In this document: one piece after another, positions 1 to 64,000 of the stretch
Numbering within the stretch: position 1 is the first letter of the stretch
Layout of the letters: the number at the start of each line of letters is the position of its first letter
DNA from: a virus
Virus record (IMG/VR): IMGVR_UViG_3300045988_146036
Coordinates: 1 to 64,000 of that record
Reading direction: 5' to 3' (one strand)
DNA: 64,000 bases
Program-made: the position numbers and the translations under genes
The notes under the pieces: generated by a model
The model's database searches: none
What the model was told of the DNA's origin: nothing
Seen by the model: the letters and a program-made list of their open reading frames with translations, nothing else

Positions 1-39
1 ATTTTTTTTTCAAAATTTCAATGCGCCCCAGAACCACAA

Positions 40-303
40 TTAGCATTTTTCACGTACTTTGAAGAATTTTTTCAGTGTAGGAATATCCTTAATTCCAAAA
101 TCTGAAAAGTCTTGCAAAAGCTTTAAAGCTTCTGCTTGCTTCAAGCGTTCTTGTTTGTCGGGAAATCCGTCAAAGTAGTGTGTTACACAGAAGTGTCCTC
201 CTGTATAAGTCATACTAACTTGCCATAAATTGAGGCCGTCCGCTAAGGTTAAGAAAATCTTCTTTCCTTGTGTTTTGTTCTTGCTGTTAATAGGTCTTGC
301 CAT
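40..303 (-). CDS. hypothetical protein (87 aa)
   Basis: ORF with GGAGG RBS 8 nt upstream; follows consensus promoter at 335-363. Confidence 0.4.
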   Translation of the reverse strand: MARPINSKNKTQGKKIFLTLADGLNLWQVSMTYTGGHFCVTHYFDGFPDKQERLKQAEALKLLQDFSDFGIKDIPTLKKFFKVREKC

Positions 304-334
304 GTTTTATACCTCCTAAAATGATTATATAATG

Positions 335-363
335 ATTATACAACACTTTTCACTATTTGTCAA
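335..363 (-). promoter_or_regulatory. sigma-A type promoter TTGACA-N17-TATAAT (minus strand)
   Basis: Minus strand reads TTGACAaatagtgaaaagtgttgTATAAT; -35 at 358-363, -10 at 335-340. Confidence 0.6.
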
Positions 364-512
364 TCCACAAAATCAAAATAATGGTTATATGCAGAAATAA
401 GATGCTTCCTGCCATCATTAAACTCCGCTATGTACATTAAGTTATCATTATCAAATTTAATAGATTTTAGCATAGATACTTTATAGCTGATTATAGCTTT
501 ATTGCCCTTCAT
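360..512 (-). CDS. small hypothetical ORF (50 aa, below tool cutoff)
   Basis: ATG at 512-510 reads MKGNKAIISY...; fills an otherwise empty gap; weak RBS. Confidence 0.25.
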   Translation of the reverse strand: MKGNKAIISYKVSMLKSIKFDNDNLMYIAEFNDGRKHLISAYNHYFDFVD

Positions 513-541
513 TAAAACTACTTTCACTTCTTATAACCCCC

Positions 542-703
542 TTAATAGCGGTATCCGTCTTTATAAAGCAACATACGCTTTACACCGCAAGCACCTGCTG
601 GGAGTCCCCAGCTATGACAATCATGTGTGTTCTTGCGCTCATAGTGTGCCAACTTTTTTGTAAGCTGTTTCATACTTGCTTTATGTTTTCTAATACTTTT
701 CAT
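542..703 (-). CDS. small hypothetical ORF (53 aa, below tool cutoff)
   Basis: GGAGG RBS then ATG at 703-701, reads MKSIRKHKAS...; Cys/His-containing. Confidence 0.3.
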   Translation of the reverse strand: MKSIRKHKASMKQLTKKLAHYERKNTHDCHSWGLPAGACGVKRMLLYKDGYRY

Positions 704-730
704 TTTCTGTACCTCCCAGGAATATTTTTG

Positions 731-928
731 TTATTCCGCAATGTTTTCAAGAATACAACGCAAATATTGCTCATCCTCTCCATATGGTAATTGCCACTTA
801 AAATCATAACTACCATTAGGCAATTCCTGCATTTCATAGTCAACGCCTGCCAGCTTGCAAGCGGCTATTGCTGCATAAATGTAACCACTGCTAATATTAA
901 GATATTCATATGTTTGTTCATATTTCAT
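731..928 (-). CDS. hypothetical protein (65 aa)
   Basis: ORF only. Confidence 0.35.
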   Translation of the reverse strand: MKYEQTYEYLNISSGYIYAAIAACKLAGVDYEMQELPNGSYDFKWQLPYGEDEQYLRCILENIAE

Positions 929-947
929 ATACCATTACCCCCCTAAT

Positions 948-1175
948 TTATTTATTATCCCATACTTCTCTATACCTTGACTGCGCATATGCAATATTGC
1001 CGCCATCAATAATGATATACTCTATTTTGCTTTCACGTCCTCTTACAATAATTACATTGTGTTTATCAATTAATACATAACTGTGCAATTCATTCTCAAT
1101 GAATGACTTAATTGGTATCATTCGTCTTTCACTCTGCACGTTTACAATATGCTTTTTATTCTGCTTCGCTTTCAT
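948..1175 (-). CDS. hypothetical protein (75 aa)
   Basis: ORF with AAGGAGG RBS; promoter at 1234-1262 upstream. Confidence 0.4.
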   Translation of the reverse strand: MKAKQNKKHIVNVQSERRMIPIKSFIENELHSYVLIDKHNVIIVRGRESKIEYIIIDGGNIAYAQSRYREVWDNK

Positions 1176-1233
1176 TTAATAGCCTCCTTATGTAATCAGT
1201 AGTACCTTCATTTCCTTTAACTACCTTGACTAT

Positions 1234-1262
1234 ATAATACCATAGTTCCTATATACTGTCAA
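1234..1262 (-). promoter_or_regulatory. sigma-A type promoter TTGACA-N17-TATTAT
   Basis: Minus strand reads TTGACAgtatataggaactatggTATTAT. Confidence 0.5.
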
Positions 1263-1316
1263 GCACTTTTTATAAATTTGCAAGAAAAAATGCAGTAAAT
1301 AATTACCGCATAAGCT

Positions 1317-1556
1317 CTAATCATTGTACATATCGTACAACAACTCCAAATGATTTTTAAGGTTTAAATCAAAAAGCTCCATTAAACACTCAACTTCAAT
1401 AAGCTTTCTAGTAATTACCTTTTCATTTCCTCTATAAAAGGGACTATTTGTCTTTCCAGATACTTTATACTCTCTACGTGTCTGATAAGCACGTTCTAAG
1501 GCAATCAAGCTATGATGAAGTTTCAAAAATGCTTTTTCTTTAACGTCGTTTTTCAA
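1317..1556 (-). CDS. hypothetical protein (79 aa)
   Basis: ORF only. Confidence 0.35.
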   Translation of the reverse strand: MKNDVKEKAFLKLHHSLIALERAYQTRREYKVSGKTNSPFYRGNEKVITRKLIEVECLMELFDLNLKNHLELLYDMYND

Positions 1557-1642
1557 TTTAATTCCTCCAGTTCTTTTACAAAATCATAAATACCAAAAAG
1601 GATAAAAGGATAAAAGGTATATAAAATGCTCCTACCAAATAC

Positions 1643-1669
1643 TCTCCGTGGTAAATCATCCACAGAGAG
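1643..1669 (-). terminator. possible hairpin terminator downstream of the 1718-2203 gene
   Basis: Inverted repeat ctctccgtgg/ccacagagag (9 of 10 bp) with 8-nt loop, then a modest T-rich stretch on the minus strand. Confidence 0.3.
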
Positions 1670-1717
1670 ATTTGGAAAGTCAGCAGTATAAACACAAAGT
1701 ATATAGCCAACAATAAT

Positions 1718-2203
1718 TTATTCAATATCAATGTACCCCCAAGGTGTTTCCTCTACCCCTTCGGAAATTTCATTATACACCTTATCATGCAAGCTTTTTG
1801 TAATTGCCTCATTGTCATAAACATATGAGATTAAATCTTTGCCATAAAACTTGCAATGTTTTACCTCGTAATCTAAGTCATTGCAGCTCCAACAAAGAAA
1901 GTTATAAGGTGTTGCATAAAACAATGCGTTGATAAGGTCTTTATCATAACTATCATAAGCATACTCCAAGAAGTTCATAGCGTTTTCAAGAGTTACACCG
2001 CCTCCCATATCACCGAAGGAAGTTTCTGTAATAACTCCTGCAACTCCGTCTACATTTTTAACATTAAAGATGTGTTTCAAGTCTACTTTCAACTCATCCC
2101 AATCTGCATAATTAAGCAAGTTAACATTATCTTCCTTGCCGTTAAGAGTAATGTTTACATTAATAAATGCGTCTGTTTTCATTGTTAAATACCTCGCTTT
2201 CAT
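1718..2203 (-). CDS. acidic hypothetical protein (161 aa; true start probably the second ATG, MKTDAF...)
   Basis: D/E-rich ORF; the first ATG lies only about 12 nt from the -10 of the promoter at 2215-2243, so the downstream ATG with a GAGGT RBS is the likelier start. Confidence 0.4.
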   Translation of the reverse strand: MKARYLTMKTDAFINVNITLNGKEDNVNLLNYADWDELKVDLKHIFNVKNVDGVAGVITETSFGDMGGGVTLENAMNFLEYAYDSYDKDLINALFYATPYNFLCWSCNDLDYEVKHCKFYGKDLISYVYDNEAITKSLHDKVYNEISEGVEETPWGYIDIE

Positions 2204-2385
2204 TTGATGTGTCTATTATAGCATCTTAAAAACCGTTTGTCAACACTTATTTTTGAAAAAGCTTCAAAAATTATTCGGTACAAACATATTGTTGCAAAAA
2301 CGCCGCTTATAAAAAGGTGCGCTTTGAATGTAAGAATCACAATAGCTGCCATACATAGAATTAAAATAAAAATAATATAATTCAT
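2200..2385 (-). CDS. small membrane protein (61 aa)
   Basis: N-terminal hydrophobic helix MNYIIFILILCMAAIVILTF; GGAGG RBS. Confidence 0.4.
   Translation of the reverse strand: MNYIIFILILCMAAIVILTFKAHLFISGVFATICLYRIIFEAFSKISVDKRFLRCYNRHIK
2215..2243 (-). promoter_or_regulatory. sigma-A type promoter TTGACA-N17-TATAAT
   Basis: -35 at 2238-2243 and -10 at 2215-2220 (minus strand). Confidence 0.55.
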
Positions 2386-2414
2386 TCTACCCTCCTATAA
2401 AAATTCCCCTTATC

Positions 2415-2443
2415 AGTCTAACACGTCAAAGGGGAATTGTCAA
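2415..2443 (-). promoter_or_regulatory. possible promoter with TTGACA -35 and weak -10 (TAGACT)
   Basis: TTGACAA at 2438-2443 on the minus strand; -10 is poor. Confidence 0.3.
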
Positions 2444-3172
2444 TTACAAATAGCTGTCTGTATCTAAACAATAAAATGCATCATATAATAAGTAGAAATC
2501 TCCTGCTTCCTTTGTAAATTCCCTGTCAAAATGATAATGTCCAAAGAACCATTTAAACTTATGATTTTTTGTACATAAATGTTTATATAGCTTTTCTAAT
2601 TGTTTCGTAGAAATTGTTGGCTGCACACTGTCAATACATCTTGCTACATATAAATCTGTAAGAATAGATGTAGGACAACAATGTGTTATAATGCAGTCTA
2701 CATTATCAGAATTTTTTATAGCGTTTTCAACTTCTACATCTTCAATCGTTTCCTGTTCCCACCAGGATAAGTTTGGCGTTCTAAGAAATTTATCATGTGA
2801 CTCCGCTCCACCTAAAGCAAGGAATTTTTTGCCGTCAATGAGGAAGCTTTCACCACGTACTAAATGATAACATTTATTACATAGTTTTTGTACCTTACCT
2901 CCCCAACGCTTTGTAATTGGAAATTCTTTGTAATCATTCAATCTTGCAAAGTTTTCGTGGTTTCCGTCGCAGAAAAGCACTGTACATTTTAGTTTCTGTA
3001 TAAAAGCACGTAATCTTTTCTTCTCATCTAAAACACCCTTCTTTAAAGAAGAATGTGTCCATACCCAACCAAAATCTCCGCATATAATTAGGAAATCTTC
3101 TGATTTAAAATCAACTCCGTCAAACTTCCAAGTATCAAAATTTTGGTGGATGTCGCCTGTAATATAAATCAA
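2444..3172 (-). CDS. calcineurin-like metallophosphoesterase
   Basis: Motifs GDIH...GDFG...GNHE typical of the MPE superfamily. Confidence 0.65.
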   Translation of the reverse strand: MIYITGDIHQNFDTWKFDGVDFKSEDFLIICGDFGWVWTHSSLKKGVLDEKKRLRAFIQKLKCTVLFCDGNHENFARLNDYKEFPITKRWGGKVQKLCNKCYHLVRGESFLIDGKKFLALGGAESHDKFLRTPNLSWWEQETIEDVEVENAIKNSDNVDCIITHCCPTSILTDLYVARCIDSVQPTISTKQLEKLYKHLCTKNHKFKWFFGHYHFDREFTKEAGDFYLLYDAFYCLDTDSYL

Positions 3173-3658
3173 TTAGCACCCCTCCATATTAAGCTTTTTC
3201 CACTTCTTAATAATTCCCTTCAAAGGAAATACACAGTATCCCATTTTTTCCAAGGAAATAAGAATGTGTCTTTTATCTCTTAAAGCAGGTTTATCATGTA
3301 AATGTCCATGAATATTTACATCTTGCGAAAAACGCTTTAATGGTTTATGTGTAAAAATAATATTAATTCCCATATAGTCCATTGTAAATGAATCACATGC
3401 AAAGTCAAAGACTTTCATAAAAGCCTCGCAGGAATGTTTATCGTGATTTCCTCTTACAAGAATCTTTCTTCCATGCAATTTTTCAAGAACACTATAATCA
3501 TTTCGCCAAGAAATATCCCCTAAGAGAATGACAATATCTTCATCCTTTACCTGCTTATTCCAATTTCTAATAAGCTTTCGTTCATAATCTTTTGGGCGCA
3601 AACCGCTCTCAATCATCATATCATGGTTGAAGTGCGTGTCAGCTACAAGATAAATCAT
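3173..3658 (-). CDS. calcineurin-like metallophosphoesterase (second, tandem)
   Basis: Motifs ADTHFNHD...LGDI...GNHD; start abuts the stop of the upstream gene. Confidence 0.65.
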   Translation of the reverse strand: MIYLVADTHFNHDMMIESGLRPKDYERKLIRNWNKQVKDEDIVILLGDISWRNDYSVLEKLHGRKILVRGNHDKHSCEAFMKVFDFACDSFTMDYMGINIIFTHKPLKRFSQDVNIHGHLHDKPALRDKRHILISLEKMGYCVFPLKGIIKKWKKLNMEGC

Positions 3659-3897
3659 AATATCCCCCTTATCTTCAAATAAAGCTCCACAGGCATATAA
3701 ATAGACTGATTGTATGGGAGTAGCGTCACAGCCGTTAGCTGCTTCTTTTCCTCCGTTTCAAGCTCATTCCTATGTAGCTCGAATAAACAGTTAATTAAGG
3801 AATATAGTTGTTTAGTAGTTGTTACTTTTACAGTAATCATGTTACTGCCTCCTTTCTTTGATATATTAAGTATAACGCAATCTTCACAGAATGTCAA
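3655..3897 (-). CDS. hypothetical protein (80 aa)
   Basis: ORF with 4-nt overlap coupling. Confidence 0.35.
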   Translation of the reverse strand: MTFCEDCVILNISKKGGSNMITVKVTTTKQLYSLINCLFELHRNELETEEKKQLTAVTLLPYNQSIYMPVELYLKIRGIL

Positions 3898-4388
3898 GCA
3901 TTAATATTATATCCCTCTATATGCGCCAGCTTACTTAAATCTAAGTTGTAATTATCTACAAAACCTTTTAACAAACTTTTCCTCAACTTTCTAGGAAATC
4001 TCATAAAATATTCATATGTATTCATATTTAACCAAGCATTTGTTAAAGCTTCTGTTGAGGCCAAGCTAAATACCATGCGTCTAAAAGCATCTTCATATTG
4101 TATTGGTATATCTTCTGTGTAAGACATTTTCCTATACTGCAAATTATGTTTAAAAAGTATATAAAAAGCTTTTTCCTTTAATGATGTGGGAAGTGCATTT
4201 AAAAACTTCTTATAAAAGGCACATACTCTTCTATACCCATAAGCTCTACGCTCAGCATAACTATAAGAAAGACTGTAATCAAAACTATCATACTGTTTAT
4301 AGCGTCTGGAACGCTTATGGTATCTGTTATAGGTACATGACCAATCAAACCAATCCCCACTTTCAAACATATAATCTTCTGCACTCAT
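3894..4388 (-). CDS. hypothetical protein (164 aa), Tyr/Arg-rich
   Basis: ORF with AAGGAGG RBS; promoter at 4411-4439. Confidence 0.4.
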   Translation of the reverse strand: MSAEDYMFESGDWFDWSCTYNRYHKRSRRYKQYDSFDYSLSYSYAERRAYGYRRVCAFYKKFLNALPTSLKEKAFYILFKHNLQYRKMSYTEDIPIQYEDAFRRMVFSLASTEALTNAWLNMNTYEYFMRFPRKLRKSLLKGFVDNYNLDLSKLAHIEGYNINA

Positions 4389-4410
4389 ATGAATACCTCC
4401 TTATGTGCTT

Positions 4411-4439
4411 ATTATAACAGAAAAAGCGCACCATGTCAA
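4411..4439 (-). promoter_or_regulatory. sigma-A type promoter TTGACA-N17-TATAAT (extended -10 TGt)
   Basis: Minus strand reads TTGACAtggtgcgctttttctgtTATAAT. Confidence 0.6.
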
Positions 4440-4449
4440 GTGCGCTTTT
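4422..4449 (-). terminator. rho-independent terminator hairpin overlapping the -35 of the next promoter
   Basis: Perfect 10-bp inverted repeat aaaagcgcac/gtgcgctttt followed by TTTTTCTGTT on the minus strand. Confidence 0.5.
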
Positions 4450-4450
4450 A

Positions 4451-4744
4451 TTATTTTACTTCTTCCCAAGCATGATAAACATATTCTACTTTCCGCACCT
4501 TGCATAATTTAATTGTAGAATTATTCTTATTTAAAGTTGCACCCCAAGTAGTATCTTTATAAACAAAGATAGTATAGCTAACATTACTTGCGTTTAAATG
4601 GGAACCTCCTTTTTCTAGCGCATGTGCTTGTACTGTGTTCCAAAATAAATTACCTTCAATATCCGTAATTAGAATAGTACTCCCATTCTGAATCTTATTA
4701 AATACAATATCAAAGTTATTATCATAGGGAAATTCTGTAATCAA
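4451..4744 (-). CDS. hypothetical protein (97 aa)
   Basis: ORF only. Confidence 0.35.
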   Translation of the reverse strand: MITEFPYDNNFDIVFNKIQNGSTILITDIEGNLFWNTVQAHALEKGGSHLNASNVSYTIFVYKDTTWGATLNKNNSTIKLCKVRKVEYVYHAWEEVK

Positions 4745-5187
4745 TTACACTTCACCACCTTCCACCAATATCGTAAAGCTTTTCCTTCGGGAACGTCTTT
4801 ATCATCAAGCCAAGCTTTTGCAATTTCAACAAATTTTACATCCTCTACAATACCTGCATAATCGCTTGCAATCATATTAAGTGTAAAATACCAATCAAAT
4901 TTATTATATTTTTCCCAACTTAAACCAAGTTTTTCAGCCGCAGCCACACAAGCAGGGAATGTATAAGTTTCCCCTTTAGTGCCGTTTATATTATCCATAC
5001 CTTGTACAGCTTCTGTTGCAAGCTCACTATTAAAATGCTCGCCATAAAGATATGTGTACATTGGATAAAAAGCTTTTTGCATAACAGGCTTTCCAACAAC
5101 TTCTTCAAATTTTTTAAAGAAATTCTCTTGTTCAGTTTTATTAGAAAATTCGTCCATAATAGTATTAAAAAGTTTTAAAGTTTCCAT
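4741..5187 (-). CDS. hypothetical protein (148 aa)
   Basis: ORF; GGAGG RBS. Confidence 0.4.
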   Translation of the reverse strand: METLKLFNTIMDEFSNKTEQENFFKKFEEVVGKPVMQKAFYPMYTYLYGEHFNSELATEAVQGMDNINGTKGETYTFPACVAAAEKLGLSWEKYNKFDWYFTLNMIASDYAGIVEDVKFVEIAKAWLDDKDVPEGKALRYWWKVVKCN

Positions 5188-5189
5188 AT

Positions 5190-5384
5190 TTATACCTCCT
5201 TACGTGTATAGGCTACACCTGCGTATAAATAAACGCTGTCTTTTTGCTCTAATAAGCACTCTAAGACATATTCTTTATTATCAATCACTACTAAAACAGG
5301 TGCGTTCTTTTTACTAATATCTTTAAAAAAATCTTGCACAGTTTTAACACTTAAAGTATCTGGCGTTTTAGTTGGAGTATACAT
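5190..5384 (-). CDS. hypothetical protein (64 aa)
   Basis: ORF; GAGGTGA RBS. Confidence 0.35.
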   Translation of the reverse strand: MYTPTKTPDTLSVKTVQDFFKDISKKNAPVLVVIDNKEYVLECLLEQKDSVYLYAGVAYTRKEV

Positions 5385-5484
5385 TAGTTATCACCTCTTT
5401 CCATTAAATACAGAAGATACAATGTGATACATGCAAAGGCGTAAGAACCAAACATGAAAAAGCAGAATACGTAATTTTCGTCCA

Positions 5485-5718
5485 TTATTTCACCTCAATA
5501 TAAGTCTTGCCAATTTTAAGTTCATTGCAAATTCTATTAAAGTCAAACACCGCTTCTTTATAGCTTGCATACTCTTTAGCTGTCGTAGTATAAAGCCCTG
5601 AAGTCCTAATTTTTAAAGCAGTGTTATTATTAGTGTCAGTGCTTAAAAATACACTTATAACATTCATAAAAATCGTATTATTACAACGAAATATAAACAT
5701 TTTAATTACCTCTTTCAT
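5485..5718 (-). CDS. hypothetical protein (77 aa)
   Basis: ORF only. Confidence 0.3.
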   Translation of the reverse strand: MKEVIKMFIFRCNNTIFMNVISVFLSTDTNNNTALKIRTSGLYTTTAKEYASYKEAVFDFNRICNELKIGKTYIEVK

Positions 5719-6094
5719 ATAAAGACTTGTTCATATTACAAAGTATTCCTTCTTTACGTGTTACCCATGCAGTAACGACATATCCACTCTTTGCAATAAC
5801 ATAAACATAAGACTTAAATCTATCAACTCTTATGCTTATGCAGGCTTTTTCAATTACGCCATTTTCAACATAAACCTCGAAAATATTACCCCTTGTTCTT
5901 GCAATAGCTGCATTTATTTGGGGAATTTTTGTTCTCCCCTTTTTGCCAAGTTGCTGCAAAAAGTGTTTTGAATACGTCAGTTGCGGCAAATTCTTCAAAA
6001 AGCCGTCTAAGTCTAAAAATACTGGAAAATATACATCTTTATGATACCGTTTCATAGTAACCTCCTTTTCTTTGTTACCTATATAGTACCACAT
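5702..6094 (-). CDS. hypothetical protein (130 aa)
   Basis: ORF with GGAGG RBS directly downstream of the promoter at 6083-6111. Confidence 0.4.
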   Translation of the reverse strand: MWYYIGNKEKEVTMKRYHKDVYFPVFLDLDGFLKNLPQLTYSKHFLQQLGKKGRTKIPQINAAIARTRGNIFEVYVENGVIEKACISIRVDRFKSYVYVIAKSGYVVTAWVTRKEGILCNMNKSLYERGN

Positions 6095-6111
6095 TTTCTA
6101 AACATTGTCAA
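6083..6111 (-). promoter_or_regulatory. sigma-A type promoter TTGACA-N17-TACTAT
   Basis: Minus strand reads TTGACAatgtttagaaaatgtggTACTAT, then GGAGG and ATG. Confidence 0.55.
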
Positions 6112-6191
6112 GCACTATTTTTAAATTTATAGGTATTTATACCTACATTCACTTTTGAACGCATACAAGCCAAATCTGCGTGCCTGGGATA

Positions 6192-6222
6192 TATAAATAA
6201 AGAGTGCTCCGTTAGGAGCACC
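6192..6222 (-). terminator. rho-independent terminator of the flotillin gene
   Basis: Hairpin gtgctcc-gtta-ggagcac followed by a T-run on the minus strand. Confidence 0.55.
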
Positions 6223-6230
6223 CTTGCTAA

Positions 6231-7676
6231 TTAAGACTTTTTAGCTGCATTTTTAACAGGAATTGCTCCTTTAATAGCAACATTCTTATTAACCTTTGCA
6301 TCAATGGTATTTGCGTCTGCAATAGCTTTCAAATCTACACCAGTAGCAGATTTCATGGTATCAAAAACTTGCGCCATAACAGTAGGGGTATTTCCTGCCA
6401 AAGTGCTAACATCACCATTGCCATACACTTTCATTTCCTTAATGTTGGAAAGCGGTGTTGCAATAGCCTTTGCAACTTCTGGGAGAACCTTAATAGCCAT
6501 TTCAGCCATAGCTGCCTTGCCATACTCTTTCATAGCCTCTGCTTTTTTCTGCAAAGCCTCTGCTTCTGCCAAGCCTTTTGCTTTAATAGCCTCTGCTTCT
6601 GCCAAACCTTTTAATCGAATAGCTTCTGCTTCCTTTTCAGCACTATATTTCAAAGCTTCTGCTTGTTTTTGCTGTTTAGCAAGTTCTGCCTCTGCATTTT
6701 GTTTAGTAACAAAAAGGTCTGCTTCTGCCTCTTTTTCACGGCGATACTTTTCAGCATCTGCTTGTCTGCGTACTGTTGCATCTAAGCTCTTTTCTTGTAC
6801 CTTTGCTTCCTGCTCTTGCAAAGCTACTTCTTTTTCACGCTGCGCAATTTCAGCTTCCACCATACGTGTTTTAAGAATCTTATCTTGTTCTGCTTCTTTA
6901 ATGTTGTAAGCTGCGTCTGCTTCTGCTTGCTTAATGTCTGCCTCTTGTTTAAGTTCAGACTTACGAATTGCAACTTCATTCTGTTTTTCTGCAATTTGTT
7001 TAGCACTGTTCATTTTTGCTTCATTAGCTCGTTTATCTGCTTCTGCTTGTGCAATTTGAACATCACGTTCAGCCTCTGCTTTAGCAATTTGAGCTTGCTT
7101 ACGAATTTGTGCGATATTGTCAATACCTAAATTGTTAATAGCATCACAATCATCTGTAATAGACTGAATATTGAAAGACAATACTTCAATACCAAGTTTT
7201 CCCAAATCTTCAACAGCACTGGACTGTACTTTATCAGCAAGCTTTTGGCGGTCATTTACCATTGCTTTTAATTCCATAGAACCTGCAATATCACGCAAAG
7301 AACCTTCCAAAATTTGACGTGCAGTAACTTCGATTGCATCTTCATCACGATTTAAGAAGTTGACACATGCAAGTTTAATGCTTTCAGTATCATTCTTAAT
7401 CTTTACAGTAGCAAAAGCATCCAAGTTGACGTTGATATAATCAGTTGTTGGTACAGAATCTGATGTATTAACATCAACATTTACCAAACCAAGATTAATA
7501 TAGTCAAGACGCTCCAAGAAGGGAATTTTAAAACCTGCTTTACCAATATAGATACGTGGCTCTTTAGAGAAGCCGCTTACAATACCTGCCATATCAGTAG
7601 GGATTTTAAAGTATCCCTTAGTAAAAATAATCATAAGTGCAAATAAGATAATAATTCCTGTAATAATAAGTACCAA
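6231..7676 (-). CDS. flotillin / SPFH (band-7) family membrane protein
   Basis: N-terminal TM helix, SPFH-like core (PFLERLDYINLGLVNVDVN...), and a long Ala/Glu/Lys coiled-coil with AEAEA repeats typical of flotillins; TTG start. Confidence 0.7.
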   Translation of the reverse strand: MVLIITGIIILFALMIIFTKGYFKIPTDMAGIVSGFSKEPRIYIGKAGFKIPFLERLDYINLGLVNVDVNTSDSVPTTDYINVNLDAFATVKIKNDTESIKLACVNFLNRDEDAIEVTARQILEGSLRDIAGSMELKAMVNDRQKLADKVQSSAVEDLGKLGIEVLSFNIQSITDDCDAINNLGIDNIAQIRKQAQIAKAEAERDVQIAQAEADKRANEAKMNSAKQIAEKQNEVAIRKSELKQEADIKQAEADAAYNIKEAEQDKILKTRMVEAEIAQREKEVALQEQEAKVQEKSLDATVRRQADAEKYRREKEAEADLFVTKQNAEAELAKQQKQAEALKYSAEKEAEAIRLKGLAEAEAIKAKGLAEAEALQKKAEAMKEYGKAAMAEMAIKVLPEVAKAIATPLSNIKEMKVYGNGDVSTLAGNTPTVMAQVFDTMKSATGVDLKAIADANTIDAKVNKNVAIKGAIPVKNAAKKS

Positions 7677-7761
7677 TTTAAATTCTCCTTTATTTTAAAA
7701 ATGTTTGTAGATTATAAGAGTTTTTAAATCGGCGGTGAACGAATTAACATAAAGACACCTC

Positions 7762-8187
7762 TTATTCCTTAATTTCATCCTCCATAAACCACTCAAATGT
7801 TAAATTGTACTCTGTCATAAGTAATGCACGTGCAATAGTATCAATAGGCTGGTGCATTACCGCTTCATAGACGCAGGCTTCGATACTTCTATCCATATTT
7901 TCCACAGCCATAATAGTACAGTGAAGTAATTCGTGAATTAAAACAAGTTCTTCACAATGTTTAAAAACAAGGTCTACATCTGTACAATGCGAGATTGTAA
8001 TTATGGCTGTTTTAGTTGAATGAGTAACATTATTAATGCCGTCACAAGTATCGTTACCCTCTTTAATAGCCTCATCTACAAGTTTTGTTTTAATCAGCCA
8101 ATCATTTAGCTGCAAAATTCCTTGCCATTTCCGAGTAGCTTGTTGCAACTCTTTCTCATCTTTAAAACACATAATTGGTTGCTTCAT
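7762..8187 (-). CDS. HExxH-motif protein, possible ImmA/IrrE-like metallopeptidase
   Basis: Motif LIHELLHCT (HExxH); 141 aa. Confidence 0.3.
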   Translation of the reverse strand: MKQPIMCFKDEKELQQATRKWQGILQLNDWLIKTKLVDEAIKEGNDTCDGINNVTHSTKTAIITISHCTDVDLVFKHCEELVLIHELLHCTIMAVENMDRSIEACVYEAVMHQPIDTIARALLMTEYNLTFEWFMEDEIKE

Positions 8188-8333
8188 TTTAAATTCTCCT
8201 TTTCGATTGTTGCACGAATATTAGCAATAGCTTTACGCAAGTAGTCAAGTTCACCACTACTACGCCACATATCTATACAGAAACTTACTGTCGCAGCCAA
8301 ATTTGCTTTCTCTACTTCGGTTTGCCATGTCAT
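8184..8333 (-). CDS. small ORF (49 aa) translationally coupled to the HExxH gene
   Basis: TAAGGAG RBS, ATG at 8333-8331, stop TGA overlaps the downstream ATG (ATGA). Confidence 0.35.
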   Translation of the reverse strand: MTWQTEVEKANLAATVSFCIDMWRSSGELDYLRKAIANIRATIEKENLK

Positions 8334-8345
8334 TTTTACCACTCC

Positions 8346-8699
8346 TTACTTACATAATGATTCTTTAATGTATATCTTGAATCTACATCCATTATAACAC
8401 AGCTTTGAAAAGCTGTCAACAGGAATTTTAAAGATTGATTGAAAATTTTCATTCTCAGAACTTGTATCAATACATATAAGAAATTCCTTTGAAATATAGA
8501 CTACAAAACCATAAGTAAAATCCTCACCCCCCTCATCAATAACAATGCGAACAGGATAATGATTTGAAGCATAAATACAACTTGCTAAGAATTTTAAATT
8601 GCCAGTATTTACTACCAATTTATCACTTGACTCTGTAAGTATGTATTTAGGGAACTCTTTTTTACGTTTAATTTCAGTTACCGAGATTTTCATTTTCAA
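8346..8699 (-). CDS. hypothetical protein (117 aa)
   Basis: ORF; promoter at 8735-8763. Confidence 0.4.
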   Translation of the reverse strand: MKMKISVTEIKRKKEFPKYILTESSDKLVVNTGNLKFLASCIYASNHYPVRIVIDEGGEDFTYGFVVYISKEFLICIDTSSENENFQSIFKIPVDSFSKLCYNGCRFKIYIKESLCK

Positions 8700-8734
8700 T
8701 CACCTATAAATAAAGCCTTTCTGAATGTGCTTTT

Positions 8735-8763
8735 ATTATAACACACCCAAAAAGGCTTGTCAA
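8735..8763 (-). promoter_or_regulatory. sigma-A type promoter TTGACA-N17-TATAAT (extended -10)
   Basis: Minus strand reads TTGACAagcctttttgggtgtgtTATAAT. Confidence 0.6.
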
Positions 8764-8769
8764 CTACTT

Positions 8770-9852
8770 TTATTCTTCTTTTAGCAAAAAAGTTGGGGAA
8801 ATCGCTTTAAAGGAAATTCCCTGCTCATAATTTCTGCAAACAATACCTTCACGCTCTTGTGTATCAAGTAATACACTTTTACCACTCGCAAGATTGTTTA
8901 AGGTCTGTAAATCACTTGGCACATTGATACGCTTATAAACTACTGGCACTGTTTTAATGCGAAATTCTTTAAGAAGCTCTTCCATTTTTACTTGTGAAAC
9001 TTTAATGCCGTCAAGAATTAAATTATAAGCATAAAAATCATACCCACTAATCTTATATTTATTAGCTTGGATATTTTGCCCAATAATCTCACCTTGTAAA
9101 ACAACTTTTCTAAAGCCAAAGCAATCTTGAATCTCCTTTAAAGCCTCCTCAATCTGAAAGCGTCTTGCAATTTCCCAATAGGGCGAATTATCTTCCTTAC
9201 GTAGCCAAATATTTCTACTGCAAACCCCAAAAGTGCCGCCGTCTAAAAAGAAAGTTGAACTGCAGCCGTCGATTTTCTCTGTACAAGTTAGCGGAACACT
9301 ATCAGAACGCCATTGTTCAAGCTTATCAGTAATATTTTGCCAGCGTTCTTCATCAGTCTTGCTTGCAATGTAAGTAGGGAACTTTTCATTCTGTACATGG
9401 AATTTTGCATATAAGCGTCTAAACCAACGGAAACGCATTAAAGGCTTCCATAAGAATGTGAATCTTCCTTTTGGGGCAGCAACTGCCATGATTTTATTCT
9501 CTGCTTCAAGTTGCGGGTCAAATTTCGTAATATTCAATACTTTAGTTACATCTTCACCAACAGCGTATTCTTTATTTGGCAAGTAACTTAAAGGCAGAAT
9601 CAAACCTTGTGAAATCTGTTTGCGCAATTTAATAGTCTTAATGCGGTACTTTCTGTCTTTAAGGAACGCAAATTCTGGTCTTGCAGGGAGTACAGAATCT
9701 ACTTCAATATACACTACTTTATCGCCTTGCTGAAAGTTGTCACTCTTACTTACAACACATTCCCAACCTTTTACAGTTGCTTTTAAAATTCTATCTGCAT
9801 TTGGAATAGGCTCTAATTTATCTATAATTTCTACACTTGCTAATTTTCTCAT
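8770..9852 (-). CDS. ATP-dependent RNA/DNA ligase, Rnl5/DraRnl-like (N-terminal OB domain plus nucleotidyltransferase)
   Basis: N-terminus MRKLASVEIIDKLEPIPNADRI (OB-like as in NgrRnl/DraRnl); motif I TEKIDGCS (KxDG); motif IV EGIV; motif V FKAISPTFLLK. Confidence 0.55.
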   Translation of the reverse strand: MRKLASVEIIDKLEPIPNADRILKATVKGWECVVSKSDNFQQGDKVVYIEVDSVLPARPEFAFLKDRKYRIKTIKLRKQISQGLILPLSYLPNKEYAVGEDVTKVLNITKFDPQLEAENKIMAVAAPKGRFTFLWKPLMRFRWFRRLYAKFHVQNEKFPTYIASKTDEERWQNITDKLEQWRSDSVPLTCTEKIDGCSSTFFLDGGTFGVCSRNIWLRKEDNSPYWEIARRFQIEEALKEIQDCFGFRKVVLQGEIIGQNIQANKYKISGYDFYAYNLILDGIKVSQVKMEELLKEFRIKTVPVVYKRINVPSDLQTLNNLASGKSVLLDTQEREGIVCRNYEQGISFKAISPTFLLKEE

Positions 9853-11741
9853 TTAACTACCTCCGCTTCTACTGTTTTTTCATCGTCTGTATCTTCCATA
9901 AAAATTCGTTCTAAAATGCCACCAGATTGGGGATTCGCACCATGAACAACAGTTTGCTCAATACTTCCACCTTTAATTTTTGTTTGTGAAACCATAACTG
10001 GTCGTCCTTTTACTTCGTCTTGCAAATCTTTTAACTTAGTTAAATACCCAAAAGCATCCTGCATTGCCTGTGAAGTAGCCTTTGTAGGTGTTCCACCCAT
10101 AGCTGTTTCAAGCATAAAGGCTTTTTGAGCACGTTCTATTGCTAAATCAGCAATAGCCGTCATTCCCTGTATAACATCTTCTTGTTCCCTGGTATTAAAT
10201 CTACGGAACATTTTATCATATGCACAAATATACCCTGCTTGGTACTCTGTACAGTTTGCTGCCATTACGCATCTATCACAAGAAAGTCTAGGTAAAGCTC
10301 TTGTGGAAAGCTTTTTCTGTCGCTTAACCTTTTTGATACCTTTTAAGATATTGCCATTTTTATCATAAATTGGTTTAATACCTTGTTCTATTAAAGCTTT
10401 TTCAACATCATCTTTATCATATCCAGAAGTTAATAATGCAGGTAGAAGTTCTCCACACTCTTCCCTACTCATTTCAACCTCTAAATACTCTTTTTCTGTA
10501 ATATAGTCCTCACGTTCAAGTGCTATACGCTGCCCCTCTTCTGGATTCTGCAAATTTGACAACTCGTTTCGCATACCGTCAACGTGTTCTTTGAAAGCTT
10601 CTTGCAAAAACTTTATACACTTATCTTTTGTATTATAGTTTGCACCTGTTGCACCAAACATTGCACATAAACCTACAAGGTCGTCAAGCTCATAGTTCTT
10701 GGCTTCTTTAGGCTCGTTTAGAAAAATATAAGCATCATGTAAAATTGTTTCACCCGCTGTTTGAGGAATGTTTGTATCAATTCCTGCTAGTTCTAAGCGT
10801 TCCTGCCAATCTTGCATATCCCCTTCAAACCATGCTGCATCTGGAATAGAGTATCTAGTGTTTGAACGTGCTTCCCAATATTTTTGTGGTCGCATAACAT
10901 TTTTAACGTATTCTTCAAACTTCTTATAGCTAATGGCGTTTGCTTTTATAAGCTCATAAGGAGATTCTATTTCAAGCAACTTCTCCTTTAACCCCAACGC
11001 CTTTAGCTTTTCCATGTATTCCGTTTTCCATTGCTGCTTTTCAAGGTGTTTCATTTGCCCTGCTTCAAAGTAGGTAATTGTACCAAATTGCGCACCTGTC
11101 AAATAAGTAGTAGAATCTGCGGAAAAGAATGGATAGCTCAATAATAGTTTATTGCCTGTAATTGCAAAACCATGAATAGCAGACTTATACCTTTTAGCTA
11201 TTTGGAATAATTGTGAAATGAGATTTTCCCTTTCCCCCATATCCTCAATAGTATGCTTTATCTCCATGTACGAAAATCCAACATATGGATGCTGTTTACA
11301 AAGCTTTTCAAAATGCGATAAATCTTTATCTAAATGATAAAGATAAATAACATTTATTCCTTCTCTTTCTAATGGATAGAAATACTTTTCACGCCAACCT
11401 TCTACAATATCCTCGCCAACAATACTATCAATATCAAGTTCCACGCAGGCAAAGATATAGTCACGATACTCACGTACAAAGTTAACATACTTTACTAAAT
11501 AATCTTCCCACCATTCAATGGTCTTATTATTAAACTCTTTATCATTAAAAAAAATATAAGCACCACTATCAATTAAGACTTTCATTCCTCTATGGGACTT
11601 TAAGCGTTTTACAATTTCATCTAATCCACGTTTACGAATATACTTATAGGAAAGTAGCACATTCTTTGTTACAGAAGATGCTACTTCCCAGTTTTCTTTA
11701 GGCTCAACGCCTGATAATAAAAGCGTAAAATCACCTTTCAT
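9849..11741 (-). CDS. tRNA-guanine transglycosylase superfamily protein, DpdA-like (candidate 7-deazaguanine DNA transglycosylase) with C-terminal extension
   Basis: VLIDSGAY matches the TGT substrate-Asp motif (L/I)(T/I)DSGG(Y/F); Cys cluster SCDRCVMAANC as a candidate Zn site; adjacent to queC. 630 aa is much larger than typical DpdA. Confidence 0.45.
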   Translation of the reverse strand: MKGDFTLLLSGVEPKENWEVASSVTKNVLLSYKYIRKRGLDEIVKRLKSHRGMKVLIDSGAYIFFNDKEFNNKTIEWWEDYLVKYVNFVREYRDYIFACVELDIDSIVGEDIVEGWREKYFYPLEREGINVIYLYHLDKDLSHFEKLCKQHPYVGFSYMEIKHTIEDMGERENLISQLFQIAKRYKSAIHGFAITGNKLLLSYPFFSADSTTYLTGAQFGTITYFEAGQMKHLEKQQWKTEYMEKLKALGLKEKLLEIESPYELIKANAISYKKFEEYVKNVMRPQKYWEARSNTRYSIPDAAWFEGDMQDWQERLELAGIDTNIPQTAGETILHDAYIFLNEPKEAKNYELDDLVGLCAMFGATGANYNTKDKCIKFLQEAFKEHVDGMRNELSNLQNPEEGQRIALEREDYITEKEYLEVEMSREECGELLPALLTSGYDKDDVEKALIEQGIKPIYDKNGNILKGIKKVKRQKKLSTRALPRLSCDRCVMAANCTEYQAGYICAYDKMFRRFNTREQEDVIQGMTAIADLAIERAQKAFMLETAMGGTPTKATSQAMQDAFGYLTKLKDLQDEVKGRPVMVSQTKIKGGSIEQTVVHGANPQSGGILERIFMEDTDDEKTVEAEVVK

Positions 11742-11743
11742 TT

Positions 11744-11968
11744 TTAATTACGCCCCCAAGGTGTGATTCCTTTTCTATTTTTAGTTTTCCAAGAAGTTCT
11801 ATTCATAAATCTATAATATGGATTCGTTTGTAAATTATTTGTGTCGCCTGTTCTTCCCTGCTTAACACTTAAAAATCCACCTTTAGTCTTTTCAACACTT
11901 CTTGCTGCAATTTTAATCTGCGGAACAGAATTTTTCTTCTCCGAATTAGATTTATTTGCCAATCTCAT
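11744..11968 (-). CDS. small basic protein (74 aa)
   Basis: Lys/Arg-rich ORF between queC and the DpdA-like gene. Confidence 0.3.
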   Translation of the reverse strand: MRLANKSNSEKKNSVPQIKIAARSVEKTKGGFLSVKQGRTGDTNNLQTNPYYRFMNRTSWKTKNRKGITPWGRN

Positions 11969-12548
11969 TCCCCTCCTTCAAAAAATAACTAGGGTACCTA
12001 TGTGCTACACGCCATTTACAATTCTCACAAACACCACAAGGCTCGCCATTATCAGAAAAGTTACATGAAAAAGTATCCTCTAATTTTACACCAAGCCTGC
12101 ATCCAATCTTGAAAACATCATCTTTTGTAAGGTCTATGAAGGGTGCTAAAACTTTAACATTTGGAAATTCAATACTTAAAAATGAATTAAGAGCATCTAA
12201 CCATTTATGTGTACAGTCTGGGTATCTAGGAAAATTCTTAATAATTCCTAAATAAATATTTAAAGACTCTCCAACATAAAGCTTTGCAATAATATCCATT
12301 ACAAATAGAGTGTTTCTGTTTGGGATGTAATCTTCACCTAATAAATGTAAGTTAAAGTGTGCTAAATAATCTACATCATTATTAAACTTTTGTGAAAGAC
12401 ATTTAAACTCGTTTAAATTATATGTGCCACCTTCAACTTTAGTATAAAGCGCATGATAAACCTTTAAATCTAAATGCTCATCTTTTTTCAGATAATCATA
12501 AAGTACGGTACTATCATACCCACCACTCATACATATAATATTAGTCAT
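11952..12548 (-). CDS. queC: 7-cyano-7-deazaguanine synthase QueC
   Basis: N-terminal PP-loop ICMSGGYDST (SGGxDS) and C-terminal zinc motif CGVCENCKWR, both QueC hallmarks. Confidence 0.7.
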   Translation of the reverse strand: MTNIICMSGGYDSTVLYDYLKKDEHLDLKVYHALYTKVEGGTYNLNEFKCLSQKFNNDVDYLAHFNLHLLGEDYIPNRNTLFVMDIIAKLYVGESLNIYLGIIKNFPRYPDCTHKWLDALNSFLSIEFPNVKVLAPFIDLTKDDVFKIGCRLGVKLEDTFSCNFSDNGEPCGVCENCKWRVAHRYPSYFLKEGNEIGK

Positions 12549-12549
12549 T

Positions 12550-12861
12550 TTATTCCTCTTTTATAATATAATATCTAAGACTTAATTCTAAGCTTTTCTT
12601 TAGAAGAAATGTATTACTGCCAAAGATAATGACTGAAATATCCCCAAAAAGCATATCTAAGTCTTTAAAATCGTCTTTAGTACACTGTACTAAATGTATA
12701 TCATTCTTACCTGCCCAATCCTTTAAAAATGGTTCTAAAATGGAGGGAATACCCCCCACGATAACGCAAGTTCCTTTAGAACCATTAAAATGAAAAGATA
12801 AAACATCTAGCACATGATAACTTGTTCCTTTAAAATTTTCAAAACTCGCGATGACGTACAT
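12550..12861 (-). CDS. hypothetical Rossmann-like protein (possible SLOG / nucleoside deoxyribosyltransferase-like)
   Basis: Likely start MYVIASF (12861); motif TCVIVGGIPS; weak family assignment. Confidence 0.3.
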   Translation of the reverse strand: MYVIASFENFKGTSYHVLDVLSFHFNGSKGTCVIVGGIPSILEPFLKDWAGKNDIHLVQCTKDDFKDLDMLFGDISVIIFGSNTFLLKKSLELSLRYYIIKEE

Positions 12862-13252
12862 TTTTATCCCTATCCTCACAAATCGGTACAACTGCTTTAT
12901 CATCAATATACACATCTGCATGGATTTTTCTTGCACGTCTTGAACCTTCCCACGATTTAAGTTCCTCTGGAAAACATTGCTTTACTTGTGGCAAATCATC
13001 ATTTACTGCATCAAAGATTAAGCCTCTATAAAGACACCAACGTAGTGCCTCTTGTAAAAACTTACCTTCCCTGCAAGTCCACAAAATAAGCTTATGCCCC
13101 CTACGTTGCAATTCCTTGCAAAATTCCGTGGCAGGAATAAACTTTCCAACTTCTGTCTTATCGAGCATAAGTGTAGAAAACTTTCGCTCTTCCCCAATGT
13201 AAGGATATTGACTATTAACCAATGTACCGTCAAAATCTATTGCATAAATCAT
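12839..13252 (-). CDS. HAD-superfamily phosphatase (probable 5'-deoxynucleotidase)
   Basis: Motif I IDFDGTL (DxDGT) immediately after the probable start MIYAIDFDGTL; downstream KIHADVYIDDK as a candidate motif IV. Confidence 0.5.
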   Translation of the reverse strand: MIYAIDFDGTLVNSQYPYIGEERKFSTLMLDKTEVGKFIPATEFCKELQRRGHKLILWTCREGKFLQEALRWCLYRGLIFDAVNDDLPQVKQCFPEELKSWEGSRRARKIHADVYIDDKAVVPICEDRDKNVRHREF

Positions 13253-13566
13253 TCTGTACACTCCACTGTACGGATACCATGCGCCCATGTATCTACAATT
13301 TCTTTAATACTATCATAGGTAATACCACCTAGGATTGTTAAAGCTGTAGAACATTCATCCTGCGCAACAGGGCATAATTTTTTATCATCCCAAGAATTAA
13401 AATGATAAAGATAGTAATAGTGCTCTTTCTCACCACCAAAAAACTCTAAAACATAAATTGGTTTACCACAAACGGGACATTTAAAATAACCAATAACTTC
13501 TTGCTCTCCCCAAGGAAACAAGATGTTCTCTTTTTCAAGATGTATAAATTCCATTGAATTACTCAT
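13249..13566 (-). CDS. hypothetical Cys-containing protein (105 aa)
   Basis: CPVCGKP motif; no QueD signature (CxxxHGH absent). Confidence 0.35.
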   Translation of the reverse strand: MSNSMEFIHLEKENILFPWGEQEVIGYFKCPVCGKPIYVLEFFGGEKEHYYYLYHFNSWDDKKLCPVAQDECSTALTILGGITYDSIKEIVDTWAHGIRTVECTE

Positions 13567-14186
13567 TGCGCAGTACCCCCTGTGATTAAATAGCTCATAG
13601 GCAACTTAGTTACACATTTGCAGAACCTCTGCCATTCTCTAGACTTGTGATGCTGTCTTTGTGCATACATCGTTTTAAGCTGCAAATAGTTTGTTGTCAT
13701 TCTTGCGGTTAAATGCAAGCCCATAGGAACATTACACATCATGGTGTCAAAATCAATCTTGCCCTCAGTGTAATCTTGAATTGCTCCAACTAAATTAAGC
13801 TTTGCTGTTTCAGTAACAGTAGTATCACACATTTTATCAATATCCATTTTTGTAAGGCAATGTACTTTACTCATTGAGCTTACGAAATCAAACCAGTGAT
13901 AACGCTGTGCCTGCTGCCACCAATATTGAGGTGCATTAACATCCATTTGCACAATAATCCCCTTTAAAAAGTTATTATGCCCAGTTCCTGCAGCCGTACT
14001 ACCAAGCTTTAAAGCTCTTCTAACATGCGCACCTGCTTCTACAGTTCCACGCATAAAAATGTCTGCTGCTACATCAGATACTCCACTTTCAAATTCTTTT
14101 TCGGTAGGAGGCTTTGAAAGCATTGGATAGCCGCTTGCATAAATAGACTCTTCCAATCCATAAAGTTTAACATTAGTAATTAGCAC
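13563..14186 (-). CDS. ThyX-like (flavin-dependent thymidylate synthase family) protein with a divergent active-site motif
   Basis: GHNNFLKGIIVQMDVNAPQYWWQQAQRYHW aligns to ThyX [29 protein letters not shown], but the RHR motif is replaced by RYHW; GTG start. Confidence 0.4.
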   Translation of the reverse strand: MLITNVKLYGLEESIYASGYPMLSKPPTEKEFESGVSDVAADIFMRGTVEAGAHVRRALKLGSTAAGTGHNNFLKGIIVQMDVNAPQYWWQQAQRYHWFDFVSSMSKVHCLTKMDIDKMCDTTVTETAKLNLVGAIQDYTEGKIDFDTMMCNVPMGLHLTARMTTNYLQLKTMYAQRQHHKSREWQRFCKCVTKLPMSYLITGGTAQ

Positions 14187-14308
14187 TTTTTAGAACCCCC
14201 GATAAATGCTTTCTGAAATTGTCTTAAATTAAAAGCTTGAAAAATAGCAGGCAATTCTCTCTTTTTAGGTTTAGTGTTCCAATTTTTAGTGTGTAATCTT
14301 TTTTGCAT
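14180..14308 (-). CDS. small ORF (42 aa, basic), translationally coupled
   Basis: GGAGA RBS, ATG at 14308-14306 placed directly after the upstream stop; its stop overlaps the GTG start of the ThyX-like gene. Confidence 0.3.
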   Translation of the reverse strand: MQKRLHTKNWNTKPKKRELPAIFQAFNLRQFQKAFIGGSKKC

Positions 14309-14310
14309 TT

Positions 14311-14709
14311 TTAAATCTCCTTTTTAAATAAATCATTAAGCACTCTAGGAACGTAGACACGCTCGCTTTGTGTTTTAACCAACGCTTTTTTCATGTTATT
14401 AGTTGTTTTGCCTAAATTTACCTTTAAATTATGTGAGCCAGAAAGAAATTCTGCCAAAGGCTGTGTAACATCTAGGAAGTCTTTATCCTCTCGTCTTTTT
14501 TTGCTAATATCACGCATTAATTGACAAATTTTAGTGCGCGTACTGCGCTCCGTAGGATAGTTCAACTCACAAAAATGTCGAATATCCCCCAAAGCGCAAT
14601 CATTCTCATGTACAGCATCATATCGGATTCTACGCTCCGCTTCAATGGCTACAATTAGGTCTTTAAAATCTTCTACAATTTTTACTACGTTTTCTTTAGT
14701 GTATTCCAT
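14311..14709 (-). CDS. hypothetical protein (132 aa)
   Basis: ORF with AAGGAGG RBS downstream of the promoter at 14731-14759. Confidence 0.4.
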   Translation of the reverse strand: MEYTKENVVKIVEDFKDLIVAIEAERRIRYDAVHENDCALGDIRHFCELNYPTERSTRTKICQLMRDISKKRREDKDFLDVTQPLAEFLSGSHNLKVNLGKTTNNMKKALVKTQSERVYVPRVLNDLFKKEI

Positions 14710-14730
14710 AGCTTACCTCCTTATGTGTAT

Positions 14731-14759
14731 ATTATAGCACACCTTAAAGGTATTGTCAA
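14731..14759 (-). promoter_or_regulatory. sigma-A type promoter TTGACA-N17-TATAAT
   Basis: Minus strand reads TTGACAatacctttaaggtgtgcTATAAT. Confidence 0.6.
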
Positions 14760-14766
14760 CACTTTT

Positions 14767-15351
14767 CTAAAGCAATTTATGTAACTTTAAACCTGCTCTT
14801 GCATTTAAACGGTTTTTGGTTAAGAAAGTTTCTATCCTTTTAAAAATGTTTAAATCGTTTTTAAAAGGATAAAGTGTAACCATAGCAGATGTTGGATACT
14901 TCTTTAAAACCTTCTTTACATAATCAAAGTCAGAATCATCTTTTATTACGAATTTAACTTCATCATTACTATGTAATAATCTTAAATTATTTAAGATATT
15001 TTCATTGGCACAGTTTATAATTACACTATAAGCATAAGTTCTGTCATATAAACAATCTTCTAAAGGGATTCTACAAGACGTTTCCATAGTTACAATATAT
15101 GAGTATGCTAACAACTCATATACAAGTGTATAACTATCTTCCTGCAAAAGCGTTTCACCTTTTATACAAACATGCCTGTTTCCTAATTTATTTACTTTTG
15201 AGAGAATTCTATCTATTGACCAATCTGTGCCTTTGGCTAAATCAATAGGCTCTTGTATAAAAGTCGTTGCATATCCTGTGTACCTGCCCTCCCCCTGTAA
15301 AGCCGAATAAATTTCACATACTTTCACTTCGCCCAAAACCTCCCCAGTCAA
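14767..15351 (-). CDS. QueE-like (7-carboxy-7-deazaguanine synthase family) protein lacking the radical-SAM Cys triad
   Basis: EIYSALQGEGRYTG matches QueE EIFxxxQGEG; KGETLLQ matches GGEPLLQ; C-terminus KFVIKDDSDFDYVKKVLKKYP matches B. subtilis QueE VVIFNDEDLEFAKTVHKRYP; but no CxxxCxxC follows the FIQ segment. Confidence 0.5.
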   Translation of the reverse strand: MTGEVLGEVKVCEIYSALQGEGRYTGYATTFIQEPIDLAKGTDWSIDRILSKVNKLGNRHVCIKGETLLQEDSYTLVYELLAYSYIVTMETSCRIPLEDCLYDRTYAYSVIINCANENILNNLRLLHSNDEVKFVIKDDSDFDYVKKVLKKYPTSAMVTLYPFKNDLNIFKRIETFLTKNRLNARAGLKLHKLL

Positions 15352-15712
15352 GCTTAACTATCCTACCGTTTTTAGTACCAAAGTTTTCCAAGGTGCTATC
15401 CTCCAATAAAAAAGCAAGCTCATCACCTGTAACTTTATTCTTAAAATAATCTCTTACTAGATTGGCGCAATCAACACTGCTTAAAGACTTAGCTAAGGGC
15501 TGCACCCTCTCCATTACATTGCACCAACCAAAAGGGAATGAAATATATAATTTAGCTAAATGCTTGCTTTTATTCCTGTATTCCCACTCCTTTAAGTTTT
15601 GCTTACGTCCGTGGTATGGAAAACGTAAGTATGGAAATTTAATAGCAAGATTTCCTATTAAAATTACATACCTTGAACCACCACGTACAGTAGTAAAAAA
15701 ATTATCGTACAT
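15314..15712 (-). CDS. hypothetical protein (132 aa)
   Basis: ORF with GGAGG RBS. Confidence 0.35.
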   Translation of the reverse strand: MYDNFFTTVRGGSRYVILIGNLAIKFPYLRFPYHGRKQNLKEWEYRNKSKHLAKLYISFPFGWCNVMERVQPLAKSLSSVDCANLVRDYFKNKVTGDELAFLLEDSTLENFGTKNGRIVKLDWGGFGRSESM

Positions 15713-15755
15713 CTGACTCCTCCTAATAAAAATAGCCCCTATATAGGGGCTATAA

Positions 15756-16037
15756 TCAATTCAAACTTATAAAAAGTTTGATAACTGTTCTTTCTTCACC
15801 CTCTATAAAAGCGGTATCGAACCCTGGCCTTACAACCAAATCCCTACCATTAGAGGCTAAAAATCCACGAGCAACTGCAACTGCTTTAACTGCTTGACTT
15901 ACTGCTGATGCACCACAGCAATTAAGTACAACATTTGCTGCTACGGTTTCTCCGTCACCCTTTACAGTGTGTGCAATACTTCCTGCAAGCTTTTTAACAT
16001 TGCTAGTGCTGCTTACTCTGAAAATTACTTCCTTCAT
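15756..16037 (-). CDS. spoVS: stage V sporulation protein S (SpoVS) homologue
   Basis: 93 aa; AVSQAVKAVAVARGFLASNGRDLVVRPGF...EGEERTVIKL closely matches the SpoVS consensus NQAVKAVAIARGF...GEERTAIKL. Confidence 0.7.
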   Translation of the reverse strand: MKEVIFRVSSTSNVKKLAGSIAHTVKGDGETVAANVVLNCCGASAVSQAVKAVAVARGFLASNGRDLVVRPGFDTAFIEGEERTVIKLFISLN

Positions 16038-16129
16038 AACTAAAATTCCTTCCCATAATTTCTACACGTTTATACAATGATTTTTCTAAGATTATAGCCG
16101 TAATTATTCAATTATAGTTCTACTTTATT

Positions 16130-16158
16130 ATTATATCACAAAATTCTTGTTTTGTCAA
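16130..16158 (-). promoter_or_regulatory. sigma-A type promoter TTGACA-N17-TATAAT upstream of spoVS
   Basis: Minus strand reads TTGACAaaacaagaattttgtgaTATAAT; about 85-nt leader. Confidence 0.55.
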
Positions 16159-16688
16159 TACCCCCTTACTAAAAGTTTTTTATCCACAAGATTAAAAAAG
16201 TCTTTTAGTTTCAACATAATAAAGTCCTCGGACTTATATTTTCCCTTCTCTTGCGCTTGGTGCATTACTAAGCAAGGGTATTTACCGCTGATACAATCAT
16301 CTTCTGCCTGCTTAAACCAATCTTGCACCACTTTCCAACCTGCTTTCCTATTTTTAAGTTCTAAATGAAGTGCAAAATCTACATTATCATCTAAACACAC
16401 AACGTCACCACGCAATGTATTGCTTTCTAATTCCTTTTTATATCCACCACTTGAAGGTGTGCGCCCAAAAGTTAGGGCAGGGAATTGTTCCTTTAAAAAT
16501 TTTACTATCTTACGTTCATAAGTAGCACCTTTTGTTTTGGAACTTCTTCCCCGCTTACTGTACCCTAACTTCTTTTTTAGAAGCGCAATTTCCTCACTCT
16601 GCGGAGCGTGTTCTTCAAGGAAAGCAATTTTATCCCTTAATAAATCACTGTTACGCATTAAATCGCCCATTTCTACTATTATCTTCAA
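16155..16688 (-). CDS. putative PD-(D/E)xK nuclease / resolvase-like protein
   Basis: GATYERKIVKFL...GDVVCLDDNVDFALHLELKNRK fits a D...ExK nuclease core. Confidence 0.35.
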   Translation of the reverse strand: MKIIVEMGDLMRNSDLLRDKIAFLEEHAPQSEEIALLKKKLGYSKRGRSSKTKGATYERKIVKFLKEQFPALTFGRTPSSGGYKKELESNTLRGDVVCLDDNVDFALHLELKNRKAGWKVVQDWFKQAEDDCISGKYPCLVMHQAQEKGKYKSEDFIMLKLKDFFNLVDKKLLVRGY

Positions 16689-17130
16689 AATCTTTTAAAC
16701 GACGTGTAAGTTCTCTGCTTACAAGGAAAGTGCCATCATCTAAACTATCCATAATATCTTTTAAAAAGTCAAAGCGTTCTAAGGAATACTCCATAGTTGC
16801 ACGAATTTCACTCGCCTGCTCATCTTGATAAACACGCAGTTCTTTTTCTGTAACACTCATCTTTGCTGGGGCAAGTGAGAAAACTCTACATTTTTCTCTA
16901 TCATATGCGGACTTTGCTTCCCTATAAATTGCTCTAGCTTGACTTGCTAAGGTGCGCACATACATTCTCTGCTGCGTAATTGCATTTAAGTATTTGCTAA
17001 TCTCATTAGTTGGCAATTCTGTTAAATCTTTAGGAAGCTTTAAATACTCTGCATCTACATTCTGATTGTCAAAAGTGTTTACTCCTGTTTCTTTTAAAAA
17101 TTCTTTAATTCTATCTAAGTTTGTTTCCAT
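16651..17130 (-). CDS. hypothetical protein (159 aa)
   Basis: ORF with GGAGG RBS. Confidence 0.35.
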   Translation of the reverse strand: METNLDRIKEFLKETGVNTFDNQNVDAEYLKLPKDLTELPTNEISKYLNAITQQRMYVRTLASQARAIYREAKSAYDREKCRVFSLAPAKMSVTEKELRVYQDEQASEIRATMEYSLERFDFLKDIMDSLDDGTFLVSRELTRRLKDFEDNSRNGRFNA

Positions 17131-17145
17131 ATTTGAGTATCCTCC

Positions 17146-17664
17146 TTAATGATAATTCGTGCTGAACATTACACCTGCGGCATGTGTTTTTCCGTCAGAC
17201 ATTACCCATACATGAGCGGGTGTTTTCTTTACACGTACTTGAAAAAATCCCGCAGGTTTGTTATTACTTGTGTACCCCATGCCTACCCCCCATGCAGGTT
17301 CAAGAGCTTTAGTTTTTACATCCAAAGTATACAGGCTCTTCTGGTTAAACTCTAAATAATCTTTACCATACTCATATTTAGAACTTGTTTTTGGCTTAAT
17401 TTCTGCCTCTTTACCATTAATACTGACCTTTACGGTATCTTTAGTATTTACAACCAAGTCTGCGTCTTTAGGGCTGACTTTTTCTTTTGCAGTAACTGTA
17501 TTAATCGTTTCTTTCTGTACAACCTCATGTATGACGGGCTTCTCTATAACCTTTTCAACCTCTTTTATTTTGGGATGTGTGTAGAAATATACACATCCCC
17601 CAAATAGGGCTAAAATCAACAAACTAATTAGAAACTCTTTTACTGATAAATGTGGAAATACCAT
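17146..17664 (-). CDS. membrane-anchored hypothetical protein (172 aa)
   Basis: N-terminal TM helix LISLLILALFGGCVYFY. Confidence 0.4.
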   Translation of the reverse strand: MVFPHLSVKEFLISLLILALFGGCVYFYTHPKIKEVEKVIEKPVIHEVVQKETINTVTAKEKVSPKDADLVVNTKDTVKVSINGKEAEIKPKTSSKYEYGKDYLEFNQKSLYTLDVKTKALEPAWGVGMGYTSNNKPAGFFQVRVKKTPAHVWVMSDGKTHAAGVMFSTNYH

Positions 17665-17932
17665 TTAAAGCACCTGCTGTAACAAATGTCCATAATACCC
17701 AAAAAACAACATTAGCAAAACCCGTGAAGAAAGAAGCTCCCCAAGCCCCAATATATATCAAACTTACAATAAAGACTAATGCACCCAATACTGTGGTCAA
17801 AACAATAATAAGAACTGCAAAAACATCTAGTAACTTTTCAATCATAATTAGCACACACCTTTCTATAATGACAACCATTGCACATAAACGTCTTTTCTGC
17901 TGCTGGGACTTTTCGCTCCCTAACAGCGTCAT
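17624..17932 (-). CDS. small integral membrane protein (102 aa)
   Basis: Two or three predicted TM helices. Confidence 0.35.
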   Translation of the reverse strand: MTLLGSEKSQQQKRRLCAMVVIIERCVLIMIEKLLDVFAVLIIVLTTVLGALVFIVSLIYIGAWGASFFTGFANVVFWVLWTFVTAGALNGISTFISKRVSN

Positions 17933-18731
17933 TTATAGCTGAGAACTTTTTAAGAGCTTTAGTAGTAGCTGCCTTATCTGTATAAGCAAACTCTTTCAAC
18001 TCTTGTGTATCCTTATTCTCATAAAGAAATATAACTTTTTTTACAGGTTTTGGGTATTTTTCTAAAAAATCAAGAGTGTTCTTAAAATCTTTAAACCTGC
18101 TATTTACCTTATCCTTTTTAAAATGCACTTTTCCGTCTAAAGAGGTAGTATCTTCCAAAAAAGAATCTAGTTTGTATAAATACTCTTGTTCTAACTCTTT
18201 GCGCTTTCCTAATAAGATTAAATTACGCATAGTATTTAAACAATACATGTAGATACTTGCTTGCATCTTGTGTTCTGGCTTTGCATCTTTAAGGCCTGCA
18301 AATCCCATAGAATTAATACTCTTAATTTCGAGCACTGCAATAGACCTATCTTTATCTAAAAGCAAGCCATCTGTTGTTCCCATAATTTGATAAGCTTTAT
18401 CATATAAAGGGGCTTCATCTGCTAAAAGAACACCACTTTGCAGAAGATAATTCTGTAAACGAATATGTGTATAAGTACCATTATCAAAGATTCGCTGTAA
18501 ACGTGGTTCGTTACTAGGAAAATCTGGTGGTAAACCTATACGACCAAAGTAGACACTTCTACTACAATAACCAACACTACTAGGACTGTTCCAACCATGC
18601 CCCCTATCAACACCTGCTTTTAAATTACGCAAAGTTTCTTCAATAGCAGGGATAAGTAACTTGTCCGCTGTATCATTGGAAATTTTATTAATATTTTTTA
18701 AGCTTCCTTTTATCTTCATCTGTACCTCCAT
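17838..18731 (-). CDS. Cas4-like / RecB-family PD-(D/E)xK exonuclease with C-terminal Cys cluster
   Basis: DKDRSIAVLEIKS (D..ExK) and C-terminal FMCNGCHYRKVC Cys cluster typical of Cas4-like Fe-S nucleases. Confidence 0.5.
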   Translation of the reverse strand: MEVQMKIKGSLKNINKISNDTADKLLIPAIEETLRNLKAGVDRGHGWNSPSSVGYCSRSVYFGRIGLPPDFPSNEPRLQRIFDNGTYTHIRLQNYLLQSGVLLADEAPLYDKAYQIMGTTDGLLLDKDRSIAVLEIKSINSMGFAGLKDAKPEHKMQASIYMYCLNTMRNLILLGKRKELEQEYLYKLDSFLEDTTSLDGKVHFKKDKVNSRFKDFKNTLDFLEKYPKPVKKVIFLYENKDTQELKEFAYTDKAATTKALKKFSAINDAVRERKVPAAEKTFMCNGCHYRKVCANYD

Positions 18732-19308
18732 CTATATAAAATTGAAAATCTGTTAACCTTATTAAACCCCAAGCATTACCATTTACATCAATTTCTCTAA
18801 AACCTTCAAATAAACCCTCAAAAATATCCTGTGTAATCTTTAAAGAGCTACTACACTTTAAAGATGTTTCCGTAATTTCTGTAAAGAAATCATAAACCCT
18901 AAAAAGTATAAAGTCACCAAGAGAACACCGAATAGCGAGTAAAGGAATCCTACCACTTTTCAATGCCTCCCCTCTAATCTTCTCTACAATCTTTGATTTT
19001 AAGATGTAGTAATTTTTCCTAGTAGCTTTGCACTCTATCTGATAAAGAGAAGTAACTACATCTGATTTTGCCATCCAAAGTGCTCCACTAGCAATCGTGG
19101 TTTTGCCATTGAGAGATTCTGCAATGAATCTCTCATGGGCTTCACTCATCTTCTTATTTTCAGTTTGTACCATCTTCGGGACTCCATAAAAGACAGAAAT
19201 GTCTGTCACCCTCGGTAACAAGGTCAAACTCTGTAACATTACAATTTGTGCAACTCTTAAACTCATCATAATATTTACAGCTTTCACACCTTGCAATAAA
19301 TTTAGCAC
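18688..19308 (-). CDS. hypothetical protein, possible PD-(D/E)xK nuclease
   Basis: SGALWMAKSDVVTSLYQIECKAT resembles a D...ExK core; the true start is probably an internal Met. Confidence 0.3.
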   Translation of the reverse strand: MLNLLQGVKAVNIMMSLRVAQIVMLQSLTLLPRVTDISVFYGVPKMVQTENKKMSEAHERFIAESLNGKTTIASGALWMAKSDVVTSLYQIECKATRKNYYILKSKIVEKIRGEALKSGRIPLLAIRCSLGDFILFRVYDFFTEITETSLKCSSSLKITQDIFEGLFEGFREIDVNGNAWGLIRLTDFQFYIDGGTDEDKRKLKKY

Positions 19309-19366
19309 CTTTTTTTATTCTTTGTGCCAATTCTTTAGTATATCCCCTCTTAAAAATATTAATCAA
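19160..19366 (-). CDS. small zinc-finger protein (68 aa)
   Basis: CESCKYYDEFKSCTNCNV, four Cys in a CxxC...CxxC arrangement. Confidence 0.35.
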   Translation of the reverse strand: MINIFKRGYTKELAQRIKKGAKFIARCESCKYYDEFKSCTNCNVTEFDLVTEGDRHFCLLWSPEDGTN

Positions 19367-19369
19367 CTC

Positions 19370-20440
19370 CTATAACTTCTCAACAATCTCCATAAACAGT
19401 TCTTGGTTCTCTCTTAATTTAGCAACTACATTGTCCTGTCCTTGCCCCAACTGCTCACCATTATAATAGAACCAACCACCACGGCGCTCAATCAAGCCTT
19501 TAGACATTGCAAGAATAACTAACTCTTTGCCTGTATCAATGCTTCCTCTTGGAAGTAGTGCATCATCTACATAAAGGTCATATTCTCCGTCACTAAAAGC
19601 CTTACCTGTTTTATTTTTCTCAATCTTCCATTTAATAACCCTTCCTACGGTTCTAGCATTTACGCCAGTACCCTCACGAATAATATCACCTACACGTGTA
19701 CGAATCTCAATAGCATTGGTGAATTTTTGGCTACTACCTCCAGGTGCGTACAATGGATTACCATAAGCACCAATCTTTTCACGTAACTGATTAATTGCCA
19801 ATAAAGTAGTAGGCAATTTACCATTTCTTTCTAAGGAGTTGTTAATACTTTGAAACTTGCCATGAAAAACATTTAAAGCCTTTGCCCTAAGTCCCATCTG
19901 TACAGTGTCCTCTTGGTCTGTTTCAATCTCTTTAGTAGGTAGCATTGCTGCAATACTATCAATGACAATAAATTCAACCCCAGCACGTTGGAGAGCACAA
20001 GCAAGGTCTAAAGCCTGTTCCATACCCTCTGGCTGTACAAAGATTAATCTGTCATTATCAATGCCGTGGACTTCGCCCCAGTCTGGGGAATAACTACCAC
20101 ATTCAAGCTGAATAAGTGCTGCGGTTAAAGGAGTGTCACCGTCGTCTGCAACAACCTCATAAGCATCTACACCTTCCCCAACCAATTTTTTGCGCAGATT
20201 CTGCACAGCAGCAATAGCTTTATAAGCAAGTAAGCTTTTACCACTGCTTTCCTGTCCAGCAAGTGTGATATAACGCCCACTCGGAAGTCCACCACCCAAT
20301 GCGTCATTTAAACCAACACTGCCTAATGGAATTTTAAAATTCATATCTTCTCTAATATTTCGTCCTAATCTTATTGCATTTGTACCAAACTTCTTATTAA
20401 TATCTTTAACTAATTTATCAATTTCTACCACTATTTTCAC
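19370..20440 (-). CDS. recA: RecA/UvsX-family recombinase
   Basis: LPSGRYITLAGQESSGKSLLAY Walker A in a RecA-like context (RecA has GPESSGKT). Confidence 0.7.
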   Translation of the reverse strand: MKIVVEIDKLVKDINKKFGTNAIRLGRNIREDMNFKIPLGSVGLNDALGGGLPSGRYITLAGQESSGKSLLAYKAIAAVQNLRKKLVGEGVDAYEVVADDGDTPLTAALIQLECGSYSPDWGEVHGIDNDRLIFVQPEGMEQALDLACALQRAGVEFIVIDSIAAMLPTKEIETDQEDTVQMGLRAKALNVFHGKFQSINNSLERNGKLPTTLLAINQLREKIGAYGNPLYAPGGSSQKFTNAIEIRTRVGDIIREGTGVNARTVGRVIKWKIEKNKTGKAFSDGEYDLYVDDALLPRGSIDTGKELVILAMSKGLIERRGGWFYYNGEQLGQGQDNVVAKLRENQELFMEIVEKL

Positions 20441-20443
20441 CTC

Positions 20444-20956
20444 TTATTTTGCATCATAATAACTATGCCCATAATCTGGGACTGCCTCCAAAGGAATTGT
20501 CAGATTTATGCCACGTTCCTGTAAACAATGTTCCATATGATATTGTAAACGCTCCATTCCAAGTTCCACGTATTTGGTTGGACACATTAAGCCTAACTCA
20601 TCGTGTACATTTAAGAATAAGTATGCACCTATTGCTTTAAGCACTGGGTCGCGGTCAACATCTAAGGTAGCAAACATTGCTACGTCCCCACCTGCACCCT
20701 GGCTCATTACATTTACCGCCACACGTTCTAAGTAGGAAGCTACTCTCTTATCACTGCTGTTAATATCCCATAAATGCCTTTTATGCCCACCAAGAGTCTT
20801 TACAAACCCATTTGACTGTGCAAAACGTATTACAGCTTTATCATAAGTATGCAAACCATAGAAACCTTCAAAATAACGGTCAATGTATTTCTGTGCTGTC
20901 TTTTGGTCTACATCCAAATTCTTACTTACTGCAACAGAAGTGCCGCCATAATCTAC
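20444..20956 (-). CDS. DNA polymerase I (family A), exon 2 (C-terminal; motif B tail and motif C)
   Basis: VDYGGTSVAVSKNLDVDQKTAQKYIDRYF aligns to Taq VLYGMSAHRLSQ...IERYF; VHDEL is motif C; the frame is open upstream of the tool start back to 20956. Confidence 0.7.
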   Translation of the reverse strand, partial: VDYGGTSVAVSKNLDVDQKTAQKYIDRYFEGFYGLHTYDKAVIRFAQSNGFVKTLGGHKRHLWDINSSDKRVASYLERVAVNVMSQGAGGDVAMFATLDVDRDPVLKAIGAYLFLNVHDELGLMCPTKYVELGMERLQYHMEHCLQERGINLTIPLEAVPDYGHSYYDAK

Positions 20957-21699
20957 CAGTCCGTTGTCCAGTATTACTACTGGTGTCAGACTATGCCTTT
21001 AGAACTCGCTGCCAGTAAAAACCATATATTTTAGTTTTATTTCTAATAGCCACTCTAATACCACTTGTATCTTTAGGAAAGTAACCAAGGCTATTTAAAA
21101 ACTTTAACACACTCTCTTTACTAACCAACGTATGTAATACATTACCATCACAATCACAAAGTAAATAGGTAACTGCATGATGCTCTTTTTGATGGCACTT
21201 CTTACATAATACTTGCAAGTTTGTATCTTCATTATTTTGCCTATTACCATCCCTATGATGTACCACTAAGTTCTTTATACTACCGCAAATCTCACATTTT
21301 GCCCCGTCAATTTTTGCCTTTAGAGGATAGCCCTTTATTCCATTCTTATAGAATGGCGAATCCTTACCTTTAGGCTGGGCATTATGTAAAAACCCACGGC
21401 TTTCACGGTCTTTAAAACGTGCATATCTTAACTTAGCTTCATATTTACAGTATACACAAAATTTTTGATTACGTCCAGTAGGAATATAATAATTCCCACA
21501 ATATTCACAAACTCTTTCTTTCATAGTTCATGTTCCCCATTAAATGTATTCGTAAGATTTATACTTAAAGTATAGCGATACATTATAAGTCGTTACACCG
21601 TCTTTTTACAAAGAAATTCGGCACGGCGTTGACCATTAAGTTATGGCAATCTTAATGGCTTTCACCGTTATGAGAGGAATTTTACTTCACCATACCTTT
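20957..21699 (-). mobile_element. group I intron (743 nt) carrying an HNH homing endonuclease, splitting the polA gene
   Basis: Exon 1 ends GGC TTC GCT (5' splice site after U, followed immediately by an in-frame stop KGMVK*); exon 2 starts GTA GAT TAT GGC after ...CTG (3' splice site after G). The predicted spliced junction KKIGFA|VDYGG restores pol I motif B. Confidence 0.65.
20991..21524 (-). CDS. HNH homing endonuclease (intron-encoded)
   Basis: N-terminal zinc ribbon CEYCG...CVYC; HNH motif LVVHHRDGNRQNN...CKKCHQKEHH. Confidence 0.75.
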   Translation of the reverse strand: MKERVCEYCGNYYIPTGRNQKFCVYCKYEAKLRYARFKDRESRGFLHNAQPKGKDSPFYKNGIKGYPLKAKIDGAKCEICGSIKNLVVHHRDGNRQNNEDTNLQVLCKKCHQKEHHAVTYLLCDCDGNVLHTLVSKESVLKFLNSLGYFPKDTSGIRVAIRNKTKIYGFYWQRVLKA

Positions 21700-23442
21700 A
21701 GCGAAGCCTATTTTTTTTGCAATTTGCCTTTTAGCAGGCTCACGCTTCTTTACATCATTCGGATTCATGTTTGCAAGCTCTGGAAAAACGATAGTTGCAA
21801 CTGTACCATGCGGGTCTAAGTTCTCTCTCAACATCTTTAAAAGCATCTTATCTTGTGACAAATGCGCCGTTAAGTATTTCTCCAAAGCATGATAATCACA
21901 AGCTATTACACTATAACCCTCATCAGCTATAAACAGCTTTCTTATTTCAAACCGTTCCCAAAAGTCAAAGTAGGTTCTATCTTCACCCGCTTTCGGCTCT
22001 TCTAGTGGGTGCGGCAGCTGCTGGAGGTTTGGGTATTGACTACTTAATCTATAAGAATCCGTGCCACAAATATTGAAGCTACAATGGACTTTACCATCAC
22101 TATAAATATTCTCCCTTAACCCTATCATAAATGCACTAATAAGTTTAGAAAGTTTTTTATAAGTTACAAGCTCTGTAATAAAATCATGTGCTTTTGCATC
22201 AACATTCTTCTGCTTTAAAAGAGCTTTTAAAATATCCCCACCTGTTTTCGGCGTTTGTAACTCTTCATAACCATATTTACCACCTGTTGTAAACTCTATT
22301 GGTTTAAAACCAAAGTTTACGTCTACTAAATTATTATTGCAAGATTCTACAAACATTACCTGTGAAGGCTCATTCATATACAAGTTTTTAAGCTTAGTTT
22401 TTTCAGTCGTAGTGTATCCAACACTTTCCATTTCAAAGGCATTTTGTGCGCTTGGAGTAAGCCTCATAACTTTCTTTTTAAAGCCAAAAAGGATTTCATA
22501 AAGATGTTGTCCACTATCGGGATTAAACTCTACCCCTGTCAAAGAAAACATTTTATATTTAGAGTTTTCTAATTCTTTCTCTGCAAGTTCCTGCATCTTA
22601 TCAAGGGCAGCAATATCTACACTTACACCTTTTCTTTCCATTTTCCAAAGTGCTTTCATAAAAGGCATACGGCACTTAATATACATATCATAAGAATCAT
22701 CTTCTCTTAGACCTTTTTCAAGCATTGGATACATTTGCTTCATAAACCAAACGTCCTCGGCTGAATACTGCGCTCCGATTGGAATTTGAACATGCTGAAA
22801 GCTTGCATTATTAGTAGCCTTTAAACCCTGTGAAAGCTTTTCTTCTTTAGTAACAGTTTTAATGGTATCACTATAATGTGACTTTTCAACTTTAAAAATC
22901 ATCTTAGTAACACTTTCAAGATTCTTTTCTACATTCTCATCTAGTGTATGCACCATTATTTGTGTATCTTGAAAAGTGTTTACATCAAAGACTTTATAAA
23001 TATCAATTCCTTCATTAGCTAGTAAATGTAAATCATAATCTTGATTATGCGCAATGTATTCTTTACCACCGCACTCCATAATAGATTTAAGTTCTGCTGC
23101 AAACTTAAAAGAGTCTACGTTATAATAAGTTCCTTCAAATTTTTCTGGACAAAAATCTAGGAACTTTTCAAGCTGTGCTTTCTTCAAGAAAGAGAATCTG
23201 CCATTATCCTCATATTTTCCCTCGAACACGTGTCTTACAGGAACATAAAAAACATCTTTAGATGTAGCATCATCAAAAGCAAATGTAAAGCCTACTGTAT
23301 AATCTTTACCCACAGCACGTACATTTAACCCGGATGTTTCAGTATCCCAAAAGACTTGTCTTGCACTTTTAAATAGATTTAAAAAGGCACTTAGAGTACC
23401 TTCTTGAACAATATTTAATTTAAAATACTTTTGGTGATACAT
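21700..23442 (-). CDS. DNA polymerase I (family A), exon 1 (3'-5' exonuclease domain through motif B start)
   Basis: Exo I motif VFWDTETSGL; ends RQIAKKIGFA (motif B RxxAKxxNFG). Confidence 0.7.
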
Positions 23443-23725
23443 TTTGTGCCTCCAAAATACGTTTACGTAACTTAGAATAAGGCTTTACTTTTCCACGCAC
23501 AACCTGTCGCTCAACAGTTTCTTGGCGAACTAAATCCATTCCCTTAGCCTTATAAGCTTTAAACTCGATTCTAAAATAGTTTATAAAGTCAAAGGTGTCG
23601 CATCCCTCAGACACTGTTTCTGAAAAAGCTGTCATAAAAGCTTTGTAAATGCGCCAACCTTCTTTGATAGAAACATTATTAACCCTTGCGATATGCCTTG
23701 CGAATATTTCACCGTTTACTCTCAT
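23420..23725 (-). CDS. hypothetical protein (101 aa)
   Basis: ORF overlapping the pol start by 23 nt. Confidence 0.35.
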   Translation of the reverse strand: MRVNGEIFARHIARVNNVSIKEGWRIYKAFMTAFSETVSEGCDTFDFINYFRIEFKAYKAKGMDLVRQETVERQVVRGKVKPYSKLRKRILEAQNVSPKVF

Positions 23726-23739
23726 ATTTATTTCTCCTT

Positions 23740-23769
23740 AAAAAGAAAGGGAGCTAATGCCCCCTCCCT
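23740..23769 (-). terminator. possible hairpin terminator after the SSB gene
   Basis: Stem agggag/ctccct with 10-nt loop, followed by TTCTTTTT on the minus strand. Confidence 0.4.
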
Positions 23770-23775
23770 AATAAA

Positions 23776-24528
23776 TTACATTCTATTCAAGCTCTGTGGT
23801 TCTTCTACTGACGTAGCAGAGGGAATTTCCTCGGAATCACTAGAAACACCATAAGGTGTAAACAATGCTTCGATTACATTATAGAAGCCGCCTTCTTGAC
23901 GCGCCAAATCTCTGTACTTTTCTGGAAGCTTCTCAATAAGCTTTTCAATAGCCTCAGCAGAAAGTTCGTGCTGTCCCCAAAATTCTTCTTCTTTACCATG
24001 TGGGCAACCATCTGCACGGTCAAAAGCATAAGGATTCTTTTTACCATTTTTACTTACATAATAAGCACGCCCCAGCAAGCCGTATTTTTCTTTACAACGC
24101 TCAATAGCTGCAATATCACTTGTACCACGTACCATTACCTTAATTTGGTCAGTGTATTGTACCTTTTTGCCAGTAGGCTTTCCGTCCTGCATTTCATCCT
24201 TTTCAGTAACAGTGCCGTCCAATACAAGATATGCTGCACGTACAACAGGCTTATTAGGTTTAGTTGGGTCGAAACTATCTGCTTGCTTACAACCCTGACA
24301 ATCTGCGTCACCAGTACAAACAAAGGTTCTCGGTGCTTTGCCTACCTTAATATTATGAGCCATAAAAGAAACAGGTTCATCTGTTAAGAAACGCATGAGT
24401 GCTTCTTGTCCGTCTTTTACATAGAAATCATAAATACCATTACTTGAAAAAGATGCTTTATGTGCATCTGCCAATTTTTGTGTTGCTTCAATACCTCTGT
24501 TAAAAAATCCCATTTTCATTATTATCAT
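23776..24528 (-). CDS. gp32-like single-stranded DNA-binding protein
   Basis: SFSSNG...ALMRFL...HNIKVGK...CTGDADCQGC resembles the T4 gp32 N-terminal and Zn-binding region; acidic C-terminus. Confidence 0.45.
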   Translation of the reverse strand: MIIMKMGFFNRGIEATQKLADAHKASFSSNGIYDFYVKDGQEALMRFLTDEPVSFMAHNIKVGKAPRTFVCTGDADCQGCKQADSFDPTKPNKPVVRAAYLVLDGTVTEKDEMQDGKPTGKKVQYTDQIKVMVRGTSDIAAIERCKEKYGLLGRAYYVSKNGKKNPYAFDRADGCPHGKEEEFWGQHELSAEAIEKLIEKLPEKYRDLARQEGGFYNVIEALFTPYGVSSDSEEIPSATSVEEPQSLNRM

Positions 24529-25499
24529 TCTCCTTCATAAAACTTAAAATTTCTCACTGGATAATTAATCAAATTCTTAAACATAAAATCCAATTCTTCT
24601 TTTGTACATTCTTGAACGTCTTTTTTACCTTCTGGAAAAATTACCTTCTTAAATACAAAGTTGCCTTTTAAATTGTCATATAGCTTTTTACAACCTGCTT
24701 CCCCATACTTATCATTGTCAAGACAAAGAATAATTGTTTTAACGTCTAGTGATTTTAAAATCTCTAGTTGCGCCCTACTTATCTGTGCGCTTATAACGGA
24801 AAGCGTATTAGTAAACTGCATCTTATGCAGCCACAAGGCATCTAACAAGCCCTCAACTAAAATAAGCGTGTCTGACTTTTTGTATAAATTTAAGGGAAAC
24901 AATGTGTCTTTAGCTTTAAAGTTATTATAAATTAAATACTTCGGGGAATTACCATAAACAACTTCATAACTCGTATTAGATTCATTCAGAACCGCTCTAC
25001 CGCTAAAACCTAGTAAATTCCCCTTAGTATCGTAGAAAGGAATTGTAATACGCTTTAAATTACTATCCCACCCTAACTTAAAATTTATAAAATCCTGCTC
25101 ACTAAAGCCACGCTTTATCAAGTATGGGTGCGAAATTTCGCCACTCCGAAAAGGGGCAAGTGCTGTGTGCGGAAGAAAGCTTGAAATGCTTGTCTTATCC
25201 TCACTATAAAGTGGGAACTTCCCTGCACAATCAACTTTACGAAAATCGCGGTTAAAATAACTGTTGAGATATTCAATAGCTTCCCATTCTTGAATCTGCT
25301 TACAAAAAGCTACTAACTGAATTAAATTGAAGTGCCATCCACAAGCAAAACAACCTCCAATTTCTTTTGTAATAGAGATTCCACAGGAAGGATTACTCTC
25401 GCCATGTGAAGGACAACAAAACATAACATTATCTCCACGTACTTTGATTTTTTCCAAACCTAGTTCCCTACACAGAGAAACCATTTCGTCTGCTAACAT
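24525..25499 (-). CDS. DNA primase (CHC2 zinc finger plus Toprim)
   Basis: CCPSHGESNPSCGI...CFACGWH zinc finger; Toprim LILVEGLLD and LCLDNDKYGEAG. Confidence 0.7.
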   Translation of the reverse strand: MLADEMVSLCRELGLEKIKVRGDNVMFCCPSHGESNPSCGISITKEIGGCFACGWHFNLIQLVAFCKQIQEWEAIEYLNSYFNRDFRKVDCAGKFPLYSEDKTSISSFLPHTALAPFRSGEISHPYLIKRGFSEQDFINFKLGWDSNLKRITIPFYDTKGNLLGFSGRAVLNESNTSYEVVYGNSPKYLIYNNFKAKDTLFPLNLYKKSDTLILVEGLLDALWLHKMQFTNTLSVISAQISRAQLEILKSLDVKTIILCLDNDKYGEAGCKKLYDNLKGNFVFKKVIFPEGKKDVQECTKEELDFMFKNLINYPVRNFKFYEGE

Positions 25500-25520
25500 T
25501 TCTTAACACCTCATGTATCT

Positions 25521-25549
25521 ATTATAACACACTTTTATAAGCGTGTCAA
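25521..25549 (-). promoter_or_regulatory. sigma-A type promoter TTGACA-N17-TATAAT upstream of the primase gene
   Basis: Minus strand reads TTGACAcgcttataaaagtgtgtTATAAT. Confidence 0.6.
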
Positions 25550-25710
25550 TACCCACCTACTAAATTAAAAAAATCTTTTAAAAACTCACCAGAAGTTCTA
25601 GGCTCAAAACAAGGCTTGTCAACTGTTTCATTAGCGACTATCTTCTTAAACTTATGGCACATACACATACTATTAAACTTTTGACAATATTTACATTTAT
25701 CACAATTCAT
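25546..25710 (-). CDS. small Cys-rich zinc-ribbon-like ORF (54 aa)
   Basis: AAGGTGG RBS, ATG at 25710-25708; MNCDKCKYCQKFNSMCMCHK; fills the DnaB-primase gap. Confidence 0.35.
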   Translation of the reverse strand: MNCDKCKYCQKFNSMCMCHKFKKIVANETVDKPCFEPRTSGEFLKDFFNLVGGY

Positions 25711-26967
25711 CTATTCCACCTTCTTTAAGCTTATTGGCTCATCTTTCACTAAAAAGCCTTTATTTGTTTCAGAGTTATATGCTTGATGCACTACTTCATA
25801 ATTCATTGGTGAGCTTGAAAAGTCCCAAGACATTGTAAAGGGTAATAAATGTTCACCATCACGAATCTTAATATTCTCTATTTGAATCTCTTTGGCTGCC
25901 CTTTGTACATCGTCCTGCTTCATAGCCCAAATACCATCACAATACTGTTTTAAACCAGTTGAATATGCAACAGTATTCTTATCTGTTAATTGTGTTGTAA
26001 GAATTACTGGTATTTTTCTGCTTAAAGCAAATACTTTGAAAGCTTTCCATACACCAATAACTGCTTTCCAATCTTCAGGGTCTGCGCCCTCACTCAACAG
26101 ATAACCACCATCTACCAAAGCAATGTCTGGTTGAAAGTTATCTATTTTACTGATAGCTTCATCAACGCCATTTGTAACAAGCTCAATACTAAGTTTGTTC
26201 TCGTATTTAGGAGCATATTGTTCTAAGTATGTTTTGTACTGTGCTTCTTCATTTGCAGGTAATTTGCCGTTTTTCAAAGCATTATAGCTCACACACGCCA
26301 TGATAGCATCCATACGCTTTAAGAGCTGTTTAGGGGACATTTCTTTAGTAAGTAGCATTACTTTATAACCTGCTTTAATAAGATTAGCAGCTAAAATACA
26401 AAGCATCCAGCTCTTGCCAGAACCAGACTTTCCGAGGAAAGTATACAAGTCCATATCCTTTACACCGCCAGTTTGTTTATCTATCGGCAAAATACCTAAC
26501 GGAATACCTGTCATACCACCTGTTATCTTATTAAGCTCGTACTCTTTAAAGCGTTCCTCAGTTTGTCTACCAATATCCACCTTCTCTGCAAAAGTGAACT
26601 CTGTGTTGACTTCCATGAGTAACTTCGTTAAATCTGTATAGACAGAATCTACATTACCTGCATTTATTTTATCGGCAGCCCCCTCTAATACAGATACTAA
26701 CTTATTCTGCCTAATCTTCTTACGAACCTCGTCACAATAGTAAGCGGTACATTCTCTAGCATCTACTAAGAGATTTACTTCGGGGAAGTGCTTCTTAAAA
26801 GTATCTAAGTCTGGTAATGTACCATAGTTAAGTTTGAAGTTGCTTATCCACTTAAAGGCACGTTTGTTAGAGCCTGTAAAGTAATTCTGTGTAATACCTT
26901 TATCGACTACAACGTCCCAATCTTTACTCTCTAGGAGTTTTAAAATTAACTTGTTTTCTACTGACAT
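25711..26967 (-). CDS. DnaB-family replicative helicase
   Basis: Walker A FLGKSGSGKSWML; DnaB-like C-terminal RecA fold; 418 aa. Confidence 0.7.
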   Translation of the reverse strand: MSVENKLILKLLESKDWDVVVDKGITQNYFTGSNKRAFKWISNFKLNYGTLPDLDTFKKHFPEVNLLVDARECTAYYCDEVRKKIRQNKLVSVLEGAADKINAGNVDSVYTDLTKLLMEVNTEFTFAEKVDIGRQTEERFKEYELNKITGGMTGIPLGILPIDKQTGGVKDMDLYTFLGKSGSGKSWMLCILAANLIKAGYKVMLLTKEMSPKQLLKRMDAIMACVSYNALKNGKLPANEEAQYKTYLEQYAPKYENKLSIELVTNGVDEAISKIDNFQPDIALVDGGYLLSEGADPEDWKAVIGVWKAFKVFALSRKIPVILTTQLTDKNTVAYSTGLKQYCDGIWAMKQDDVQRAAKEIQIENIKIRDGEHLLPFTMSWDFSSSPMNYEVVHQAYNSETNKGFLVKDEPISLKKVE

Positions 26968-27362
26968 TATAACAACTCCTTGAAAGACTCTAAGGAATAC
27001 ACATTATCTAAAAACGCACCTTTTGGAGTTTCACAAATAAAATATTTAAAAAGTGACCTACAATCTACTGCTAAATCATTTAGATTCTCATACTGTATAA
27101 AGTCTGTATAGAATAGATACCTACCAAAATACAAGTCGTCAAGCTCTGATTTTGTCCTTTTTAAATCTTTACTTATAATATAAATACTAAACCCAGCGGA
27201 ATATAACTTTAATGTTAAATCCCTATATTCCTGCTTAAAGGTGCGTTGTAACTTACTTTTAGTAAAAAAATCTTTTAAAGAAGGTTTTTTACTAAAAATT
27301 GTATCATAGTCAATAGCTATGATGGTTGCTACTCTATTAGAAAGTTCACCTTTTCTGTTCAT
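26967..27362 (-). CDS. hypothetical protein (131 aa)
   Basis: ORF. Confidence 0.35.
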   Translation of the reverse strand: MNRKGELSNRVATIIAIDYDTIFSKKPSLKDFFTKSKLQRTFKQEYRDLTLKLYSAGFSIYIISKDLKRTKSELDDLYFGRYLFYTDFIQYENLNDLAVDCRSLFKYFICETPKGAFLDNVYSLESFKELL

Positions 27363-27507
27363 TTAGCTTATTCTCCAAAGATTCTAATGTCAATTCTTTA
27401 GCCAAAAGCTTTTGCCAACAAGCTGTGCATAAAGGAAATTCTTGTTTTCCTGCAAAACCTGTAACATCATTGCTTCCGCAATTAAAGCACTCATCTTTTT
27501 TAATCAT
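27346..27507 (-). CDS. small zinc-ribbon ORF (53 aa)
   Basis: AAGGAAG RBS; CFNCGS...CTACW (CxxC...CxxC); overlaps the downstream start. Confidence 0.35.
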   Translation of the reverse strand: MIKKDECFNCGSNDVTGFAGKQEFPLCTACWQKLLAKELTLESLENKLNEQKR

Positions 27508-27519
27508 CTAATCACTTCC

Positions 27520-28131
27520 TTACTTTAAAAACTCCAAGGCTTTTTTATTACGAAAAGCCTGTTTTCTGCCATCCTCGCCTAAAAGCTTAACCTTAACAAA
27601 TTCTGAAAGCATGGAATAGAAAGTATTTCCATAACGCTCTTTTAACTGCACAGTATCTAAATTACTACAAATAATCGTTGGGTATCCTTTCGTAAATCTC
27701 TGCTTTAGAATATCCTCTAAAAGTGACTTTTCAGCATCAGACTTCAAACTTACTTCTGCTCCAAGTTCATCAATTACTAAGAACTCTGCCCCAAGAAACT
27801 CGTTATAGGAATCATCCTTACTGAAAGCCTTTGAAATAAGCTCTTTAAAAGTTGTCATTCTACATGTATGGTAGTAAGAGTAGCAATATTGCAGTATAAT
27901 ACTAGATACAAATGATTTACCGCAACCATTCTGCCCTATAAAAAGAAGCCCAACACAATCCCGCAACATTTCATCACAATGCGTTGTATAACCACGTAAC
28001 AGATGTTCCATTTGTTCGTTGGGAAACCGATAATCTTTCCAAGAAAGACCTTGATACATAATAGGAATACCCATTAAAGATAAAGCTTCTCTGCTTAAAA
28101 ATGTTCTCCTAGAACTCAATTTCGGCAACAT
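27520..28131 (-). CDS. DnaC/IstB-like helicase-loader ATPase
   Basis: Walker A GQNGCGKS, Walker B FLVIDELG; probable start MLPKLSS at 28131 with GAGGTGA RBS (the tool's longer ORF adds an unlikely N-terminus). Confidence 0.6.
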   Translation of the reverse strand: MLPKLSSRRTFLSREALSLMGIPIMYQGLSWKDYRFPNEQMEHLLRGYTTHCDEMLRDCVGLLFIGQNGCGKSFVSSIILQYCYSYYHTCRMTTFKELISKAFSKDDSYNEFLGAEFLVIDELGAEVSLKSDAEKSLLEDILKQRFTKGYPTIICSNLDTVQLKERYGNTFYSMLSEFVKVKLLGEDGRKQAFRNKKALEFLK

Positions 28132-28600
28132 TCTCACCTCTTGTATTTTCCCAACCGCGCAATTCCTTATCTTTAAAGTGCTTCTTCCAAAAGTTAGCAC
28201 GATTATAAATGGAATTTGCCCAACCAGACGAAAGTAAGTAAATACCATAATCTGTATAGGGGATTTCTTTATCACCACTAGAAATACGTTCTCCGCTATC
28301 CCAAAGATAGTCTATCATCAATTTAACTTCTGTATTAGTATAAGACTTCATTACTGACTTCAAAATGGCATTATCCTTGTATTGAACTGTGACATACTTT
28401 ATGTCACGCTGTTTCGCTTTATCCTTCCAATAACGCAGAAAATCAGTAGGGGTAAAAACAGAAACATCTACATCTGATTTAATAATACCTTTTGCCTTTG
28501 GTGTGACTACTGCCCTACCAAAGAGGGCAGCACTCATTGCTTTATTAATGTGCATTGTCAGAAACCAAATCTGTAATTTCAGAGTTGATAAATTCATCAA
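28109..28600 (-). CDS. hypothetical protein (163 aa)
   Basis: ORF. Confidence 0.35.
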   Translation of the reverse strand: MMNLSTLKLQIWFLTMHINKAMSAALFGRAVVTPKAKGIIKSDVDVSVFTPTDFLRYWKDKAKQRDIKYVTVQYKDNAILKSVMKSYTNTEVKLMIDYLWDSGERISSGDKEIPYTDYGIYLLSSGWANSIYNRANFWKKHFKDKELRGWENTRGENVAEIEF

Positions 28601-28748
28601 TTTCTGCGCTTAATTGTTGTTTAGTAAATTCAATTTTAGAATCCTCTACAGTCCTCTCCATACCAAGCTCAACCCTAGCACTCTCATAGTTACCTAAATT
28701 TTTTGTAAAGCTTTTAACAACTCTAACTAAAGTTTCACCCTTTTCCAT
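28545..28748 (-). CDS. hypothetical protein (67 aa)
   Basis: ORF. Confidence 0.3.
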   Translation of the reverse strand: MEKGETLVRVVKSFTKNLGNYESARVELGMERTVEDSKIEFTKQQLSAEIDEFINSEITDLVSDNAH

Positions 28749-29161
28749 TACATTAACTCCTTTCTAACTACTTTATCAAATTCTTCAAACCAACGTACTT
28801 TCATAAATTCCATATTAGGTGTAGTCTTTGTCATACCACATTCAAGGGCTGTCATTGCAAGACATTCAATCATACCTCTAGTGTACCACGACCTATTCTT
28901 TGTTTTAATTGGGGACTCTGGCATATAACCATTCTTAATCCACAAATGAAAGCACATATAAGTTCTAGGTATTCCCACATTAGCAAATGCTTCTACCAAT
29001 TTACCACTTGTATAAACAGTCATTTCTTTTCCGTTTATAATCATCTTCCTGCCGTTTGTCGCCCATTCTTTAAAATGAGCAGAACATCTGCGCTTATTCG
29101 GAAACTTCTTCCGCTTTCTTCCCTTTTTGCGTGGTAAGGGCATATGTAATCTTCCTTTCAA
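28748..29161 (-). CDS. basic hypothetical protein (137 aa)
   Basis: KKGRKRKKFPNKRR-rich N-terminus. Confidence 0.35.
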   Translation of the reverse strand: MKGRLHMPLPRKKGRKRKKFPNKRRCSAHFKEWATNGRKMIINGKEMTVYTSGKLVEAFANVGIPRTYMCFHLWIKNGYMPESPIKTKNRSWYTRGMIECLAMTALECGMTKTTPNMEFMKVRWFEEFDKVVRKELM

Positions 29162-29612
29162 ATATCTTATTCATATCTTCATCGGAAATAACGCCGTCTG
29201 CAATAAATCCTTGAATCGCATCTACATCAAAGACTGGTTCATATGAAACAACCTTATCAAATAAATCTAAGCGTCTTAATACCTGTGTTGCAAGTTCTTC
29301 ATTAATTCCAAGAGATACCCTTTGCTGCTTTTTAAAGCTTCCATTCGGTGTGTTAAGCCAAACATTACCCATAGTATCTTTAACACCTTGCGTGTCAAAA
29401 TATTCATCTAACTGCTTCTTAATCTCTGCCTTTTTCTTTTTAGCATCATTTTCTACTTTACTGAATAAGGCATACGCATCATAAAGCTCAGTCAATGTCG
29501 TTTCTTTAGGGGCTTCATTTAAATCAACAATCTGTTTCTCTTTGGTTGGAATATTAATTTTCATTCTTATTCTCCTTGCGCATCTTTGTCCACAAACGAC
29601 GTTCTGCTGCAT
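29094..29612 (-). CDS. hypothetical protein (true start probably MKINIPT near 29564; a 46-aa ORF lies upstream at about 29553-29691)
   Basis: AAGGAG RBS before the internal ATG; promoter at 29742-29770. Confidence 0.35.
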   Translation of the reverse strand: MQQNVVCGQRCARRIRMKINIPTKEKQIVDLNEAPKETTLTELYDAYALFSKVENDAKKKKAEIKKQLDEYFDTQGVKDTMGNVWLNTPNGSFKKQQRVSLGINEELATQVLRRLDLFDKVVSYEPVFDVDAIQGFIADGVISDEDMNKIFERKITYALTTQKGKKAEEVSE

Positions 29613-29741
29613 TATCAGGCAGCCATTTACGGCTCTTTGTACACATTGGAATACGTCTTTTAAAATCCTTAAATTGTTTTTCGTCCATTCTTAAAACCTC
29701 CAAATAATCTTTAAATAAACATTTCTCAATGTCTGTAACTA

Positions 29742-29770
29742 ATTATACCATATACTTTAAAAGTTGTCAA
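29742..29770 (-). promoter_or_regulatory. sigma-A type promoter TTGACA-N17-TATAAT
   Basis: Minus strand reads TTGACAacttttaaagtatatggTATAAT. Confidence 0.55.
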
Positions 29771-31244
29771 TAGGTATTCCGAGAGATTTATAACATTCTA
29801 CACGCTTAGACCAATGATTTTTAATAGCTACCATTAAAGGATGCTGGTAATCAAAAATATAAACATCAGTCTTTCCCTCAACTGTTCTCCGCAACCTTCC
29901 AAGTGCTTGTATCAAGTCTTTGTCATTTGCAATATCTGCCACCAAAAACCCATATTCCCAAGCCTTAACATTTGTACCCTCACACGCAATGGAAAGCGTT
30001 GCTAATGTTACAAGAACTTCCTTACTTTCAGCGCGTGCTTTAATATCTGCCTTTGAATCTGACATATTCCCATAAAATTTCTGAATCTTAGGGCAAGTAG
30101 GAATTAACTTATTATAAAGAATTTCTAGCTGCTCAATAGTTTTACAGAAAACTATGCAAGACTTGTTCTGCATATAAGCATTTTTAATATCCTCACAAAC
30201 TAAGTTATTAAATTCCTCATCTGTTGCAATTTTATCGTAAGCATCATGCAAACGTAATGGATACGGCTTCACAAGACCTTCCGATACAAGCTCTTCCATT
30301 TTTAATACCCATTCAATAGTACCACGTTTATAAGTTTTATAATTGCAGACATAATCTTCTATGGTTCTCTTTGTGCGTACACCATAATACGCCTTTTTAG
30401 GCCGCCAAAAAATATTGCTTTTCCTGCTTATGACATGAATGTTCTCAGCAGGAATTATTGCATCTGTTTCACACATTGTCCCATCAAATAAGGTTTTACC
30501 ACAGAGTAAGTCAATAACATCTACTAAGCCATCATTACGCATTTTAGTAGCTGTCAGACCTAGTCTAAGATATGCAGGGAACTCATTAAGAACTTGATAA
30601 CTAACTGCACCTGCACGATGTACCTCATCAATAATCAGCATGGAAATTTCCTTATGCAATTTTTTAAGTTTATCTGCACCTAAACGAGAAAGTGTTTGTA
30701 TTGTAGTAAGTGTAATATGCTCACCAATTTTGAATACTTTACCTTTAACCAAACCAATATCCAAAGCATCATTATAGGCTAATTTTGCATCTTGAATCCA
30801 GCCATCTACTAAATCATCTTTATTTACCACAATTAAAGTTTTTTTACCCAATTTACCTGCCAAATAAAGACCACAAATACTCTTTCCAGTACCTGTCGGT
30901 AAAACAAGCGTTCCTAACCCCCTAAAAGTAGAAACTGCTTTCTTTTGAATATCGCGTAATTCTAATTGAAAAGGAGGGTATTCAACATCATCATCCTTTG
31001 CATCACTCTTAACAAAAACCGCAAAGGGACATGCTTCGTAGCCCAAAGGTACTAAAATATCGTTTGAAATTAGCTTATAATATCTTAACTTTGAAGGAAT
31101 ACGCACACTTCCCCACTTACTGTAACGAATAGCACTCTGATAGGCAGGATTATCGAAAGTTAAATCTTCTTTAATCTTAGAGAGCTGTTCAAGAGTTAAT
31201 CCCTTAAACAACTTCTGCCCCTGTTTTTCTTCATAAGTTATCAT
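29757..31244 (-). CDS. superfamily-2 DEAD/DEAH-box helicase
   Basis: Motif I LPTGTGKS, motif II LIIDEVH, motif III TATKMR, C-terminal helicase domain. Confidence 0.65.
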   Translation of the reverse strand: MITYEEKQGQKLFKGLTLEQLSKIKEDLTFDNPAYQSAIRYSKWGSVRIPSKLRYYKLISNDILVPLGYEACPFAVFVKSDAKDDDVEYPPFQLELRDIQKKAVSTFRGLGTLVLPTGTGKSICGLYLAGKLGKKTLIVVNKDDLVDGWIQDAKLAYNDALDIGLVKGKVFKIGEHITLTTIQTLSRLGADKLKKLHKEISMLIIDEVHRAGAVSYQVLNEFPAYLRLGLTATKMRNDGLVDVIDLLCGKTLFDGTMCETDAIIPAENIHVISRKSNIFWRPKKAYYGVRTKRTIEDYVCNYKTYKRGTIEWVLKMEELVSEGLVKPYPLRLHDAYDKIATDEEFNNLVCEDIKNAYMQNKSCIVFCKTIEQLEILYNKLIPTCPKIQKFYGNMSDSKADIKARAESKEVLVTLATLSIACEGTNVKAWEYGFLVADIANDKDLIQALGRLRRTVEGKTDVYIFDYQHPLMVAIKNHWSKRVECYKSLGIPIDNF

Positions 31245-31440
31245 TTATATCTCCCCTAAATTTATTAACCAACTCCCAAAACGCCTGTACTTCTTTACTG
31301 TTTAACTTAAAAAAATTTAATGTAATATGTGGGATTCCTGCATCATCTAAATAAGCAATTTCAATATGATTATCCTTCTTAATGACAATTCTCTCATCTG
31401 AATTAACACCTACTAACATTTTAATATCCCTCCAAATCAC
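31231..31440 (-). CDS. hypothetical protein (probable start MLVGVN at 31416)
   Basis: GGAGGG RBS before the internal ATG. Confidence 0.3.
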   Translation of the reverse strand: MIWRDIKMLVGVNSDERIVIKKDNHIEIAYLDDAGIPHITLNFFKLNSKEVQAFWELVNKFRGDINDNL

Positions 31441-31600
31441 CGTCTAAGGCAATTATTAGCCTATCCGTATTTGCTCCGAAAACTTTACGGTAAATTTCAC
31501 AATCCTCAGCCTCGGATAAGCCGTTTGTATCTGTTACAAACACTAATTCACAATCTGCACCGTGTTTTAATAGGTTATCGCAAAAATCTTTGACTTTCAT
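31421..31600 (-). CDS. small ORF (59 aa, just below tool cutoff)
   Basis: AAGGAGGAG RBS; ATG at 31600-31598; fills the whole gap with its stop adjacent to the next start. Confidence 0.4.
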   Translation of the reverse strand: MKVKDFCDNLLKHGADCELVFVTDTNGLSEAEDCEIYRKVFGANTDRLIIALDGDLEGY

Positions 31601-31601
31601 T

Positions 31602-31937
31602 TTACTCCTCCTTACAATTCTGTTCCACTTTTTTCAAGTCCCACGCATAAGGTAAAACTACTCTTAAAATACATTTACCAGCACCATTCAATAAAACACA
31701 TTCAGAGCATTTTGTACACTCACATGTATTATGTAATAAATTCACTGCATCTAAAACCGCAGCCTTCTCCTCTTTAGATAAAGAAGATTTTTTACTTACA
31801 GTATCCTCTAAAGATACAAGATAAACACCACCACCATTAGGCTCAACTGTTTCCACCCTAAGCTTACCTTCCTCAATGAAAACCTTAGCACCTATTGGAT
31901 ATATCCGTAATTTTTCAATTAAATCTACTACTTTCAT
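31602..31937 (-). CDS. Cys-containing hypothetical protein (112 aa from MKVVDLIEKL)
   Basis: The promoter at 31971-31999 lies inside the tool's longer ORF, so the start is the ATG at 31937 with AAAGGAG RBS; CECTKCSEC motif. Confidence 0.4.
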   Translation of the reverse strand: MKVVDLIEKLRIYPIGAKVFIEEGKLRVETVEPNGGGVYLVSLEDTVSKKSSLSKEEKAAVLDAVNLLHNTCECTKCSECVLLNGAGKCILRVVLPYAWDLKKVEQNCKEE

Positions 31938-31970
31938 TATTAGAACTCCTTTCATCTTTAAACTATGGTT

Positions 31971-31999
31971 ATTATACCATACCTCACCATATATGTCAA
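31971..31999 (-). promoter_or_regulatory. sigma-A type promoter TTGACA-N17-TATAAT
   Basis: Minus strand reads TTGACAtatatggtgaggtatggTATAAT. Confidence 0.55.
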
Positions 32000-32033
32000 G
32001 CATAAAAATAAGGGGTACTTTTGTACCCCTAAA

Positions 32034-32462
32034 TTACCATCTTGATGTATAACCTCTTGTATCTAAGTGAATCCAATCACCATAATATCCAATACCTAGC
32101 TTATCTTTTAAGCCCCAAGCATCCGCAGCTACCAGCACTGTATCCGCTAATGCTGTATCTGTATCATCTTGTCCTGCAATATGTATGTCAGCAGCACAGC
32201 CTTGTGTATGCAAACTTCCTTCTGCACCACCAACTAAGGCATTAATATATTTTGTACGATAACCGCTTTTATATCCTGCATTTGTAGTATTAACTACCCA
32301 ATTTGGATTCCAGTCCCTTAACATATCCAATATCTTAAAGAGATTTGCAGTTCTCTCATCATCTGTACAAAGTCTACCATCTTCTGTCCAAGCAAATGGA
32401 TTTTCACTGCGTTGTAAGCAGTCCCATTCATTTACTGTCCAATGTTTACTTTTATACATCAC
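32034..32462 (-). CDS. endolysin, peptidase M15 (D-Ala-D-Ala carboxypeptidase/VanY-like) family
   Basis: SGYRTKYINALVGGAEGSLHTQGCAADI matches the M15 zinc-binding signature SGYR...S.H..G.A.D. Confidence 0.6.
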   Translation of the reverse strand: MMYKSKHWTVNEWDCLQRSENPFAWTEDGRLCTDDERTANLFKILDMLRDWNPNWVVNTTNAGYKSGYRTKYINALVGGAEGSLHTQGCAADIHIAGQDDTDTALADTVLVAADAWGLKDKLGIGYYGDWIHLDTRGYTSRW

Positions 32463-32715
32463 GTTTCACTTCCTTGCCTAAGCAACCTTCTGGCGTATTG
32501 TAGCGAGAATTAATGTATTTATTACCAAGCTGTGCAAGTACCGCACCACCAGTAGCTAATGCAAATTCTGAATAATTACCCCAAAAATGTCCTGTTAATG
32601 CAAGAATACAAGAGAGCACTAAAAATGTTACATAACCAAGTGTTATTAATATCCTTGTTAAACTGAGGATTCCACCCTCTTTAAAAACTTCTAGCCAACT
32701 TTTCATAAAATGCAC
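32452..32715 (-). CDS. holin
   Basis: 87 aa, two TM helices, charged C-terminus, overlaps the endolysin start by 11 nt. Confidence 0.5.
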   Translation of the reverse strand: MHFMKSWLEVFKEGGILSLTRILITLGYVTFLVLSCILALTGHFWGNYSEFALATGGAVLAQLGNKYINSRYNTPEGCLGKEVKRDV

Positions 32716-32718
32716 TCC

Positions 32719-33048
32719 TCACTTTGAAAAGAAATTATGAATTAAACTTATAACTAAAGATATTACAGCAGTAAGAATAGACACCCCTTTGTACAGAGTG
32801 CCTATCTTATCTTCCAATAATTTTGAAAAATCCAACTGTCTATCTCTATTAAGTTTACGTTCTTGGTCTAAGGACTCCCCTAAACCTTTCAAAGAGGCTT
32901 CAAGAAAGGCAATATTTTTGCCTTGCAGTTCGAGCTTTTCCCTGACTGTGTCTATCTCTTTCATATCCCTTTCTTGACTATGCTTAATCTCAGCACAGTT
33001 GCTAGTGGACTCTAATAAAGCTTCTAGTAACTTATCCTCTTTATCCAT
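32719..33048 (-). CDS. coiled-coil protein with C-terminal TM anchor (109 aa)
   Basis: Coiled-coil N-terminus; C-terminal helix VSILTAVISLVISLI. Confidence 0.35.
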   Translation of the reverse strand: MDKEDKLLEALLESTSNCAEIKHSQERDMKEIDTVREKLELQGKNIAFLEASLKGLGESLDQERKLNRDRQLDFSKLLEDKIGTLYKGVSILTAVISLVISLIHNFFSK

Positions 33049-33060
33049 TCAATCACCCTT

Positions 33061-33486
33061 CTACGCAATTTTTACAGCGGTGAAAGAAGTGCTTGTTACC
33101 GTTCCTGCAGCTGTCAACTGTACTTGTAGTGAAGCTACATTATTGATAGCTTTGCAAGAAGGTAGAACCGTAATCAAAGTGGTAAAACTTGCAGGGAATG
33201 TAGTAGCTACCACACCTGTCGCAGTAGCACTAGCACCAGGGACTGCTACACCGTTCTTAACCAGTTGCAGGGAAATATCCCCTGCCGCAGTAGGTGTAAC
33301 ATTTGCATTAACAGTGACTAAGTAAGTTCCTGCTTTACGTAAAGTAACTGTATTACTGCCTGCTGTAAATAAAATTCCTTGATTGCAACAACTGTTGCAA
33401 CCACTTACAGCTTTTGTGTCATATACTAAATACCCATCAGCTACCACTGTCTGAGTGACAGAGTTAGTAGCATTTAAATAAGCCAT
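33061..33486 (-). CDS. BclA C-terminal-domain-like (C1q/TNF-like) protein
   Basis: Thr/Val/Ala/Asn-rich beta-rich sequence (VTVNANVTPTAAGDISLQLVKNG...) resembling the Bacillus collagen-like protein BclA C-terminal domain. Confidence 0.4.
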   Translation of the reverse strand: MAYLNATNSVTQTVVADGYLVYDTKAVSGCNSCCNQGILFTAGSNTVTLRKAGTYLVTVNANVTPTAAGDISLQLVKNGVAVPGASATATGVVATTFPASFTTLITVLPSCKAINNVASLQVQLTAAGTVTSTSFTAVKIA

Positions 33487-33534
33487 TCCTTATCCCTCCT
33501 TTAAATAAAGGGGTGAACTAACACCCCAAGTTAT

Positions 33535-34242
33535 TTAAACACAACCACAAACATTATTTGCTGCGCTCTGATAAGGAGAGCAGGTTATAAATGCAGGTTG
33601 TGGGAAAGGTCTAAGTGTACCAATTAAGGCTGCACTTTGAGCTTGTTGACTCAGCTGGAAATTAGCAGTCTGCAATTCTCTATCTCTGTCAGCAAGTTTA
33701 TCACGCAGTTCTTGAACGGTATTAGCTACCATTACTGCACGTGTCTTTTCACCATCCGCATTAATTGCGTTCACAATTTCACAAGTATTCTTATAGTTTT
33801 CAGCTCTTACAGAATCAATGTTTCTATTGGTTTCACAACCTACATTTGCGATACCTTTCTGAGTTTCACAGCAGCATTGCTGTGCGGCAAAGCGATTTTC
33901 TGCAATTTGATTACCTAATTGATAACCATTAGACATTAAATCACGTTGTACTCCATTGAAACCGTTTAACATAGTTGTGTTCTGTGCATAAAAACCATCA
34001 CACAAACCATTTTGAATACCTGCTATACCTCTTTGAATAGATTGGTTGTCAAAACCAGATTGCAAGTCGCTTCTAGTTAAGGCTTCGTTTAAACCCCTGT
34101 TATTTCCGAAACCATTTCCCCAACCGCCCATTAAGGCAAAAATAACAATAATCCACATGAACCACATACCACAACCATTACCCCAATCGTTGTCATATCC
34201 ATGATTCATATTCATTACAGGAACAACACCAGTACCTTCCAT
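33535..34242 (-). CDS. membrane-anchored Gly/Asn-rich coiled-coil protein (235 aa)
   Basis: TM helix WFMWIIVIFALMGGW then GWGNGFGNNRG low-complexity and coiled coil. Confidence 0.35.
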   Translation of the reverse strand: MEGTGVVPVMNMNHGYDNDWGNGCGMWFMWIIVIFALMGGWGNGFGNNRGLNEALTRSDLQSGFDNQSIQRGIAGIQNGLCDGFYAQNTTMLNGFNGVQRDLMSNGYQLGNQIAENRFAAQQCCCETQKGIANVGCETNRNIDSVRAENYKNTCEIVNAINADGEKTRAVMVANTVQELRDKLADRDRELQTANFQLSQQAQSAALIGTLRPFPQPAFITCSPYQSAANNVCGCV

Positions 34243-34300
34243 AGTAAGTACCTCCTATATTGATTTATTTTTCAGCCTAATCTTCTAGCCCGCGCGTCTG

Positions 34301-34528
34301 CTAAAATCTTAGGTTAAATTGTGAAAGAAAATTATTTAAATCATTATCGCTCATACCTTTTGTATGTGCAATGTTTCTAACTATTTGTTGCAGCTGTTCG
34401 GGACTTTTCCCCTGCCCCATTTGCATAGCTTGGTTAAATAGGGGATTGCCACCAAACATTTGTTGCATTAACTGCATGGGATTTTGTGACCCCTGTACCA
34501 TTCCCATTAACTGCATCGGATTCATCAT
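34301..34528 (-). CDS. Met/Gln-rich low-complexity protein (75 aa)
   Basis: Repeated NPMQLM motifs. Confidence 0.35.
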   Translation of the reverse strand: MMNPMQLMGMVQGSQNPMQLMQQMFGGNPLFNQAMQMGQGKSPEQLQQIVRNIAHTKGMSDNDLNNFLSQFNLRF

Positions 34529-34950
34529 TTAGTAGCTCCCCCTTCCAACCTATTCAAGCTATCCTTTAATTCTGCAACTTCACTTAGCAACACCTCTAAG
34601 TCGTCTTTAGTTGCAAAATTTGCAGGGCTTATTTCCCTTGGTTCATCCTTACTTAAAATAAATACTTTATAATCAACTTTACCTTCATTTGTAAACTGTT
34701 TTGTATAAATTCTGTCCTGCTGTGTATCTACAAAAACATTAAGGCTTCCATCATAATCTACAGCGGCAGATTTAACTTCATCAAAACTTGCTACAAATGC
34801 GGTTTTTGGCATTTGAGGTTTATTTGGGGGCATTACTTGTTGTCCCTGCTGAAAACCTTGCTGCCCAGATTGATTCATATTAAAATATGGGTAATTCATA
34901 TAACCTTGCCCAAAGTAATTATTAGGATACATTTCACACCCCCTCCTCAA
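34525..34950 (-). CDS. protein with N-terminal Q/N/Y-rich prion-like domain (141 aa)
   Basis: YPNNYFGQGYMNYPYFNMNQSGQQGFQQGQQ followed by a globular C-terminus. Confidence 0.35.
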   Translation of the reverse strand: MRRGCEMYPNNYFGQGYMNYPYFNMNQSGQQGFQQGQQVMPPNKPQMPKTAFVASFDEVKSAAVDYDGSLNVFVDTQQDRIYTKQFTNEGKVDYKVFILSKDEPREISPANFATKDDLEVLLSEVAELKDSLNRLEGGATK

Positions 34951-34998
34951 CTTACATTTTAATTATAGCATATATTTTAAAGGGTGAATAACTAACTT

Positions 34999-35289
34999 TT
35001 AACAGTCTGATAATACAATGTTAACTAATTTTTTAATATCGTCTGGTAATATTTCAAAATCTCGTTGCATCGTAGAAAGCATTTCATGTCTTGCAAAACT
35101 AAGATAATTATTAAGGGAGTCAAAGGACATTCCTACATCCTCTGCTATATCATAAATACTTTGTTCTTCAATGTACCTCAAATACAGTACCCTTTCAACA
35201 CGTTTATGTAAACCAAGTGCAGGTATTAAAGGTTTAAGTACATTCTTTGACATTTTATTTAATCTATTTGCAAAATTTCTTCCATCCAT
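34999..35289 (-). CDS. sigma-70 region-4-like transcriptional regulator (ArpU/late-regulator-like)
   Basis: LYLRYIEEQSIYDIAEDVGMS resembles the sigma region 4 HTH. Confidence 0.35.
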   Translation of the reverse strand: MDGRNFANRLNKMSKNVLKPLIPALGLHKRVERVLYLRYIEEQSIYDIAEDVGMSFDSLNNYLSFARHEMLSTMQRDFEILPDDIKKLVNIVLSDC

Positions 35290-35307
35290 TAGTCCACCCT
35301 CTCAATA

Positions 35308-35808
35308 TTATATATTTAATACTATAGCTTCAATTTCTTCTTTATTCTGCGCTGCTTCAACCTGTTCTCTTGCCTTGCGGTACGCCATATGCAAAGCATT
35401 GCTACGCACAGCAACAGTAGCAATAACCATGCGCAAGTCATTGGCAGTAACCTTTGTGTCTTGATTGTCTGCTGTCGTCCAGTCAATAGACGCATCAGTG
35501 CCTTGCAAAGACAAGGCAATGATGGCTGCGTTAATTCTATCTCTCGCTTTATCGTCATAGTCAAAGCTATGTCCACTGTATTCAATAGGCTCTGCCTCTG
35601 CTTTATCACGCTGATATTTAAGCTCTGCAATCTTACGTTGCTTAATCACTTCTAAGGGTTCTTCCTCATGCGTAACAGTAACATTTAATTCTGCCAAGGC
35701 TTCCTCGGAGATAGAAAGAGGTATAAAGATACCTTCCTGCCCTAAGGCTTCTGAAAGTAGGTAAATGTTAGAATAGGTTTGGTCTTTATATTTATATTTT
35801 GTTTGCAT
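35308..35808 (-). CDS. hypothetical protein (166 aa)
   Basis: ORF. Confidence 0.35.
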   Translation of the reverse strand: MQTKYKYKDQTYSNIYLLSEALGQEGIFIPLSISEEALAELNVTVTHEEEPLEVIKQRKIAELKYQRDKAEAEPIEYSGHSFDYDDKARDRINAAIIALSLQGTDASIDWTTADNQDTKVTANDLRMVIATVAVRSNALHMAYRKAREQVEAAQNKEEIEAIVLNI

Positions 35809-35824
35809 TTTGTTTCACCTTTAC

Positions 35825-36229
35825 TTAATAATCTTCAACTGTGGGCTTCATGTCATTTATTGCTTTACCCCATGAAAAAGTTACACCATCTGTTGTATAA
35901 TAACAGTCAAAATGCAATGTATAGGTTTTATTTGGGGTTACACCTACAATAGAATCAATATCTACGTGGTTTATATTTTCAAGCATCTCACATTCTGAAA
36001 TGCCTTCACCCCAAATTTCATTATTTATTGTATTTTTAATCTTTGCATAAAAACTTGAATAATCTTCGGCATCTTCAGCATAGTCAACTACTGCAACCAC
36101 TTTGATTCTTTTAATCCCCTTTGGAACAGTAAAAGCTATTGTTTTATCATCTGCTTCCCTATAAGTCCAATGCTTGCTACCATCTTCAACCTTTACTCCG
36201 CTATTCATCATCATTCTATTAAGTCCCAT
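35825..36229 (-). CDS. hypothetical structural protein (134 aa)
   Basis: ORF in the fibre module. Confidence 0.35.
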   Translation of the reverse strand: MGLNRMMMNSGVKVEDGSKHWTYREADDKTIAFTVPKGIKRIKVVAVVDYAEDAEDYSSFYAKIKNTINNEIWGEGISECEMLENINHVDIDSIVGVTPNKTYTLHFDCYYTTDGVTFSWGKAINDMKPTVEDY

Positions 36230-36241
36230 TATGCAGCACCT

Positions 36242-37609
36242 CTACGATAACTTACTAGCTTGCACAATGCTAGTAACATTGCCATCTTCATCTTTCATCA
36301 TCAAAATGTTTAATAACAGACCTGCACTTGTAATGGCCAGGTCGGATGCTGAACCAATGTATTTAATAGTACCAGCGTCGGTGATAGTCAAAGTGTAAGC
36401 ACCAGAGGATTTGATGAACGCCGTGAACACAGTGGATTCATCAAATTCTAAATTAGCCAAAAAGGTTTTAAGGCTAAGGTTAAAATCTCCCGTTGCTATA
36501 TAATGCATTAGGGATATTGAGGGAATATCGCCCTTACCGCGTTTCGTATGAGAAAGGTATTTTTCATATCCCAACTTTACTTCCTCAAAGTCTTGTAGAG
36601 AAACCCATGAGTTACTAAAAAGCCTGTTAGCATAAACTTTAGAAATTTCATTACCCTTACCATCACTCGTTGCTGCAGCCGCCATGCCAGAATAAAATTT
36701 AGCATTGATTGACCCTACTTCCTGTGAGCCTTGCCGCCAATTTATTGTAGTAAGTTCACCATTTAAAGAAAAACCAGAAAAAATATCAGTCCCGACCTTA
36801 TCTAGCAACGCACTATAGATAGCTTTATTTTGGACAGGGTTTGTGCTTGTACCACTTAATTCAGTATCAACAATTACACTATTAACATCAATCGTTACAT
36901 TGCCATTTTCATCCGCAACAGAATTATTTATGGAACGTACTATATTTTTGTTATTCCATTTAAGTAGTCCAACGGGACTGCCTAAAAGAGTTGCTGAATG
37001 TGTAGAATCTGCTGCTTTTAATAAAAATTGTCCTGTGTTTTCTGCATAATTACCACCACAAAGTTGAAGATTTGCACCACTATCAACTGCGTTACCTCCT
37101 GTTAAGCGCAAGTACGACGTATTAATATTTCTTTTAAGAATGTCTGCCACACTTACGCTGTTTGTGGCACTCTTGCCCATACCGTCTGTTATTCCGTACC
37201 CTGCTAAAGTAGTAGCTGTATAAGACATTTGCTGCCATTTAGACCACGTGCCTTGCACACCGTCCGAAATATAATAACTTCTTCTCCAACAGTTATTATA
37301 TTCTAGATTATTGGTGCTTCTATTATATTCCCGCACTTCTTGATAAACTATCTCACCTTTACCCCATACCATTAAGCCAAAAGCATAATTAGTAGGGCAA
37401 TTTAAAATAGTTTCAGCGCGAGAATTAATGTTACAGCAGTAGAACCCCTCATCCTTAAAATTATTTAAGTCTGAGGCTTCCGCTATCTCCAAGGATTTGT
37501 TAAATTTAGTATCTAGTTTCTCCAGTGTTGCTGTATTATCTTCATTTAAAAACTGTGGGACTTGTGTATCAATTTCTTCATCACCTGTCCAGTTATGAAA
37601 GCTTGCCAT
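36242..37609 (-). CDS. tail fibre / receptor-binding-like protein (455 aa)
   Basis: Ser/Thr/Asn/Gly-rich beta-rich protein; start abuts the radical-SAM stop. Confidence 0.4.
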   Translation of the reverse strand: MASFHNWTGDEEIDTQVPQFLNEDNTATLEKLDTKFNKSLEIAEASDLNNFKDEGFYCCNINSRAETILNCPTNYAFGLMVWGKGEIVYQEVREYNRSTNNLEYNNCWRRSYYISDGVQGTWSKWQQMSYTATTLAGYGITDGMGKSATNSVSVADILKRNINTSYLRLTGGNAVDSGANLQLCGGNYAENTGQFLLKAADSTHSATLLGSPVGLLKWNNKNIVRSINNSVADENGNVTIDVNSVIVDTELSGTSTNPVQNKAIYSALLDKVGTDIFSGFSLNGELTTINWRQGSQEVGSINAKFYSGMAAAATSDGKGNEISKVYANRLFSNSWVSLQDFEEVKLGYEKYLSHTKRGKGDIPSISLMHYIATGDFNLSLKTFLANLEFDESTVFTAFIKSSGAYTLTITDAGTIKYIGSASDLAITSAGLLLNILMMKDEDGNVTSIVQASKLS

Positions 37610-38833
37610 TTACATTCCACCTTCCATTCTCCAAAACTCATCAGCACATTCCTGCACCGCGCTAAAAAACTCCCTTATATAATCGCATTGTACAAATTCT
37701 TCTTTGTTTTCTTTCTTATAGGCTATTGGACAAATTGACCTGCATAAAGGTAGACATTCACATTCTGCGCAATTTCGTGGCAATAACTTTAACCACTCCA
37801 TTTCATGTGCTTTTAATATATCTGAATAATCATCTTTAATATTTGCAACCACTTTATTATCATTGTGGCATCTTATTATATTACCTGCAAAATCTATAGA
37901 TAAAGAGATACGTCCAGGTGCGCAAGGTGGAAATGGGGAAAGCATAAAACTTTCTTTAGAGAAGTAAGTCCCTCTTCTAAGTTTAGTTTCAAACCACCTA
38001 TGTACATTTGAATCCCTTGTTTCTTTATAATATTCAAATAAATCTTTTACTGCTTTTCTTACTTCGCCCTTCTCAAAAGCGTATAAATCTTTTGGTATAT
38101 CCCATAGTACATTTATAAAACCTAGAGTTACCTCAGTATTGGGGAATTTTGACTCCAAGTATTTAAAAGCAGTTACCATATCACAATTTAAGGCATTGTA
38201 TACCCCATTTACCGTTCTTTTTTCTGCCAACAAAAAAGCTTCTATATTTCTCTCTAGCGGCATGGCGTTTCTTGCAGCTAGAGGGTTGGGTGCATCATAA
38301 CTCATAATTACCCATATATTATGTTTGTTACAAAAGTCTACAATGGAATTTGAAAGTAATAGACCATTGGTGAAAATGCGATAAGAAATATTTCTCATAC
38401 CCATTTTTTCAAACTCTTCTATAAGTTTCTTTATTGTAGTCCAATAAAGTAAAGGTTCACCACCCCAAAAATAGAGCCTACCTCCACCTGCTTTATCCCA
38501 TTTTACTATAAAGTCTAGTACATCCTTGCTTAACTCAGTAGTGGGAAAAGCAACATCACATTTAATAGGAGTTTGTGTACAATGTCTGCAAGACATATTA
38601 CATGCACTGCCTAGCATCAGATAAAGTGCTTTTACACCTTCCGTGGATACCGAATCCCCTTCACAGTGAATAACATCCCCATTAACAAATTTGTCACCCT
38701 CTTGAATGTCGACCCCTGTAATATCCACATAATCTCCATCCCCAACTAAATCTTTAAACTCTTTTAATGTATTATTTGTTATAAATTTTGCCACCAATAC
38801 ATCATCTATTAATTTTCCAATTTGTAATACCAT
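37610..38833 (-). CDS. radical SAM / SPASM-domain maturase
   Basis: CNMSCRHC (CxxxCxxC) near the N-terminal third; C-terminal SPASM-type cluster NCAECECLPLCRSICP. Confidence 0.6.
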   Translation of the reverse strand: MVLQIGKLIDDVLVAKFITNNTLKEFKDLVGDGDYVDITGVDIQEGDKFVNGDVIHCEGDSVSTEGVKALYLMLGSACNMSCRHCTQTPIKCDVAFPTTELSKDVLDFIVKWDKAGGGRLYFWGGEPLLYWTTIKKLIEEFEKMGMRNISYRIFTNGLLLSNSIVDFCNKHNIWVIMSYDAPNPLAARNAMPLERNIEAFLLAEKRTVNGVYNALNCDMVTAFKYLESKFPNTEVTLGFINVLWDIPKDLYAFEKGEVRKAVKDLFEYYKETRDSNVHRWFETKLRRGTYFSKESFMLSPFPPCAPGRISLSIDFAGNIIRCHNDNKVVANIKDDYSDILKAHEMEWLKLLPRNCAECECLPLCRSICPIAYKKENKEEFVQCDYIREFFSAVQECADEFWRMEGGM

Positions 38834-39303
38834 AATGCTACCGCTCCTGCACTTCCCGCTAAACCAATACCGCCACCTGCACCTGCGCTTCCAACAGTGA
38901 TTTGTATCCTATCCCCTTCCTTAACAGGAATGGTGACAATATTAATGCCACCACTACCTCCTGATACAGGGTAGACAACTTTGTCCGTGTTTGAACAGCC
39001 TCCACCACTACCATAAACACCTTTAGTAACTTCGGGACGAACATCGTATCCTTTAGTACCTGCCACTGAATAATCACCGTCTACACCTTCTGGAACGCCA
39101 CCTTTACCAACTTGCTTTTCCTCAGTTTCGGTGTAGCTTCGCCTATTAGCATATGTACAAACTCTTTTATACTTTGCACCACCGCCCCCAGATGCAATGA
39201 TTACATCTGCTCCATTTAAAGAAACTTTAGAAGTTCCACCATCTGTTCCTTTAGCGTCTGCAATAACTTGTGTATGGGGGTATTGAATCCATCTTGTACT
39301 CAT
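38809..39303 (-). CDS. glycine-rich tail-fibre-associated protein (164 aa)
   Basis: SGGGGA, GSGGGC, VGSAGAGGGIG; paralogous segment VTIPVKEGDRIQITVGSAGAGGG; ATGA overlap with the upstream gene. Confidence 0.45.
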   Translation of the reverse strand: MSTRWIQYPHTQVIADAKGTDGGTSKVSLNGADVIIASGGGGAKYKRVCTYANRRSYTETEEKQVGKGGVPEGVDGDYSVAGTKGYDVRPEVTKGVYGSGGGCSNTDKVVYPVSGGSGGINIVTIPVKEGDRIQITVGSAGAGGGIGLAGSAGAVALWYYKLEN

Positions 39304-40106
39304 GCTCCTTCACCTCCGCTACCTTCTCCTTGGCTCGGGCCGCTATCATCGGTATCTTCTTTAGGAGTGTATCCATATCCTGCACCACCGCCGCCGCCAC
39401 CAACAGTCACGATGGTAATGTTTTCCACACCTTTAGGAACTGTGAAATCATAAGTACCTGGACTTGAATATTGGACAAATTGCTGTCCAGACATTAACAA
39501 ATCATTGTTCCAAGCATAACAAACAGTTAAATGGCTATCTTTACTAGAGCCTTGCCCCAAAAGCCAAAGCTCCATTCGATGCGTTCCTGCGTCTAATTCA
39601 ATGTCCCCATCATATAAAGTTTTCCAATTAATGCCTGCACTGCGCCTGAAAGTTTTCTTAACAAGCAAGTTTCCATCTAAATTTATCCATATATCACTAC
39701 GTTGCCACTTATCAGAGCTGTATCCCCAACCAGTTTGTCCATAATTAACCATACTTTTATAATGAAACTTGGTTCTTCTTGGTGCTACAAAATAAAAAGT
39801 ATCATATTTAGCTGTGCGCTCACCACTACCACCAAATTCTATCTTTACAGTCTTATCAAAATTTACGCCTTGGATGCCTTGCACACTTTGCTCAACCACT
39901 CTATAAGACATTCCGTCAATTTCTACCCAAAGTTGTGTTCCATACAAATCATCTGTAACACCTAGAGGTGCATACACAGTTGAACCATTTGCTAATTTAA
40001 TTGGTAAAGACCTTCCTGTATAGCTACAAGTAGGTGTATCATATAAAGGAACTATTTTTTTATTATTACTGCTTTGTATGTTTAAAACATGCTCTGTTAC
40101 ACCCAT
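39300..40106 (-). CDS. glycine-rich tail fibre protein (268 aa)
   Basis: C-terminus FTVPKGVENITIVTVGGGGGGAGYGY, paralogous to the 164-aa protein. Confidence 0.45.
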   Translation of the reverse strand: MGVTEHVLNIQSSNNKKIVPLYDTPTCSYTGRSLPIKLANGSTVYAPLGVTDDLYGTQLWVEIDGMSYRVVEQSVQGIQGVNFDKTVKIEFGGSGERTAKYDTFYFVAPRRTKFHYKSMVNYGQTGWGYSSDKWQRSDIWINLDGNLLVKKTFRRSAGINWKTLYDGDIELDAGTHRMELWLLGQGSSKDSHLTVCYAWNNDLLMSGQQFVQYSSPGTYDFTVPKGVENITIVTVGGGGGGAGYGYTPKEDTDDSGPSQGEGSGGEGA

Positions 40107-40107
40107 A

Positions 40108-40713
40108 TTATTTCACCCACATTTTCGTACCATTAGGAAATACTATTTGCCCGCTTTCATTAAAACGTGCTAAATTACTTGGCAAAATGGTATCTGGGAT
40201 AAGTGCTTTATCATTCAATATAGGTATCTCTTCCCTACCATAACCTATATTTAAAATACCATTAGGTATTTTACCATCTGCGTTCACCATCACAATCTGC
40301 CCTGCCTTAACCCCAGTATCAATAAGGCTTGTTGCTATCTTATCATTATCCCCTGTCATTACCAGTTGCCCATTCTGTGTCCCTGTATACATTAGGCTCA
40401 TCTTAATCTTATTTGTGGCAACATCTATTATATCGTCCACCCTACTAAGAGGAATATGAAATGTATCCACATACTCCTTATTAACAAGTGTTAATGTTAA
40501 GTCTGCTATCCTTATCCATAAATTATACTCCACATTAGATAAGATATAAAGACTCATTGTATCTGTTCTAAAACAAGGCTGCCCCAAAACTAAATTATCT
40601 TGGGGAAAACTTGTACCACTATGCTGTGACTGCACACTTTCAAAATTCTTATTTATAGGTTCTAAAGAATTTGCAAGTGTTTCAGTTTCTTTTATTTTTC
40701 TTAATTTCTGCAT
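40108..40713 (-). CDS. tail/baseplate-associated protein (201 aa)
   Basis: Position within the tail module. Confidence 0.35.
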   Translation of the reverse strand: MQKLRKIKETETLANSLEPINKNFESVQSQHSGTSFPQDNLVLGQPCFRTDTMSLYILSNVEYNLWIRIADLTLTLVNKEYVDTFHIPLSRVDDIIDVATNKIKMSLMYTGTQNGQLVMTGDNDKIATSLIDTGVKAGQIVMVNADGKIPNGILNIGYGREEIPILNDKALIPDTILPSNLARFNESGQIVFPNGTKMWVK

Positions 40714-40722
40714 TATTTCACC

Positions 40723-41637
40723 TCAATATCCGCGGGCTGCATAAGTTATTGTCCCCTCAACATAGCCGCCATCCTCATTTTTCATTACTACCATAAACCC
40801 TTTTGTAGTAACATCATATGCTAATACTAACGGCGGAGCACCTGTGCCACTATAAGACTTAATAGTAACATTCAATTCTGGTACAATGTGGAACTTCCTA
40901 TCACTATTAAAGTGCATTTCATGGGGTTGATTGGTAGTTGTAAGCACTACTGTACCTGTATCTACCACATCTGGTACATCTACTTTATGTATATACACCC
41001 TTGCATTAGGCCTAGCTGCATTAAGACTAGCTTGCATTACATATTTACATAATGCTTTTTGATATATATAATCGCCTGTAATCATTTTCTTCCACTTACT
41101 ATAACCAAAAGGCGTAAATGTTTCATCAAAATTCGTTTCGTTTAAAACCTTGTCATAGAAGCGTAAATCACTTAATACCTGTTGTGAATTATTTATTTTT
41201 AACACACCAATTCCAAGTGCCTCTTTAAAGGGTTTTGTAACTTTCTTATTAGGAGCTTCTTGTAACCCCAATGCTGTGCTAAATTTTCTGAAATAAGCAT
41301 TTACGGTTGTATAATCAGATGTAAAACCTAAACCTGCCTTAAAAGTTCTGTAAAAATCATTTTTAGTAACTGGGTCTACTTTAATCCCCAAAGTAGCACT
41401 AAATGCTTTGCTTGACTTTTTATTTATCTGTTGTTGTATTCCTAGACCTATATGATAGGAACGCTTATAATTACACTTGCTTGTAGCCTCTAAATTGAAA
41501 CTTAGTGTAGCTTTCCAGTCTGCAATGTAAACTGTTCCTCGCAAATCTTTTAAGCGTTTTCCTTTAAAATAGCTGAAAGGAAATGGGGCTTCTTTTAGTT
41601 TTAAGCCTCGAATTTCCTCTCTAACCGTAAAACTCAT
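40723..41637 (-). CDS. structural protein with about five tandem 25-aa xFxxxLGI repeats
   Basis: FSATLGIKV / FKAGLGFTS / FSTALGLQE / FKEALGIGV periodic repeats. Confidence 0.4.
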   Translation of the reverse strand: MSFTVREEIRGLKLKEAPFPFSYFKGKRLKDLRGTVYIADWKATLSFNLEATSKCNYKRSYHIGLGIQQQINKKSSKAFSATLGIKVDPVTKNDFYRTFKAGLGFTSDYTTVNAYFRKFSTALGLQEAPNKKVTKPFKEALGIGVLKINNSQQVLSDLRFYDKVLNETNFDETFTPFGYSKWKKMITGDYIYQKALCKYVMQASLNAARPNARVYIHKVDVPDVVDTGTVVLTTTNQPHEMHFNSDRKFHIVPELNVTIKSYSGTGAPPLVLAYDVTTKGFMVVMKNEDGGYVEGTITYAARGY

Positions 41638-42080
41638 ACTACTGATACTTCTTTCAAAATAATTTCAAAAGTCATTGCATAAGTATCTACAGCTTCTTTA
41701 TTAATTACTGGATATACAACTCTATCAAATAAAATATCATCCCCTGTAAAAATACCTGCTTCCACCAAAGCACCTGTTGCTTCTCCAGCACCAAAAACTG
41801 TCTGGAATACGAGAGAAGTAGTTCCCGCTGTATGAGTGTAGGTACAAGCCTTTTTAAGTTTAAGTGCTTTCAAGTTTGTATCTCCTAGAGCTGGGGCAGT
41901 ATTATTAGTTCCTACACCAATTTGACTAATAGGCTTTGGTCTTGTTGTTGAACCTAAGCAATTACTTACAAAGTCAAAACCTGCACTTGTAATCAAATTA
42001 TGTTTCACAAACTTTTGTTTAATGTTATTATTCTCGTCATACAGTACCCCTGTAACAACAACTGTCATTTCTGTATTCAT
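41634..42080 (-). CDS. tail-associated protein (148 aa)
   Basis: Position after the gpJ-like gene. Confidence 0.35.
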   Translation of the reverse strand: MNTEMTVVVTGVLYDENNNIKQKFVKHNLITSAGFDFVSNCLGSTTRPKPISQIGVGTNNTAPALGDTNLKALKLKKACTYTHTAGTTSLVFQTVFGAGEATGALVEAGIFTGDDILFDRVVYPVINKEAVDTYAMTFEIILKEVSVV

Positions 42081-42091
42081 TTAATCCTCTC

Positions 42092-45000
42092 CTATTCCCT
42101 ATTGAAATCGCCATACAAAGCTACCTGTGTGTATCGCTTCATCACAGAAATTTTCTTTCTATTTATAACATAGGAATCGCAACCTACGTCATATATAACA
42201 AATGTAAAATACCCTGAGCCTTGTGAAATTATAAAATGTAGATAATCACCTTTTCCAGAAAAATCTTTTAACTCATACTCTCTACCATCTGAAAAGGTAC
42301 ATACAAACATATCATCATCTTCTCTATAATGAAGCCATAAATAATCACCTAAGTCATTCCTTAAAGTAAGAATTGAATAATTATTTACACTGTCAAAAGG
42401 CACGTAAAGATTAAAGCTGAATGAAAAAGCATCATCAATCGGCAAATTTTTCCATTTTGGACGGCACTTTCCATCTAACACAAGCCCTTTTTCAAACCTT
42501 CCTACCCCATAAGTAGGAGTACCAACAATTCCTATGGGTTTTTTACCATTGTCTGAAACGAGTGTTTCGTTCAATGACATTCTCTCAATTACATCCTCTT
42601 TACTTGACTCATTATACACCGCAATTTCTGTCCATGAATTGTACATATCATCTATACCTAATGGAAACCAAGTTCTTCGTTTAGCGTTCTCACTCGCCCA
42701 TGTAAAATGAGCATCCTTCCACATAAGCTCTAACTCCGCGTTTACTGGCTTGATGGTTTTCTCTGTCCAGTTTCTTGCGCAATACTCTTGGTCTAACTCC
42801 ATAGGATATATATAATCCCCATAAACCTTGCCTGCATCTAATTGTATACCGCCTGCATTTACGTGCATATTATACTTCTTACCACTCCACTCATCTGCTA
42901 CTGCATCATATTCCAAAATCATGTTCCTGTTAGGTATAGATGCTACACTTAATTGGCAATATGCAGGATTTGTGCTAGGTACGCCATACGCAGTATATGC
43001 TTTCATCCAAAAAGTAGTGCTTGTGGCCTGTGCATATGGATAACTAAAGAAATGCCCAGAACTTGTTGCCAAAGTATTACCATATTCCCAGTTCTCACCC
43101 TCTTTAAGTACATAGTACGCAGCTCCTTCCACTAAATTCCAATGAAACTCTATGTTGCGCTCATTCTGTACACAATCAAAGCCGTTTACGTCTGAGGGAC
43201 ATAAAATCTCTAAAAGTAGTCTTGCAGGAGTGGAGCGATTACCTGCTGTATCAACAGCTACTAAATAAAAAGTATATTCGCCAACATTTGCAGGATAGTA
43301 ATAAGATGTTCCATATACTTGTGCTATTTTATCTTCTTCTGATACAGAACCTAAATATAGCAAATAATAATCTACATCCTTTTCCCCCTCATCCCAATAA
43401 AGTTTAAAGCCTCCTGTCACCTCTTCACCATGAAAATTAGAAGGCATAGTAGGAGCTGCATTTTTACCTGTAATGTAAATCTCTGGGGAATAAGTATATG
43501 CTGAAAATTTGCCGTACTTACTCATATTCTGAAATCTGAAAATGTAGGTTTCATATATTTCCATATTCTCTATGACAGCCCTATAAGTGCCGTCGTCAAA
43601 TGTCCCACCGAAAAGCCACTTATCTGAATCCTTCTTACGATACGAAACATTAAAACTCTTATTATAAGTCCAATCTGTATAAATTACATCTAACATTATA
43701 TTACTAACTACCGTTTTATCAGGCAATATATAATATTCCTGCTCATTTCCTACGTATACTATTTCTGGCGGCGTTTGTTGTGGGTCAGTAAGTTCTGTAA
43801 TATTTATTACAGGGTCACTTGCTCCACGTTGCTCACTGTAAATAGATTCGTTGTACTCTCTACACGTAAGTTTTATACTTTCATTTTGCTCATCTTCAAT
43901 TTTTATTATTCTAAATTTTTTCTTTTGAAATTCCGTTACATAATCTGTAACTTCTATTACATCACCAACAGTTCTATTTAAAGCGCGTCTATCTGTTTTA
44001 AAAGAAATGTAGGTCTGACAAGTCAGTGCTTGATTTAAGTAGAACCATGCTAATCTACTTGCCTGGTCAAAAGTTGTTACACCCATTAGCTCCAAAGTTT
44101 CAACCATTGGCTGTTTTCTTAAATAGCTATCAGGGCTTAAAGAAGCTTCTGCGTTTACTTTTACCCACTCATTTTTAGGGTCAATATAAGTAATTCTATA
44201 AATATCTGGGACTTCTGACAAAGGACTAAACCATATACTCAAATCGTGTATGTCATTCGGAGTATATGATTGAACTACTTCATCTGCCTTTTCTACAAAC
44301 AAGCTATATTTGCCTGCTCTATATATAAGTAAAGAACGGCAACAATTTAACATATACTGTATCCACTCTAAACGGCTTCTTTGTTCATCTAAAGCCAGAT
44401 TTAATGTATAATTCTTTTCTTTAAAGAATTTAGCTCCATCTATAAAACTTTGAACATCAATTTCATCAAGGCTCATTCCGCATCCATTATAGCGTGTCAT
44501 AAAGTCTAAAACACACCATGCAGGATTATCCGTCCACTCCTCTCGATACTGTGTCAAATCGTTTGCGTTCTCATATATCTTTACAATAGAGCCATCTACT
44601 AAGCAAGTAACATTAAAACTACTACTTAAATTTTCATTCGCCTTTGCCTGTAAAGCTATATATGCCAAATACTTTAAACCGCCAACTAGCATTGCTTTAT
44701 CTTTTTGTGTATCTCCGATTACACGGCTATCTATTTCTTGTACGCCATCACCGTAATAGTAATTATAGCTAACACCCTCATAACTACTACTATTTGCGTC
44801 TAAATCATCAAATTGCAAGTCCCTTATGCCCTTAATCTTACCATCCGCAACAGATACTAATTTATAGAGCACTTTTTTATCATTACTCAATCTAGAATAA
44901 ATCATATTTCCCGCAGTTTTTACAGTACCATATATAATAGGTACTGGGTCTGTGGTGCTCACGTTGGTAGTCAGTGCGCCCTCACCATATGTATAAGAAG

Positions 45001-45106
45001 CCTTTTTATTAGACAATTTCTTCTGCTGTCTAAGGCTTACAAACATACTAACAAGGGCAATACCAATACCTATCCAACCCCATGTTGCTGCTGAAATGTG
45101 TGACAC
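42092..45106 (-). CDS. central tail fibre / host specificity protein (gpJ-like, 1004 aa)
   Basis: Size and position after the gpM/L/K-like genes; N-terminal hydrophobic segment. Confidence 0.5.
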   Translation of the reverse strand: MSHISAATWGWIGIGIALVSMFVSLRQQKKLSNKKASYTYGEGALTTNVSTTDPVPIIYGTVKTAGNMIYSRLSNDKKVLYKLVSVADGKIKGIRDLQFDDLDANSSSYEGVSYNYYYGDGVQEIDSRVIGDTQKDKAMLVGGLKYLAYIALQAKANENLSSSFNVTCLVDGSIVKIYENANDLTQYREEWTDNPAWCVLDFMTRYNGCGMSLDEIDVQSFIDGAKFFKEKNYTLNLALDEQRSRLEWIQYMLNCCRSLLIYRAGKYSLFVEKADEVVQSYTPNDIHDLSIWFSPLSEVPDIYRITYIDPKNEWVKVNAEASLSPDSYLRKQPMVETLELMGVTTFDQASRLAWFYLNQALTCQTYISFKTDRRALNRTVGDVIEVTDYVTEFQKKKFRIIKIEDEQNESIKLTCREYNESIYSEQRGASDPVINITELTDPQQTPPEIVYVGNEQEYYILPDKTVVSNIMLDVIYTDWTYNKSFNVSYRKKDSDKWLFGGTFDDGTYRAVIENMEIYETYIFRFQNMSKYGKFSAYTYSPEIYITGKNAAPTMPSNFHGEEVTGGFKLYWDEGEKDVDYYLLYLGSVSEEDKIAQVYGTSYYYPANVGEYTFYLVAVDTAGNRSTPARLLLEILCPSDVNGFDCVQNERNIEFHWNLVEGAAYYVLKEGENWEYGNTLATSSGHFFSYPYAQATSTTFWMKAYTAYGVPSTNPAYCQLSVASIPNRNMILEYDAVADEWSGKKYNMHVNAGGIQLDAGKVYGDYIYPMELDQEYCARNWTEKTIKPVNAELELMWKDAHFTWASENAKRRTWFPLGIDDMYNSWTEIAVYNESSKEDVIERMSLNETLVSDNGKKPIGIVGTPTYGVGRFEKGLVLDGKCRPKWKNLPIDDAFSFSFNLYVPFDSVNNYSILTLRNDLGDYLWLHYREDDDMFVCTFSDGREYELKDFSGKGDYLHFIISQGSGYFTFVIYDVGCDSYVINRKKISVMKRYTQVALYGDFNRE

Positions 45107-45471
45107 CTAAATACCCCCTTTATTCTGCCGTGTGAAAAATTTTCAAGTCTTGTAATTTCTGTGTCTATATGTAAGGTACAGTGAATTAACTTACCGTCCC
45201 CTAAATACACTGCTAAATGCCATTGATTCATAGGTAATTTTATAACCAAAACATCCCCATAAACGGCATCTTCTAAGTCAACTTCTTTAAAATGACTTTT
45301 AAAATGCTTTAGCATATTAGCATCCTCACTTACAGGATACCTATATGCTTTGATATGCTCAAATTCTGGGTGAATTTGATAAAAAGGGGCAAGGCATCCC
45401 CAAGCGTACCCGTCCTTTTCCTGTACAAAAGGTAATCCTATGTAATCTTTTACATTTTCTCTAGGAATCAT
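45070..45471 (-). CDS. NlpC/P60-family tail-associated peptidase (gpK-like)
   Basis: GYAWGCLAP (Cys), HLAVYLGDGKLIHC (His, His) triad spacing. Confidence 0.5.
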   Translation of the reverse strand: MIPRENVKDYIGLPFVQEKDGYAWGCLAPFYQIHPEFEHIKAYRYPVSEDANMLKHFKSHFKEVDLEDAVYGDVLVIKLPMNQWHLAVYLGDGKLIHCTLHIDTEITRLENFSHGRIKGVFRCHTFQQQHGVG

Positions 45472-45484
45472 CCTGCCCCTCCTT

Positions 45485-46102
45485 TTAATGCTTAACTAGA
45501 TATTCTCTAGGTACAGCAACGTACCCACCGAAATTTAATACATTACCTCGCTGTATGCAGTCATTCAGCGTTTTACCACATGAATAGTAAATTGTATTTT
45601 TTGACTTACATCTAGCATCCTTATAAATAAACTGACAGTTCGGGTCATAGGTCATTAAAGGTGCTTCTTGGTCGTAGTCACCTAATACCCTAACAACTTC
45701 CATTTCAAAACTTGTAGCAGACATTTTAATCTCATCTAAAATACCGCTATACATAGGTACTGGCTCATCTTCTGGGTACTCTGGAAACCACTCATAAAGT
45801 GTACACCGTTTTCCCAAAAATTCATTACCATGATTCGCTACAATCGCTGCCCATTCTTGCCAATGATTAGAAAGTGTTAAAGAAACACTGTCAATAGAGT
45901 TATCAGCGTTCTCCTGCCTACTACCCCTCTCAATTTGTGTGGATAAGTAAGTATTTCCACAAATTTCAAAAGATTCTAAACTTTCATCTGCTATAAATCT
46001 ATATATGTTATCTTTATCATACTCAATAACCACTAATAGGCGCGTTTCTATCTCGCTTTGTGCTAAGTATTGAGCAATGTCTTGTTTAAAACCCACAGTC
46101 AT
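45485..46102 (-). CDS. minor tail protein gpL-like
   Basis: C-terminal Cys cluster RCKSKNTIYYSCGKTLNDC as in the lambda gpL Fe-S site; position. Confidence 0.45.
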   Translation of the reverse strand: MTVGFKQDIAQYLAQSEIETRLLVVIEYDKDNIYRFIADESLESFEICGNTYLSTQIERGSRQENADNSIDSVSLTLSNHWQEWAAIVANHGNEFLGKRCTLYEWFPEYPEDEPVPMYSGILDEIKMSATSFEMEVVRVLGDYDQEAPLMTYDPNCQFIYKDARCKSKNTIYYSCGKTLNDCIQRGNVLNFGGYVAVPREYLVKH

Positions 46103-46530
46103 TATGAACCATTCCTTACTTCTATTAAATTTATAGAAACTTCTCTGTACCCCATATAATTCATGGTAAATTGCATGGAGTCACTGTCAAATCTAACATA
46201 ATACCAATTATCGTCACCACCATTATCAGTACCATCATCTGCATAAATCCTTGCCCACTTAAATTTAAAAGCTCTATATTTACCTTTCACTTGCTTAAAA
46301 AATTCCTCCAACTTCCTGCCACCCGCAGGTGTCTTTTGGAATTTAAGTGTCCAAGTTCTTCTAGGCTCTGACCACTGCGCTCTACGCTGTTCGTTACCTG
46401 TCCACTTTTCATCAACAAGTGTATTAAATTCAAGAGTGTAGGAGTATAACTGTAAAGCAGTTATACCCCAAACTTCTAAATTGCCAGCATCTTTATAATC
46501 AGTATTTGTAGTTATATCTAAACCTAACAT
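46102..46530 (-). CDS. minor tail protein gpM-like
   Basis: Position immediately after the tape measure gene; 142 aa. Confidence 0.4.
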   Translation of the reverse strand: MLGLDITTNTDYKDAGNLEVWGITALQLYSYTLEFNTLVDEKWTGNEQRRAQWSEPRRTWTLKFQKTPAGGRKLEEFFKQVKGKYRAFKFKWARIYADDGTDNGGDDNWYYVRFDSDSMQFTMNYMGYREVSINLIEVRNGS

Positions 46531-49500
46531 TATGTAACACCTCTAATTGCTGTTCGCATACTTGTGCTTTTCTGAATATCATTTATTAGCTTACTCTTAA
46601 AGTTCTCGTATTGCTTATTAAATAGCTTCATATTAGCCTCTGGGTCAAGTGACTGGAATGTCATATTCAAAGTAACCCCTACTGTTGATGGCAATTCATT
46701 TGCCTGTTGCATAGGCGTTGTATTCTCTAGCTGACTATCCTCTGTTCTTACTTCGCCACCATCTGCGTATTTAAAACGTGGAAGTCTACCACTACGAATT
46801 GTTCTTCCATCACCAACGCTGTTTAAGCGGTCAAGGAAGTTTGTACCTAAAGCCTTAGCAGAACTTGCTTTTATTACATATTCCCCATTCGACAACCTAG
46901 CAGGAATACTATCACTCGTACCTGTACCTGCTCCACTAACAGCACCGCCATCTGCAAATGCCCAAAGCTTAGCTGCCTTACCAATTTGCATAATCATCAT
47001 CACAGTTTGTAAAACTATTCCGAATTTTCCAAGGCTACCACTTACAGCGGTTACGGCTGCCATTAAAGCAGGCATTGCGCTATTTCCTGTGGATTTAGTA
47101 ACACTGCTTAAATCATCAGTAGCACCAGTGCTTATCTTAGTAGCCGCTGTATCTTCTGTGATAGCACCTGTTGCAGAAATAACACCCTTATCAAATCTCT
47201 CTAGACCCTTAACAGAGCTAGATAAGTCTGGCATTGCTATGCCACTTCCAATAGTTGTGCTTTCAGTGTTATGCTGTCCTATGGCACTTCCTACTACATT
47301 TCCTACCACACCGCTGATACCTGTTGCACCACTAACACCAACACTTGTTACACCTGCTTTTGTCAAAATTTCCTGTATAACAGAATTTAAGGCTTGGAAA
47401 GAAGGTATTAACTGCCCATTAAGCTCCTGCTGTAAAGTAAGTCCTGCATCTGTAACATCTTGCTGGAACTTTGTCATATCAACTGTAACTCGTGATTCAA
47501 CATTTGTTACAACATCTGTATCCAAAGTATTTCTTCCAGAAATACTATCAAAGATATTGCCAAACAACTCATCAAAAGCTGTATCAAACATCTTCTTAGT
47601 AAAGGTCTGTAAGAAAGTATTTGCAAAATCTTGTAAAGCGTCTTTTGCTGATTTTTCTCCCCAGTAAATACTTTGAAAAGCATCTGATAAACCACTAACT
47701 AAGTTATCCTTAATTAAGGATTCTAATGGATGTACTTCGTCCATCAAATCTTTGATAGCTTGCTTAGCATCTACAATGTTTTGCAACATTTTACTTTTTG
47801 TTTCTTCGTCATTTGCGGCCTTTAATTCAGCAGTGTAATTAGCAATCGCAGTTCTATACTGGTCTATTACAGACTGCATATCAGAATGGCTTCTAATCCA
47901 TAGGTCGCTTTCTTTTTGGAAATCGCTATGAACCCCTGTTGAAAGCTGATAATCAAGATTTGCAGACTGTGCTTGTAATCCTACATTCTGAGCACGTGCA
48001 ATAGATTCTTGTGCATCACGCTCTAATTTTCGTAAGTATACTATCTGCTCTAATTGCTGTTTAGCAACTTGCATTTTGCTTATCAAGGTACTCCAAGCTT
48101 TTATATCGCTCGCGCTACCCTCTTTTTGCGCTTTTGCTAAACCTTTTTGCGCAGTTTCAAGCTCTGCGTATACCCTTGAAAAATCTGCTGCATACTCTTT
48201 GACTAAATTATTTTTAAAAGCTTCTTCTGATACGCCAACTATATCTTCATACTTGCCCTTTATATCATCTAATCTATCATACAGTTCTTTATACTTATCT
48301 TTTAAATCATTTACATATTCTATGTATTTTGTAATAGCAGATTCTTTAAGTTCATCTATCTTATTTGTGAATGATTCTACATCAGAATCTTGCCCTAAAG
48401 ATTTTGCAATCTCTCTGCGCTTTTCATAATTCTTAATTTCTGCCTCTATTATATCAGAATCGTATTTAAACTTGGTCTGCATATAATCTTGGGTAGAGGT
48501 TAAGTCAAATTTATAAGCACTTTCAAGCTGTAACTGCTGTTGCTTAATTGCTTCTTTTTCCGCTTTTAAAGCAGTTTCTAAAACTTTATAGGCGTTTTTA
48601 GCTTGATTTCTAGCTGCCTTATCTGCGGCAGCTTTTCCTTTAGCCCCTGTACCATTATCCGTAGGAATCTTAGGATTTTTTAATTGGAGATTTTTCTGTG
48701 CTTCTTTATAATTTTGTAAATCAAAATCTGGGATTATAGAATCATTTCCCTTTAAAACCTTTTGTGCATCTAATTGTATCTGCGCGCCATAATTCTTCTT
48801 AGCTTTATCCTCTGCGCTATCAAAGTATCTTCCCCATAAATCATCAAAATCTTTAACAGGATTCTTACCCCAAAGTTGGTTGGCTTCATAAGTAGCTGCG
48901 CCTACACCTAATGTTATTGCAGCTATAATGCCACCAGCTTTTGCAATATTGAATAAGTTCATTGCCTGTACTGCTTTCATTATGTTTGGAACTAAATCTT
49001 TAAAAGATGTAGCCAAACTTGCCAAAGAGGACATTATAACTCCCGCAGTTTCTATACCCTGTCCTAGAGAATGTATAAACCCATCACTCTCGTCCGTGGT
49101 AAGCCCAATAATTAAACCTATGCTTGTAAACACATCACCCATACCAGATAGGGCTTTTGTTGCAATATCTACCTTTCCAGTTAACTCGTCTGTGTTCTCT
49201 TTATTCTTTGACACTTGTTCATAATGTTGTTTTTCTGCCTGTGCTTTTCTTATCAAATCTTGAACTGTATTATCCACAGCTTTAGATTCTTTAACCAGCC
49301 CTTGTGAAGCTAATTCAGCAGCAGCATTTGCATATGTTGCAGCTTCATAAGCAGTTGCACCAAGCTTTTCATATTGTTTTTGTAATAATGTTAACTTACT
49401 GCTCCATTCAACAAGCTCTTTATTGCCAGAGGATTCTCCCAACATTTTTGATTGTCCTGCATAAGTTGCAGTGCCTTTAGTTAACTTTGAAGTTTCTGCT

Positions 49501-51341
49501 TTCTCATTATGCTGCTTAACTACGCTATTAACATAATCAGTAGCAGCATTTTTTGCCTTTTCATATGATAATCTAGACTGTTCAAGCTCTTTATTAAGTA
49601 ACCCTTGGCTTGTAGTTAACCCATCAGTACCACTCTTTAATGACCAAACATCTTTAGCCTTACTTGCGATATTCCAAGTTGCCCACATTATAACAACTTG
49701 TTCAAAGTTATTTGCAAGATACTCAAAAGCCTTAACAAGAGTCCCCCCAATAACTTCTACAACAGGTGCTAAAGCAGAGGCTACATTTTTAATTCCTTCC
49801 CAAAGTTTTACTACGTCGTCCCCAAATTCTTCCCAAGCCAAAATTATCTCAGGTTTTAATTGAAAATCATCCGTAAACAAAACTTTTCGCACGTCCATTA
49901 AGATACTTTTGGCAACATTCTGTAATGAATCCATTCCAGCTGCCTGTGCTAATGTATAACCCTCTTTTACTTGGTCAAACATGCCTTTTAAAGTATTGCC
50001 TGTTTCTAAGGAAGCATCCTTAAAACCTTCAATACGATTCATTAAGAACTTAAATAAGCCCTCGCTACTTTGTTTAGCTGCCTTAATATCACTATCGGTT
50101 AAGCCTAAAGCTGTTGCTAAGGTTGAACTTGAAGCTTGAATACCACCTTGAACTAAATCCCTTAATTCCTGTACTAGCTGCCTACCATCAAGTCCCATTG
50201 ATTTAACGGCATTTACACCTGTAACAGTAAATTGCTTAATTTCGTCAATATTCATTCCTGCACCTAAACCTGGGCCAAGCAAAGCTCTAAATGTAGTAAC
50301 AAGTTCCTCGCTTGTTGCAGAAGTTTTTGCAGCTTCTATGTTCAAATCTGCAATGATGGATTTTGAAATTCCCATTGCAGTGTTCCAATCCAAGCTTTTA
50401 TCATTAAGTTTTGTCATGGAACTTAGGATACCAGACATACCTACTTGTTCCGTTTCCATTTGCTGTGCAAACTGCCAACCAGGAGATACAATAGACTGCA
50501 TTAAGCTTACAATTCCTTGAATACCACTTTGCAGTACAAAAACTTTAAAGGAAATATCACTAAACATCTTCCAATTTTTTGAAAGACTGCCATATAAAGT
50601 ATTTGATTGTAGGGTTGCACCTGCAAGCCCACTTTCAAGCCCTTTAACTTGTGACATAGCAACATCAGTATTTATTGTGGGTGTATAGCTTAATTTATTT
50701 AACTGCTTATCTATTTTAGAAGTATCCGTTTTTACTGGCTTATATGACATTTTTAAAGTCTGCACACCAGAATTTAGTTGTGTTTGTTCAGCTTTTACTT
50801 TTAACTTCTCTAAATCCCCTGCCATCTGTACGGCTTGCTGTGATAATGTTTTTCTAGCATTTGTCATACTCTGTCCAGAACGTGTAGACATTCTTTCAAA
50901 AGCACGTGTCATTTGACTAAGTGCCTCTGAAACATTCTTATTCATTGACATTATACTAGCAGAAACTAAAGAAGTGTTTACCCCAACAGCAGTTGATAAC
51001 TTCTGTGTCGCCCTTATCTGCTGTTGCATGGAAGATTCAAGAGTTTTTGTCTGTGCATTTAAACTCTTGGTTAGCAAATTTCTTTGTGTTGCCATCTGCG
51101 CATTTATCTGATTTGTCTGCGCTCTAATTGTAGCGATAACATTTTTAGCAGTCATTGCTACTTTTGTGTCTATACTATTTAAAGATGAATTTACTTTTTT
51201 CTGCGATTTTTGGAATGAAGTAGAAAGCTGCTCTAATTGCTGGTCTGCCTTTGCCACGCCTTTTGTAAGATTACTAACATCTAAAGCTATACTAGCTGTT
51301 AGTTTACCTACATCTGCATTAGCCATCTTTTCTCCCTCCAA
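46530..51341 (-). CDS. tail tape measure protein (about 1600 aa; likely ATG start at 51326)
   Basis: Very long alpha-helical protein after the chaperone gene; GGAGGGAGAAAAG RBS then ATG. Confidence 0.75.
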   Translation of the reverse strand: MEGEKMANADVGKLTASIALDVSNLTKGVAKADQQLEQLSTSFQKSQKKVNSSLNSIDTKVAMTAKNVIATIRAQTNQINAQMATQRNLLTKSLNAQTKTLESSMQQQIRATQKLSTAVGVNTSLVSASIMSMNKNVSEALSQMTRAFERMSTRSGQSMTNARKTLSQQAVQMAGDLEKLKVKAEQTQLNSGVQTLKMSYKPVKTDTSKIDKQLNKLSYTPTINTDVAMSQVKGLESGLAGATLQSNTLYGSLSKNWKMFSDISFKVFVLQSGIQGIVSLMQSIVSPGWQFAQQMETEQVGMSGILSSMTKLNDKSLDWNTAMGISKSIIADLNIEAAKTSATSEELVTTFRALLGPGLGAGMNIDEIKQFTVTGVNAVKSMGLDGRQLVQELRDLVQGGIQASSSTLATALGLTDSDIKAAKQSSEGLFKFLMNRIEGFKDASLETGNTLKGMFDQVKEGYTLAQAAGMDSLQNVAKSILMDVRKVLFTDDFQLKPEIILAWEEFGDDVVKLWEGIKNVASALAPVVEVIGGTLVKAFEYLANNFEQVVIMWATWNIASKAKDVWSLKSGTDGLTTSQGLLNKELEQSRLSYEKAKNAATDYVNSVVKQHNEKAETSKLTKGTATYAGQSKMLGESSGNKELVEWSSKLTLLQKQYEKLGATAYEAATYANAAAELASQGLVKESKAVDNTVQDLIRKAQAEKQHYEQVSKNKENTDELTGKVDIATKALSGMGDVFTSIGLIIGLTTDESDGFIHSLGQGIETAGVIMSSLASLATSFKDLVPNIMKAVQAMNLFNIAKAGGIIAAITLGVGAATYEANQLWGKNPVKDFDDLWGRYFDSAEDKAKKNYGAQIQLDAQKVLKGNDSIIPDFDLQNYKEAQKNLQLKNPKIPTDNGTGAKGKAAADKAARNQAKNAYKVLETALKAEKEAIKQQQLQLESAYKFDLTSTQDYMQTKFKYDSDIIEAEIKNYEKRREIAKSLGQDSDVESFTNKIDELKESAITKYIEYVNDLKDKYKELYDRLDDIKGKYEDIVGVSEEAFKNNLVKEYAADFSRVYAELETAQKGLAKAQKEGSASDIKAWSTLISKMQVAKQQLEQIVYLRKLERDAQESIARAQNVGLQAQSANLDYQLSTGVHSDFQKESDLWIRSHSDMQSVIDQYRTAIANYTAELKAANDEETKSKMLQNIVDAKQAIKDLMDEVHPLESLIKDNLVSGLSDAFQSIYWGEKSAKDALQDFANTFLQTFTKKMFDTAFDELFGNIFDSISGRNTLDTDVVTNVESRVTVDMTKFQQDVTDAGLTLQQELNGQLIPSFQALNSVIQEILTKAGVTSVGVSGATGISGVVGNVVGSAIGQHNTESTTIGSGIAMPDLSSSVKGLERFDKGVISATGAITEDTAATKISTGATDDLSSVTKSTGNSAMPALMAAVTAVSGSLGKFGIVLQTVMMIMQIGKAAKLWAFADGGAVSGAGTGTSDSIPARLSNGEYVIKASSAKALGTNFLDRLNSVGDGRTIRSGRLPRFKYADGGEVRTEDSQLENTTPMQQANELPSTVGVTLNMTFQSLDPEANMKLFNKQYENFKSKLINDIQKSTSMRTAIRGVT

Positions 51342-51353
51342 TCAATTTTAGGG

Positions 51354-51602
51354 CTATTTTATATTACCGCCCCACTGTTTAAATAAATCTGGTGTCATTT
51401 TCGGCATATTCTTGACATCATTTTTTGCCTTATCTGGGTTCTCCACCTTTACATGATAATCCAATAAAGCAAATATTTTTGCAGGAGAGCTTTCCCAAAA
51501 TTCTGTATCGGACATTTTTAGAACTCTCTTTGCAAAATAGTAAAAAGCTACCCAATCCCACGAATCATCTTCTTCGTGGGAAAGGGCTTTCTTTAGTTTT
51601 TT
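51354..51602 (-). other. candidate -1 programmed ribosomal frameshift site (A AAA AAC) with 78-codon extension (gpGT-like)
   Basis: The chaperone ends ...AGT TCA AAA AAC TAA; the -1 frame is open for 78 codons from 51596 to the TAG at 51354-51356, 27 nt before the tape measure ATG. Confidence 0.6.
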
Positions 51603-51928
51603 GAACTCTTAGTTTCTTTAACTTCTGGCATTACCTTAGTTAAAGCTTCATTAACCAAACTAATCACATCTGGGATGTTTCTAGGAGTTAAATAACTTCC
51701 TAATTCTTTATCTGTCATTTTATCCTTACTTGACGCAAACCCTGCCTGTAAAATAGCTAAAACATCAGCAAATCTAGGTGTTCCAGTAAGTGCATCAAAA
51801 GCTTTTTGCACACTTCCAAATTTATCCTCTAACATTGCAAATGCGTTGAAATCATAAACTAATTCATAATCTTTTTCTCCAATTTGAAGAATAGTTCCTT
51901 GTGGTTTTAATAAGCTTAATTTTGACAT
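51593..51928 (-). CDS. tail assembly chaperone (gpG-like)
   Basis: Position between the major tail and tape measure genes; 111 aa; frameshift signal at its 3' end. Confidence 0.55.
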   Translation of the reverse strand: MSKLSLLKPQGTILQIGEKDYELVYDFNAFAMLEDKFGSVQKAFDALTGTPRFADVLAILQAGFASSKDKMTDKELGSYLTPRNIPDVISLVNEALTKVMPEVKETKSSKN

Positions 51929-51966
51929 ATTTATTACTCTCCTTTATGTATTAATAACCTAACTAT

Positions 51967-51995
51967 ATTATATCATATAATTAAGATTTTGTCAA
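51967..51995 (-). promoter_or_regulatory. sigma-A type promoter TTGACA-N17-TATAAT
   Basis: Minus strand reads TTGACAaaatcttaattatatgaTATAAT. Confidence 0.55.
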
Positions 51996-52002
51996 TACCC
52001 TT

Positions 52003-52037
52003 AAAAAAAATAAAATAAGGGTGTATAAAACACCCTT
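52003..52037 (-). terminator. rho-independent terminator after the major tail gene
   Basis: Hairpin aagggtgt-ataaa-acaccctt followed by TTATTTTATTTTTTTT on the minus strand. Confidence 0.55.
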
Positions 52038-52048
52038 AAAATTAATTA

Positions 52049-52633
52049 TTAAGCACCAATAGCTGATGCAGTAGCGTTAAGTGTCATATCCATCCACTTT
52101 CCTGCACCGTTTGTAGGCATTGCTACACCGCTGAAAGAGCAGTCACCAAAATCACCACTTGAATCGTTAATGGTGAAATCTGGAGCTTCACTTAATCTGC
52201 ACTTATAAAGCACTACATGGGCATCTTTTACAGTGCCGTCTGTACTTGCATAATCCCATTTACCCTCTAGTTTAAAGTAACCTGGGGTAGCATTTGCTGC
52301 TGTTATGCTATAAGTAACTTTTTCAGTCGCCTCTGTGCCATCAGTAGTTACCTTACCACCTAAGATACACTGTAATCCACTATAACTTATTACACTGTTA
52401 GTAACAGTAAAGTTAATACTTGTAGTACGTGCATAGTTATCCATTACAGTTGAATCACCATAAAGTGTTTTAGAAACCATTTCTGGTGAAACCTGTAAAG
52501 AAAGGACACCTGCTAAATCTACGAACTCACCATAAGTAGTTTCACCATCTGTTGGGTCGGTTAATAGAGGTGCAACTTTTACGTCACTTAACTCCATTAA
52601 AACTACTCTTGTGTCAAGAATCTTTCCTGCCAT
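52049..52633 (-). CDS. major tail protein
   Basis: 194 aa, Thr/Ser/Gly-rich beta-rich protein upstream of chaperone and tape measure; terminator downstream. Confidence 0.55.
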   Translation of the reverse strand: MAGKILDTRVVLMELSDVKVAPLLTDPTDGETTYGEFVDLAGVLSLQVSPEMVSKTLYGDSTVMDNYARTTSINFTVTNSVISYSGLQCILGGKVTTDGTEATEKVTYSITAANATPGYFKLEGKWDYASTDGTVKDAHVVLYKCRLSEAPDFTINDSSGDFGDCSFSGVAMPTNGAGKWMDMTLNATASAIGA

Positions 52634-52649
52634 ATGCTTTCAATCCTTT

Positions 52650-53045
52650 CTAATAATTCAATGAAAGCCCTGTTACATTAAGTACCCAATTCGCCCTGCC
52701 CCCAGTATCCGTTGTAAGATACGTTGGTGGGTTCATTGGCCTTACTGTAAAACGCTTTCCGTTAGCGTCAACCATAAAACCATCTTTATTTAAAAGATTA
52801 TATATATTTAATGCAATTTCTTGCGCTTTAGAACTAAGCCTATTCCTTATTCTTATCTGGCAATTAAAGTTCACACTATTACGTGCGCGCCCTTTAATGC
52901 TAAAAGCCTGCAATTCTGTTACACATATTGCATCTGGTATTTCTGTCCTTTGAGGAAAAAGGTTTACAAAAATATTCTTATCCACTATGCCATATTCATT
53001 TGTTTCCAAAAAGCCTGCCATACTTTCCGCGAACATTTTCCACAC
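52650..53045 (-). CDS. tail completion / head-tail joining protein
   Basis: Position. Confidence 0.35.
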   Translation of the reverse strand: MWKMFAESMAGFLETNEYGIVDKNIFVNLFPQRTEIPDAICVTELQAFSIKGRARNSVNFNCQIRIRNRLSSKAQEIALNIYNLLNKDGFMVDANGKRFTVRPMNPPTYLTTDTGGRANWVLNVTGLSLNY

Positions 53046-53561
53046 CTACTTCATACGCTTACGTACAAGCTTCGCAGCCTTACGTATGCTTCTTTTTCCT
53101 CTAACAGATTTACTACTTTCAACATTTATAGGAACATCTTCAAGAACTGCTTCTCTTACAGATTCTTTCATAAGCTCCATATATGTCTGCTTATTTGCAT
53201 TATATGGGTCACTTAAATAATGGTCTTTACCGCCATTTGGATGTTTAAACCAGGTGGCTTCATGCTGAATAAGCGCATAATTAAAATCTGGGTTGCTTCC
53301 CAAAGGCTTTGAGGGGTCTAATAAATGCCTATCTCTTTGTGTTGCAGAATAGACAACATCAAAGGAAGTACCTTTATCTACGACCTCACCACTTAAAACC
53401 AATGCACCTGTATCAACAGGTACTTGCATTTCTGAATCCCTCAATAAATCCTCTGCACACAGCTTAGCAGCTTCCCTTAAAGCCCCCTCCATTCGGAGAG
53501 ATTTATTTATAAGTTTACTACTAATTTGCTGAAATACATTAGAGTTGTAACTCATAATCAT
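53046..53561 (-). CDS. head-tail adaptor / neck protein
   Basis: Position. Confidence 0.35.
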   Translation of the reverse strand: MIMSYNSNVFQQISSKLINKSLRMEGALREAAKLCAEDLLRDSEMQVPVDTGALVLSGEVVDKGTSFDVVYSATQRDRHLLDPSKPLGSNPDFNYALIQHEATWFKHPNGGKDHYLSDPYNANKQTYMELMKESVREAVLEDVPINVESSKSVRGKRSIRKAAKLVRKRMK

Positions 53562-54027
53562 TTGGAATTACCCCATTATTAGTCCACTGAAAATTTGTAA
53601 TTACACCATCCATCTTAAAAACACGCACACTTACATAAATACCCTGTAATAAAACGCCATCATCTATGCCCACAATTAAATAATTGGCTGTCTTTCCATT
53701 TGGGTACTCTATATAAATGCGGTCTAATTTATTAGGAATATGTGGTCTAATACTTGTTAAAGCAAACTGTATTGTTGCTGACTCCTGCGTAACTGTTAAA
53801 TAATCCTTAGCCCGCTCTAAATCTACATCACTGGCTAAATCAGAATTTAAGGTTGCATTTATACGTATTTTATTTTCAAAATCATAGTCTATAAAGTCCT
53901 TACTTTCAAGGTATTTTCTTTCAAGAACAGGTACATAATAGAATTTCATTTCCCTATTCCCTATAATACCATAAACTTGGTCGATTGAACTACTTAAATA
54001 CCTACTAATATTATCCATTTTCAGCAT
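53539..54027 (-). CDS. head-tail connector protein
   Basis: Position. Confidence 0.35.
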   Translation of the reverse strand: MLKMDNISRYLSSSIDQVYGIIGNREMKFYYVPVLERKYLESKDFIDYDFENKIRINATLNSDLASDVDLERAKDYLTVTQESATIQFALTSIRPHIPNKLDRIYIEYPNGKTANYLIVGIDDGVLLQGIYVSVRVFKMDGVITNFQWTNNGVIPNDYELQL

Positions 54028-54760
54028 CCCCAGTCATTACCTCAACCTGCTCAATAGATTTATGACCATCCCTATTATAAAATACCATTACTATATAATA
54101 TGTTGTATTTGGACTTAAATTCATTAAACGATATTTAGTCCTCTTAATGTCCCAAAAAGAAATTATTTCTACATCATTCTCCTGCCGTAAGATTGGCACA
54201 GAGTATTCATCATAGATAGACTTAGTGCTATACATTAAAGCATATTTACAAAACTCTCCATAACCTAGATTAAACATATTCCAACTTAACTCAGCAGATG
54301 TTGGACTTACTGTACCAACTTGTAAGTTTACCTTCTGCCCTTTAGATAAGTTATAGTTACGAATAGTCCCATTACGTATACTTATAGTAATATCTGCACA
54401 TTCTATATCACTCTGCTCTGCCTTCTCAATATCTGCTTGTGCTTTTTCAGCTAAGGAAGTGTAATGGAAGAACCTATCGCCTTTCTTAAAGCTTACTTGC
54501 TCTGCACTTACATCAAATTCTGGGGCAGAAGCTGTTGCAAGCCTCATATATAATACATAAAGACTTTTTAACACAACTAGATATTTTTCTTTTGGGGTTA
54601 GTTCATCAACTGATTTTCCCATACCCATCAAAGACATTTCTATGATGGATGGAATATTATCCTTTATCTGCTGATACGAGGGGTCGTTCTCAATTAAAGG
54701 CGTAGAAAGAACTAAACTATCTTCTAAATATTTAATTAGGTCTTGTAGTTTATCTTCCAT
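54011..54760 (-). CDS. head-associated protein with C-terminal fibronectin-III-like domain
   Basis: SPTSAELSWN...NTTYYIVMVFYNRDG resembles an FN3 fold. Confidence 0.35.
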   Translation of the reverse strand: MEDKLQDLIKYLEDSLVLSTPLIENDPSYQQIKDNIPSIIEMSLMGMGKSVDELTPKEKYLVVLKSLYVLYMRLATASAPEFDVSAEQVSFKKGDRFFHYTSLAEKAQADIEKAEQSDIECADITISIRNGTIRNYNLSKGQKVNLQVGTVSPTSAELSWNMFNLGYGEFCKYALMYSTKSIYDEYSVPILRQENDVEIISFWDIKRTKYRLMNLSPNTTYYIVMVFYNRDGHKSIEQVEVMTGDAENG

Positions 54761-54778
54761 GCGCTCACCCTCCTAAAT

Positions 54779-55015
54779 TTAAACTACTGCCAACGCTCCT
54801 TGCGCTTTCAGATATGCTTTTAATTCCTCAGAAACTTCCAATTCAGTTCCCTCAGAAAAATAGTACCATTTATTCCCATAAACCATTTTAAAAGTTTGAT
54901 TAGGAACTATCTTTACTTTTTTATTAGTAGCTTTTGCAACTTCTTTTTTAGCTTCTGGGATAGTTACACTTACATTTACTTCGGGTGTAACTTCCGTTTT
55001 CTTTGTTACTGCCAT
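54779..55015 (-). CDS. hypothetical head protein (78 aa)
   Basis: ORF. Confidence 0.3.
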   Translation of the reverse strand: MAVTKKTEVTPEVNVSVTIPEAKKEVAKATNKKVKIVPNQTFKMVYGNKWYYFSEGTELEVSEELKAYLKAQGALAVV

Positions 55016-55056
55016 TTGTAACCTCCATTTAAGAAAAAGGGAGAATAAAATCTCCC

Positions 55057-55335
55057 TTATTTTTGACCTTCTTCACTAGACTGTGTATCACTACTAACAG
55101 GCGGTGGTGATGTAGCTAATGCCGCGTTTACTGCACTAGCAAATTCAACACTTCCTGCTTCTGAGTTAAGCACAATATCTTTACTTATTCCTACTTTATC
55201 AGCAACAGCTTGCGGATTTTGCTTCATGTAGAATACATCATCCGCAGTTACACCCTTGCCAATCAGACTTGCTAACTTGGCAGGGGCTTGCTGTGCATAT
55301 AAAGCATCACTAGCGGTAATAGCCATTAGTGACAC
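55057..55335 (-). CDS. possible head decoration/fibre protein (92 aa)
   Basis: Ala-rich, immediately downstream of the capsid gene. Confidence 0.3.
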   Translation of the reverse strand: MSLMAITASDALYAQQAPAKLASLIGKGVTADDVFYMKQNPQAVADKVGISKDIVLNSEAGSVEFASAVNAALATSPPPVSSDTQSSEEGQK

Positions 55336-55341
55336 CTCCCA

Positions 55342-56358
55342 TTAAGCAGTTTGAATAACTACTCCGTGAGTCGGATTCAGTACATCTGTACCCCAAATTC
55401 CGTACCATGCAATTTTCATTTCACGTCCGAAATCTTCGGTAGCATCTGTTCTAATTTCTGGTGCTAAGTTTTCAGCTAGGCAATAGTAATCTTCACCGAA
55501 AATTATAGCGGTATATACATCTTCTTGATTTTTACCTTTTGCTTTTAAGTCAGCATCATATCCTAATTCACTCTCTGCTGCTGCACCGTTAGGCATCATA
55601 GTTGTAACAACGAAACGAACGTCGTCAATACGTCCAATCTCACCATTAAACAGTTGTTCTGGTGCGCCATAGTTACTAGCATTTATCCATGCGGCATCGT
55701 CCCTTAAAGTACGTGCTTGGTGCGGATGAATTATAGCTACATAATATCCGTTGATTTTCGGAACATTGTTAGTAGTCAGTACCTCTACTGCATCTTTAAC
55801 AGTTGTTACTGAGAAATCATTTTTACCTGCTTCAATTTCGCCAATAGCATCAATTTTAGCAGCACCCTTTTCTCTACCAAAAAGTTTAGAGGTTCCAGTA
55901 CCACCTTTTACAGCAGCACTGCACAATTCTTTCTCAATAGTCTGCACATAGTTACGTGACAGTTGACGCATAGCTACTTCTAATTCGTCTACAAAAGAGA
56001 AGCGAATTGCTGCTTCGGTAATCATCACAGCAGTACCATGTTCAACAACTTTAATACTCTTTGTGCTAGAGCTTAAAGTTTGTGTCTTGATGTGTTTACC
56101 TTCTTCTAATGGTTCAGAAAGTTTTAAGTTGTTGTAAGTCAACATCTTAATTTCATTACCTGGGTTTGTAGTCAGCTCGGTTTTACGTGCTGCAAACTCA
56201 TAGAAGGTATATACAGGTTCTGCCATAAACAGAATTTCTTTGCTTAATACTGGGATTAAAGAATTAACCAGTTGAACAGCAGTACCACTATCTAATTCAG
56301 TTTCAGTAGTTTGAATGATAGTATTAATTTCATTTCCTAGCGGCCATCTTGTTGCCAT
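55342..56358 (-). CDS. major capsid protein (HK97-like fold)
   Basis: 338 aa after the scaffold gene; typical size and composition. Confidence 0.65.
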   Translation of the reverse strand: MATRWPLGNEINTIIQTTETELDSGTAVQLVNSLIPVLSKEILFMAEPVYTFYEFAARKTELTTNPGNEIKMLTYNNLKLSEPLEEGKHIKTQTLSSSTKSIKVVEHGTAVMITEAAIRFSFVDELEVAMRQLSRNYVQTIEKELCSAAVKGGTGTSKLFGREKGAAKIDAIGEIEAGKNDFSVTTVKDAVEVLTTNNVPKINGYYVAIIHPHQARTLRDDAAWINASNYGAPEQLFNGEIGRIDDVRFVVTTMMPNGAAAESELGYDADLKAKGKNQEDVYTAIIFGEDYYCLAENLAPEIRTDATEDFGREMKIAWYGIWGTDVLNPTHGVVIQTA

Positions 56359-56374
56359 TTATTCATCACTCCTA

Positions 56375-57019
56375 TTATTGCTTAAAGCCTTTAGCTCTTA
56401 TTGCTTTATATTCATCAAAAGACATATTATTAAGCTTTTCAATTAGGCTCTCTGTTTTTTCAGGCGCTTTAGGGCTAGATTTTGGTGTGGGCAACGGCGG
56501 TTTAGCAGCCTGTTTAGAATACTTCTCCTTAACCGTATTTTGTAAAGCCTTTACCTGTTCATAGGAAGCATCAATTTCTTCTTGTGTGTTTCCCTTTACA
56601 AGAGGTCTAAAATCTTCGTCAATGTCTTTGATTTTACCTGTTAAATATTTATTCAATTCTTCCGCAGCCTTGTATGCAGAAAAATCTTTCTCAGATTTTG
56701 CAAGCTTTGCTTTATACTCTTCTAGTTCTTTTTGCAATGCTTCAATGTCTTTACTACCTTCCAATTTTCCATCCTCCTTAGCTTTATTAATTCTAGCTTC
56801 TACTTCCTGTAAATCTTTATCACGCTTTGCAACATCTTTTTGCAAATTGCTTATAGTTAAGAAGTTTTCATTGCAAGCCTTAACCTTTTCAGCTAACTGT
56901 GACTTTAAATCTTCTAGGTTAGCATGTAACTTATCGCGCTCTTGTTTACGCGCTTTCTCGATTTCCGCTTGAATATCAATACTTGGGTCTACATTTGGAT
57001 TCGTATTTGGTTCTGCCAT
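56375..57019 (-). CDS. scaffolding protein
   Basis: Lys/Glu-rich coiled-coil, 214 aa between portal and capsid genes. Confidence 0.55.
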   Translation of the reverse strand: MAEPNTNPNVDPSIDIQAEIEKARKQERDKLHANLEDLKSQLAEKVKACNENFLTISNLQKDVAKRDKDLQEVEARINKAKEDGKLEGSKDIEALQKELEEYKAKLAKSEKDFSAYKAAEELNKYLTGKIKDIDEDFRPLVKGNTQEEIDASYEQVKALQNTVKEKYSKQAAKPPLPTPKSSPKAPEKTESLIEKLNNMSFDEYKAIRAKGFKQ

Positions 57020-57171
57020 TTTTTCTAATCTCCTTTAAACTAATTATTTAGAATATTTTAGTTTCTTCTCTGCGGGTGGTACAGGTGAGTTTTTCTTAAA
57101 AGACTGCACTTTAGGCGCAGATACTTTCTCACTAGAACCCTTCACTTTAGTATAACTCATTAAAAAACCTC

Positions 57172-58767
57172 CTATTCCTTTGGGGGATTAATGTTTCCAA
57201 GTCCATTGTTTATCTTAGAATCTTTACCCTCACGTGTTCTTCCAACAGTGCCTTTTAAGTCTACCTGTGGACTAGCAGTCGACGTTGTTTGCGGCTGCTC
57301 TTTTTCTTTCACAATAACTTTGCCATCAAAAGTGCTAACAAGCCTGTTACCACTAGGCAAACTTACTGGCTGTATTCCATAGAATTGCGGATTATCTGCA
57401 ACATCTTGTTTAATGTTGGAGATTAAATTAGAAACATCATCTTTATAAAGTCTTGTCATAGCATCTTCCCTTGTTGTTAGACCTGCTTTTAACTCAGACT
57501 GTATCATTTCCAATTCTTTCGCCCTATCCCTTGGTAGAATATCTCCCCACCAAACTCTATGGTTATAGAAAATAAAGTTATCTGCTCTCTTTGGAACTTT
57601 AATCATTCCCTCTACAATACCTATTTTCATAATAACTTTATTTATCTGTACTATTGATTTTGCGCTTTGAACGCGCTTCTGATTTATTAAATCTGTTAGA
57701 GGCATAAAAGCAATTTCTAAAGCTACACCACTCAAATTGCTTGGCGCGCTTTCACCACCTATTGCAAGTTTTGGCATACTACCTACATTATAAATAGTAT
57801 CCATTACCCTATCAATGTAGTTATTAGAAGCTACTAAATCACCATCTAAACCTAAATTATATACCTTTGCTTTCTCTGGAACGCACCACATCTTATTAGC
57901 ACCACGCTCCAAATTATGCGGCTTTGCACCCTGTACAATCGTCGTAGGGGCAGCATTATAATCTAGAATTTGCGAAATATCACTTGTTTTCAGATTATAT
58001 TCAGTATTCAGATAAATTAAATCCTTTAAATCCGAACGACCAAACATTGAACCAGACTGTACTAAATTTCTGAAAGGTATAATGGGAATTACACCATACT
58101 TATTCGGATAAATCGCAACCTCATTGCTATTCTCAAAAATCGTTATTGACGAATTTGTGTAAACATAACGCATTATCTTCTGCTTATTCTTGCCTAAGAG
58201 TCCTGTATCATCCACAGCATACATAACTGTAACAGACTCTAAAGCATCAAAATCATCATTATAACCATCCTTATATTTTGGGAATACAAGGCTTGAAGGA
58301 ATTGCATAAAGACGTATACGTCCTTTCGGATACATACCAAAGGGGTCATTCATATCTTCGGCTTCCTCAAAAGCTACATGCACATAAGCATCCCCAGTTA
58401 CAGATTTTATCTGTCCAACCTTAGACATTAAATCAGAACCATTATTATCATCCCAAACATTATTTAAGAATGGTAACACAATTTCTTCTACCTTCTTATC
58501 GAACTTGAAAAGAAAGCCACTATTAAATTCTGTTGCAACATATTTATCTACAAAGCGTCCGCACCAGTTTGTTGTTACTTCTGGTCTATCATCTGATACT
58601 ATGCCTTCCCAGTGGTATCCATTATAAAAGTTCCAGTAGTCTGAATAGTCCCTAAGTCGTTGCTTATCTTCCTCATTCATATAAAGGCTCATCCTATCTG
58701 CTACTGCAAAAGGCGCAAATAACTTCTGCATGACCAATTTTCCTAAATTACTAATATTACTCACCAC
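57172..58767 (-). CDS. portal protein
   Basis: 531 aa directly downstream of the terminase large subunit (7-nt overlap). Confidence 0.6.
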   Translation of the reverse strand: MVSNISNLGKLVMQKLFAPFAVADRMSLYMNEEDKQRLRDYSDYWNFYNGYHWEGIVSDDRPEVTTNWCGRFVDKYVATEFNSGFLFKFDKKVEEIVLPFLNNVWDDNNGSDLMSKVGQIKSVTGDAYVHVAFEEAEDMNDPFGMYPKGRIRLYAIPSSLVFPKYKDGYNDDFDALESVTVMYAVDDTGLLGKNKQKIMRYVYTNSSITIFENSNEVAIYPNKYGVIPIIPFRNLVQSGSMFGRSDLKDLIYLNTEYNLKTSDISQILDYNAAPTTIVQGAKPHNLERGANKMWCVPEKAKVYNLGLDGDLVASNNYIDRVMDTIYNVGSMPKLAIGGESAPSNLSGVALEIAFMPLTDLINQKRVQSAKSIVQINKVIMKIGIVEGMIKVPKRADNFIFYNHRVWWGDILPRDRAKELEMIQSELKAGLTTREDAMTRLYKDDVSNLISNIKQDVADNPQFYGIQPVSLPSGNRLVSTFDGKVIVKEKEQPQTTSTASPQVDLKGTVGRTREGKDSKINNGLGNINPPKE

Positions 58768-60389
58768 CTATTGCGCATATAACGCCTTGTCCTTCCTCTT
58801 CTTGCACCCATAAGAGTATTAGAAGATGATTCTATAAATTTATTAGTAGAAATTTCTTCCACATCGCCTACTTGATGTTTCATGCTCCATACCATTAAAG
58901 CTGCACTAAATGGGTAATCATCATGTTTATTTCGCTCTTTAGGGGCAGCAACTACTAAATTGTTTCCCCTATAATCCTTTGTAAGTTCTACACACTGCTC
59001 TTGGAATTTCTTATACTCAATCGTGCTTTGTGTTTCCTCATTAGAAGGATAATGAAAACAGTTTGCATTAATGTAGGCATTAAAGTATTTCATTAACATA
59101 GATTTACTAGGAGGTGTGAAAACAAAAGGTATTACAGGGAAACTTACGTTAGCTGCTAACCTATCTGCAACAGGGCTTCCAACACCAGTGCCATCTATGA
59201 TGCACACTTTTACATTAAAATTCTTTAGATAGTCCATTATCTCATAAAATTGTTGTTCATAGTTATCACCAACAATTTCAAGCCAATCTATTATCTTTAC
59301 ATCATATATAACATAATCCTCTGCCCCAATCTCTTTGGATTTCTCTATAATTATTGGGTGGCTCTTATCTGCTATACCCACAGTAACAACAGTGCTATCA
59401 TTTGCCTTTCCAACATCTATTCCTACATAGCAGGGTTGGTCACAAGAATGTTGCCTACCTACCTTACTCATTGCAATAGGTTCTGCTAAGAATTTCTCAC
59501 TATTAATAAACATACCATAGCTAAATAGCCATTTTAGTTTATAGTTCATTAAAAATTCCTCACTGCCCTCACCCATCAATTCAATGGCTGCTTGGACAGT
59601 TTTAGCATAATAAGGATTATACTTTATAATAGTATCACTATCGTACTCTAAATGGTTTCTAAATGCAATTTTTCTTCCTTTCCATTTTGCCTTGTTTAAT
59701 TGAATAGCATCATAAAAGAAATTCTTCTTTATAGTTGGAGTACCAATTAAAATCTTTGTTCCGTTAAAATGGGAAGTAGTAGGAAAGATTGATTTCCTGT
59801 ACTTATAATTACTTATATCTTGGGATTCATCACAAATACATAAATGATATGTACCACCTTCGACATTTGCTCCATCACTAGCAGACTTACAAACGATTGA
59901 AGATTTTATATCTAAATTATTAAATATCAAGGTAATCTTATTTCCATTAAAAGTACCAAAACTAATATTAAATTCTGGACTTTCTAGTATCTCACGTGCT
60001 CTTGCACTTGAAAAGAAGTCCTTAACATTATCAAAGATAATCTGTGACTGGTCTTTACATGGGGCGAAAATACCTACCTTCATACCATCCCTAAACAACC
60101 TCAGCCGAGGGTCGTCTAAGAACATTGGCATATTTGCCAATATGGGAAGTATTATCATTACTGCTGCCGTTGTTAAAGATACTGTATAACTCTTACCACA
60201 CTGACGCGCCATAAGACCTGTAATAGTATCTTGGTCGTTCTCTAAAATAGCCCTAAAGATGCGTTGTGCAAACTCTACCTGATAAGCATAAAATCTTTTA
60301 CCGCATAATGTTTCTGCGAAAATTGTTATTTTTCTGACTAATTTAGTCGTAGAAAGTCGCTCACCTATACAGCTCATTTTATCCTCCAA
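58761..60389 (-). CDS. terminase large subunit
   Basis: Walker A LMARQCGKSYTV; terminase-type nuclease C-terminal half; likely start MSCIG with GGAGG RBS. Confidence 0.7.
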   Translation of the reverse strand: MEDKMSCIGERLSTTKLVRKITIFAETLCGKRFYAYQVEFAQRIFRAILENDQDTITGLMARQCGKSYTVSLTTAAVMIILPILANMPMFLDDPRLRLFRDGMKVGIFAPCKDQSQIIFDNVKDFFSSARAREILESPEFNISFGTFNGNKITLIFNNLDIKSSIVCKSASDGANVEGGTYHLCICDESQDISNYKYRKSIFPTTSHFNGTKILIGTPTIKKNFFYDAIQLNKAKWKGRKIAFRNHLEYDSDTIIKYNPYYAKTVQAAIELMGEGSEEFLMNYKLKWLFSYGMFINSEKFLAEPIAMSKVGRQHSCDQPCYVGIDVGKANDSTVVTVGIADKSHPIIIEKSKEIGAEDYVIYDVKIIDWLEIVGDNYEQQFYEIMDYLKNFNVKVCIIDGTGVGSPVADRLAANVSFPVIPFVFTPPSKSMLMKYFNAYINANCFHYPSNEETQSTIEYKKFQEQCVELTKDYRGNNLVVAAPKERNKHDDYPFSAALMVWSMKHQVGDVEEISTNKFIESSSNTLMGARRGRTRRYMRNRW

Positions 60390-60552
60390 TACAACGGAAA
60401 ATAGCCCTTGACAGGCTATTTAACTATTCTACAAAATAGAATCCGTATTTTACTCTAATTAATCTATTTTTATATTTTGGAATTTTCAAATAATTATTAT
60501 ACTCATTCTTTGTAATTCTTCTCATTAGAATAACTCCTTACTTTATATTTAC

Positions 60553-60581
60553 ATTATATCATAAAATTAACAGTTTGTCAA
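60553..60581 (-). promoter_or_regulatory. sigma-A type promoter TTGACA-N17-TATAAT
   Basis: Minus strand reads TTGACAaactgttaattttatgaTATAAT; drives a 35-aa ORF and the terminase gene. Confidence 0.55.
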
Positions 60582-60598
60582 TAGATGTTAATTTATTA

Positions 60599-61408
60599 TT
60601 AAGATTTCATTATCTGCATAAATTCATCATCTGTCCACAAAAACAAATCTGTACTTTTATGTCTATTACCTTTGTTCATCTGTGCTATAAAGCAGCCAGG
60701 TACACCAACACGCATACCATGATATTTTGCATAATTAGGGTAAACTTGAAAAGTACCGCTCCATACCTCATAAACAATTCTAGGGCAGGGTGTCTTTTCA
60801 AATTTGTTATGCTCTATAATAACCTTTTCCTTTTTATAGCGTTGATGATGATGCTCTCTCCACGTAACATCCGCATTTACCCAATCCCAAACACCATCAC
60901 GTTTAGGGGATAAATGCTGAATAAAATGTACGAAACAATTCTTGCCTACATTAAAATAAAGAAAGCAAAACTCTTCTTTATAAATGTCGGGCTTGCCTAT
61001 TAAAGTAGCTAACATCTTCTCTGGAGTAAAATAAACATCATGCTTCAATCTTCCCGCCCAATGATTACCCTCTATAATATAGAGGATTCTATCTGCATAG
61101 GGCTTTAAAATCTCAGCTAATTGGTATACTTGGTCGTCGCCAACACTCCACTCTTCATGTAGGTCACTCTTACTTAATTTAGTTGCGCCGTTACCTGCAT
61201 CACCACCAATTCCCACGTATAGATTAGGAATACTCATTAAATACTTAAATGTTTTCTCGAAAAGTTCTTTATTACATAAACCCCAATGTATGTCGCCTAA
61301 ATTTACAAAGTAGGCGACATCTGCTTCTGTTCTAAAACGCACGATATGCTTTTTTAAATCTTGGTAAATATAATCTTCTTTTGCTTTCATATATTCTCCC
61401 ATAAGCAC
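60599..61408 (-). CDS. calcineurin-like metallophosphoesterase (third)
   Basis: NLGDIHWG...GGDAGNG...GNHW motifs. Confidence 0.55.
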   Translation of the reverse strand: MLMGEYMKAKEDYIYQDLKKHIVRFRTEADVAYFVNLGDIHWGLCNKELFEKTFKYLMSIPNLYVGIGGDAGNGATKLSKSDLHEEWSVGDDQVYQLAEILKPYADRILYIIEGNHWAGRLKHDVYFTPEKMLATLIGKPDIYKEEFCFLYFNVGKNCFVHFIQHLSPKRDGVWDWVNADVTWREHHHQRYKKEKVIIEHNKFEKTPCPRIVYEVWSGTFQVYPNYAKYHGMRVGVPGCFIAQMNKGNRHKSTDLFLWTDDEFMQIMKS

Positions 61409-62496
61409 TCTTTAGTGTCTTTATTAAATCTAAATTCCTTAACCCTTGGGTGTCGCAGACTCTTAGTATTTTGATTTATAACTTCTTGGTATTCTACCTC
61501 TACAACAATGTCGAACATTTTAGAAGTATGTGTCTTAATAAACTCTTGGTCTGCATCACTAAAACCTTTAGCGGTGGTTACATAAGTAAGTTCTCCATTC
61601 TTATAAGCACCTAACTTCAAGCCTGCGACCCAACCCTTTGCATAGGTTTTAGTTACAGGTTCATCACCTTCCCAATACTGCCAACCACGAACGCGCAGCT
61701 CATCAACTGTAAATTTTCCAGTATACTTCTTTATCGGTGGTTCAAACCCCATTACAACTAAGTCCGCGGTTTTCTTCGCTTTAAATTTTAACCATTCCTT
61801 AGAACGCTTATCCTGCTTATAAATAGATGTAGGGGACTTTAAGATAAGCCCTTCACCACCACAACGTCTTATAATATCAAAGCAGTTTTTAAAAGAATCT
61901 ACTAATATTAGATTCTTTCCTATCTTTGCAGCAAGTCTATTATCCAAAAGATTGTATAATTCCTTCTTAAAATAGAACCTTGTAACCTCGTAACAGCTAT
62001 TTAGTACATAATCACCCATTTTAGTAAGATAATCTTCTAAGAGCATAAGAAATGAAATGCGCGTTAATAAAGGTTCTTTCTCTAGGTCAAGCCCTTGGAA
62101 CTTAATTACATCAAAAATCTTGTATTGTAATCTAGTACCTTGTTCCCATAATTCTTCTGCTCTTTCTGGTGTAGAACCCAACAACTGCTGCACCTTTGAA
62201 GAGTTTGTGTTACCGCCTTGCATTACAAGCTCACCATCAAAAATGCTATCTTTAAAGTCTGAAAATGGAAACGCACACATCTTTTTAAGCCTGTCTGTAT
62301 TATCTTCTTTTTCACCAGTGACTTTACTTGTACGTCTACTGTAAAAATGAACAAAACCTTGTTGGTCAACATACATTATTGCTCTATGTCCATCAAATTT
62401 TTCCTGTGCTAAAAAGTTAGGACTCTCTAAGGCATCCATATCCCCCTCTGCACAAAGCATAGGTGCAATGTTTGGATTGATACAACTATTTAGCAA
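61387..62496 (-). CDS. ATP-dependent DNA ligase
   Basis: Motif I EKFDGHRAIMY (KxDGxR), motif IV GGEGLILK, motif V WLKFK. Confidence 0.7.
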   Translation of the reverse strand: MLNSCINPNIAPMLCAEGDMDALESPNFLAQEKFDGHRAIMYVDQQGFVHFYSRRTSKVTGEKEDNTDRLKKMCAFPFSDFKDSIFDGELVMQGGNTNSSKVQQLLGSTPERAEELWEQGTRLQYKIFDVIKFQGLDLEKEPLLTRISFLMLLEDYLTKMGDYVLNSCYEVTRFYFKKELYNLLDNRLAAKIGKNLILVDSFKNCFDIIRRCGGEGLILKSPTSIYKQDKRSKEWLKFKAKKTADLVVMGFEPPIKKYTGKFTVDELRVRGWQYWEGDEPVTKTYAKGWVAGLKLGAYKNGELTYVTTAKGFSDADQEFIKTHTSKMFDIVVEVEYQEVINQNTKSLRHPRVKEFRFNKDTKECLWENI

Positions 62497-63058
62497 TTCG
62501 CATTACCTCCAAAACATTTAACACTGCCCTTTCAAGAGCTTCTTTTGTAGAATCATTTACTATTTTAAAATCCCATAACTTCCAATCGTCTAAATCTACC
62601 TCACTAGAATTAGAACGCTGTTTTGAAGTTAGATGATTTTTATAATTAGGACGTTCAACTCGTATTGTGACAACTGGAACATCGTTATCTTCACCAAATT
62701 TTAAGACCTGCTCAATCTCATTTTTATAGCGCGTATCAGGAATAACTACTAATAAGCCATCTGTTTCGCTTTTAAGAGAATGATTACAAGCGCTTCTTAG
62801 ACTACGCAGCATTTCATTTACCCAAATGTTTGGGTTATAATTCCTGCCGCCATCCCCAATCATTTGTAATAACGCTCTTCCTGCTTTATCCTTTTTACCA
62901 TCCCAACCAAAAGAATGTGTAGCGATAAACTTTACAGGACTTGCAAAGTGCCAATTATATGCGTTTCCAAATTTTGCTTGCTTACCTAATATAATATTCG
63001 CTACGGTATCTTTTCCGCTTTCAGCTTTACCACTAATTAAAATTATCATTTTCTTCAT
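62486..63058 (-). CDS. deoxynucleoside monophosphate kinase (T4 gp1-like)
   Basis: MKKMIILISGKAESGKDTVANII aligns to the T4 dNMP kinase N-terminus MKLIFLSGVKRSGKDTTADFI. Confidence 0.6.
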   Translation of the reverse strand: MKKMIILISGKAESGKDTVANIILGKQAKFGNAYNWHFASPVKFIATHSFGWDGKKDKAGRALLQMIGDGGRNYNPNIWVNEMLRSLRSACNHSLKSETDGLLVVIPDTRYKNEIEQVLKFGEDNDVPVVTIRVERPNYKNHLTSKQRSNSSEVDLDDWKLWDFKIVNDSTKEALERAVLNVLEVMRIAK

Positions 63059-63074
63059 AATATCACCTAATAAT

Positions 63075-63103
63075 ATTATAACATAAAATTAAATATTTGT
63101 CAA
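63075..63103 (-). promoter_or_regulatory. sigma-A type promoter TTGACA-N17-TATAAT
   Basis: Minus strand reads TTGACAaatatttaattttatgtTATAAT. Confidence 0.55.
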
Positions 63104-63505
63104 TACCCCTTTAAGAAAAAGCCCATTTACAATACACATATCTAAAGATGTTTCTATAAAACTTGTGGCTTTTAATTGTTTCATTTCCTTAATTGATTGC
63201 TCCGACATTCTTAAAGGCTTCTGTGGTGCATCATAAGGTAAATCATCTAGGAAGTACCTTATTAATACATCCCCAACACCTAAATCTGCACTAGGCTTAA
63301 ACCCCCTAGAAGTCATAACTAATACTCCTAGAGGGATATTTAAGTCACCGTTAATACAAATATAATCTAGCGAATCATTAACTTCTTTAAAAGGGCATTT
63401 CACTATTAAAGTTGTTTCGTCACTATAAAAACGTCCCACAGGTTTTGTAAGTAACATATCACCACGTTTAGGACTTATTACTGTTGAATCATTTAAAAGT
63501 TTCAT
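63089..63505 (-). CDS. hypothetical protein (138 aa); not NrdG (no Cys cluster)
   Basis: ORF overlapping the NrdD stop by 4 nt. Confidence 0.3.
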   Translation of the reverse strand: MKLLNDSTVISPKRGDMLLTKPVGRFYSDETTLIVKCPFKEVNDSLDYICINGDLNIPLGVLVMTSRGFKPSADLGVGDVLIRYFLDDLPYDAPQKPLRMSEQSIKEMKQLKATSFIETSLDMCIVNGLFLKGVLTNI

Positions 63506-64000
63506 AATACGCTAAAATCCCCACCTAAATGTACAAATCTGTCACGAATTTCTTCGGTACGTCCTTGATTCCAAAACTGACTTCCAATGTAACCACACGT
63601 CCTACGCGCAACATTCATTTTTGTCTTGTCTTTATTTCCACAATTCGGACACTCCCACTCTAGTCTGCCGTGGTCAGTAACAATCTTAATCTCACCATCA
63701 TATCCACAGACTTGACAATAATCACTCTTAGTATTTAATTCAGCATACATAATATTATCATAAATAAACTGAATAACCGTGATAACAGCATCTAAATTCT
63801 TAGTCATATCAGCACATTCAATATAGCTAATAGCACCACCTGGACTAAGTAATTGAAATTCAGATTCAAATTTCAATTTTGTAAAAGCATCTATTGGCTC
63901 TCTCACATGAACATGGTAACTATTAGTGATATAATCATGGTCTGTAATGCCTTTAATCTCACCAAAACGACTCTTTAAACATTTCGCAAATTTATAAGTC
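63502..64000 (-). CDS. nrdD: anaerobic ribonucleoside-triphosphate reductase NrdD, C-terminal part (5' end beyond the window)
   Basis: Zn ribbon CQVCGY...CPNCGN and glycyl-radical motif RTCGYIGS; the frame stays open to the window edge. Confidence 0.7.
   Translation of the reverse strand, partial: TYKFAKCLKSRFGEIKGITDHDYITNSYHVHVREPIDAFTKLKFESEFQLLSPGGAISYIECADMTKNLDAVITVIQFIYDNIMYAELNTKSDYCQVCGYDGEIKIVTDHGRLEWECPNCGNKDKTKMNVARRTCGYIGSQFWNQGRTEEIRDRFVHLGGDFSVL

Follow-up and report, generated by a model that had tools for sequence, protein, structure and literature searches.

A DpdA1-type barrel fused to a Cys4/hairpin module shared with putative small terminases in a BCD7-like phage

In the window, i.e. 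the whole 64-kb stretch of viral DNA that was analysed (IMG/VR record IMGVR_UViG_3300045988_146036, positions 1 to 64,000), a gene for a protein of 630 amino acids (aa) is located at positions 9849..11741 of the minus strand. This entry of the ORF list is a genuine gene. It starts with an ATG codon, a G-rich ribosome binding site lies 11 nt 5′ of the start, and a stop/start overlap (ATGA) couples it to the RNA ligase gene that follows. A further 28 relatives of the protein were detected at E ≤ 1e-33, 22 of them comprising 605-676 aa. The product is a two-part protein consisting of a DpdA barrel and a separate C-terminal module, with a helical linker domain between them. While the DpdA enzyme type is already known, the variant found here is its fusion to a helical module with a predicted metal site.

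The gene is surrounded by genes for replication and for the synthesis of 7-deazaguanine. Its upstream neighbour (11952..12548, minus strand) is a QueC-like gene of the 7-cyano-7-deazaguanine synthase family (Pfam QueC, 1.3e-23; NCBIfam TIGR00364, 7.6e-21, below the curated cut-off), whose product is 26% identical to QueC of Bacillus phage BCD7. A QueE-like radical SAM gene of the 7-carboxy-7-deazaguanine synthase family (14767..15351, minus strand; PHROG 2076) matched the NCBIfam QueE models at 5.9e-23, likewise below the curated cut-off, and revealed 34% identity to BCD7 QueE. Both genes lie within 3.6 kb of the DpdA fusion. The closest isolated relative of the 630-aa protein is BCD7 gp21 (YP_007005872), a full-length homolog (33% identity, aa 7-627) that also contains the barrel, the middle domain and the module. 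The two phages have the gene order Cas4-like exonuclease, RusA, SpoVS, QueE, QueC, DpdA in common, and their TerL, portal and MCP genes are homologous. On the other hand, gp21 is 757 aa long and harbors a long low-complexity insert between the barrel and the middle domain, and BCD7 possesses recognisable folE and queD genes, for which searches with Pfam, NCBIfam, PDB phmmer and BLAST against BCD7 revealed no counterpart among the neighbouring ORFs of the window. Supplementary Data 1 of Hutinet et al. (2019) gives gp21 as DpdA, along with FolE, QueD, QueE and QueC. The main texts of two DpdA survey papers (PMC10516641, PMC6884629) say nothing about the C-terminal module.

The N-terminal part of the protein (aa 1-295; 10857..11741, minus strand) was analysed by structure prediction, Foldseek and alignment with the DpdA proteins of phages 9g and BS162P1. 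In the AlphaFold model, it forms eight beta/alpha units (pLDDT about 90) with a beta8/alpha8 insertion, made up of a helix, a beta-hairpin and short helices, and is closed by a long helix. The three top Foldseek matches in the PDB were Cap10 (9ntn, twice; 4.6e-5 and 9.2e-5) and a tRNA-guanine transglycosylase (TGT; 4fr1, 1.6e-3). PHROG 887 was matched across the full length of the protein (E=2.5e-65), and tblastn led to 9g-type DpdAs, which are 23-27% identical over aa 25-235. At the sequence level, the protein did not match any PDB chain, any Pfam family at E ≤ 1 (including the TGT model PF01702) or any NCBIfam family at E ≤ 0.1, and neither a profile of the full family nor one of the barrels including 9g recovered a TGT among the solved TGT/DpdA structures. 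Since these profile bridges failed, the assignment of the fold is based on Foldseek and on the homology to 9g DpdA. Together, these data bear out the assumption of an earlier note on this DNA that the N-terminal part is DpdA/TGT-like, and we are confident that aa 1-295 represent a DpdA1-type barrel homologous to the validated phage DpdA1 enzymes of the 9g type. The tblastn matches listed (40 of 50 records) were of the DpdA1 type and did not include the phages named for DpdA2 (nt-1/VH7D), DpdA3 (phiST/CP220) and DpdA4 (HVTV-1). Neither Campylobacter nor Cellulophaga appeared in the itemised categories of the organism tally, to which five more organism categories that were not itemised have to be added.

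The motif VLIDSGAY (aa 55-62), which the earlier note had aligned with the catalytic pocket of TGTs, contains the triplet D58-S59-G60 (11562..11570, minus strand). This triplet does not vary among 20 family members and is also found in 9g DpdA (D72-S-G). The histidine of the HGF motif, H190 (11172..11174, minus strand), corresponds to His196 of 9g, a residue whose equivalent is present in DpdA1 and absent in DpdA2 (PMC6884629). D209 (11115..11117, minus strand), located in the motif SADSTT at the end of strand beta8 (residues 207-210 in the model), does not vary within the family and lines up with D215 of 9g. In the bacterial DpdA of Salmonella Montevideo (bDpdA), for which a crystal structure has been published, Asp95 is the general acid/base, Asp256 the nucleophile and Asp130 serves base recognition (PMC10164549). 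D58 is probably the counterpart of Asp95. D209 is probably that of Asp256, as judged from invariance and position rather than from a residue-by-residue superposition. A candidate for Asp130 is D103 (motif ELDID), which is invariant in the 20-member family but falls into a gap of the 9g alignment. Thus, the protein shares with bacterial DpdA and the TGTs the (beta/alpha)8 barrel, the beta8/alpha8 insertion with helix and beta-hairpin and, with this restriction on the third one, the three active-site aspartates. What separates them is the zinc site CXCX2CX22H, which in TGTs and bDpdA is part of the beta8/alpha8 insertion and anchored to helix alpha8 (PMC10164549), and the four-helix bundle of Ins8. 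Both are missing in the 630-aa protein, which has no cysteine between residues 149 and 358. As the zinc motif is also absent from the aligned 9g DpdA, it does not define DpdA1. The similarity to the enzymes of 9g and CAjan comprises the DSG aspartate, the His196 equivalent, the beta8 aspartate, the lack of the zinc motif and the clustering with que genes.

These properties also bear on the question whether the protein might be a tRNA-modifying enzyme that puts queuine or preQ1 into tRNA of the host or the phage. PHROG 887 and the RefSeq entry of BCD7 gp21 indeed carry the label 'queuine tRNA-ribosyltransferase'. However, this label is inherited from superfamily similarity, the lack of any Pfam or NCBIfam match and of the zinc site does not fit a tRNA enzyme, and for the closest characterised relatives (9g/CAjan type), the target of preQ0 insertion is DNA and not tRNA (PMC6884629). 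A role in tRNA modification is thus very improbable.

Short DpdAs such as those of 9g (317 aa) and BS162P1 (275 aa) align to aa 1-295 only. Hence, the protein is about twice as long as an ordinary phage DpdA, as had been noted before, but its C-terminal extension comprises about 335 aa (aa 296-630) and not the proposed 110 residues. 9g DpdA stops at the end of the barrel and has neither the helical linker domain nor the Cys4/hairpin module. The first part of the extension (aa 296-415; 10497..10856, minus strand) was recognised by the model and by conservation as an acidic, all-helical domain (helices within residues 302-387; net charge of aa 296-415, -13) followed by a poorly modelled linker containing a conserved ERExY motif (E409, R410, Y413). 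It is limited to the BCD7-like subgroup. By contrast, the remaining 215 or so residues (aa 416-630) are an independent conserved unit. This module begins with a small alpha/beta unit (aa 416-475; 10317..10496, minus strand) that was predicted by a second model (pLDDT 81-94) as beta-alpha-alpha-beta-beta and that resembles a winged helix in the order of its elements only. It is followed by a basic linker (KKLSTRALPR) and a Cys4 knuckle (aa 476-519; 10185..10316, minus strand) seen in the conservation and in the model, in which the cysteines are spaced C488-x2-C491-x5-C497-x8-C506 (pLDDT about 97). The family signature of the knuckle reads C-x2-C-x5-C-P-x-[YF]-x3-G-[YF]-x-C, and its four cysteines are invariant in 96 sequences as well as in 76 standalone proteins. 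The knuckle is a predicted metal site that may hold Zn or [4Fe-4S]; the spacing CxxCx5C is also known from iron-sulfur nucleases of the Cas4/AddB type. Two models agree on a long antiparallel helical hairpin (H520-547 and H554-577; aa 520-577, 10011..10184, minus strand) with conserved ER, E and GG positions, which is a candidate for an oligomerisation core. The model of the C-terminal end (aa 578-630; 9852..10010, minus strand) comprises a beta-hairpin (582-601), the NPxxGGILxRIF helix (aa 607-614; nt 9900-9923) and an acidic tail; this helix is kept in fused, split and standalone forms of the module.

Given this architecture, the picture of one enlarged TGT-like enzyme whose cysteine cluster SCDRCVMAANC (aa 487-497) would be the canonical zinc site and whose tail of about 110 aa might act as an ATPase partner can hardly be upheld. 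It has in its favour that a Cys-rich and a DSG motif occur in one protein of 630 aa. The cluster, though, lies about 280 residues past D209, the last barrel aspartate, its pattern CxxCx5Cx8C differs from CXCX2CX22H, and it belongs to a separate module that is common to non-DpdA proteins and occurs in 105 proteins without any barrel; it is therefore not the TGT zinc site. An ATPase-partner function is without support since no Walker A or B motif is present. The architecture census and the alignments have already refuted the enlarged-enzyme reading. What holds of the earlier proposal is, in general terms, that an accessory part has been fused to the enzyme. A DNA-binding function, which had also been suggested, is possible for the short basic stretch and the knuckle, whereas the rest of the extension is acidic.

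A family search with the module yielded 274 representatives at E ≤ 1e-3. This widespread family has no Pfam model and is marked by a very sharp Cys4 signature. Among 175 proteins that were classified, 105 consisted of the module only and 64 of barrel and module. The standalone proteins lack a DpdA barrel and comprise about 290 aa (240-300 aa in metagenomic forms). Split forms in which the module is encoded beside a short DpdA were found in Bacteroides phage BS162P1 and at two further loci (L042, L010). In BS162P1, the short DpdA (37% identical to the barrel) is directly followed by the module gene (251 aa). These two separate proteins (BS162P1_00087/00088) have no middle domain and are both annotated as hypothetical. 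In Gordonia phages, the module constitutes the C-terminus of annotated small terminases (TerS), e.g. gp8 of phage Monty, whose gene overlaps the start of terL, and PHROG 6902 ('terminase small subunit') was matched by 16 of 76 standalone module proteins. The putative TerS proteins (Monty gp8/PHROG 6902 and metagenomic forms) share with the 630-aa protein the Cys4 knuckle, the helical hairpin with its ER, E and GG positions and a TerS-like order of elements, the metagenomic ones also the C-terminal I/L-x-R-I/L-F helix. Unlike the fusion, they have no DpdA barrel and adjoin TerL, the position from which their TerS function was deduced.

The large terminase gene of the phage that encodes the fusion (58761..60389, minus strand; 45% identity to BCD7 TerL) is located about 47 kb from the DpdA fusion. 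Its product is 34% identical to TerL adjoining standalone module genes, and the TerL, portal and MCP genes at these loci are homologous to those of the window. At all eight loci examined, which represent six distinct sequences (L016/L017 and L019/L020 gave identical matches), the standalone gene lies 0.8-1.2 kb upstream of the TerL-portal-MCP genes and is the sole conserved gene upstream of TerL; several other standalone proteins are encoded on contigs that are too short to reveal their neighbours. In the window, TerL is preceded by phosphoesterase/ligase genes, with no small ORF in between according to the ORF list. The closest relatives of the window likewise lack a small ORF upstream of TerL. 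The cultured phages of this TerL clade are exactly those with the DpdA-linked module. Neither BCD7 nor GiJojo has an annotated TerS, and the module is present in a single copy both in the window and in the complete genome of BCD7. Moreover, the module's predicted order of elements fits the TerS protomer scheme of a DNA-binding unit, a helical hairpin, a beta stalk and a C-terminal tail (PMC9611059), though the DNA-binding unit of the model is not a recognised HTH. A Foldseek search of BFVD detected TerS of Gordonia phage Jumbo (1.7e-3); no solved TerS was matched in the fold search. Based on these data, a TerS-like role of the module is plausible.

The data also include observations that fit another explanation, an ordinary DpdA equipped with an accessory DNA-binding or oligomerisation domain unrelated to packaging. 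In that case, the Cys4/hairpin unit would be a generic DNA-handling module reused in several phage proteins, some small terminases among them, and would only make the transglycosylase bind DNA more tightly, act more processively or prefer certain sequences more strongly, while a separate, unrecognised TerS would serve packaging. This is in line with the location of the fusion gene amid replication and 7-deazaguanine synthesis genes, far from TerL, and with BS162P1, in which the module remains beside the short DpdA at a distance of 50 kb from a TerL-related gene. A standalone module was absent near TerL in 80 of 80 loci of TerL relatives, in a search that detected the positive controls, which lowers our confidence in the TerS reading. 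Small ORFs that could be TerS are present upstream of TerL in BCD7 and several relatives. The basic stretch ahead of the knuckle would suit a DNA-binding accessory, as would the finding that bacterial DpdA requires a partner, DpdB, and ATP for guanine exchange on DNA (PMC10164549). No such partner was seen for the 630-aa protein. An accessory domain leaves unexplained, however, why in one lineage no gene upstream of TerL other than the standalone form is conserved, and why all cultured phages of the clade have the module. Furthermore, the lineage of the window has no TerS candidate adjoining TerL, and the small ORFs gp105-108 of BCD7 have no counterpart in the window. We regard this explanation as a serious one, with a chance of somewhat more than one in three. 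Five contigs on which fusion and TerL could both be checked were all devoid of a standalone copy near TerL, but this mutual exclusivity carries little weight because contigs without a known fusion lacked such a copy too.

On balance, the explanation that we prefer, and to which we assign about an even chance, is a DpdA1 barrel joined to an oligomerising module that ties modification to DNA, most likely to packaging DNA. By homology, the barrel would flip a guanine out of the double-stranded phage DNA and, with D209 presumably acting as nucleophile and D58 as acid/base, swap in a 7-deazaguanine base. This base is most probably preQ0 or a compound closely derived from it, to whose synthesis the QueE-like and QueC-like enzymes encoded nearby would contribute. 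The acidic helical domain would join the barrel to the module, which may oligomerise via its hairpin and bind DNA and/or the large terminase. Such an oligomer could keep a number of DpdA domains bound to phage DNA, most probably to DNA that is being fed into packaging, and it is conceivable that the module is the phage's small terminase. In its strongest form, this idea means that the DpdA fusion itself is the small terminase of the BCD7-like phages, a ring of roughly 8-12 subunits with a crown of DpdA barrels. We consider this rather doubtful. The fusion gene does not occupy the position of a TerS gene, being 47 kb away from TerL. A literature search for a link between DpdA and terminases returned nothing relevant. 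If the fusion were indeed the small terminase, the ring would recognise phage DNA and recruit TerL via the conserved C-terminal helix, insertion of 7-deazaguanine would be physically coupled to the initiation of packaging, and the split and standalone forms would be evolutionary stages in which a TerS gene was captured by a DNA-modification operon.

Modification of phage DNA by DpdA enzymes is believed to follow replication, and the levels of modification differ between subfamilies from <0.1% to 100% of G (PMC10516641). The preferred explanation touches the questions how packaged genomes become modified and why these levels vary so strongly between DpdA subfamilies. A DpdA joined or adjacent to a module that elsewhere takes the position of a small terminase suggests a testable route, namely that an oligomeric scaffold tethers the enzyme either to DNA or to the complex that initiates packaging, and the separate encoding of the module beside the packaging motor in related phages is a hint of a possible physical link between modification and packaging. 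Should the module be a DNA-binding accessory only, the protein would be a known enzyme with a modestly altered architecture. The module family may also account for 'missing' small terminases in BCD7-like phages, BRock-like Streptomyces phages and some Bacteroides phages.

The ORF list of the window contains a 630-codon ORF with an ATG start (9849..11741) on the minus strand, which carries nearly all genes of the window; GC skew is negative throughout. The preceding small ORF terminates ahead of the start codon, a ribosome binding site rich in G is located 11 nt upstream of this codon, and the stop overlaps (ATGA) with the start of the next gene, coding for an RNA ligase. Apart from a copy with 98% identity, a family search yielded 28 homologs (29 proteins in total), all of them unnamed; 22 of the 28 have lengths of 605-676 aa. 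A 99% identical gene was found on a 99-kb IMG/VR contig. Because of the ORF, the ribosome binding site, the motifs discussed below, the 28 homologs and this copy, the gene is regarded as real and conserved. The RNA ligase (8770..9852, minus strand) contains a PHA02142 OB-fold domain and is translationally coupled to the fusion gene. An RNA ligase gene also exists in Streptomyces phage GiJojo, about 4.5 kb upstream of the terminase gene.

The N-terminal part of the protein is a DpdA. No Pfam or NCBIfam family matched the protein, but PHROG 887 ("queuine tRNA-ribosyltransferase") covered it completely (E=2.5e-65), and tblastn against phage genomes aligned aa 25-235, with 23-27% identity, to the DpdA proteins of 9g, JenK1 and SE1 and of phages related to them. 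An AlphaFold model calculated from the family alignment showed eight beta/alpha repeats with a pLDDT of about 90 as far as residue 290. The best three Foldseek matches in the PDB belong to the tRNA-guanine transglycosylase (TGT) superfamily, two chains of the type IV CBASS protein Cap10 (9ntn) and a tRNA-guanine transglycosylase (4fr1), followed by generic TIM barrels. Thus, the DpdA/TGT-like nature proposed in the earlier note on account of VLIDSGAY (aa 55-62) is supported for the N-terminal part. D58-S59-G60, H190-G191-F192 and D209-S210 are invariant in the family and in the homologs of 9g, BCD7 and BS162P1; in the alignment, D58, H190 and D209 correspond to D72, H196 and D215 of 9g. His196 has been named as present in DpdA and missing from DpdA2 (Hutinet et al. 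2019, PMC6884629). By analogy to the structure and mutagenesis of Salmonella DpdA (PMC10164549), D58 is predicted to act as acid/base and D209, located where strand beta8 ends, as nucleophile. D103 is likely the base-recognition aspartate; the alignment to 9g is ambiguous at this position. In relatives longer than 1100 aa, the extra length is due to inteins with LAGLIDADG homing endonucleases and not to additional functional domains. Three such DpdA-module fusions (P0041, P0050 and P0053; 1119-1152 aa) harbor the intein at about aa 230-657, shortly past the position of the nucleophile aspartate. To our knowledge, inteins in DpdA genes have not been mentioned before.

The neighborhood of the gene fits this assignment. 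Upstream, within a replication/recombination block, are genes for a QueC-like protein (11952..12548) and a QueE-like radical SAM protein (14767..15351). The order Cas4-like exonuclease, RusA, SpoVS, QueE, QueC, DpdA is common to the window and Bacillus phage BCD7, whose large terminase (TerL), portal and major capsid proteins share 45%, 35% and 50% identity with their counterparts in the window. BCD7 gp21 (757 aa), the only full-length homolog from an isolated phage among the matches listed, has already been placed in the DpdA column together with FolE, QueD, QueE and QueC (Hutinet et al. 2019, Supplementary Data 1); therefore, the enzyme itself is of a known kind. FolE and QueD were not recognized in the window. 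Three conserved phage ORFs of unassigned function (PHROGs 6721, 2717 and 4301; 13563..14186, 14311..14709 and 15314..15712, minus strand) are located in the interval from the QueC-like to the QueE-like gene, or flank QueE at the position of QueD/FolE in BCD7. They had no match in Pfam, NCBIfam or PDB sequences and could be very divergent or non-orthologous stand-ins for FolE/QueD. The same block contains the SpoVS homolog shared with BCD7 (15756..16037, minus strand; Pfam 1.9e-24) and a BT0820-family HAD phosphatase (12839..13288, minus strand). As to the host, these two clash, since SpoVS points to spore-forming Firmicutes and the phosphatase to Bacteroides. Most related contigs originate from one large metagenome (IMG 3300045988).

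Ordinary phage DpdA proteins (275-317 aa) can be aligned only to residues 1 to about 295. Hence, the C-terminal extension comprises approximately 335 aa and not about 110 aa as originally estimated. The cysteine cluster SCDRCVMAANC is indeed present (aa 487-497), but it belongs to another unit than the TGT zinc site for which it had been taken. The zinc site of TGT and bDpdA (CXCX2CX22H) lies within the beta8/alpha8 insertion, pinned to helix alpha8 (PMC10164549), while C488-x2-C491-x5-C497-x8-C506 is situated some 280 residues past D209 and residues 149-358 are devoid of cysteine. The zinc motif is likewise absent from 9g DpdA. A suggested ATPase partner function was not borne out, as the protein contains neither a Walker A nor a Walker B motif. 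A second model, for aa 416-630, was calculated from 96 sequences and reached a mean pLDDT of 85, with about 97 in the region of the cysteines. According to the two models, the barrel is followed by a helical domain of acidic character (aa 300-390), a linker that was modelled poorly and bears a conserved ERExY motif (aa 409-413), and a small beta-alpha-alpha-beta-beta unit (aa 419-473). The basic linker KKLSTRALPR leads to the Cys4 knuckle, which precedes a hairpin of two long antiparallel helices (aa 520-547 and 554-577). A beta-hairpin (aa 582-601) comes next, then a short helix with a conserved GGILxRIF motif (aa 607-614) and finally an acidic tail. Cas4/AddB-type nucleases possess a C-terminal iron-sulfur motif with CxxCx5C spacing, and the first three cysteines of the module (aa 488-497) are spaced in the same way. 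The module might bind an Fe-S cluster instead of zinc. The Cas4-like exonuclease of the window (17838..18731, minus strand) matched the cysteine part of the module profile only at chance level (E=2.5).

When aa 296-630 served as query, an exhaustive phmmer search retrieved 274 representative proteins at E<=1e-3. Among 175 sequences, 64 contained the DpdA barrel and the module, and 105 the module only. The latter are typically 200-330 aa long and have the Cys4 signature, C-x2-C-x5-C-P-x-[YF]-x3-G-[YF]-x-C, around position 100. In the hairpin, an R, an E and a G are invariant or almost so, as are the four cysteines. Standalone module proteins matched no Pfam family. Their PHROG matches were confined to PHROG 887, in its C-terminal part, and, for 16 of 76 proteins, PHROG 6902 ("terminase small subunit"). 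Barrel and module are encoded by separate genes in Bacteroides phage BS162P1 (00087 and 00088, 50 bp apart) and in the metagenomic record MT835482 (1.8 kb apart), and by two overlapping ORFs at locus L042, while at L010 the ORF upstream of the module gene resembles the barrel only weakly. In Streptomyces phages of the BRock group, the fusion has 500 aa and lacks the mid domain. That barrel and module are repeatedly fused or adjacent argues that they act together. We are confident of each half of the description, namely that a DpdA1-type DNA transglycosylase is joined to a conserved module with a Cys4 knuckle and a helical hairpin.

At eight loci (L006, L008, L015, L016/L017, L018 and L019/L020; six distinct sequences) a standalone module gene precedes, by 0.8-1.2 kb, genes for TerL, portal and major capsid proteins that are 24-38% identical to those of the window. 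When six of these loci were compared, the module gene was the sole conserved gene upstream of TerL; the small ORFs in between vary by locus. In Gordonia phage Monty, the 467-aa annotated small terminase, whose gene overlaps the TerL start, contains the module at about aa 295-400. The general plan of small terminase protomers runs from a DNA-binding unit through a helical-hairpin core and a beta stalk to a flexible TerL-binding C-terminal part (PMC9611059), and the modelled module appears to follow the same order of elements. The module is very probably homologous to the standalone packaging-region proteins and annotated small terminases.

In profile searches, the window and the complete BCD7 genome each had a single copy of the module, in both cases inside the DpdA gene. 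No small terminase is found among the 140 annotated features of BCD7, and for GiJojo, a curated Streptomyces phage, a single "terminase" is listed. Upstream of TerL in the window (58761..60389, minus strand) there is no small ORF, but genes for a dNMP kinase, an ATP-dependent DNA ligase and a phosphoesterase. The closest viral contigs, including five that carry the fusion too, share this layout. Ten of 50,697 phage records encode a TerL related to that of the window (E<=1e-20), and all ten are also among the records with a DpdA-linked module (BCD7, BRock-like phages, BS162P1, MT835482). A scaffold role seems the likeliest reading, with about even chances: the module would oligomerize and tether the enzyme to the DNA of the phage, in all likelihood while this DNA enters packaging. 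The stronger claim, that the fusion itself is the small terminase and couples modification to packaging, we consider possible but less likely than not. The main rival, an accessory DNA-binding domain independent of packaging, is a serious but lesser possibility, in line with the location of the fusion gene in the replication/recombination block. The accessible literature holds no account of the Cys4/hairpin module or of a DpdA-terminase connection.

In viral contigs with a TerL about 34% identical to that of the window (L131-L183), TerL is directly preceded by a conserved set of ORFs: one of about 80 aa that overlaps the start of TerL, one of about 105 aa, and one of about 247 aa whose termini are basic. 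These ORFs are unrelated to the Cys4 module and to everything else in the window, and the set may represent a different, undescribed small-terminase solution within the same TerL clade. Elsewhere in the window, the DNA polymerase is apparently split (20444..20917, 20991..21524 and 21682..23442, all minus strand): ORFs of 586 and 157 aa match consecutive profile positions of PHROG 17 (DNA polymerase), and the 177-aa ORF between them could be a homing endonuclease or intron-like insertion. A 134-aa ORF (63502..63906, minus strand) contains CxxC pairs and ends with an RRTCGYIG-type motif resembling the glycyl-radical C-terminus of the anaerobic ribonucleotide reductase NrdD; judging from these motifs, it may be a fragment of NrdD or part of a split NrdD.

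Follow-up and report, generated by a model that had tools for sequence, protein, structure and literature searches.

The 64,000-nucleotide phage genome segment analysed here (the window), in which every gene lies on the minus strand and the G+C content is 35%, encodes a homologue of the 7-carboxy-7-deazaguanine (CDG) synthase QueE that has lost its entire cluster-binding loop and yet has been kept under purifying selection. Radical-SAM enzymes are defined by their cluster, and a QueE that has shed the cluster while remaining under selection would imply that the fold does something else. We consider it fairly probable that this protein is a dead CDG synthase, retained for a cluster-independent role in a 7-deazaguanine DNA-modification module that receives its precursor from the host. 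No description of a cluster-less QueE, or of a radical-SAM pseudoenzyme of this kind, was found in the literature searched.

The mechanically called open reading frame (ORF) at positions 14767..15351 of the minus strand encodes 194 amino acids, counted from a TTG at 15351. However, the true start is probably the GTG at 15327, which gives a protein of 186 amino acids, because a GGGGAGG Shine-Dalgarno sequence is located 5′ of this GTG and because it aligns with the ATG of homologues and sister genes. All peptides quoted in the first-pass annotation (EIYSALQGEGRYTG, KGETLLQ, KFVIKDDSDFDYVKKVLKKYP and TTFIQEPIDLAKGTDWS) are present in the ORF, and its C-terminus indeed aligns with the B. subtilis QueE peptide to which it had been likened. 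That annotation had also named a sequencing error or frameshift as a possible source of the missing cysteines. When the three frames of positions 15180..15300 were read, none of them gave back a CxxxCxxC motif, and the identical deletion recurred in ENA, Logan and IMG/VR sequences that had been assembled independently. The loss of the cluster is neither an artefact nor the sign of a pseudogene. When 6 kb surrounding the gene were compared by megablast with the phages in GenBank, no match was obtained, and the phage therefore has no annotated close relative among them. The features of the locus are listed below.

Coordinates of the queE locus and of the related genes in the window, with the basis of each assignment
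Feature	Position	Strand	Basis or remark
Cluster-less QueE homologue, CDS, 186 aa, GTG start	14767..15327	minus	Homology, fold, dN/dS 0.06-0.10
Upstream gene, 132 aa, minimal protein-kinase-like fold	15314..15712	minus	Overlaps the start of the QueE homologue by 14 nt
Spacer where queD is missing	15713..15755	minus	Comparison with sister phages
Conserved spoVS terminator-like hairpin	15732..15753	minus	Within the spacer 15713..15755
Sigma-70-type consensus promoter match, 12/12 with extended TG	14731..14759	minus	Pattern match only
Deletion junction, codons Gln25-Glu26 (CAA GAG)	15250..15255	minus	Alignments and sequence reading
Degraded SAM-binding GGE motif, K-G-E-T for invariant T-G-G-E-P	15151..15162	minus	Alignment with intact homologues
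E-T-S-C for invariant E-T-S-G, end of strand β3	15073..15084	minus	Alignment
QueC-like gene, 198 aa	11952..12548	minus	PF06508, E = 1.3e-23
Conserved small ORF, 74 aa, between queC and dpdA	11744..11968	minus	Conservation
DpdA-like DNA transglycosylase, 630 aa	9849..11741	minus	phrog_887, E = 2.5e-65

Profile searches and structure prediction both indicate that the protein is a genuine QueE homologue. The NCBIfam QueE profile TIGR04349 matched it over its full length (E = 5.9e-23; ORF residues 9-194, model positions 1-203 of 210), which bears out the homology proposed in the first-pass annotation, with a score of 81.7 bits that is far below the family cut-off of 300; likewise, the score with TIGR03963 was 49.7 against a cut-off of 260. 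PHROG 2076, annotated as 'QueE-like', also matched the protein (E = 8.8e-13), and a profile of the family matched the three solved QueE proteins in the PDB at 2e-19 to 2e-13. In a Pfam scan, no Radical_SAM or Fer4_12 match was obtained for the window protein, unlike for its homologues. The AlphaFold model, which was built on 35 sequences, was confident (pLDDT 90.4, pTM 0.83), and the best four PDB matches of this model in Foldseek were all QueE proteins (6nhl, 5th5 and 4njg; probability 1.0, TM 0.68-0.74), namely those of E. coli, B. subtilis and B. multivorans. On these profile and structure matches, the question whether the protein has a QueE fold is answered in the affirmative.

The extent of the loss was defined by comparison with 30 intact homologues. 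Relative to these, the window protein carries a clean in-frame deletion of 13 residues, corresponding to L-xGCxxxCxYCDxx and comprising the whole CxxxCxxC loop. The three-cysteine motif that binds the [4Fe-4S] cluster after strand β1, of the form CxxxCxxC or Cx14CxxC, is present in all 30 intact homologues and, as had been claimed, missing here; the R, GC, C, YC and D positions, which are 97-100% conserved among the intact proteins, are all deleted or changed. In E. coli QueE, the substrate is bound by Q13, E15 and R27, the cluster by C31, C35 and C38, Mg by T40 and SAM by G94, S136 and Q189, and an R27A mutant is catalytically dead (PMC11142719). In this numbering, everything from C31 through T40 is gone, the Mg-binding Thr40 lying inside the deleted segment, and Gln25 of the window protein stands at the invariant substrate-binding Arg27. 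The damage thus exceeds what had been noticed at first, since Arg27, the Mg-binding Thr and parts of the SAM motifs are lost along with the cysteines. The likeness of KGETLLQ to GGEPLLQ held up, as K-GET aligned at the TGGEP motif. Two further SAM-binding regions are altered as well: the β4 segment MDIKCPSS, which contributes a SAM-binding Ser, has become VIINCA with a deletion of five amino acids, and the β6 segment SPMF reads YPFK. The C-terminal QLHK reads KLHK. Residues Q11, G12, E13, F23, H183 and K184 were kept, of which Q11 and E13 are the equivalents of the substrate ligands Gln13 and Glu15 of the E. coli enzyme. The combination of Arg to Gln at the carboxylate site and Gln to Lys two residues before the stacking His could reflect an altered ligand or a charge swap.

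As judged from these alignments, the protein lacks every cluster-binding element and most of the elements that bind SAM and the substrate carboxylate. With the QueE family (TIGR04349/TIGR03963; PDB 4NJG, 5TH5 and 6NHL) it shares full-length homology, the modified (β/α) barrel, the counterparts of Q13 and E15, the C-terminal His-Lys and the genomic position that queE occupies in sister phages, but it differs in having no cluster loop and no Mg-binding Thr, in the replacement of Arg27 by Gln and in its degraded SAM motifs. By its sequence it fails the defining tests of a QueE, and it should not be annotated as a CDG synthase.

The deletion is a property of a whole clade. The triad was absent from each of the 20 full-length clade sequences examined, which were drawn from clusters with >200 members, and the ORF was intact in all of them. 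The main cluster, that of P0001, has 201 members at 90% identity, many of them on contigs of ~90-105 kb, and the P0004 type was present on at least 14 contigs. Five cysteines (residues 4, 54, 85, 92 and 106) are invariant in this clade, and two of them, Cys4 and Cys85, are never Cys in the 30 intact homologues; Cys85 is the fixed cysteine of the ETSC sequence. These residues raise the question whether the protein could still be a CDG synthase, either with a relocated cluster on Cys85, Cys92 and Cys106 at the ends of β3 and β4 or with a cluster provided by another protein. In the AlphaFold model, Cys85 and Cys106 each come immediately after a strand, the two strands being adjacent, and non-canonical arrangements of cluster ligands do occur in other SAM-radical enzymes. 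However, we hold retained CDG synthesis to be extremely improbable: Arg27, the Mg-binding Thr, one Gly and the Pro of GGEP, the β4 'KCPSS' and the β6 'SPMF' are all lost, the substrate-making queD gene is gone, and a Cys one position later (ETSGC, position 86) is found in 21 of the 30 intact homologues and is therefore ordinary for the family. The first-pass statement that the protein cannot bind the [4Fe-4S]-SAM cluster is very likely right insofar as the loop is gone, but it was too absolute in view of the five other invariant cysteines, which carry a small chance of forming some other metal site.

Substitution rates also bear on whether the gene is still in use. Between the window and lineage L002, the dN/dS of the gene was 0.10 (76% amino acid identity; dS of 1.5, which is near saturation for this most distant pair), and between the window and lineage L005 it was 0.06-0.07 (dS of 0.6-0.7), while fourteen neighbouring genes, including those for RecA, DpdA and QueC, gave values of 0.01-0.22. 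The gene is under purifying selection comparable to that on its neighbours. A decaying remnant without function, i.e. a pseudogene in progress, would be in line with the loss of the partner gene queD and of most catalytic features. Yet a dN/dS of 0.06-0.10 at dS 0.7-1.5 is as low as that of genes in the RecA neighbourhood, the 20 full-length sequences that were compared and many contigs all carry an intact ORF, the AlphaFold prediction has high confidence, and a second cluster-less clade, described below, has been maintained in at least five clusters of 50% identity. The selection data essentially exclude a functionless remnant, which was already largely refuted and which we regard as highly improbable. 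By residue loss combined with purifying selection, the protein would instead class as a pseudoenzyme, for which a non-catalytic role is predicted.

The history of the locus was read from its sister phages. Five sister lineages (L007, L008, L024, L025 and L026) carry queD and an intact queE with a Pfam Radical_SAM match at the same locus, in the order spoVS, queD, a gene for 121-133 amino acids, intact queE, then queC, a gene for ~72 amino acids and dpdA. In both the RecA and the QueE trees, the window clade is nested among these five lineages. The window lineage is without queD; its excision was clean, and queC and dpdA were kept. Specifically, the spoVS hairpin and the ribosome-binding site that precede queD in the sister phages are located directly before the 132-aa kinase-like gene in the window, and a kinase-like gene is positioned directly 5′ of queE in six of six lineages of the phage group. 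As synteny and the overlap with the upstream gene are both shared with the sister phages, the window gene is orthologous to their intact queE. Of the earlier suggestion that it is a repurposed or regulatory QueE paralogue, the repurposing is thus supported by the purifying selection, whereas the term paralogue does not apply here.

In a relative-rate test with BCD7 as outgroup, the cluster-less QueE lineage had accumulated 29 unique changes compared to 12 in the intact lineage (p = 0.008). Other pairs gave p values of 0.004-0.12, the excess being about twofold in the cluster-less lineage, and no such asymmetry was observed for QueC, DpdA and SpoVS. Together with the low dN/dS, this excess shows that the gene changed in a burst along the stem branch and came under strong constraint thereafter.

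Such a history could also be expected if the protein had become a new enzyme, whose remodelled pocket would act without SAM on a 7-deazaguanine or pterin intermediate, for instance by modifying CDG, ADG or preQ0. A parallel would be DpdL, a QueD paralogue that is predicted to have been recruited as a CDG decarboxylase. The stem-branch substitutions are concentrated at the strand ends that line the old active site, Q11, E13, F23, H183 and K184 were retained, and repurposed Que proteins have precedents in phages and defence systems (DpdL, PMC10516641; QatC/Cap9, PMC13329287). In addition, nine replaced pocket residues (Q25, K56, T59, C85, N105, A107, Y153, K156 and K181) are all invariant in the 20 clade sequences compared to 69% of positions overall, although these nine were a post hoc choice and the replaced positions as a whole were not enriched in invariance (12/20 against the 69% background). 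The divergence within the clade is modest, so that conservation at single sites is weakly informative and the invariance is weak evidence. Moreover, no catalytic motif is recognisable in the window protein, the independent cluster-less clade arrived at other residues, and no extra gene hints at a new product. The invariance of the remodelled pocket would be as compatible with a new catalytic site as with a binding site, but we consider a new enzyme unlikely on balance.

The genes that remain in the window indicate which pathway the protein would serve. The QueC-like protein carries SGGxDS, IPNRN (for (V/I)PxRN), YPDC and the zinc motif C(x)8CxxCxxC of the canonical QueC signature (PMC13329287). 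The YxQxHxxE element was not recognisable in it and is likewise diverged in the sister lineages with intact QueE. The DpdA-like protein, whose gene has a dN/dS of 0.05, is 41% identical to gp021 of phage BCD7, which is given as DpdA in Supplementary Data 1 of Hutinet 2019 (PMC6884629). A 7-deazaguanine is predicted to occur in the DNA of this phage.

By contrast, the early steps of the pathway are missing. No folE, queD or second queE was found in the window by Pfam scans, which took in 37 further ORFs, or by tblastn with FolE, QueD and QueE of BCD7, L007 and L008. The rest of the genome was judged from a 96%-identical IMG/VR relative of 99 kb that was walked whole. The 31.8 kb of this relative outside the coverage of the window contained no folE, queD or second queE either, but methyltransferases, PAPS-reductase-like genes, a dUTPase, TnpB, a split anaerobic NrdD and a ligase. 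On the phage side, the bona fide second queE that the first-pass annotation had proposed to look for is thus absent from the window and from the remainder of its relative. Within the real ORFs of the window, CxxxCxxC occurs just once, in a SPASM-type, peptide-maturase-like radical-SAM protein that is encoded among the tail genes; this protein is not QueE-like and was therefore rejected as a CDG synthase that might stand in for QueE.

In known dPreQ0 clusters, such as those of Bacillus phage BCD7 and Escherichia phage CAjan, DpdA is accompanied by FolE, QueD, QueE and QueC (Hutinet et al. 2019, PMC6884629). The window phage has homologues of the BCD7 DpdA and QueC in the same order, shares the spoVS neighbour and has a QueE-like gene at the queE position, but in contrast to these clusters, its genome, as assessed via the relative, contains neither folE nor queD, and queE appears to be catalytically dead. 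By its gene content the phage has no CDG supply of its own, and without folE, queD and a working queE the pathway would be unable to start from GTP and would have to rely on a host intermediate. The first-pass idea that CDG is obtained in some other way, which had been offered as an alternative to repurposing, is therefore probably true jointly with it.

Our preferred explanation combines these observations as follows. The 13-residue deletion, the change of Arg to Gln and the rewritten SAM motifs would have abolished the radical-SAM chemistry, while the QueE-like barrel was retained by selection. With queD deleted and no folE, the lineage would have given up CDG synthesis, and we assume that a late 7-deazaguanine precursor (CDG or preQ0) is taken from the host. 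The phage QueC and DpdA would convert this precursor and insert it into the phage DNA, and the dead synthase would survive via a second, cluster-free role of phage-type QueE, most likely as a non-catalytic partner of QueC or DpdA, i.e. a scaffold, a ligand carrier or a channelling subunit. The half of the pocket that reads the 2-amino-4-oxo face of a pterin or deazapurine is still intact in the clade (Gln11, Glu13, Phe23, His183 and Lys184), and the retention of these residues makes binding of a deazaguanine intermediate plausible. A carrier or scaffold role is plausible since the product of Gat-QueC is apparently channelled to DpdA in phage 9g (PMC6884629). The elements of this scheme that we infer are the provision of the precursor by the host, the function as a partner or carrier, and the binding of a ligand.

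Additional cluster-less proteins related to QueE were found by an exhaustive HMMER search of 1.84 billion representatives, which gave 611 matches. Among the best 150 of these 611, 123 carried a triad-like motif, and five full-length proteins outside the window clade (P0067, P0071, P0073, P0078 and P0092) were cluster-less, a further case being P0171. The five proteins form one clade ('MSLR') that comprises at least five separate 50%-identity clusters, while P0171 directly follows queD. In the BCD7-like phage that encodes P0067, the gene order is spoVS, queD, intact QueE, cluster-less QueE-like, nuclease, queC, folE and dpdA, the intact QueE being of the B. subtilis type with the motif CDYSCSWC. 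The P0071 and P0078 loci displayed the same trio of an intact QueE C-terminus, a cluster-less copy and QueC, and the GenBank phage protein nearest to P0067 is the intact QueE of BCD7 (46% identity). Considering the 'MSLR' clade and P0171 beyond the window clade, phage-type QueE appears to have lost its cluster and yet to have been kept at least two or three times, once with a working QueE alongside.

The P0067-type paralogues are like the window protein in their origin from phage-type QueE, in the deletion of the cluster loop at the same place and in their setting beside queC in a deazaguanine cluster. They differ from it in belonging to an independent clade, in occurring alongside an intact B. 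subtilis-type QueE and in the loss of both QGEG and the C-terminal QLHK, whereas the window protein has kept QGEG and, in its KLHK, the His-Lys. As a counterpoint, the absence of QGEG and the C-terminal HK from the 'MSLR' clade makes a ligand-binding role shared across the clades doubtful, and the clades may do different things. A tblastn search against phages returned only BCD7, with its intact QueE, and Bacteroides phage BS162P1. The latter was considered as a second cluster-less case because of an apparent N-terminal truncation, and was rejected because it has CNLRC..x8..C.

The loss of queD and of the cluster together, with queC and dpdA kept, and the presence elsewhere of independent cluster-less copies next to an intact QueE point to an accessory role in DNA modification and to dependence on host intermediates. 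More tentatively, and with appreciable doubt, we suggest that phage-type QueE has a second, cluster-free function that is indispensable for 7-deazaguanine DNA modification, as a carrier or channelling subunit for QueC/DpdA or as a SAM-independent enzyme. If so, the cluster-less QueE-like proteins would constitute an accessory family that has escaped recognition and has had at least two or three origins, and widespread phages of ~100 kb would make deazaguanine DNA, possibly with a different base, by a shortened route that hijacks host intermediates. One record of the window-type protein is annotated in IMG as '7-carboxy-7-deazaguanine synthase'; with such automated naming, pathway reconstructions for these phages would wrongly predict autonomous synthesis of preQ0.

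A role directed against the host was also considered. Since QueE is a dimer, poisoning or recruitment of a partner by a dead subunit is conceivable. The window protein might accordingly bind host QueE or another protein and divert or block the synthesis of queuosine-tRNA, or it might block cell division. A precedent for a CDG-independent function is provided by E. coli QueE, which blocks septation independently of catalysis, the catalytically dead R27A protein being still active in this respect (PMC11142719). This block, however, needs the enterobacterial insertion E45-W67 as well as C31 and C35, and the QueE proteins of B. subtilis and P. aeruginosa do not have the activity (PMC11142719). In place of the insertion, the window protein has only a short loop of 12 residues, EPIDLAKGTDWS, between β1 and the first helix, and both determinants of the E. 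coli activity (E45-W67 and C31/C35) are missing. Furthermore, its low identity to bacterial QueE makes heterodimers unlikely, and its conserved placement inside deazaguanine clusters points to a role in the pathway. We therefore judge an anti-host function to be very unlikely.

For a dead synthase kept in the modification module, the closest precedents are enzymes of the preQ0 pathway that were repurposed after their signature motifs had been lost or changed and that are still found in deazaguanine clusters. DpdL is a QueD paralogue and the predicted CDG decarboxylase of phages (PMC10516641), and QatC and Cap9 are QueC-fold proteins that were repurposed in defence (PMC13329287). Their folds differ from that of the window protein, and no equivalent with a QueE fold was described in the literature searched. 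The QueE fold would thus join the repurposed scaffolds of this pathway, next to QueD (DpdL), QueC (QatC/Cap9) and TGT (DpdA).

As a point against the preferred explanation, the pair formed by the kinase-like gene and the queE homologue showed no promoter-like site immediately 5′ of it and is preceded by the terminator-like hairpin. The sigma-70-type promoter match is located directly after the stop codon of the queE homologue and, as a consensus match, probably starts the next transcription unit.

The gene directly upstream of QueE*, the 186-aa QueE homologue of the window lacking the CxxxCxxC loop for the [4Fe-4S] cluster, encodes a 132-aa protein without a Pfam match, which was assigned to phrog_4301, a PHROG of unknown function. 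In all six lineages of the phage group, this gene lies immediately upstream of queE and, wherever queD is present, is located between queD and queE. The residues G11, G12, R14, K25, E42, D105, N110 and D122-W-G are invariant in the 132-aa protein and make up a minimal protein-kinase-like signature. The AlphaFold model of the protein has a pLDDT of 76, and its Foldseek matches are kinase domains, among them the minimal RNA kinase Ark1 (8yv5, TM 0.50/0.40). The deazaguanine cluster has a predicted kinase-like gene embedded in it. The neighbouring spoVS gene is flanked by a candidate promoter and a hairpin, and both sides of the hairpin stem are changed across lineages (AGCCCC/GGGGCT versus ACCCCC/GGGGGT).

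Coordinates of features in the window and in related loci
Feature	Sequence	Position	Strand	Remark
DpdA-like gene	window	9849..11741	-	
207-aa protein	window	13563..14186	-	phrog_6721
Kinase-like gene (132 aa)	window	15314..15712	-	14-nt overlap with QueE* start
Hairpin, then T-run	window	15732..15753	-	after spoVS; conserved
Extended -10 sigma-70 promoter	window	16130..16158	-	before spoVS; perfect pattern match
DNA polymerase A region	window	20444..23442	-	
	L005	189..3122		
	L007	253..3655		
HNH endonuclease gene	window	20991..21524		
Radical-SAM/SPASM protein (407 aa)	window	37610..38833	-	motif LGSACNMSCRHC
Mom-like gene (PF25680)	L024	7452..8066		between queE and queC
	L025	8959..9579		between queE and queC
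	L026	7451..7633		between queE and queC
Cluster-less QueE-like locus	L027	8001..8564		
	L028	227..820		
	L029	323..907		
	L030	801..1394		
Stretch without ORF of at least 60 aa	L013	18600..20471		IMG/VR contig about 44.9-46.8 kb; outside window

Other QueE-like proteins from the exhaustive HMMER search also lack the cluster loop. P0067, P0071, P0073, P0078 and P0092 form a separate cluster-less clade, and in BCD7-like phages the gene of this P0067 clade has an intact B. subtilis-type QueE on one side and QueC on the other. P0171 is a further cluster-less form, encoded immediately after queD. In addition, about ten representatives of ~160 aa (P0072, P0116, P0139, P0146, P0148, P0149, P0163, P0166, P0192 and P0194) start with a Met just past the cluster loop and retain GGEP, ETNG and KCPSSG; possible origins are gene splitting, a wrongly called start or a QueE truncated at its N-terminus. 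The 407-aa radical-SAM protein, which is encoded amid the tail and structural genes of the window, is unrelated to QueE. It matches the SPASM domain and, among the NCBIfam models, scores best against PapB ranthipeptide and SCIFF thioether maturases (E=1e-18), far under the cut-offs. Its substrate for crosslinking may be a peptide or a structural protein of the phage.

Residues 472-604 of the DpdA-like protein, its C-terminal third, weakly match terminase small-subunit PHROGs (E=1.7e-4) and include the Cys-rich stretch CDRCVMAANC...C; the transglycosylase may thus carry a fused DNA-binding domain in this part. Mom-like genes were detected in three sister lineages, and no Mom match was found in the window clade. 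Several DNA-modification systems appear to be stacked in phages of this group.

There is also heavy mobile-element traffic in the phage group. DNA polymerase A of the window is split by an HNH endonuclease gene, and in relatives, inteins or LAGLIDADG elements interrupt it; inteins also occur in the relatives' RNA ligase and ThyX genes. The 207-aa protein of the window has no Pfam match, and its position in the sister lineages L007 and L025 is occupied by intein-interrupted Pfam Thy1 (ThyX) genes. In the relatives' loci L005 and L012, the match extends over no more than about half of this protein, and the region contains an insertion. The window protein is probably ThyX-like but diverged.

The ORF-free stretch of ~2 kb in the 96%-identical relative is located at a switch in gene direction; it may serve as an origin or terminus, or have a regulatory function. 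A further region of this genome (L015 and L022; contig 52-73 kb, outside the window) carries two PAPS-reductase/DndC-like genes, a C5-cytosine methyltransferase gene, an N6/N4 methyltransferase apparently divided into two ORFs by a split, and a TnpB-like transposase gene. Here, an HNH endonuclease gene splits the anaerobic NrdD, the presence of which suggests an anaerobic host.

Follow-up and report, generated by a model that had tools for sequence, protein, structure and literature searches.

The SpoVS-like gene analysed here is best explained as a long-standing part of a large siphovirus lineage (BCD7/BRock/BS162P1-like) and not as a recent capture of a sporulation gene; it lies in a conserved recombination block and is an unlikely tool for hijacking spore formation. 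The gene lies on a 64,000-nt stretch of viral DNA (the window; IMG/VR record IMGVR_UViG_3300045988_146036, positions 1 to 64,000). Its product has the sequence and fold of the SpoVS family, promoter and terminator signals flank it, its position beside recombination genes is conserved, and its homologues occur in phages of non-sporulating hosts. It is common practice to list viral spoVS among 'sporulation' auxiliary genes and to take it as a sign of spore-forming hosts or of dormancy manipulation (PMC6172770, PMC8940887). We argue that such inferences are unsafe, because a whole phage lineage, including Bacteroides and Streptomyces phages, links the gene to recombination enzymes. A first-pass annotation of the window was right about the family, the phage origin and the sigma-A-type promoter; its reading of the promoter as special, of the gene as a host-like copy and of the host as a spore former gives way to the distribution across the lineage, to an identity of about 42% with Bacillus SpoVS and to the presence of 13 such promoters. 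Taken alone, the gene call is ordinary; what deserves following up is the comparative pattern.

The SpoVS-like protein and its cellular relatives

Both sequence and fold place the product of the 93-aa open reading frame, which contains both motifs quoted at first pass (SQAVKAVAVARGF and GEERTVIKL), in the SpoVS family. The Pfam profile PF04232 (SpoVS) scored 85.6 bits (cut-off 24; E=1.9e-24) over profile positions 2-82 of 83, and PHROG 35646 ('sporulation protein') matched with E=3e-23. An AF2 model (pLDDT 91.9) has the elements E-H-E-H-E-E, a predicted beta-alpha-beta-alpha-beta-beta fold of the Alba/IF3-C type, which Foldseek superposed on the solved SpoVS chains 9a7h_B, 2ek0 and 2eh1 of B. 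subtilis and T. thermophilus with TM 0.81-0.83. The top structural match was 9a7h, a deposited model in which B. subtilis SpoVS is paired with YunD; we found nothing usable on it in the literature. The protein is a single domain within the family's size range (~86-95 aa), and its alpha-2 helix SQAVKAVAVARG fits the family motif (N/S)QAVKA(V/I)A(V/I)ARG; Q48, A49, K51, A52, A54 and A56 are invariant across the aligned phage and cellular SpoVS sequences.

After SpoVS, the next structural matches were Alba proteins (2z7c, 1h0x, 1nfj) and Pop6/7. Alba (Sso10b), Pop6/Pop7 and Rpp20/Rpp25 have the same fold (Foldseek E 4e-5 to 1e-3, TM 0.5-0.67) but only 12-23% identity, and the window protein falls outside the Alba Pfam family. 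HHpred places SpoVS within the Alba superfamily (PMC11621453), whose fold is strongly tied to DNA or RNA binding (PMC2732212; PMC11621453), and the fold of the window protein suggests that it, too, may bind nucleic acid. A strongly basic DNA-binding face is a feature of Alba, whereas the basic character of the window protein is mild (net +3, pI 9.2). An argument for DNA binding from a basic surface is weak, because charges differ widely among SpoVS-like proteins: the relatives span pI 5.5 to 9.7 (6.7 in the L099 type and 5.5 in L104).

Cellular SpoVS (B. subtilis SpoVS; B. thuringiensis SpoVS1 and SpoVS2) shares the Pfam family, a similar size, the fold (TM 0.81 to the B. subtilis chain in 9a7h) and a near-identical alpha-2 motif with the window protein. 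The near-identity in motif noted at first pass does not extend to the whole protein: the window protein is about 40-45% identical to Bacillus SpoVS (42% in the Foldseek alignment to 9a7h_B), whereas SpoVS proteins within Bacillus are 72-92% identical to each other (PMC8510167). It also differs from cellular SpoVS in a 5-residue insertion (KGDGxTxA) and in CCG replacing AIG. For the trees and identity comparisons we used what we take to be the B. subtilis sequence, an assumption supported by the 42% identity to 9a7h_B and by locus L054, which is 94% identical. The best sequence match among solved structures was the SpoVS-related protein of T. thermophilus (2EH1/2EK0; E=2.7e-14, TM 0.81-0.83, 41-42% identity), which is cellular and lacks the insertion, whereas the window protein is phage-borne. 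T. thermophilus does not sporulate, so the family is not tied to spores. A scan of bacterial genomes returned cellular SpoVS alone, and none of its 32 loci was a close homologue (at most 49% identity to the window protein).

Host spoVS genes are sigma-H dependent (PMC8510167). This holds in B. subtilis and B. thuringiensis, whereas the window gene has a sigma-A promoter. The window gene follows a phage PDDEXK_15 nuclease instead of ymdB. A sigma-H promoter, high conservation and a (rny-)ymdB neighbourhood would mark a functional orthologue of spoVS, and the window gene has none of the three.

Transcription signals and the host of the phage

The coordinates of the gene, its signals and its neighbours are given in Table 1. 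As had been reported at first pass, the gene has a perfect TTGACA-N17-TATAAT promoter; TTGACA occupies 16158..16153 and TATAAT 16135..16130 on the minus strand, and the -35 hexamer includes the TGA that ends the nuclease gene upstream. The window contains 13 perfect N17 promoters of this type, all on the coding (minus) strand and 12 of them with the TG extension, against ~0.05 perfect N17 sites expected per 64 kb on both strands from base composition. The site is therefore far from chance and, being one of 13 alike, is no special feature of the SpoVS-like gene. It is conserved among relatives L001-L005 and L008, and is missing, together with the terminator, from the close relative L125/L126. 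No sigma-H-type promoter was found near the gene; the single match in the whole window is distant and at chance level.

Table 1. Features of the SpoVS-like locus and other genes of the window discussed in the text
Feature	Position	Strand	Details
RecA-type recombinase	19370..20440	minus	head of block; PF00154 E=1e-38
Second resolvase-like gene	18688..19308	minus	PHROG 2002 'Holliday junction resolvase'
Cas4-like PD-(D/E)XK exonuclease	17838..18731	minus	PHROG 1706 E=5e-35
Family c1, weakly UvsY-like	16651..17130	minus	PHROG 231 E=2.7e-4; PF11056 UvsY E=2.5e-3, below cut-off
PD-(D/E)XK nuclease, upstream neighbour	16155..16688	minus	Pfam PDDEXK_15; PHROG 244 'RusA-like Holliday junction resolvase'
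Sigma-A-type promoter	16130..16158	minus	TTGACA-N17-TATAAT, TG extended -10; 12/12 hexamer matches
Putative 5' leader	16038..16123	minus	~86 nt; start placed ~7 nt past -10
Purine-rich ribosome-binding site	~16046-16054		GGGAAGGAA; within leader
SpoVS-like CDS	15756..16037	minus	93 aa; ATG start; stop codon included
Intrinsic-terminator-like hairpin and T-run	15724..15753	minus	hairpin 15753..15732; 9-bp stem, 5 GC pairs
Downstream neighbour	15314..15712	minus	PHROG 4301; no assigned function
QueE-like gene	14767-15351		7-deazaguanine gene, after PHROG 4301 gene
QueC-like gene	11952-12548		7-deazaguanine gene
DpdA-like gene	9849-11741		7-deazaguanine gene
Small metallophosphoesterase	3173-3658		~12 kb from SpoVS-like gene

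The leader is the longest among those of the 13 promoters and is partly conserved with L002-L005 and L125; the B. subtilis spoVS leader is also long, at 124 nt (PMC2965217). A structured or riboswitch-like leader was rejected: its predicted fold was not significant against shuffles (z=+0.89), and Rfam returned no family above threshold, the only sub-threshold matches being ones that cover the terminator. The terminator hairpin, which begins 3 nt past the stop codon and was absent from the first-pass annotation, is kept in L001-L005 and L008, both arms of the stem being changed in L001, and BCD7 spoVS likewise has a similar hairpin directly after the gene.

The window is a tailed phage and a distant relative of Bacillus phage BCD7; the minus strand carries all of its genes for terminase, portal, major head protein, tape measure, tail protein, DNA polymerase and helicase. 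Its low GC content (35.5%) and extended -10 promoters suggest a Bacillota host. Searched at the DNA level, the locus matched no cultured phage, no tRNAs were found in the window, no integrase or repressor was found among the ~50 window proteins scanned, and the bacterial genome scan contained no prophage of the window clade. The candidate lysin is an M15 peptidase with no wall-binding domain, and a BclA_C-like match in the window is below cut-off. Nor does the SpoVS-like gene prove that the host forms spores, as the first pass had supposed, since Bacteroides phage BS162P1 and five Streptomyces phages carry such genes and non-sporulating phyla have members of the family as well (PMC2732212).

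A recombination block shared by divergent phages

With the window TerL as query, matches over at least 90% of its length were obtained from eight phage records, namely BCD7 (45% identity), five Streptomyces phages (31-32%), Bacteroides BS162P1 (31%) and MT835482 (31%), and every one of them (8/8) carries a SpoVS-like gene. In the window, this gene ends a block that runs RecA/UvsX, PHROG-2002 resolvase-like gene, Cas4-like exonuclease, c1 (UvsY-like), nuclease and SpoVS-like gene. The block, whole or partial (partial meaning that at least c1 or the nuclease adjoins the SpoVS-like gene), is found in the window, in its metagenomic relatives (71-76% identity), in BCD7, Streptomyces phage BRock and BS162P1, in environmental IMG/VR contigs and on a phage-like contig binned as Saccharibacteria. 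The RecA-type recombinase keeps its position in the relatives. The most constant neighbour in related phages is c1, homologues of which adjoin the SpoVS-like genes of BCD7, BS162P1, the L099 type, L049, L053, L054 and L124; homologues of the Cas4-like exonuclease are present in BCD7, BS162P1, L099 and L037, and the PHROG 2002 gene is also present in L099 and L037. Thus, the co-location of the SpoVS-like gene with recombination genes holds across divergent phages.

The nucleases upstream of the gene are of unrelated folds, Hjc-like PD-(D/E)XK, RuvC-like and endonuclease VII, all predicted to be structure-specific; a Foldseek search with the nuclease model gave no significant match. A PDDEXK_15/PHROG 244 nuclease lies directly upstream in the window clade, L049, L113 and L119-121, and upstream with two small genes between in BCD7. 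A RuvC-like nuclease (PHROG 159) occupies this place in the L099 type and in BRock (gp52), and endonuclease VII (PF02945) is directly upstream in L080 and L104 and ~340 nt upstream in L037. Of the 80 best among 530 or more IMG/VR loci, 48 have one of these nuclease types as their -1 gene. Elsewhere, the -1 gene is c1 and no nuclease (L124), a gene with no assigned function (L054) or, in BS162P1, an HNH endonuclease annotated as a homing endonuclease.

Phage spoVS had already been annotated (BCD7, PHROG 35646) and reported as a viral 'sporulation AMG'. In the comparison with such copies that the first pass had recommended, BCD7 gp031, BRock gp51 and BS162P1 gene 00084 share the family, the terminase lineage and the block (Cas4-like, c1, nuclease, SpoVS-like) with the window and are 40-50% identical to its protein. 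BCD7 gp031 has the GRDLVVRPGF segment and a C-terminal SLN in common with the window protein, but lacks its insertion and its CC motif. Phage SpoVS-like proteins are 32-52% identical among themselves and 34-47% identical to the canonical protein. In neighbour-joining trees, built without bootstraps, the BCD7/window group and the environmental group sit on separate long branches, with no resolved single clade of phage genes. One apparent close homologue (P0012, on a 1.8-kb contig) was excluded as a chimera of a window-type N-terminus and a canonical C-terminus.

These comparisons bear on the proposal that the protein manipulates sporulation or cell division by mimicking or antagonising host SpoVS, which we consider unlikely. 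The window protein is a true SpoVS member whose alpha-2 motif is nearly unchanged, and mixed dimers formed through this helix, or mistimed vegetative expression, might shift septation, autolysis or the spore decision, although we regard such a mode of action as improbable. Host spoVS mutants delay polar septa, block stage V and alter pro-sigE and spoIIE expression (PMC8510167), and they raise sigma-D-directed expression and autolysis (PMC2732212). Among Firmicutes, SpoVS is confined to spore-formers (PMC2732212), and BCD7, the nearest cultured relative, infects the spore-former B. cereus; however, SpoVS-like genes are also carried by phages of Bacteroides and Streptomyces, hosts without endospores, in the same block where this was checked. 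Viromics studies read viral spoVS as a sporulation gene (PMC6172770, PMC8940887), but the window protein is far less like Bacillus SpoVS than cellular copies are like one another, and its gene has held a fixed genomic position while TerL diverged to 31-45% identity, which is not what a sporadic gene taken from a host would do. A promoter and a terminator of its own do give the window gene the layout of a moron, yet this layout is not universal (it is missing in L125, and BCD7 spoVS, because it overlaps the preceding gene, lacks a promoter of its own), and the promoter is of the general phage type. The sporadic distribution and close host similarity of a moron are likewise not found, the gene being present in all TerL relatives and in fixed synteny where inspected. 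Manipulation of sporulation by the Firmicutes-infecting members is possible, but nothing here speaks in its favour. The idea fits better with a second group, the canonical-type viral SpoVS proteins (TS-12 type, L048, L055, L058-63, L062, L078), which are 61-94% identical to Bacillus-type SpoVS by local BLAST and whose varied contexts, beside integrase or terminase, fit sporadic host-derived genes.

Possible roles of the phage protein

We tentatively propose, at somewhat less than an even chance, that the SpoVS-like protein is an accessory of phage recombination or branched-DNA processing that acts with the upstream nuclease. According to this proposal, host sigma-A RNA polymerase would transcribe the gene from its own consensus promoter, read-through from the upstream recombination genes would probably add to this, and transcription would end at the predicted hairpin terminator. 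The protein would then bind nucleic acid and assist recombination-dependent replication or branched-DNA processing, with the structure-specific nuclease as a putative partner. The timing of expression, the binding and the partnership are the steps that we infer. In an archaeal virus, Alba and other chromatin proteins co-purified with the Holliday junction resolvase, possibly through DNA (PMC3157427); we found no literature that connects SpoVS with resolvases or with recombination. Instead of functional coupling, the place next to the nuclease could also reflect inherited gene order, with one resolvase swapped for another in the same slot.

A small DNA-binding regulator or nucleoid-type protein, which sets the timing of transcription or coats phage DNA, possibly 7-deazaguanine-modified, apart from the recombination enzymes, is a further candidate that we think rather unlikely. 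Rigden and Galperin predicted SpoVS to be a DNA-binding transcriptional regulator from its Alba fold and from the effects of mutants on sigma-K and sigma-D genes (PMC2732212). All 13 consensus promoters of the window, those of structural genes included, are of the host sigma-A type, which means that the timing must be set by some factor, and the strong promoter and terminator would suit an abundant small protein; its positive charge, however, is modest, and some relatives are acidic. TF1, a chromatin-type protein that Bacillus phage SPO1 encodes and that has a preference for modified phage DNA, provides a precedent. In the window clade, BCD7 and BS162P1, the SpoVS-like gene lies where the recombination genes give way to the 7-deazaguanine genes, but the latter are partly decayed in the window, and none was seen in its vicinity in BRock or L099-type contigs.

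In 15 of the 32 bacterial genome loci, spoVS directly follows ymdB, which encodes a phosphoesterase, and in 10 it comes after rny-ymdB. This tightest of the cellular linkages, with ymdB and RNase Y, points to RNA instead of DNA and counts against a role in recombination. The phage protein might accordingly have an RNA-directed role taken from the cellular RNase Y/YmdB/SpoVS pathway, binding RNA or a phosphoesterase partner and altering mRNA processing during infection, and the RNA-binding RNase P/MRP subunits of the Alba superfamily among the structural matches, as well as the pairing of B. subtilis SpoVS with YunD in 9a7h, are consistent with it. We nevertheless hold this to be very unlikely, since the neighbours conserved in the phages are without exception DNA recombination proteins and no phage neighbour is an RNA enzyme; the phage does encode an RNA ligase and a small metallophosphoesterase, but the latter lies ~12 kb away.

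A more general scheme, which we put forward as doubtful but worth stating, is that SpoVS proteins are small Alba-fold partner subunits of the nucleic-acid phosphodiesterases encoded just upstream of them, these being YmdB or interchangeable Holliday-junction resolvases. If so, the enzyme would be YmdB in bacteria, with RNase Y and RecA/RecX nearby, and an Hjc-like PD-(D/E)XK, RuvC-like or endonuclease VII nuclease in a widespread lineage of large siphoviruses; the sporulation phenotype would be a downstream effect, and viral 'sporulation AMGs' would mostly be recombination or DNA-processing factors. Together, these patterns offer a testable lead on what SpoVS, which is highly conserved in bacteria, does biochemically, through binding to branched DNA or RNA and partnership with the upstream phosphoesterase or nuclease. 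The cellular gene order is often recA-recX-rny-ymdB-spoVS, and in one Acidimicrobiia MAG spoVS adjoins recA.

The SpoVS-like protein and its phage lineage

The first-pass annotation placed the 93-aa protein in the SpoVS family, and this assignment holds: the protein matched almost the full Pfam SpoVS profile (PF04232; 85.6 bits, cut-off 24; E=1.9e-24) as well as PHROG 35646 ('sporulation protein'), and the gene call is correct and ordinary. No NCBIfam model was found for it. Its AF2 model (pLDDT 91.9) has a beta-alpha-beta-alpha-beta-beta topology and matched T. thermophilus SpoVS (2ek0, 2eh1) at TM 0.81-0.83; after the SpoVS structures, the PDB matches were Alba and Alba-like RNase P/MRP subunits. 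The top match was the B. subtilis SpoVS chain (42% identity) of 9a7h, a deposited integrative model that pairs SpoVS with YunD and hints that cellular SpoVS may work via a protein partner; a literature search on this model found no description.

The closest proteins (71-76% identical in alignments) are encoded on 45-107 kb metagenomic contigs, and a 99-kb IMG/VR contig, probably the same phage as the window, carries a copy 99% identical to the window's. Relatives are encoded on at least 530 IMG/VR contigs; among cultured phages, tblastn recovered genes annotated as spoVS in BCD7 (a Bacillus phage), TS-12 (Stenotrophomonas), and LysYB1 and LysYB2 (both Lysinibacillus). Phage-borne SpoVS is in itself already known, and viromics papers on soil and on a marine oxygen-minimum zone count spoVS among viral sporulation AMGs (PMC6172770, PMC8940887).

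The window terminase is nearest to that of BCD7 (45% identity, E 4e-138) and also matches those of Streptomyces phages BRock, LuckySocke, Alone3, GiJojo and pSt2308 (31-32%), Bacteroides phage BS162P1 (31%) and an uncultured gut phage. All of these phages have a SpoVS-like gene. The gene is a fixture of this phage lineage, including phages of non-sporulating hosts: Bacteroides forms no spores and Streptomyces no endospores. A spore-forming host therefore cannot be deduced from its presence, and neither such a host nor the sporulation role proposed in the first-pass annotation is supported. Manipulation of host sporulation or division by the protein, a reading that agrees with the family assignment and the AMG listings, is unlikely given this host range.

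Pairwise identity is 32-52% within the phage lineage and 34-47% against the canonical protein. Two features of the window clade, a 5-residue insertion and a CCG motif, are missing from the BCD7 and cellular proteins. Trees did not decide for or against a single clade of phage genes. Conservation is much stronger among cellular SpoVS proteins, which are 72-92% identical within Bacillus (PMC8510167). One 94-aa protein (P0012, on a 1781-bp ENA contig) is a chimera, its first ~54 residues near-identical to the window protein (T11I only) and the remainder of canonical Firmicute type; this is an artefact of assembly or else a genuine recombinant of phage-type and host-type genes.

A recombination-block context with interchangeable nucleases

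The metagenomic relatives share the window's gene order of PolA, RecA, Cas4-like, two unknowns, PDDEXK_15 and SpoVS, followed in these relatives by QueD, an unknown, QueE, and then Mom-like, ThyX, QueC and DpdA. BCD7 has Cas4-like, c1 (the family of window 16651..17130), a small gene, PDDEXK_15 (annotated 'RusA-like'), two small genes and SpoVS, with QueD-QueE-QueC-FolE-DpdA downstream; in BRock, gp52 'RuvC-like Holliday junction resolvase' directly precedes gp51 'sporulation protein'; and BS162P1 has Cas4-like, c1, small genes, an HNH endonuclease and SpoVS-like, with QueE further along. The most constant neighbour is c1, which is weakly UvsY-like (PHROG 231 E 2.7e-4; PF11056 E 2.5e-3, below cut-off). 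Among the best 80 of the at least 530 IMG/VR loci, a predicted structure-specific nuclease lies directly upstream in 48: RuvC-like (PHROG 159) in 38, PDDEXK_15/PHROG 244 in eight and endonuclease VII (PF02945) in two. This conserved recombination-block context with interchangeable nucleases, of which we found no description in the searchable literature, is the point of interest here.

On the best-supported reading, which we hold tentatively, the SpoVS-like protein would be an Alba-fold accessory to the block of phage recombination and DNA-processing genes, and would bind nucleic acid and act with a putative partner. This reading draws on the fold, synteny and host range established here; host RNA polymerase would start at the gene's own promoter and would also reach the gene by read-through. 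The SIRV2 resolvase, with which Alba and Sso10b co-purified, possibly through DNA (PMC3157427), provides a modest precedent for contact between a resolvase and chromatin-type proteins.

In cells and in these phages alike, spoVS follows a phosphoesterase or nuclease gene near a RecA-type recombinase. Across 32 bacterial loci from GTDB genomes, ymdB is directly upstream of spoVS in 15, rny-ymdB precedes it in 10 and recA-recX-rny-ymdB in 5-6; the order recA-recX-rny-(x)-ymdB-spoVS is conserved in Peptococcaceae and Chloroflexota, and recA directly adjoins spoVS in an Acidimicrobiia MAG. A role directed at RNA and inherited from the RNase Y/YmdB pathway would fit this order and the RNase P/MRP matches; set beside the nucleases and recombination genes of the phage loci, it seems very improbable.

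A further endonuclease VII case is a 115-kb phage-like contig binned as Candidatus Saccharibacteria (CAYUUT010000003.1), which encodes a PHROG-2002 resolvase-like protein, a Cas4-like exonuclease, endonuclease VII and a SpoVS-like protein and probably derives from a phage or prophage. In the other ~31 of the 80 loci, SpoVS is of canonical type (local BLAST identity to Bacillus SpoVS 61-94%) and its contexts vary, for example with an integrase or terminase alongside; these look like sporadic host-derived genes. TS-12 SpoVS is also of canonical Firmicute type (~71-73% identical to B. subtilis SpoVS; 91 aa, the length of B. cereus-group SpoVS2, with a basic tail), which is odd in a phage of a Gram-negative host; near-identical copies at IMG/VR loci (L048, L055, L058-L063) form one group, with an integrase directly upstream in L048 and L055.

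Transcription of the SpoVS-like gene

The perfect TTGACA-N17-TATAAT promoter with a long leader claimed earlier was confirmed; the hairpin past the SpoVS-like gene was absent from that annotation. The -35 hexamer contains the TGA stop codon of the upstream gene. The promoter is real, yet it belongs to a set of host-sigma-A promoters that are standard in this phage: the window has 13 perfect sites, all on the coding strand and 12 with the TG extension, and 19 sites with at least 11/12 matches against 4.2 +/- 3.0 in shuffles. Some of the 13 precede structural and packaging genes. Unmodified host sigma-A polymerase apparently reads the whole phage genome.

Features of the window and their coordinates
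Feature	Position	Strand	Remarks
SpoVS-like CDS	15756..16037	minus	93 aa; starts MKEVIFRVSS, ends ISLN
SpoVS-like promoter	TTGACA 16158..16153; TATAAT 16135..16130	minus	17-nt spacer; 12/12 matches; TG extended -10
Hairpin and T-run	15753..15732	minus	9-bp stem; begins 3 nt past SpoVS-like stop codon
Perfect promoters 1-7	363, 2243, 4439, 8419, 8763, 14759, 16158	minus	window scan
Perfect promoters 8-13	25549, 29770, 31999, 51995, 60581, 63103	minus	window scan
QueE-like ORF	14767-15351	minus	194 aa; TTG start; QueE PHROG match over residues 54-193 only
SPFH/flotillin-like	6231-7676	minus	481 aa
RNA ligase	8770-9852	minus	PHA02142 OB domain
Small M15 peptidase	32034-32462	minus	only lysin candidate
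BclA_C-like domain	33061-33486	minus	below cut-off
Radical-SAM protein	37610-38833	minus	among tail genes

The leader (~86 nt from the inferred transcription start) is the longest among the 13; it folds no better than shuffles, and an Rfam search gave no family at threshold. The B. subtilis spoVS leader is likewise long, at 124 nt (PMC2965217), with neither a sequence nor a structural link found between the two. Host spoVS genes depend on sigma-H (PMC8510167); no sigma-H-like site was found near the SpoVS-like gene.

In the window clade, the promoter is perfect in L001 and TGGACA-N17-TATAAT in L002-L005, and the terminator hairpin is also kept, altered on both stem sides in L001. Both elements are missing in L125 and L126, where QueD begins 7 nt after the SpoVS-like stop codon, so that a stand-alone transcription unit is common in the clade and not essential. 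In L008, a 99% identical relative, one leader base change (TTACGG to TTATGG; ~930-960, window ~16085) creates an in-frame upstream ATG, which explains its 114-aa gene call (P0001). About 45 nt before its SpoVS-like start codon, BS162P1 has TAtcTTTG (L123, 4930-4990), which we take to resemble the Bacteroides -7 element TAnnTTTG; it is one short match, possibly due to chance.

Gene content and host of the window phage

The window is a phage, with large terminase, portal, major head protein, tape measure, J-like tail protein, family-A DNA polymerase, helicase, ligase, DpdA-like transglycosylase, RecA, primase, DnaB-like helicase, RNA ligase and QueC-like and QueE-like genes, all on the minus strand. 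The RNA ligase also counts among the phage's more unusual cargo, together with the SPFH/flotillin-like protein, the radical-SAM protein, the BclA_C-like domain and the M15 peptidase. The GC content (35.5%), the extended -10 promoters and the relationship to BCD7 suggest a Bacillota host; nothing in this analysis shows that it sporulates.

QueD follows spoVS in L001-L005 and L125 and is missing at that site in the window, L008 and L042. We consider it doubtful that the SpoVS-like protein is a transcriptional or nucleoid-type regulator, possibly linked to modified DNA, a role compatible with the Alba-like fold and the Que genes of the relatives. The radical-SAM CxxxCxxC cysteine motif is absent from the window's QueE-like ORF, and 7-deazaguanine remnants (9849-12548) comprise a DpdA-like gene and a partial QueC-like gene; the window's 7-deazaguanine DNA-modification module may have decayed or been rewired.
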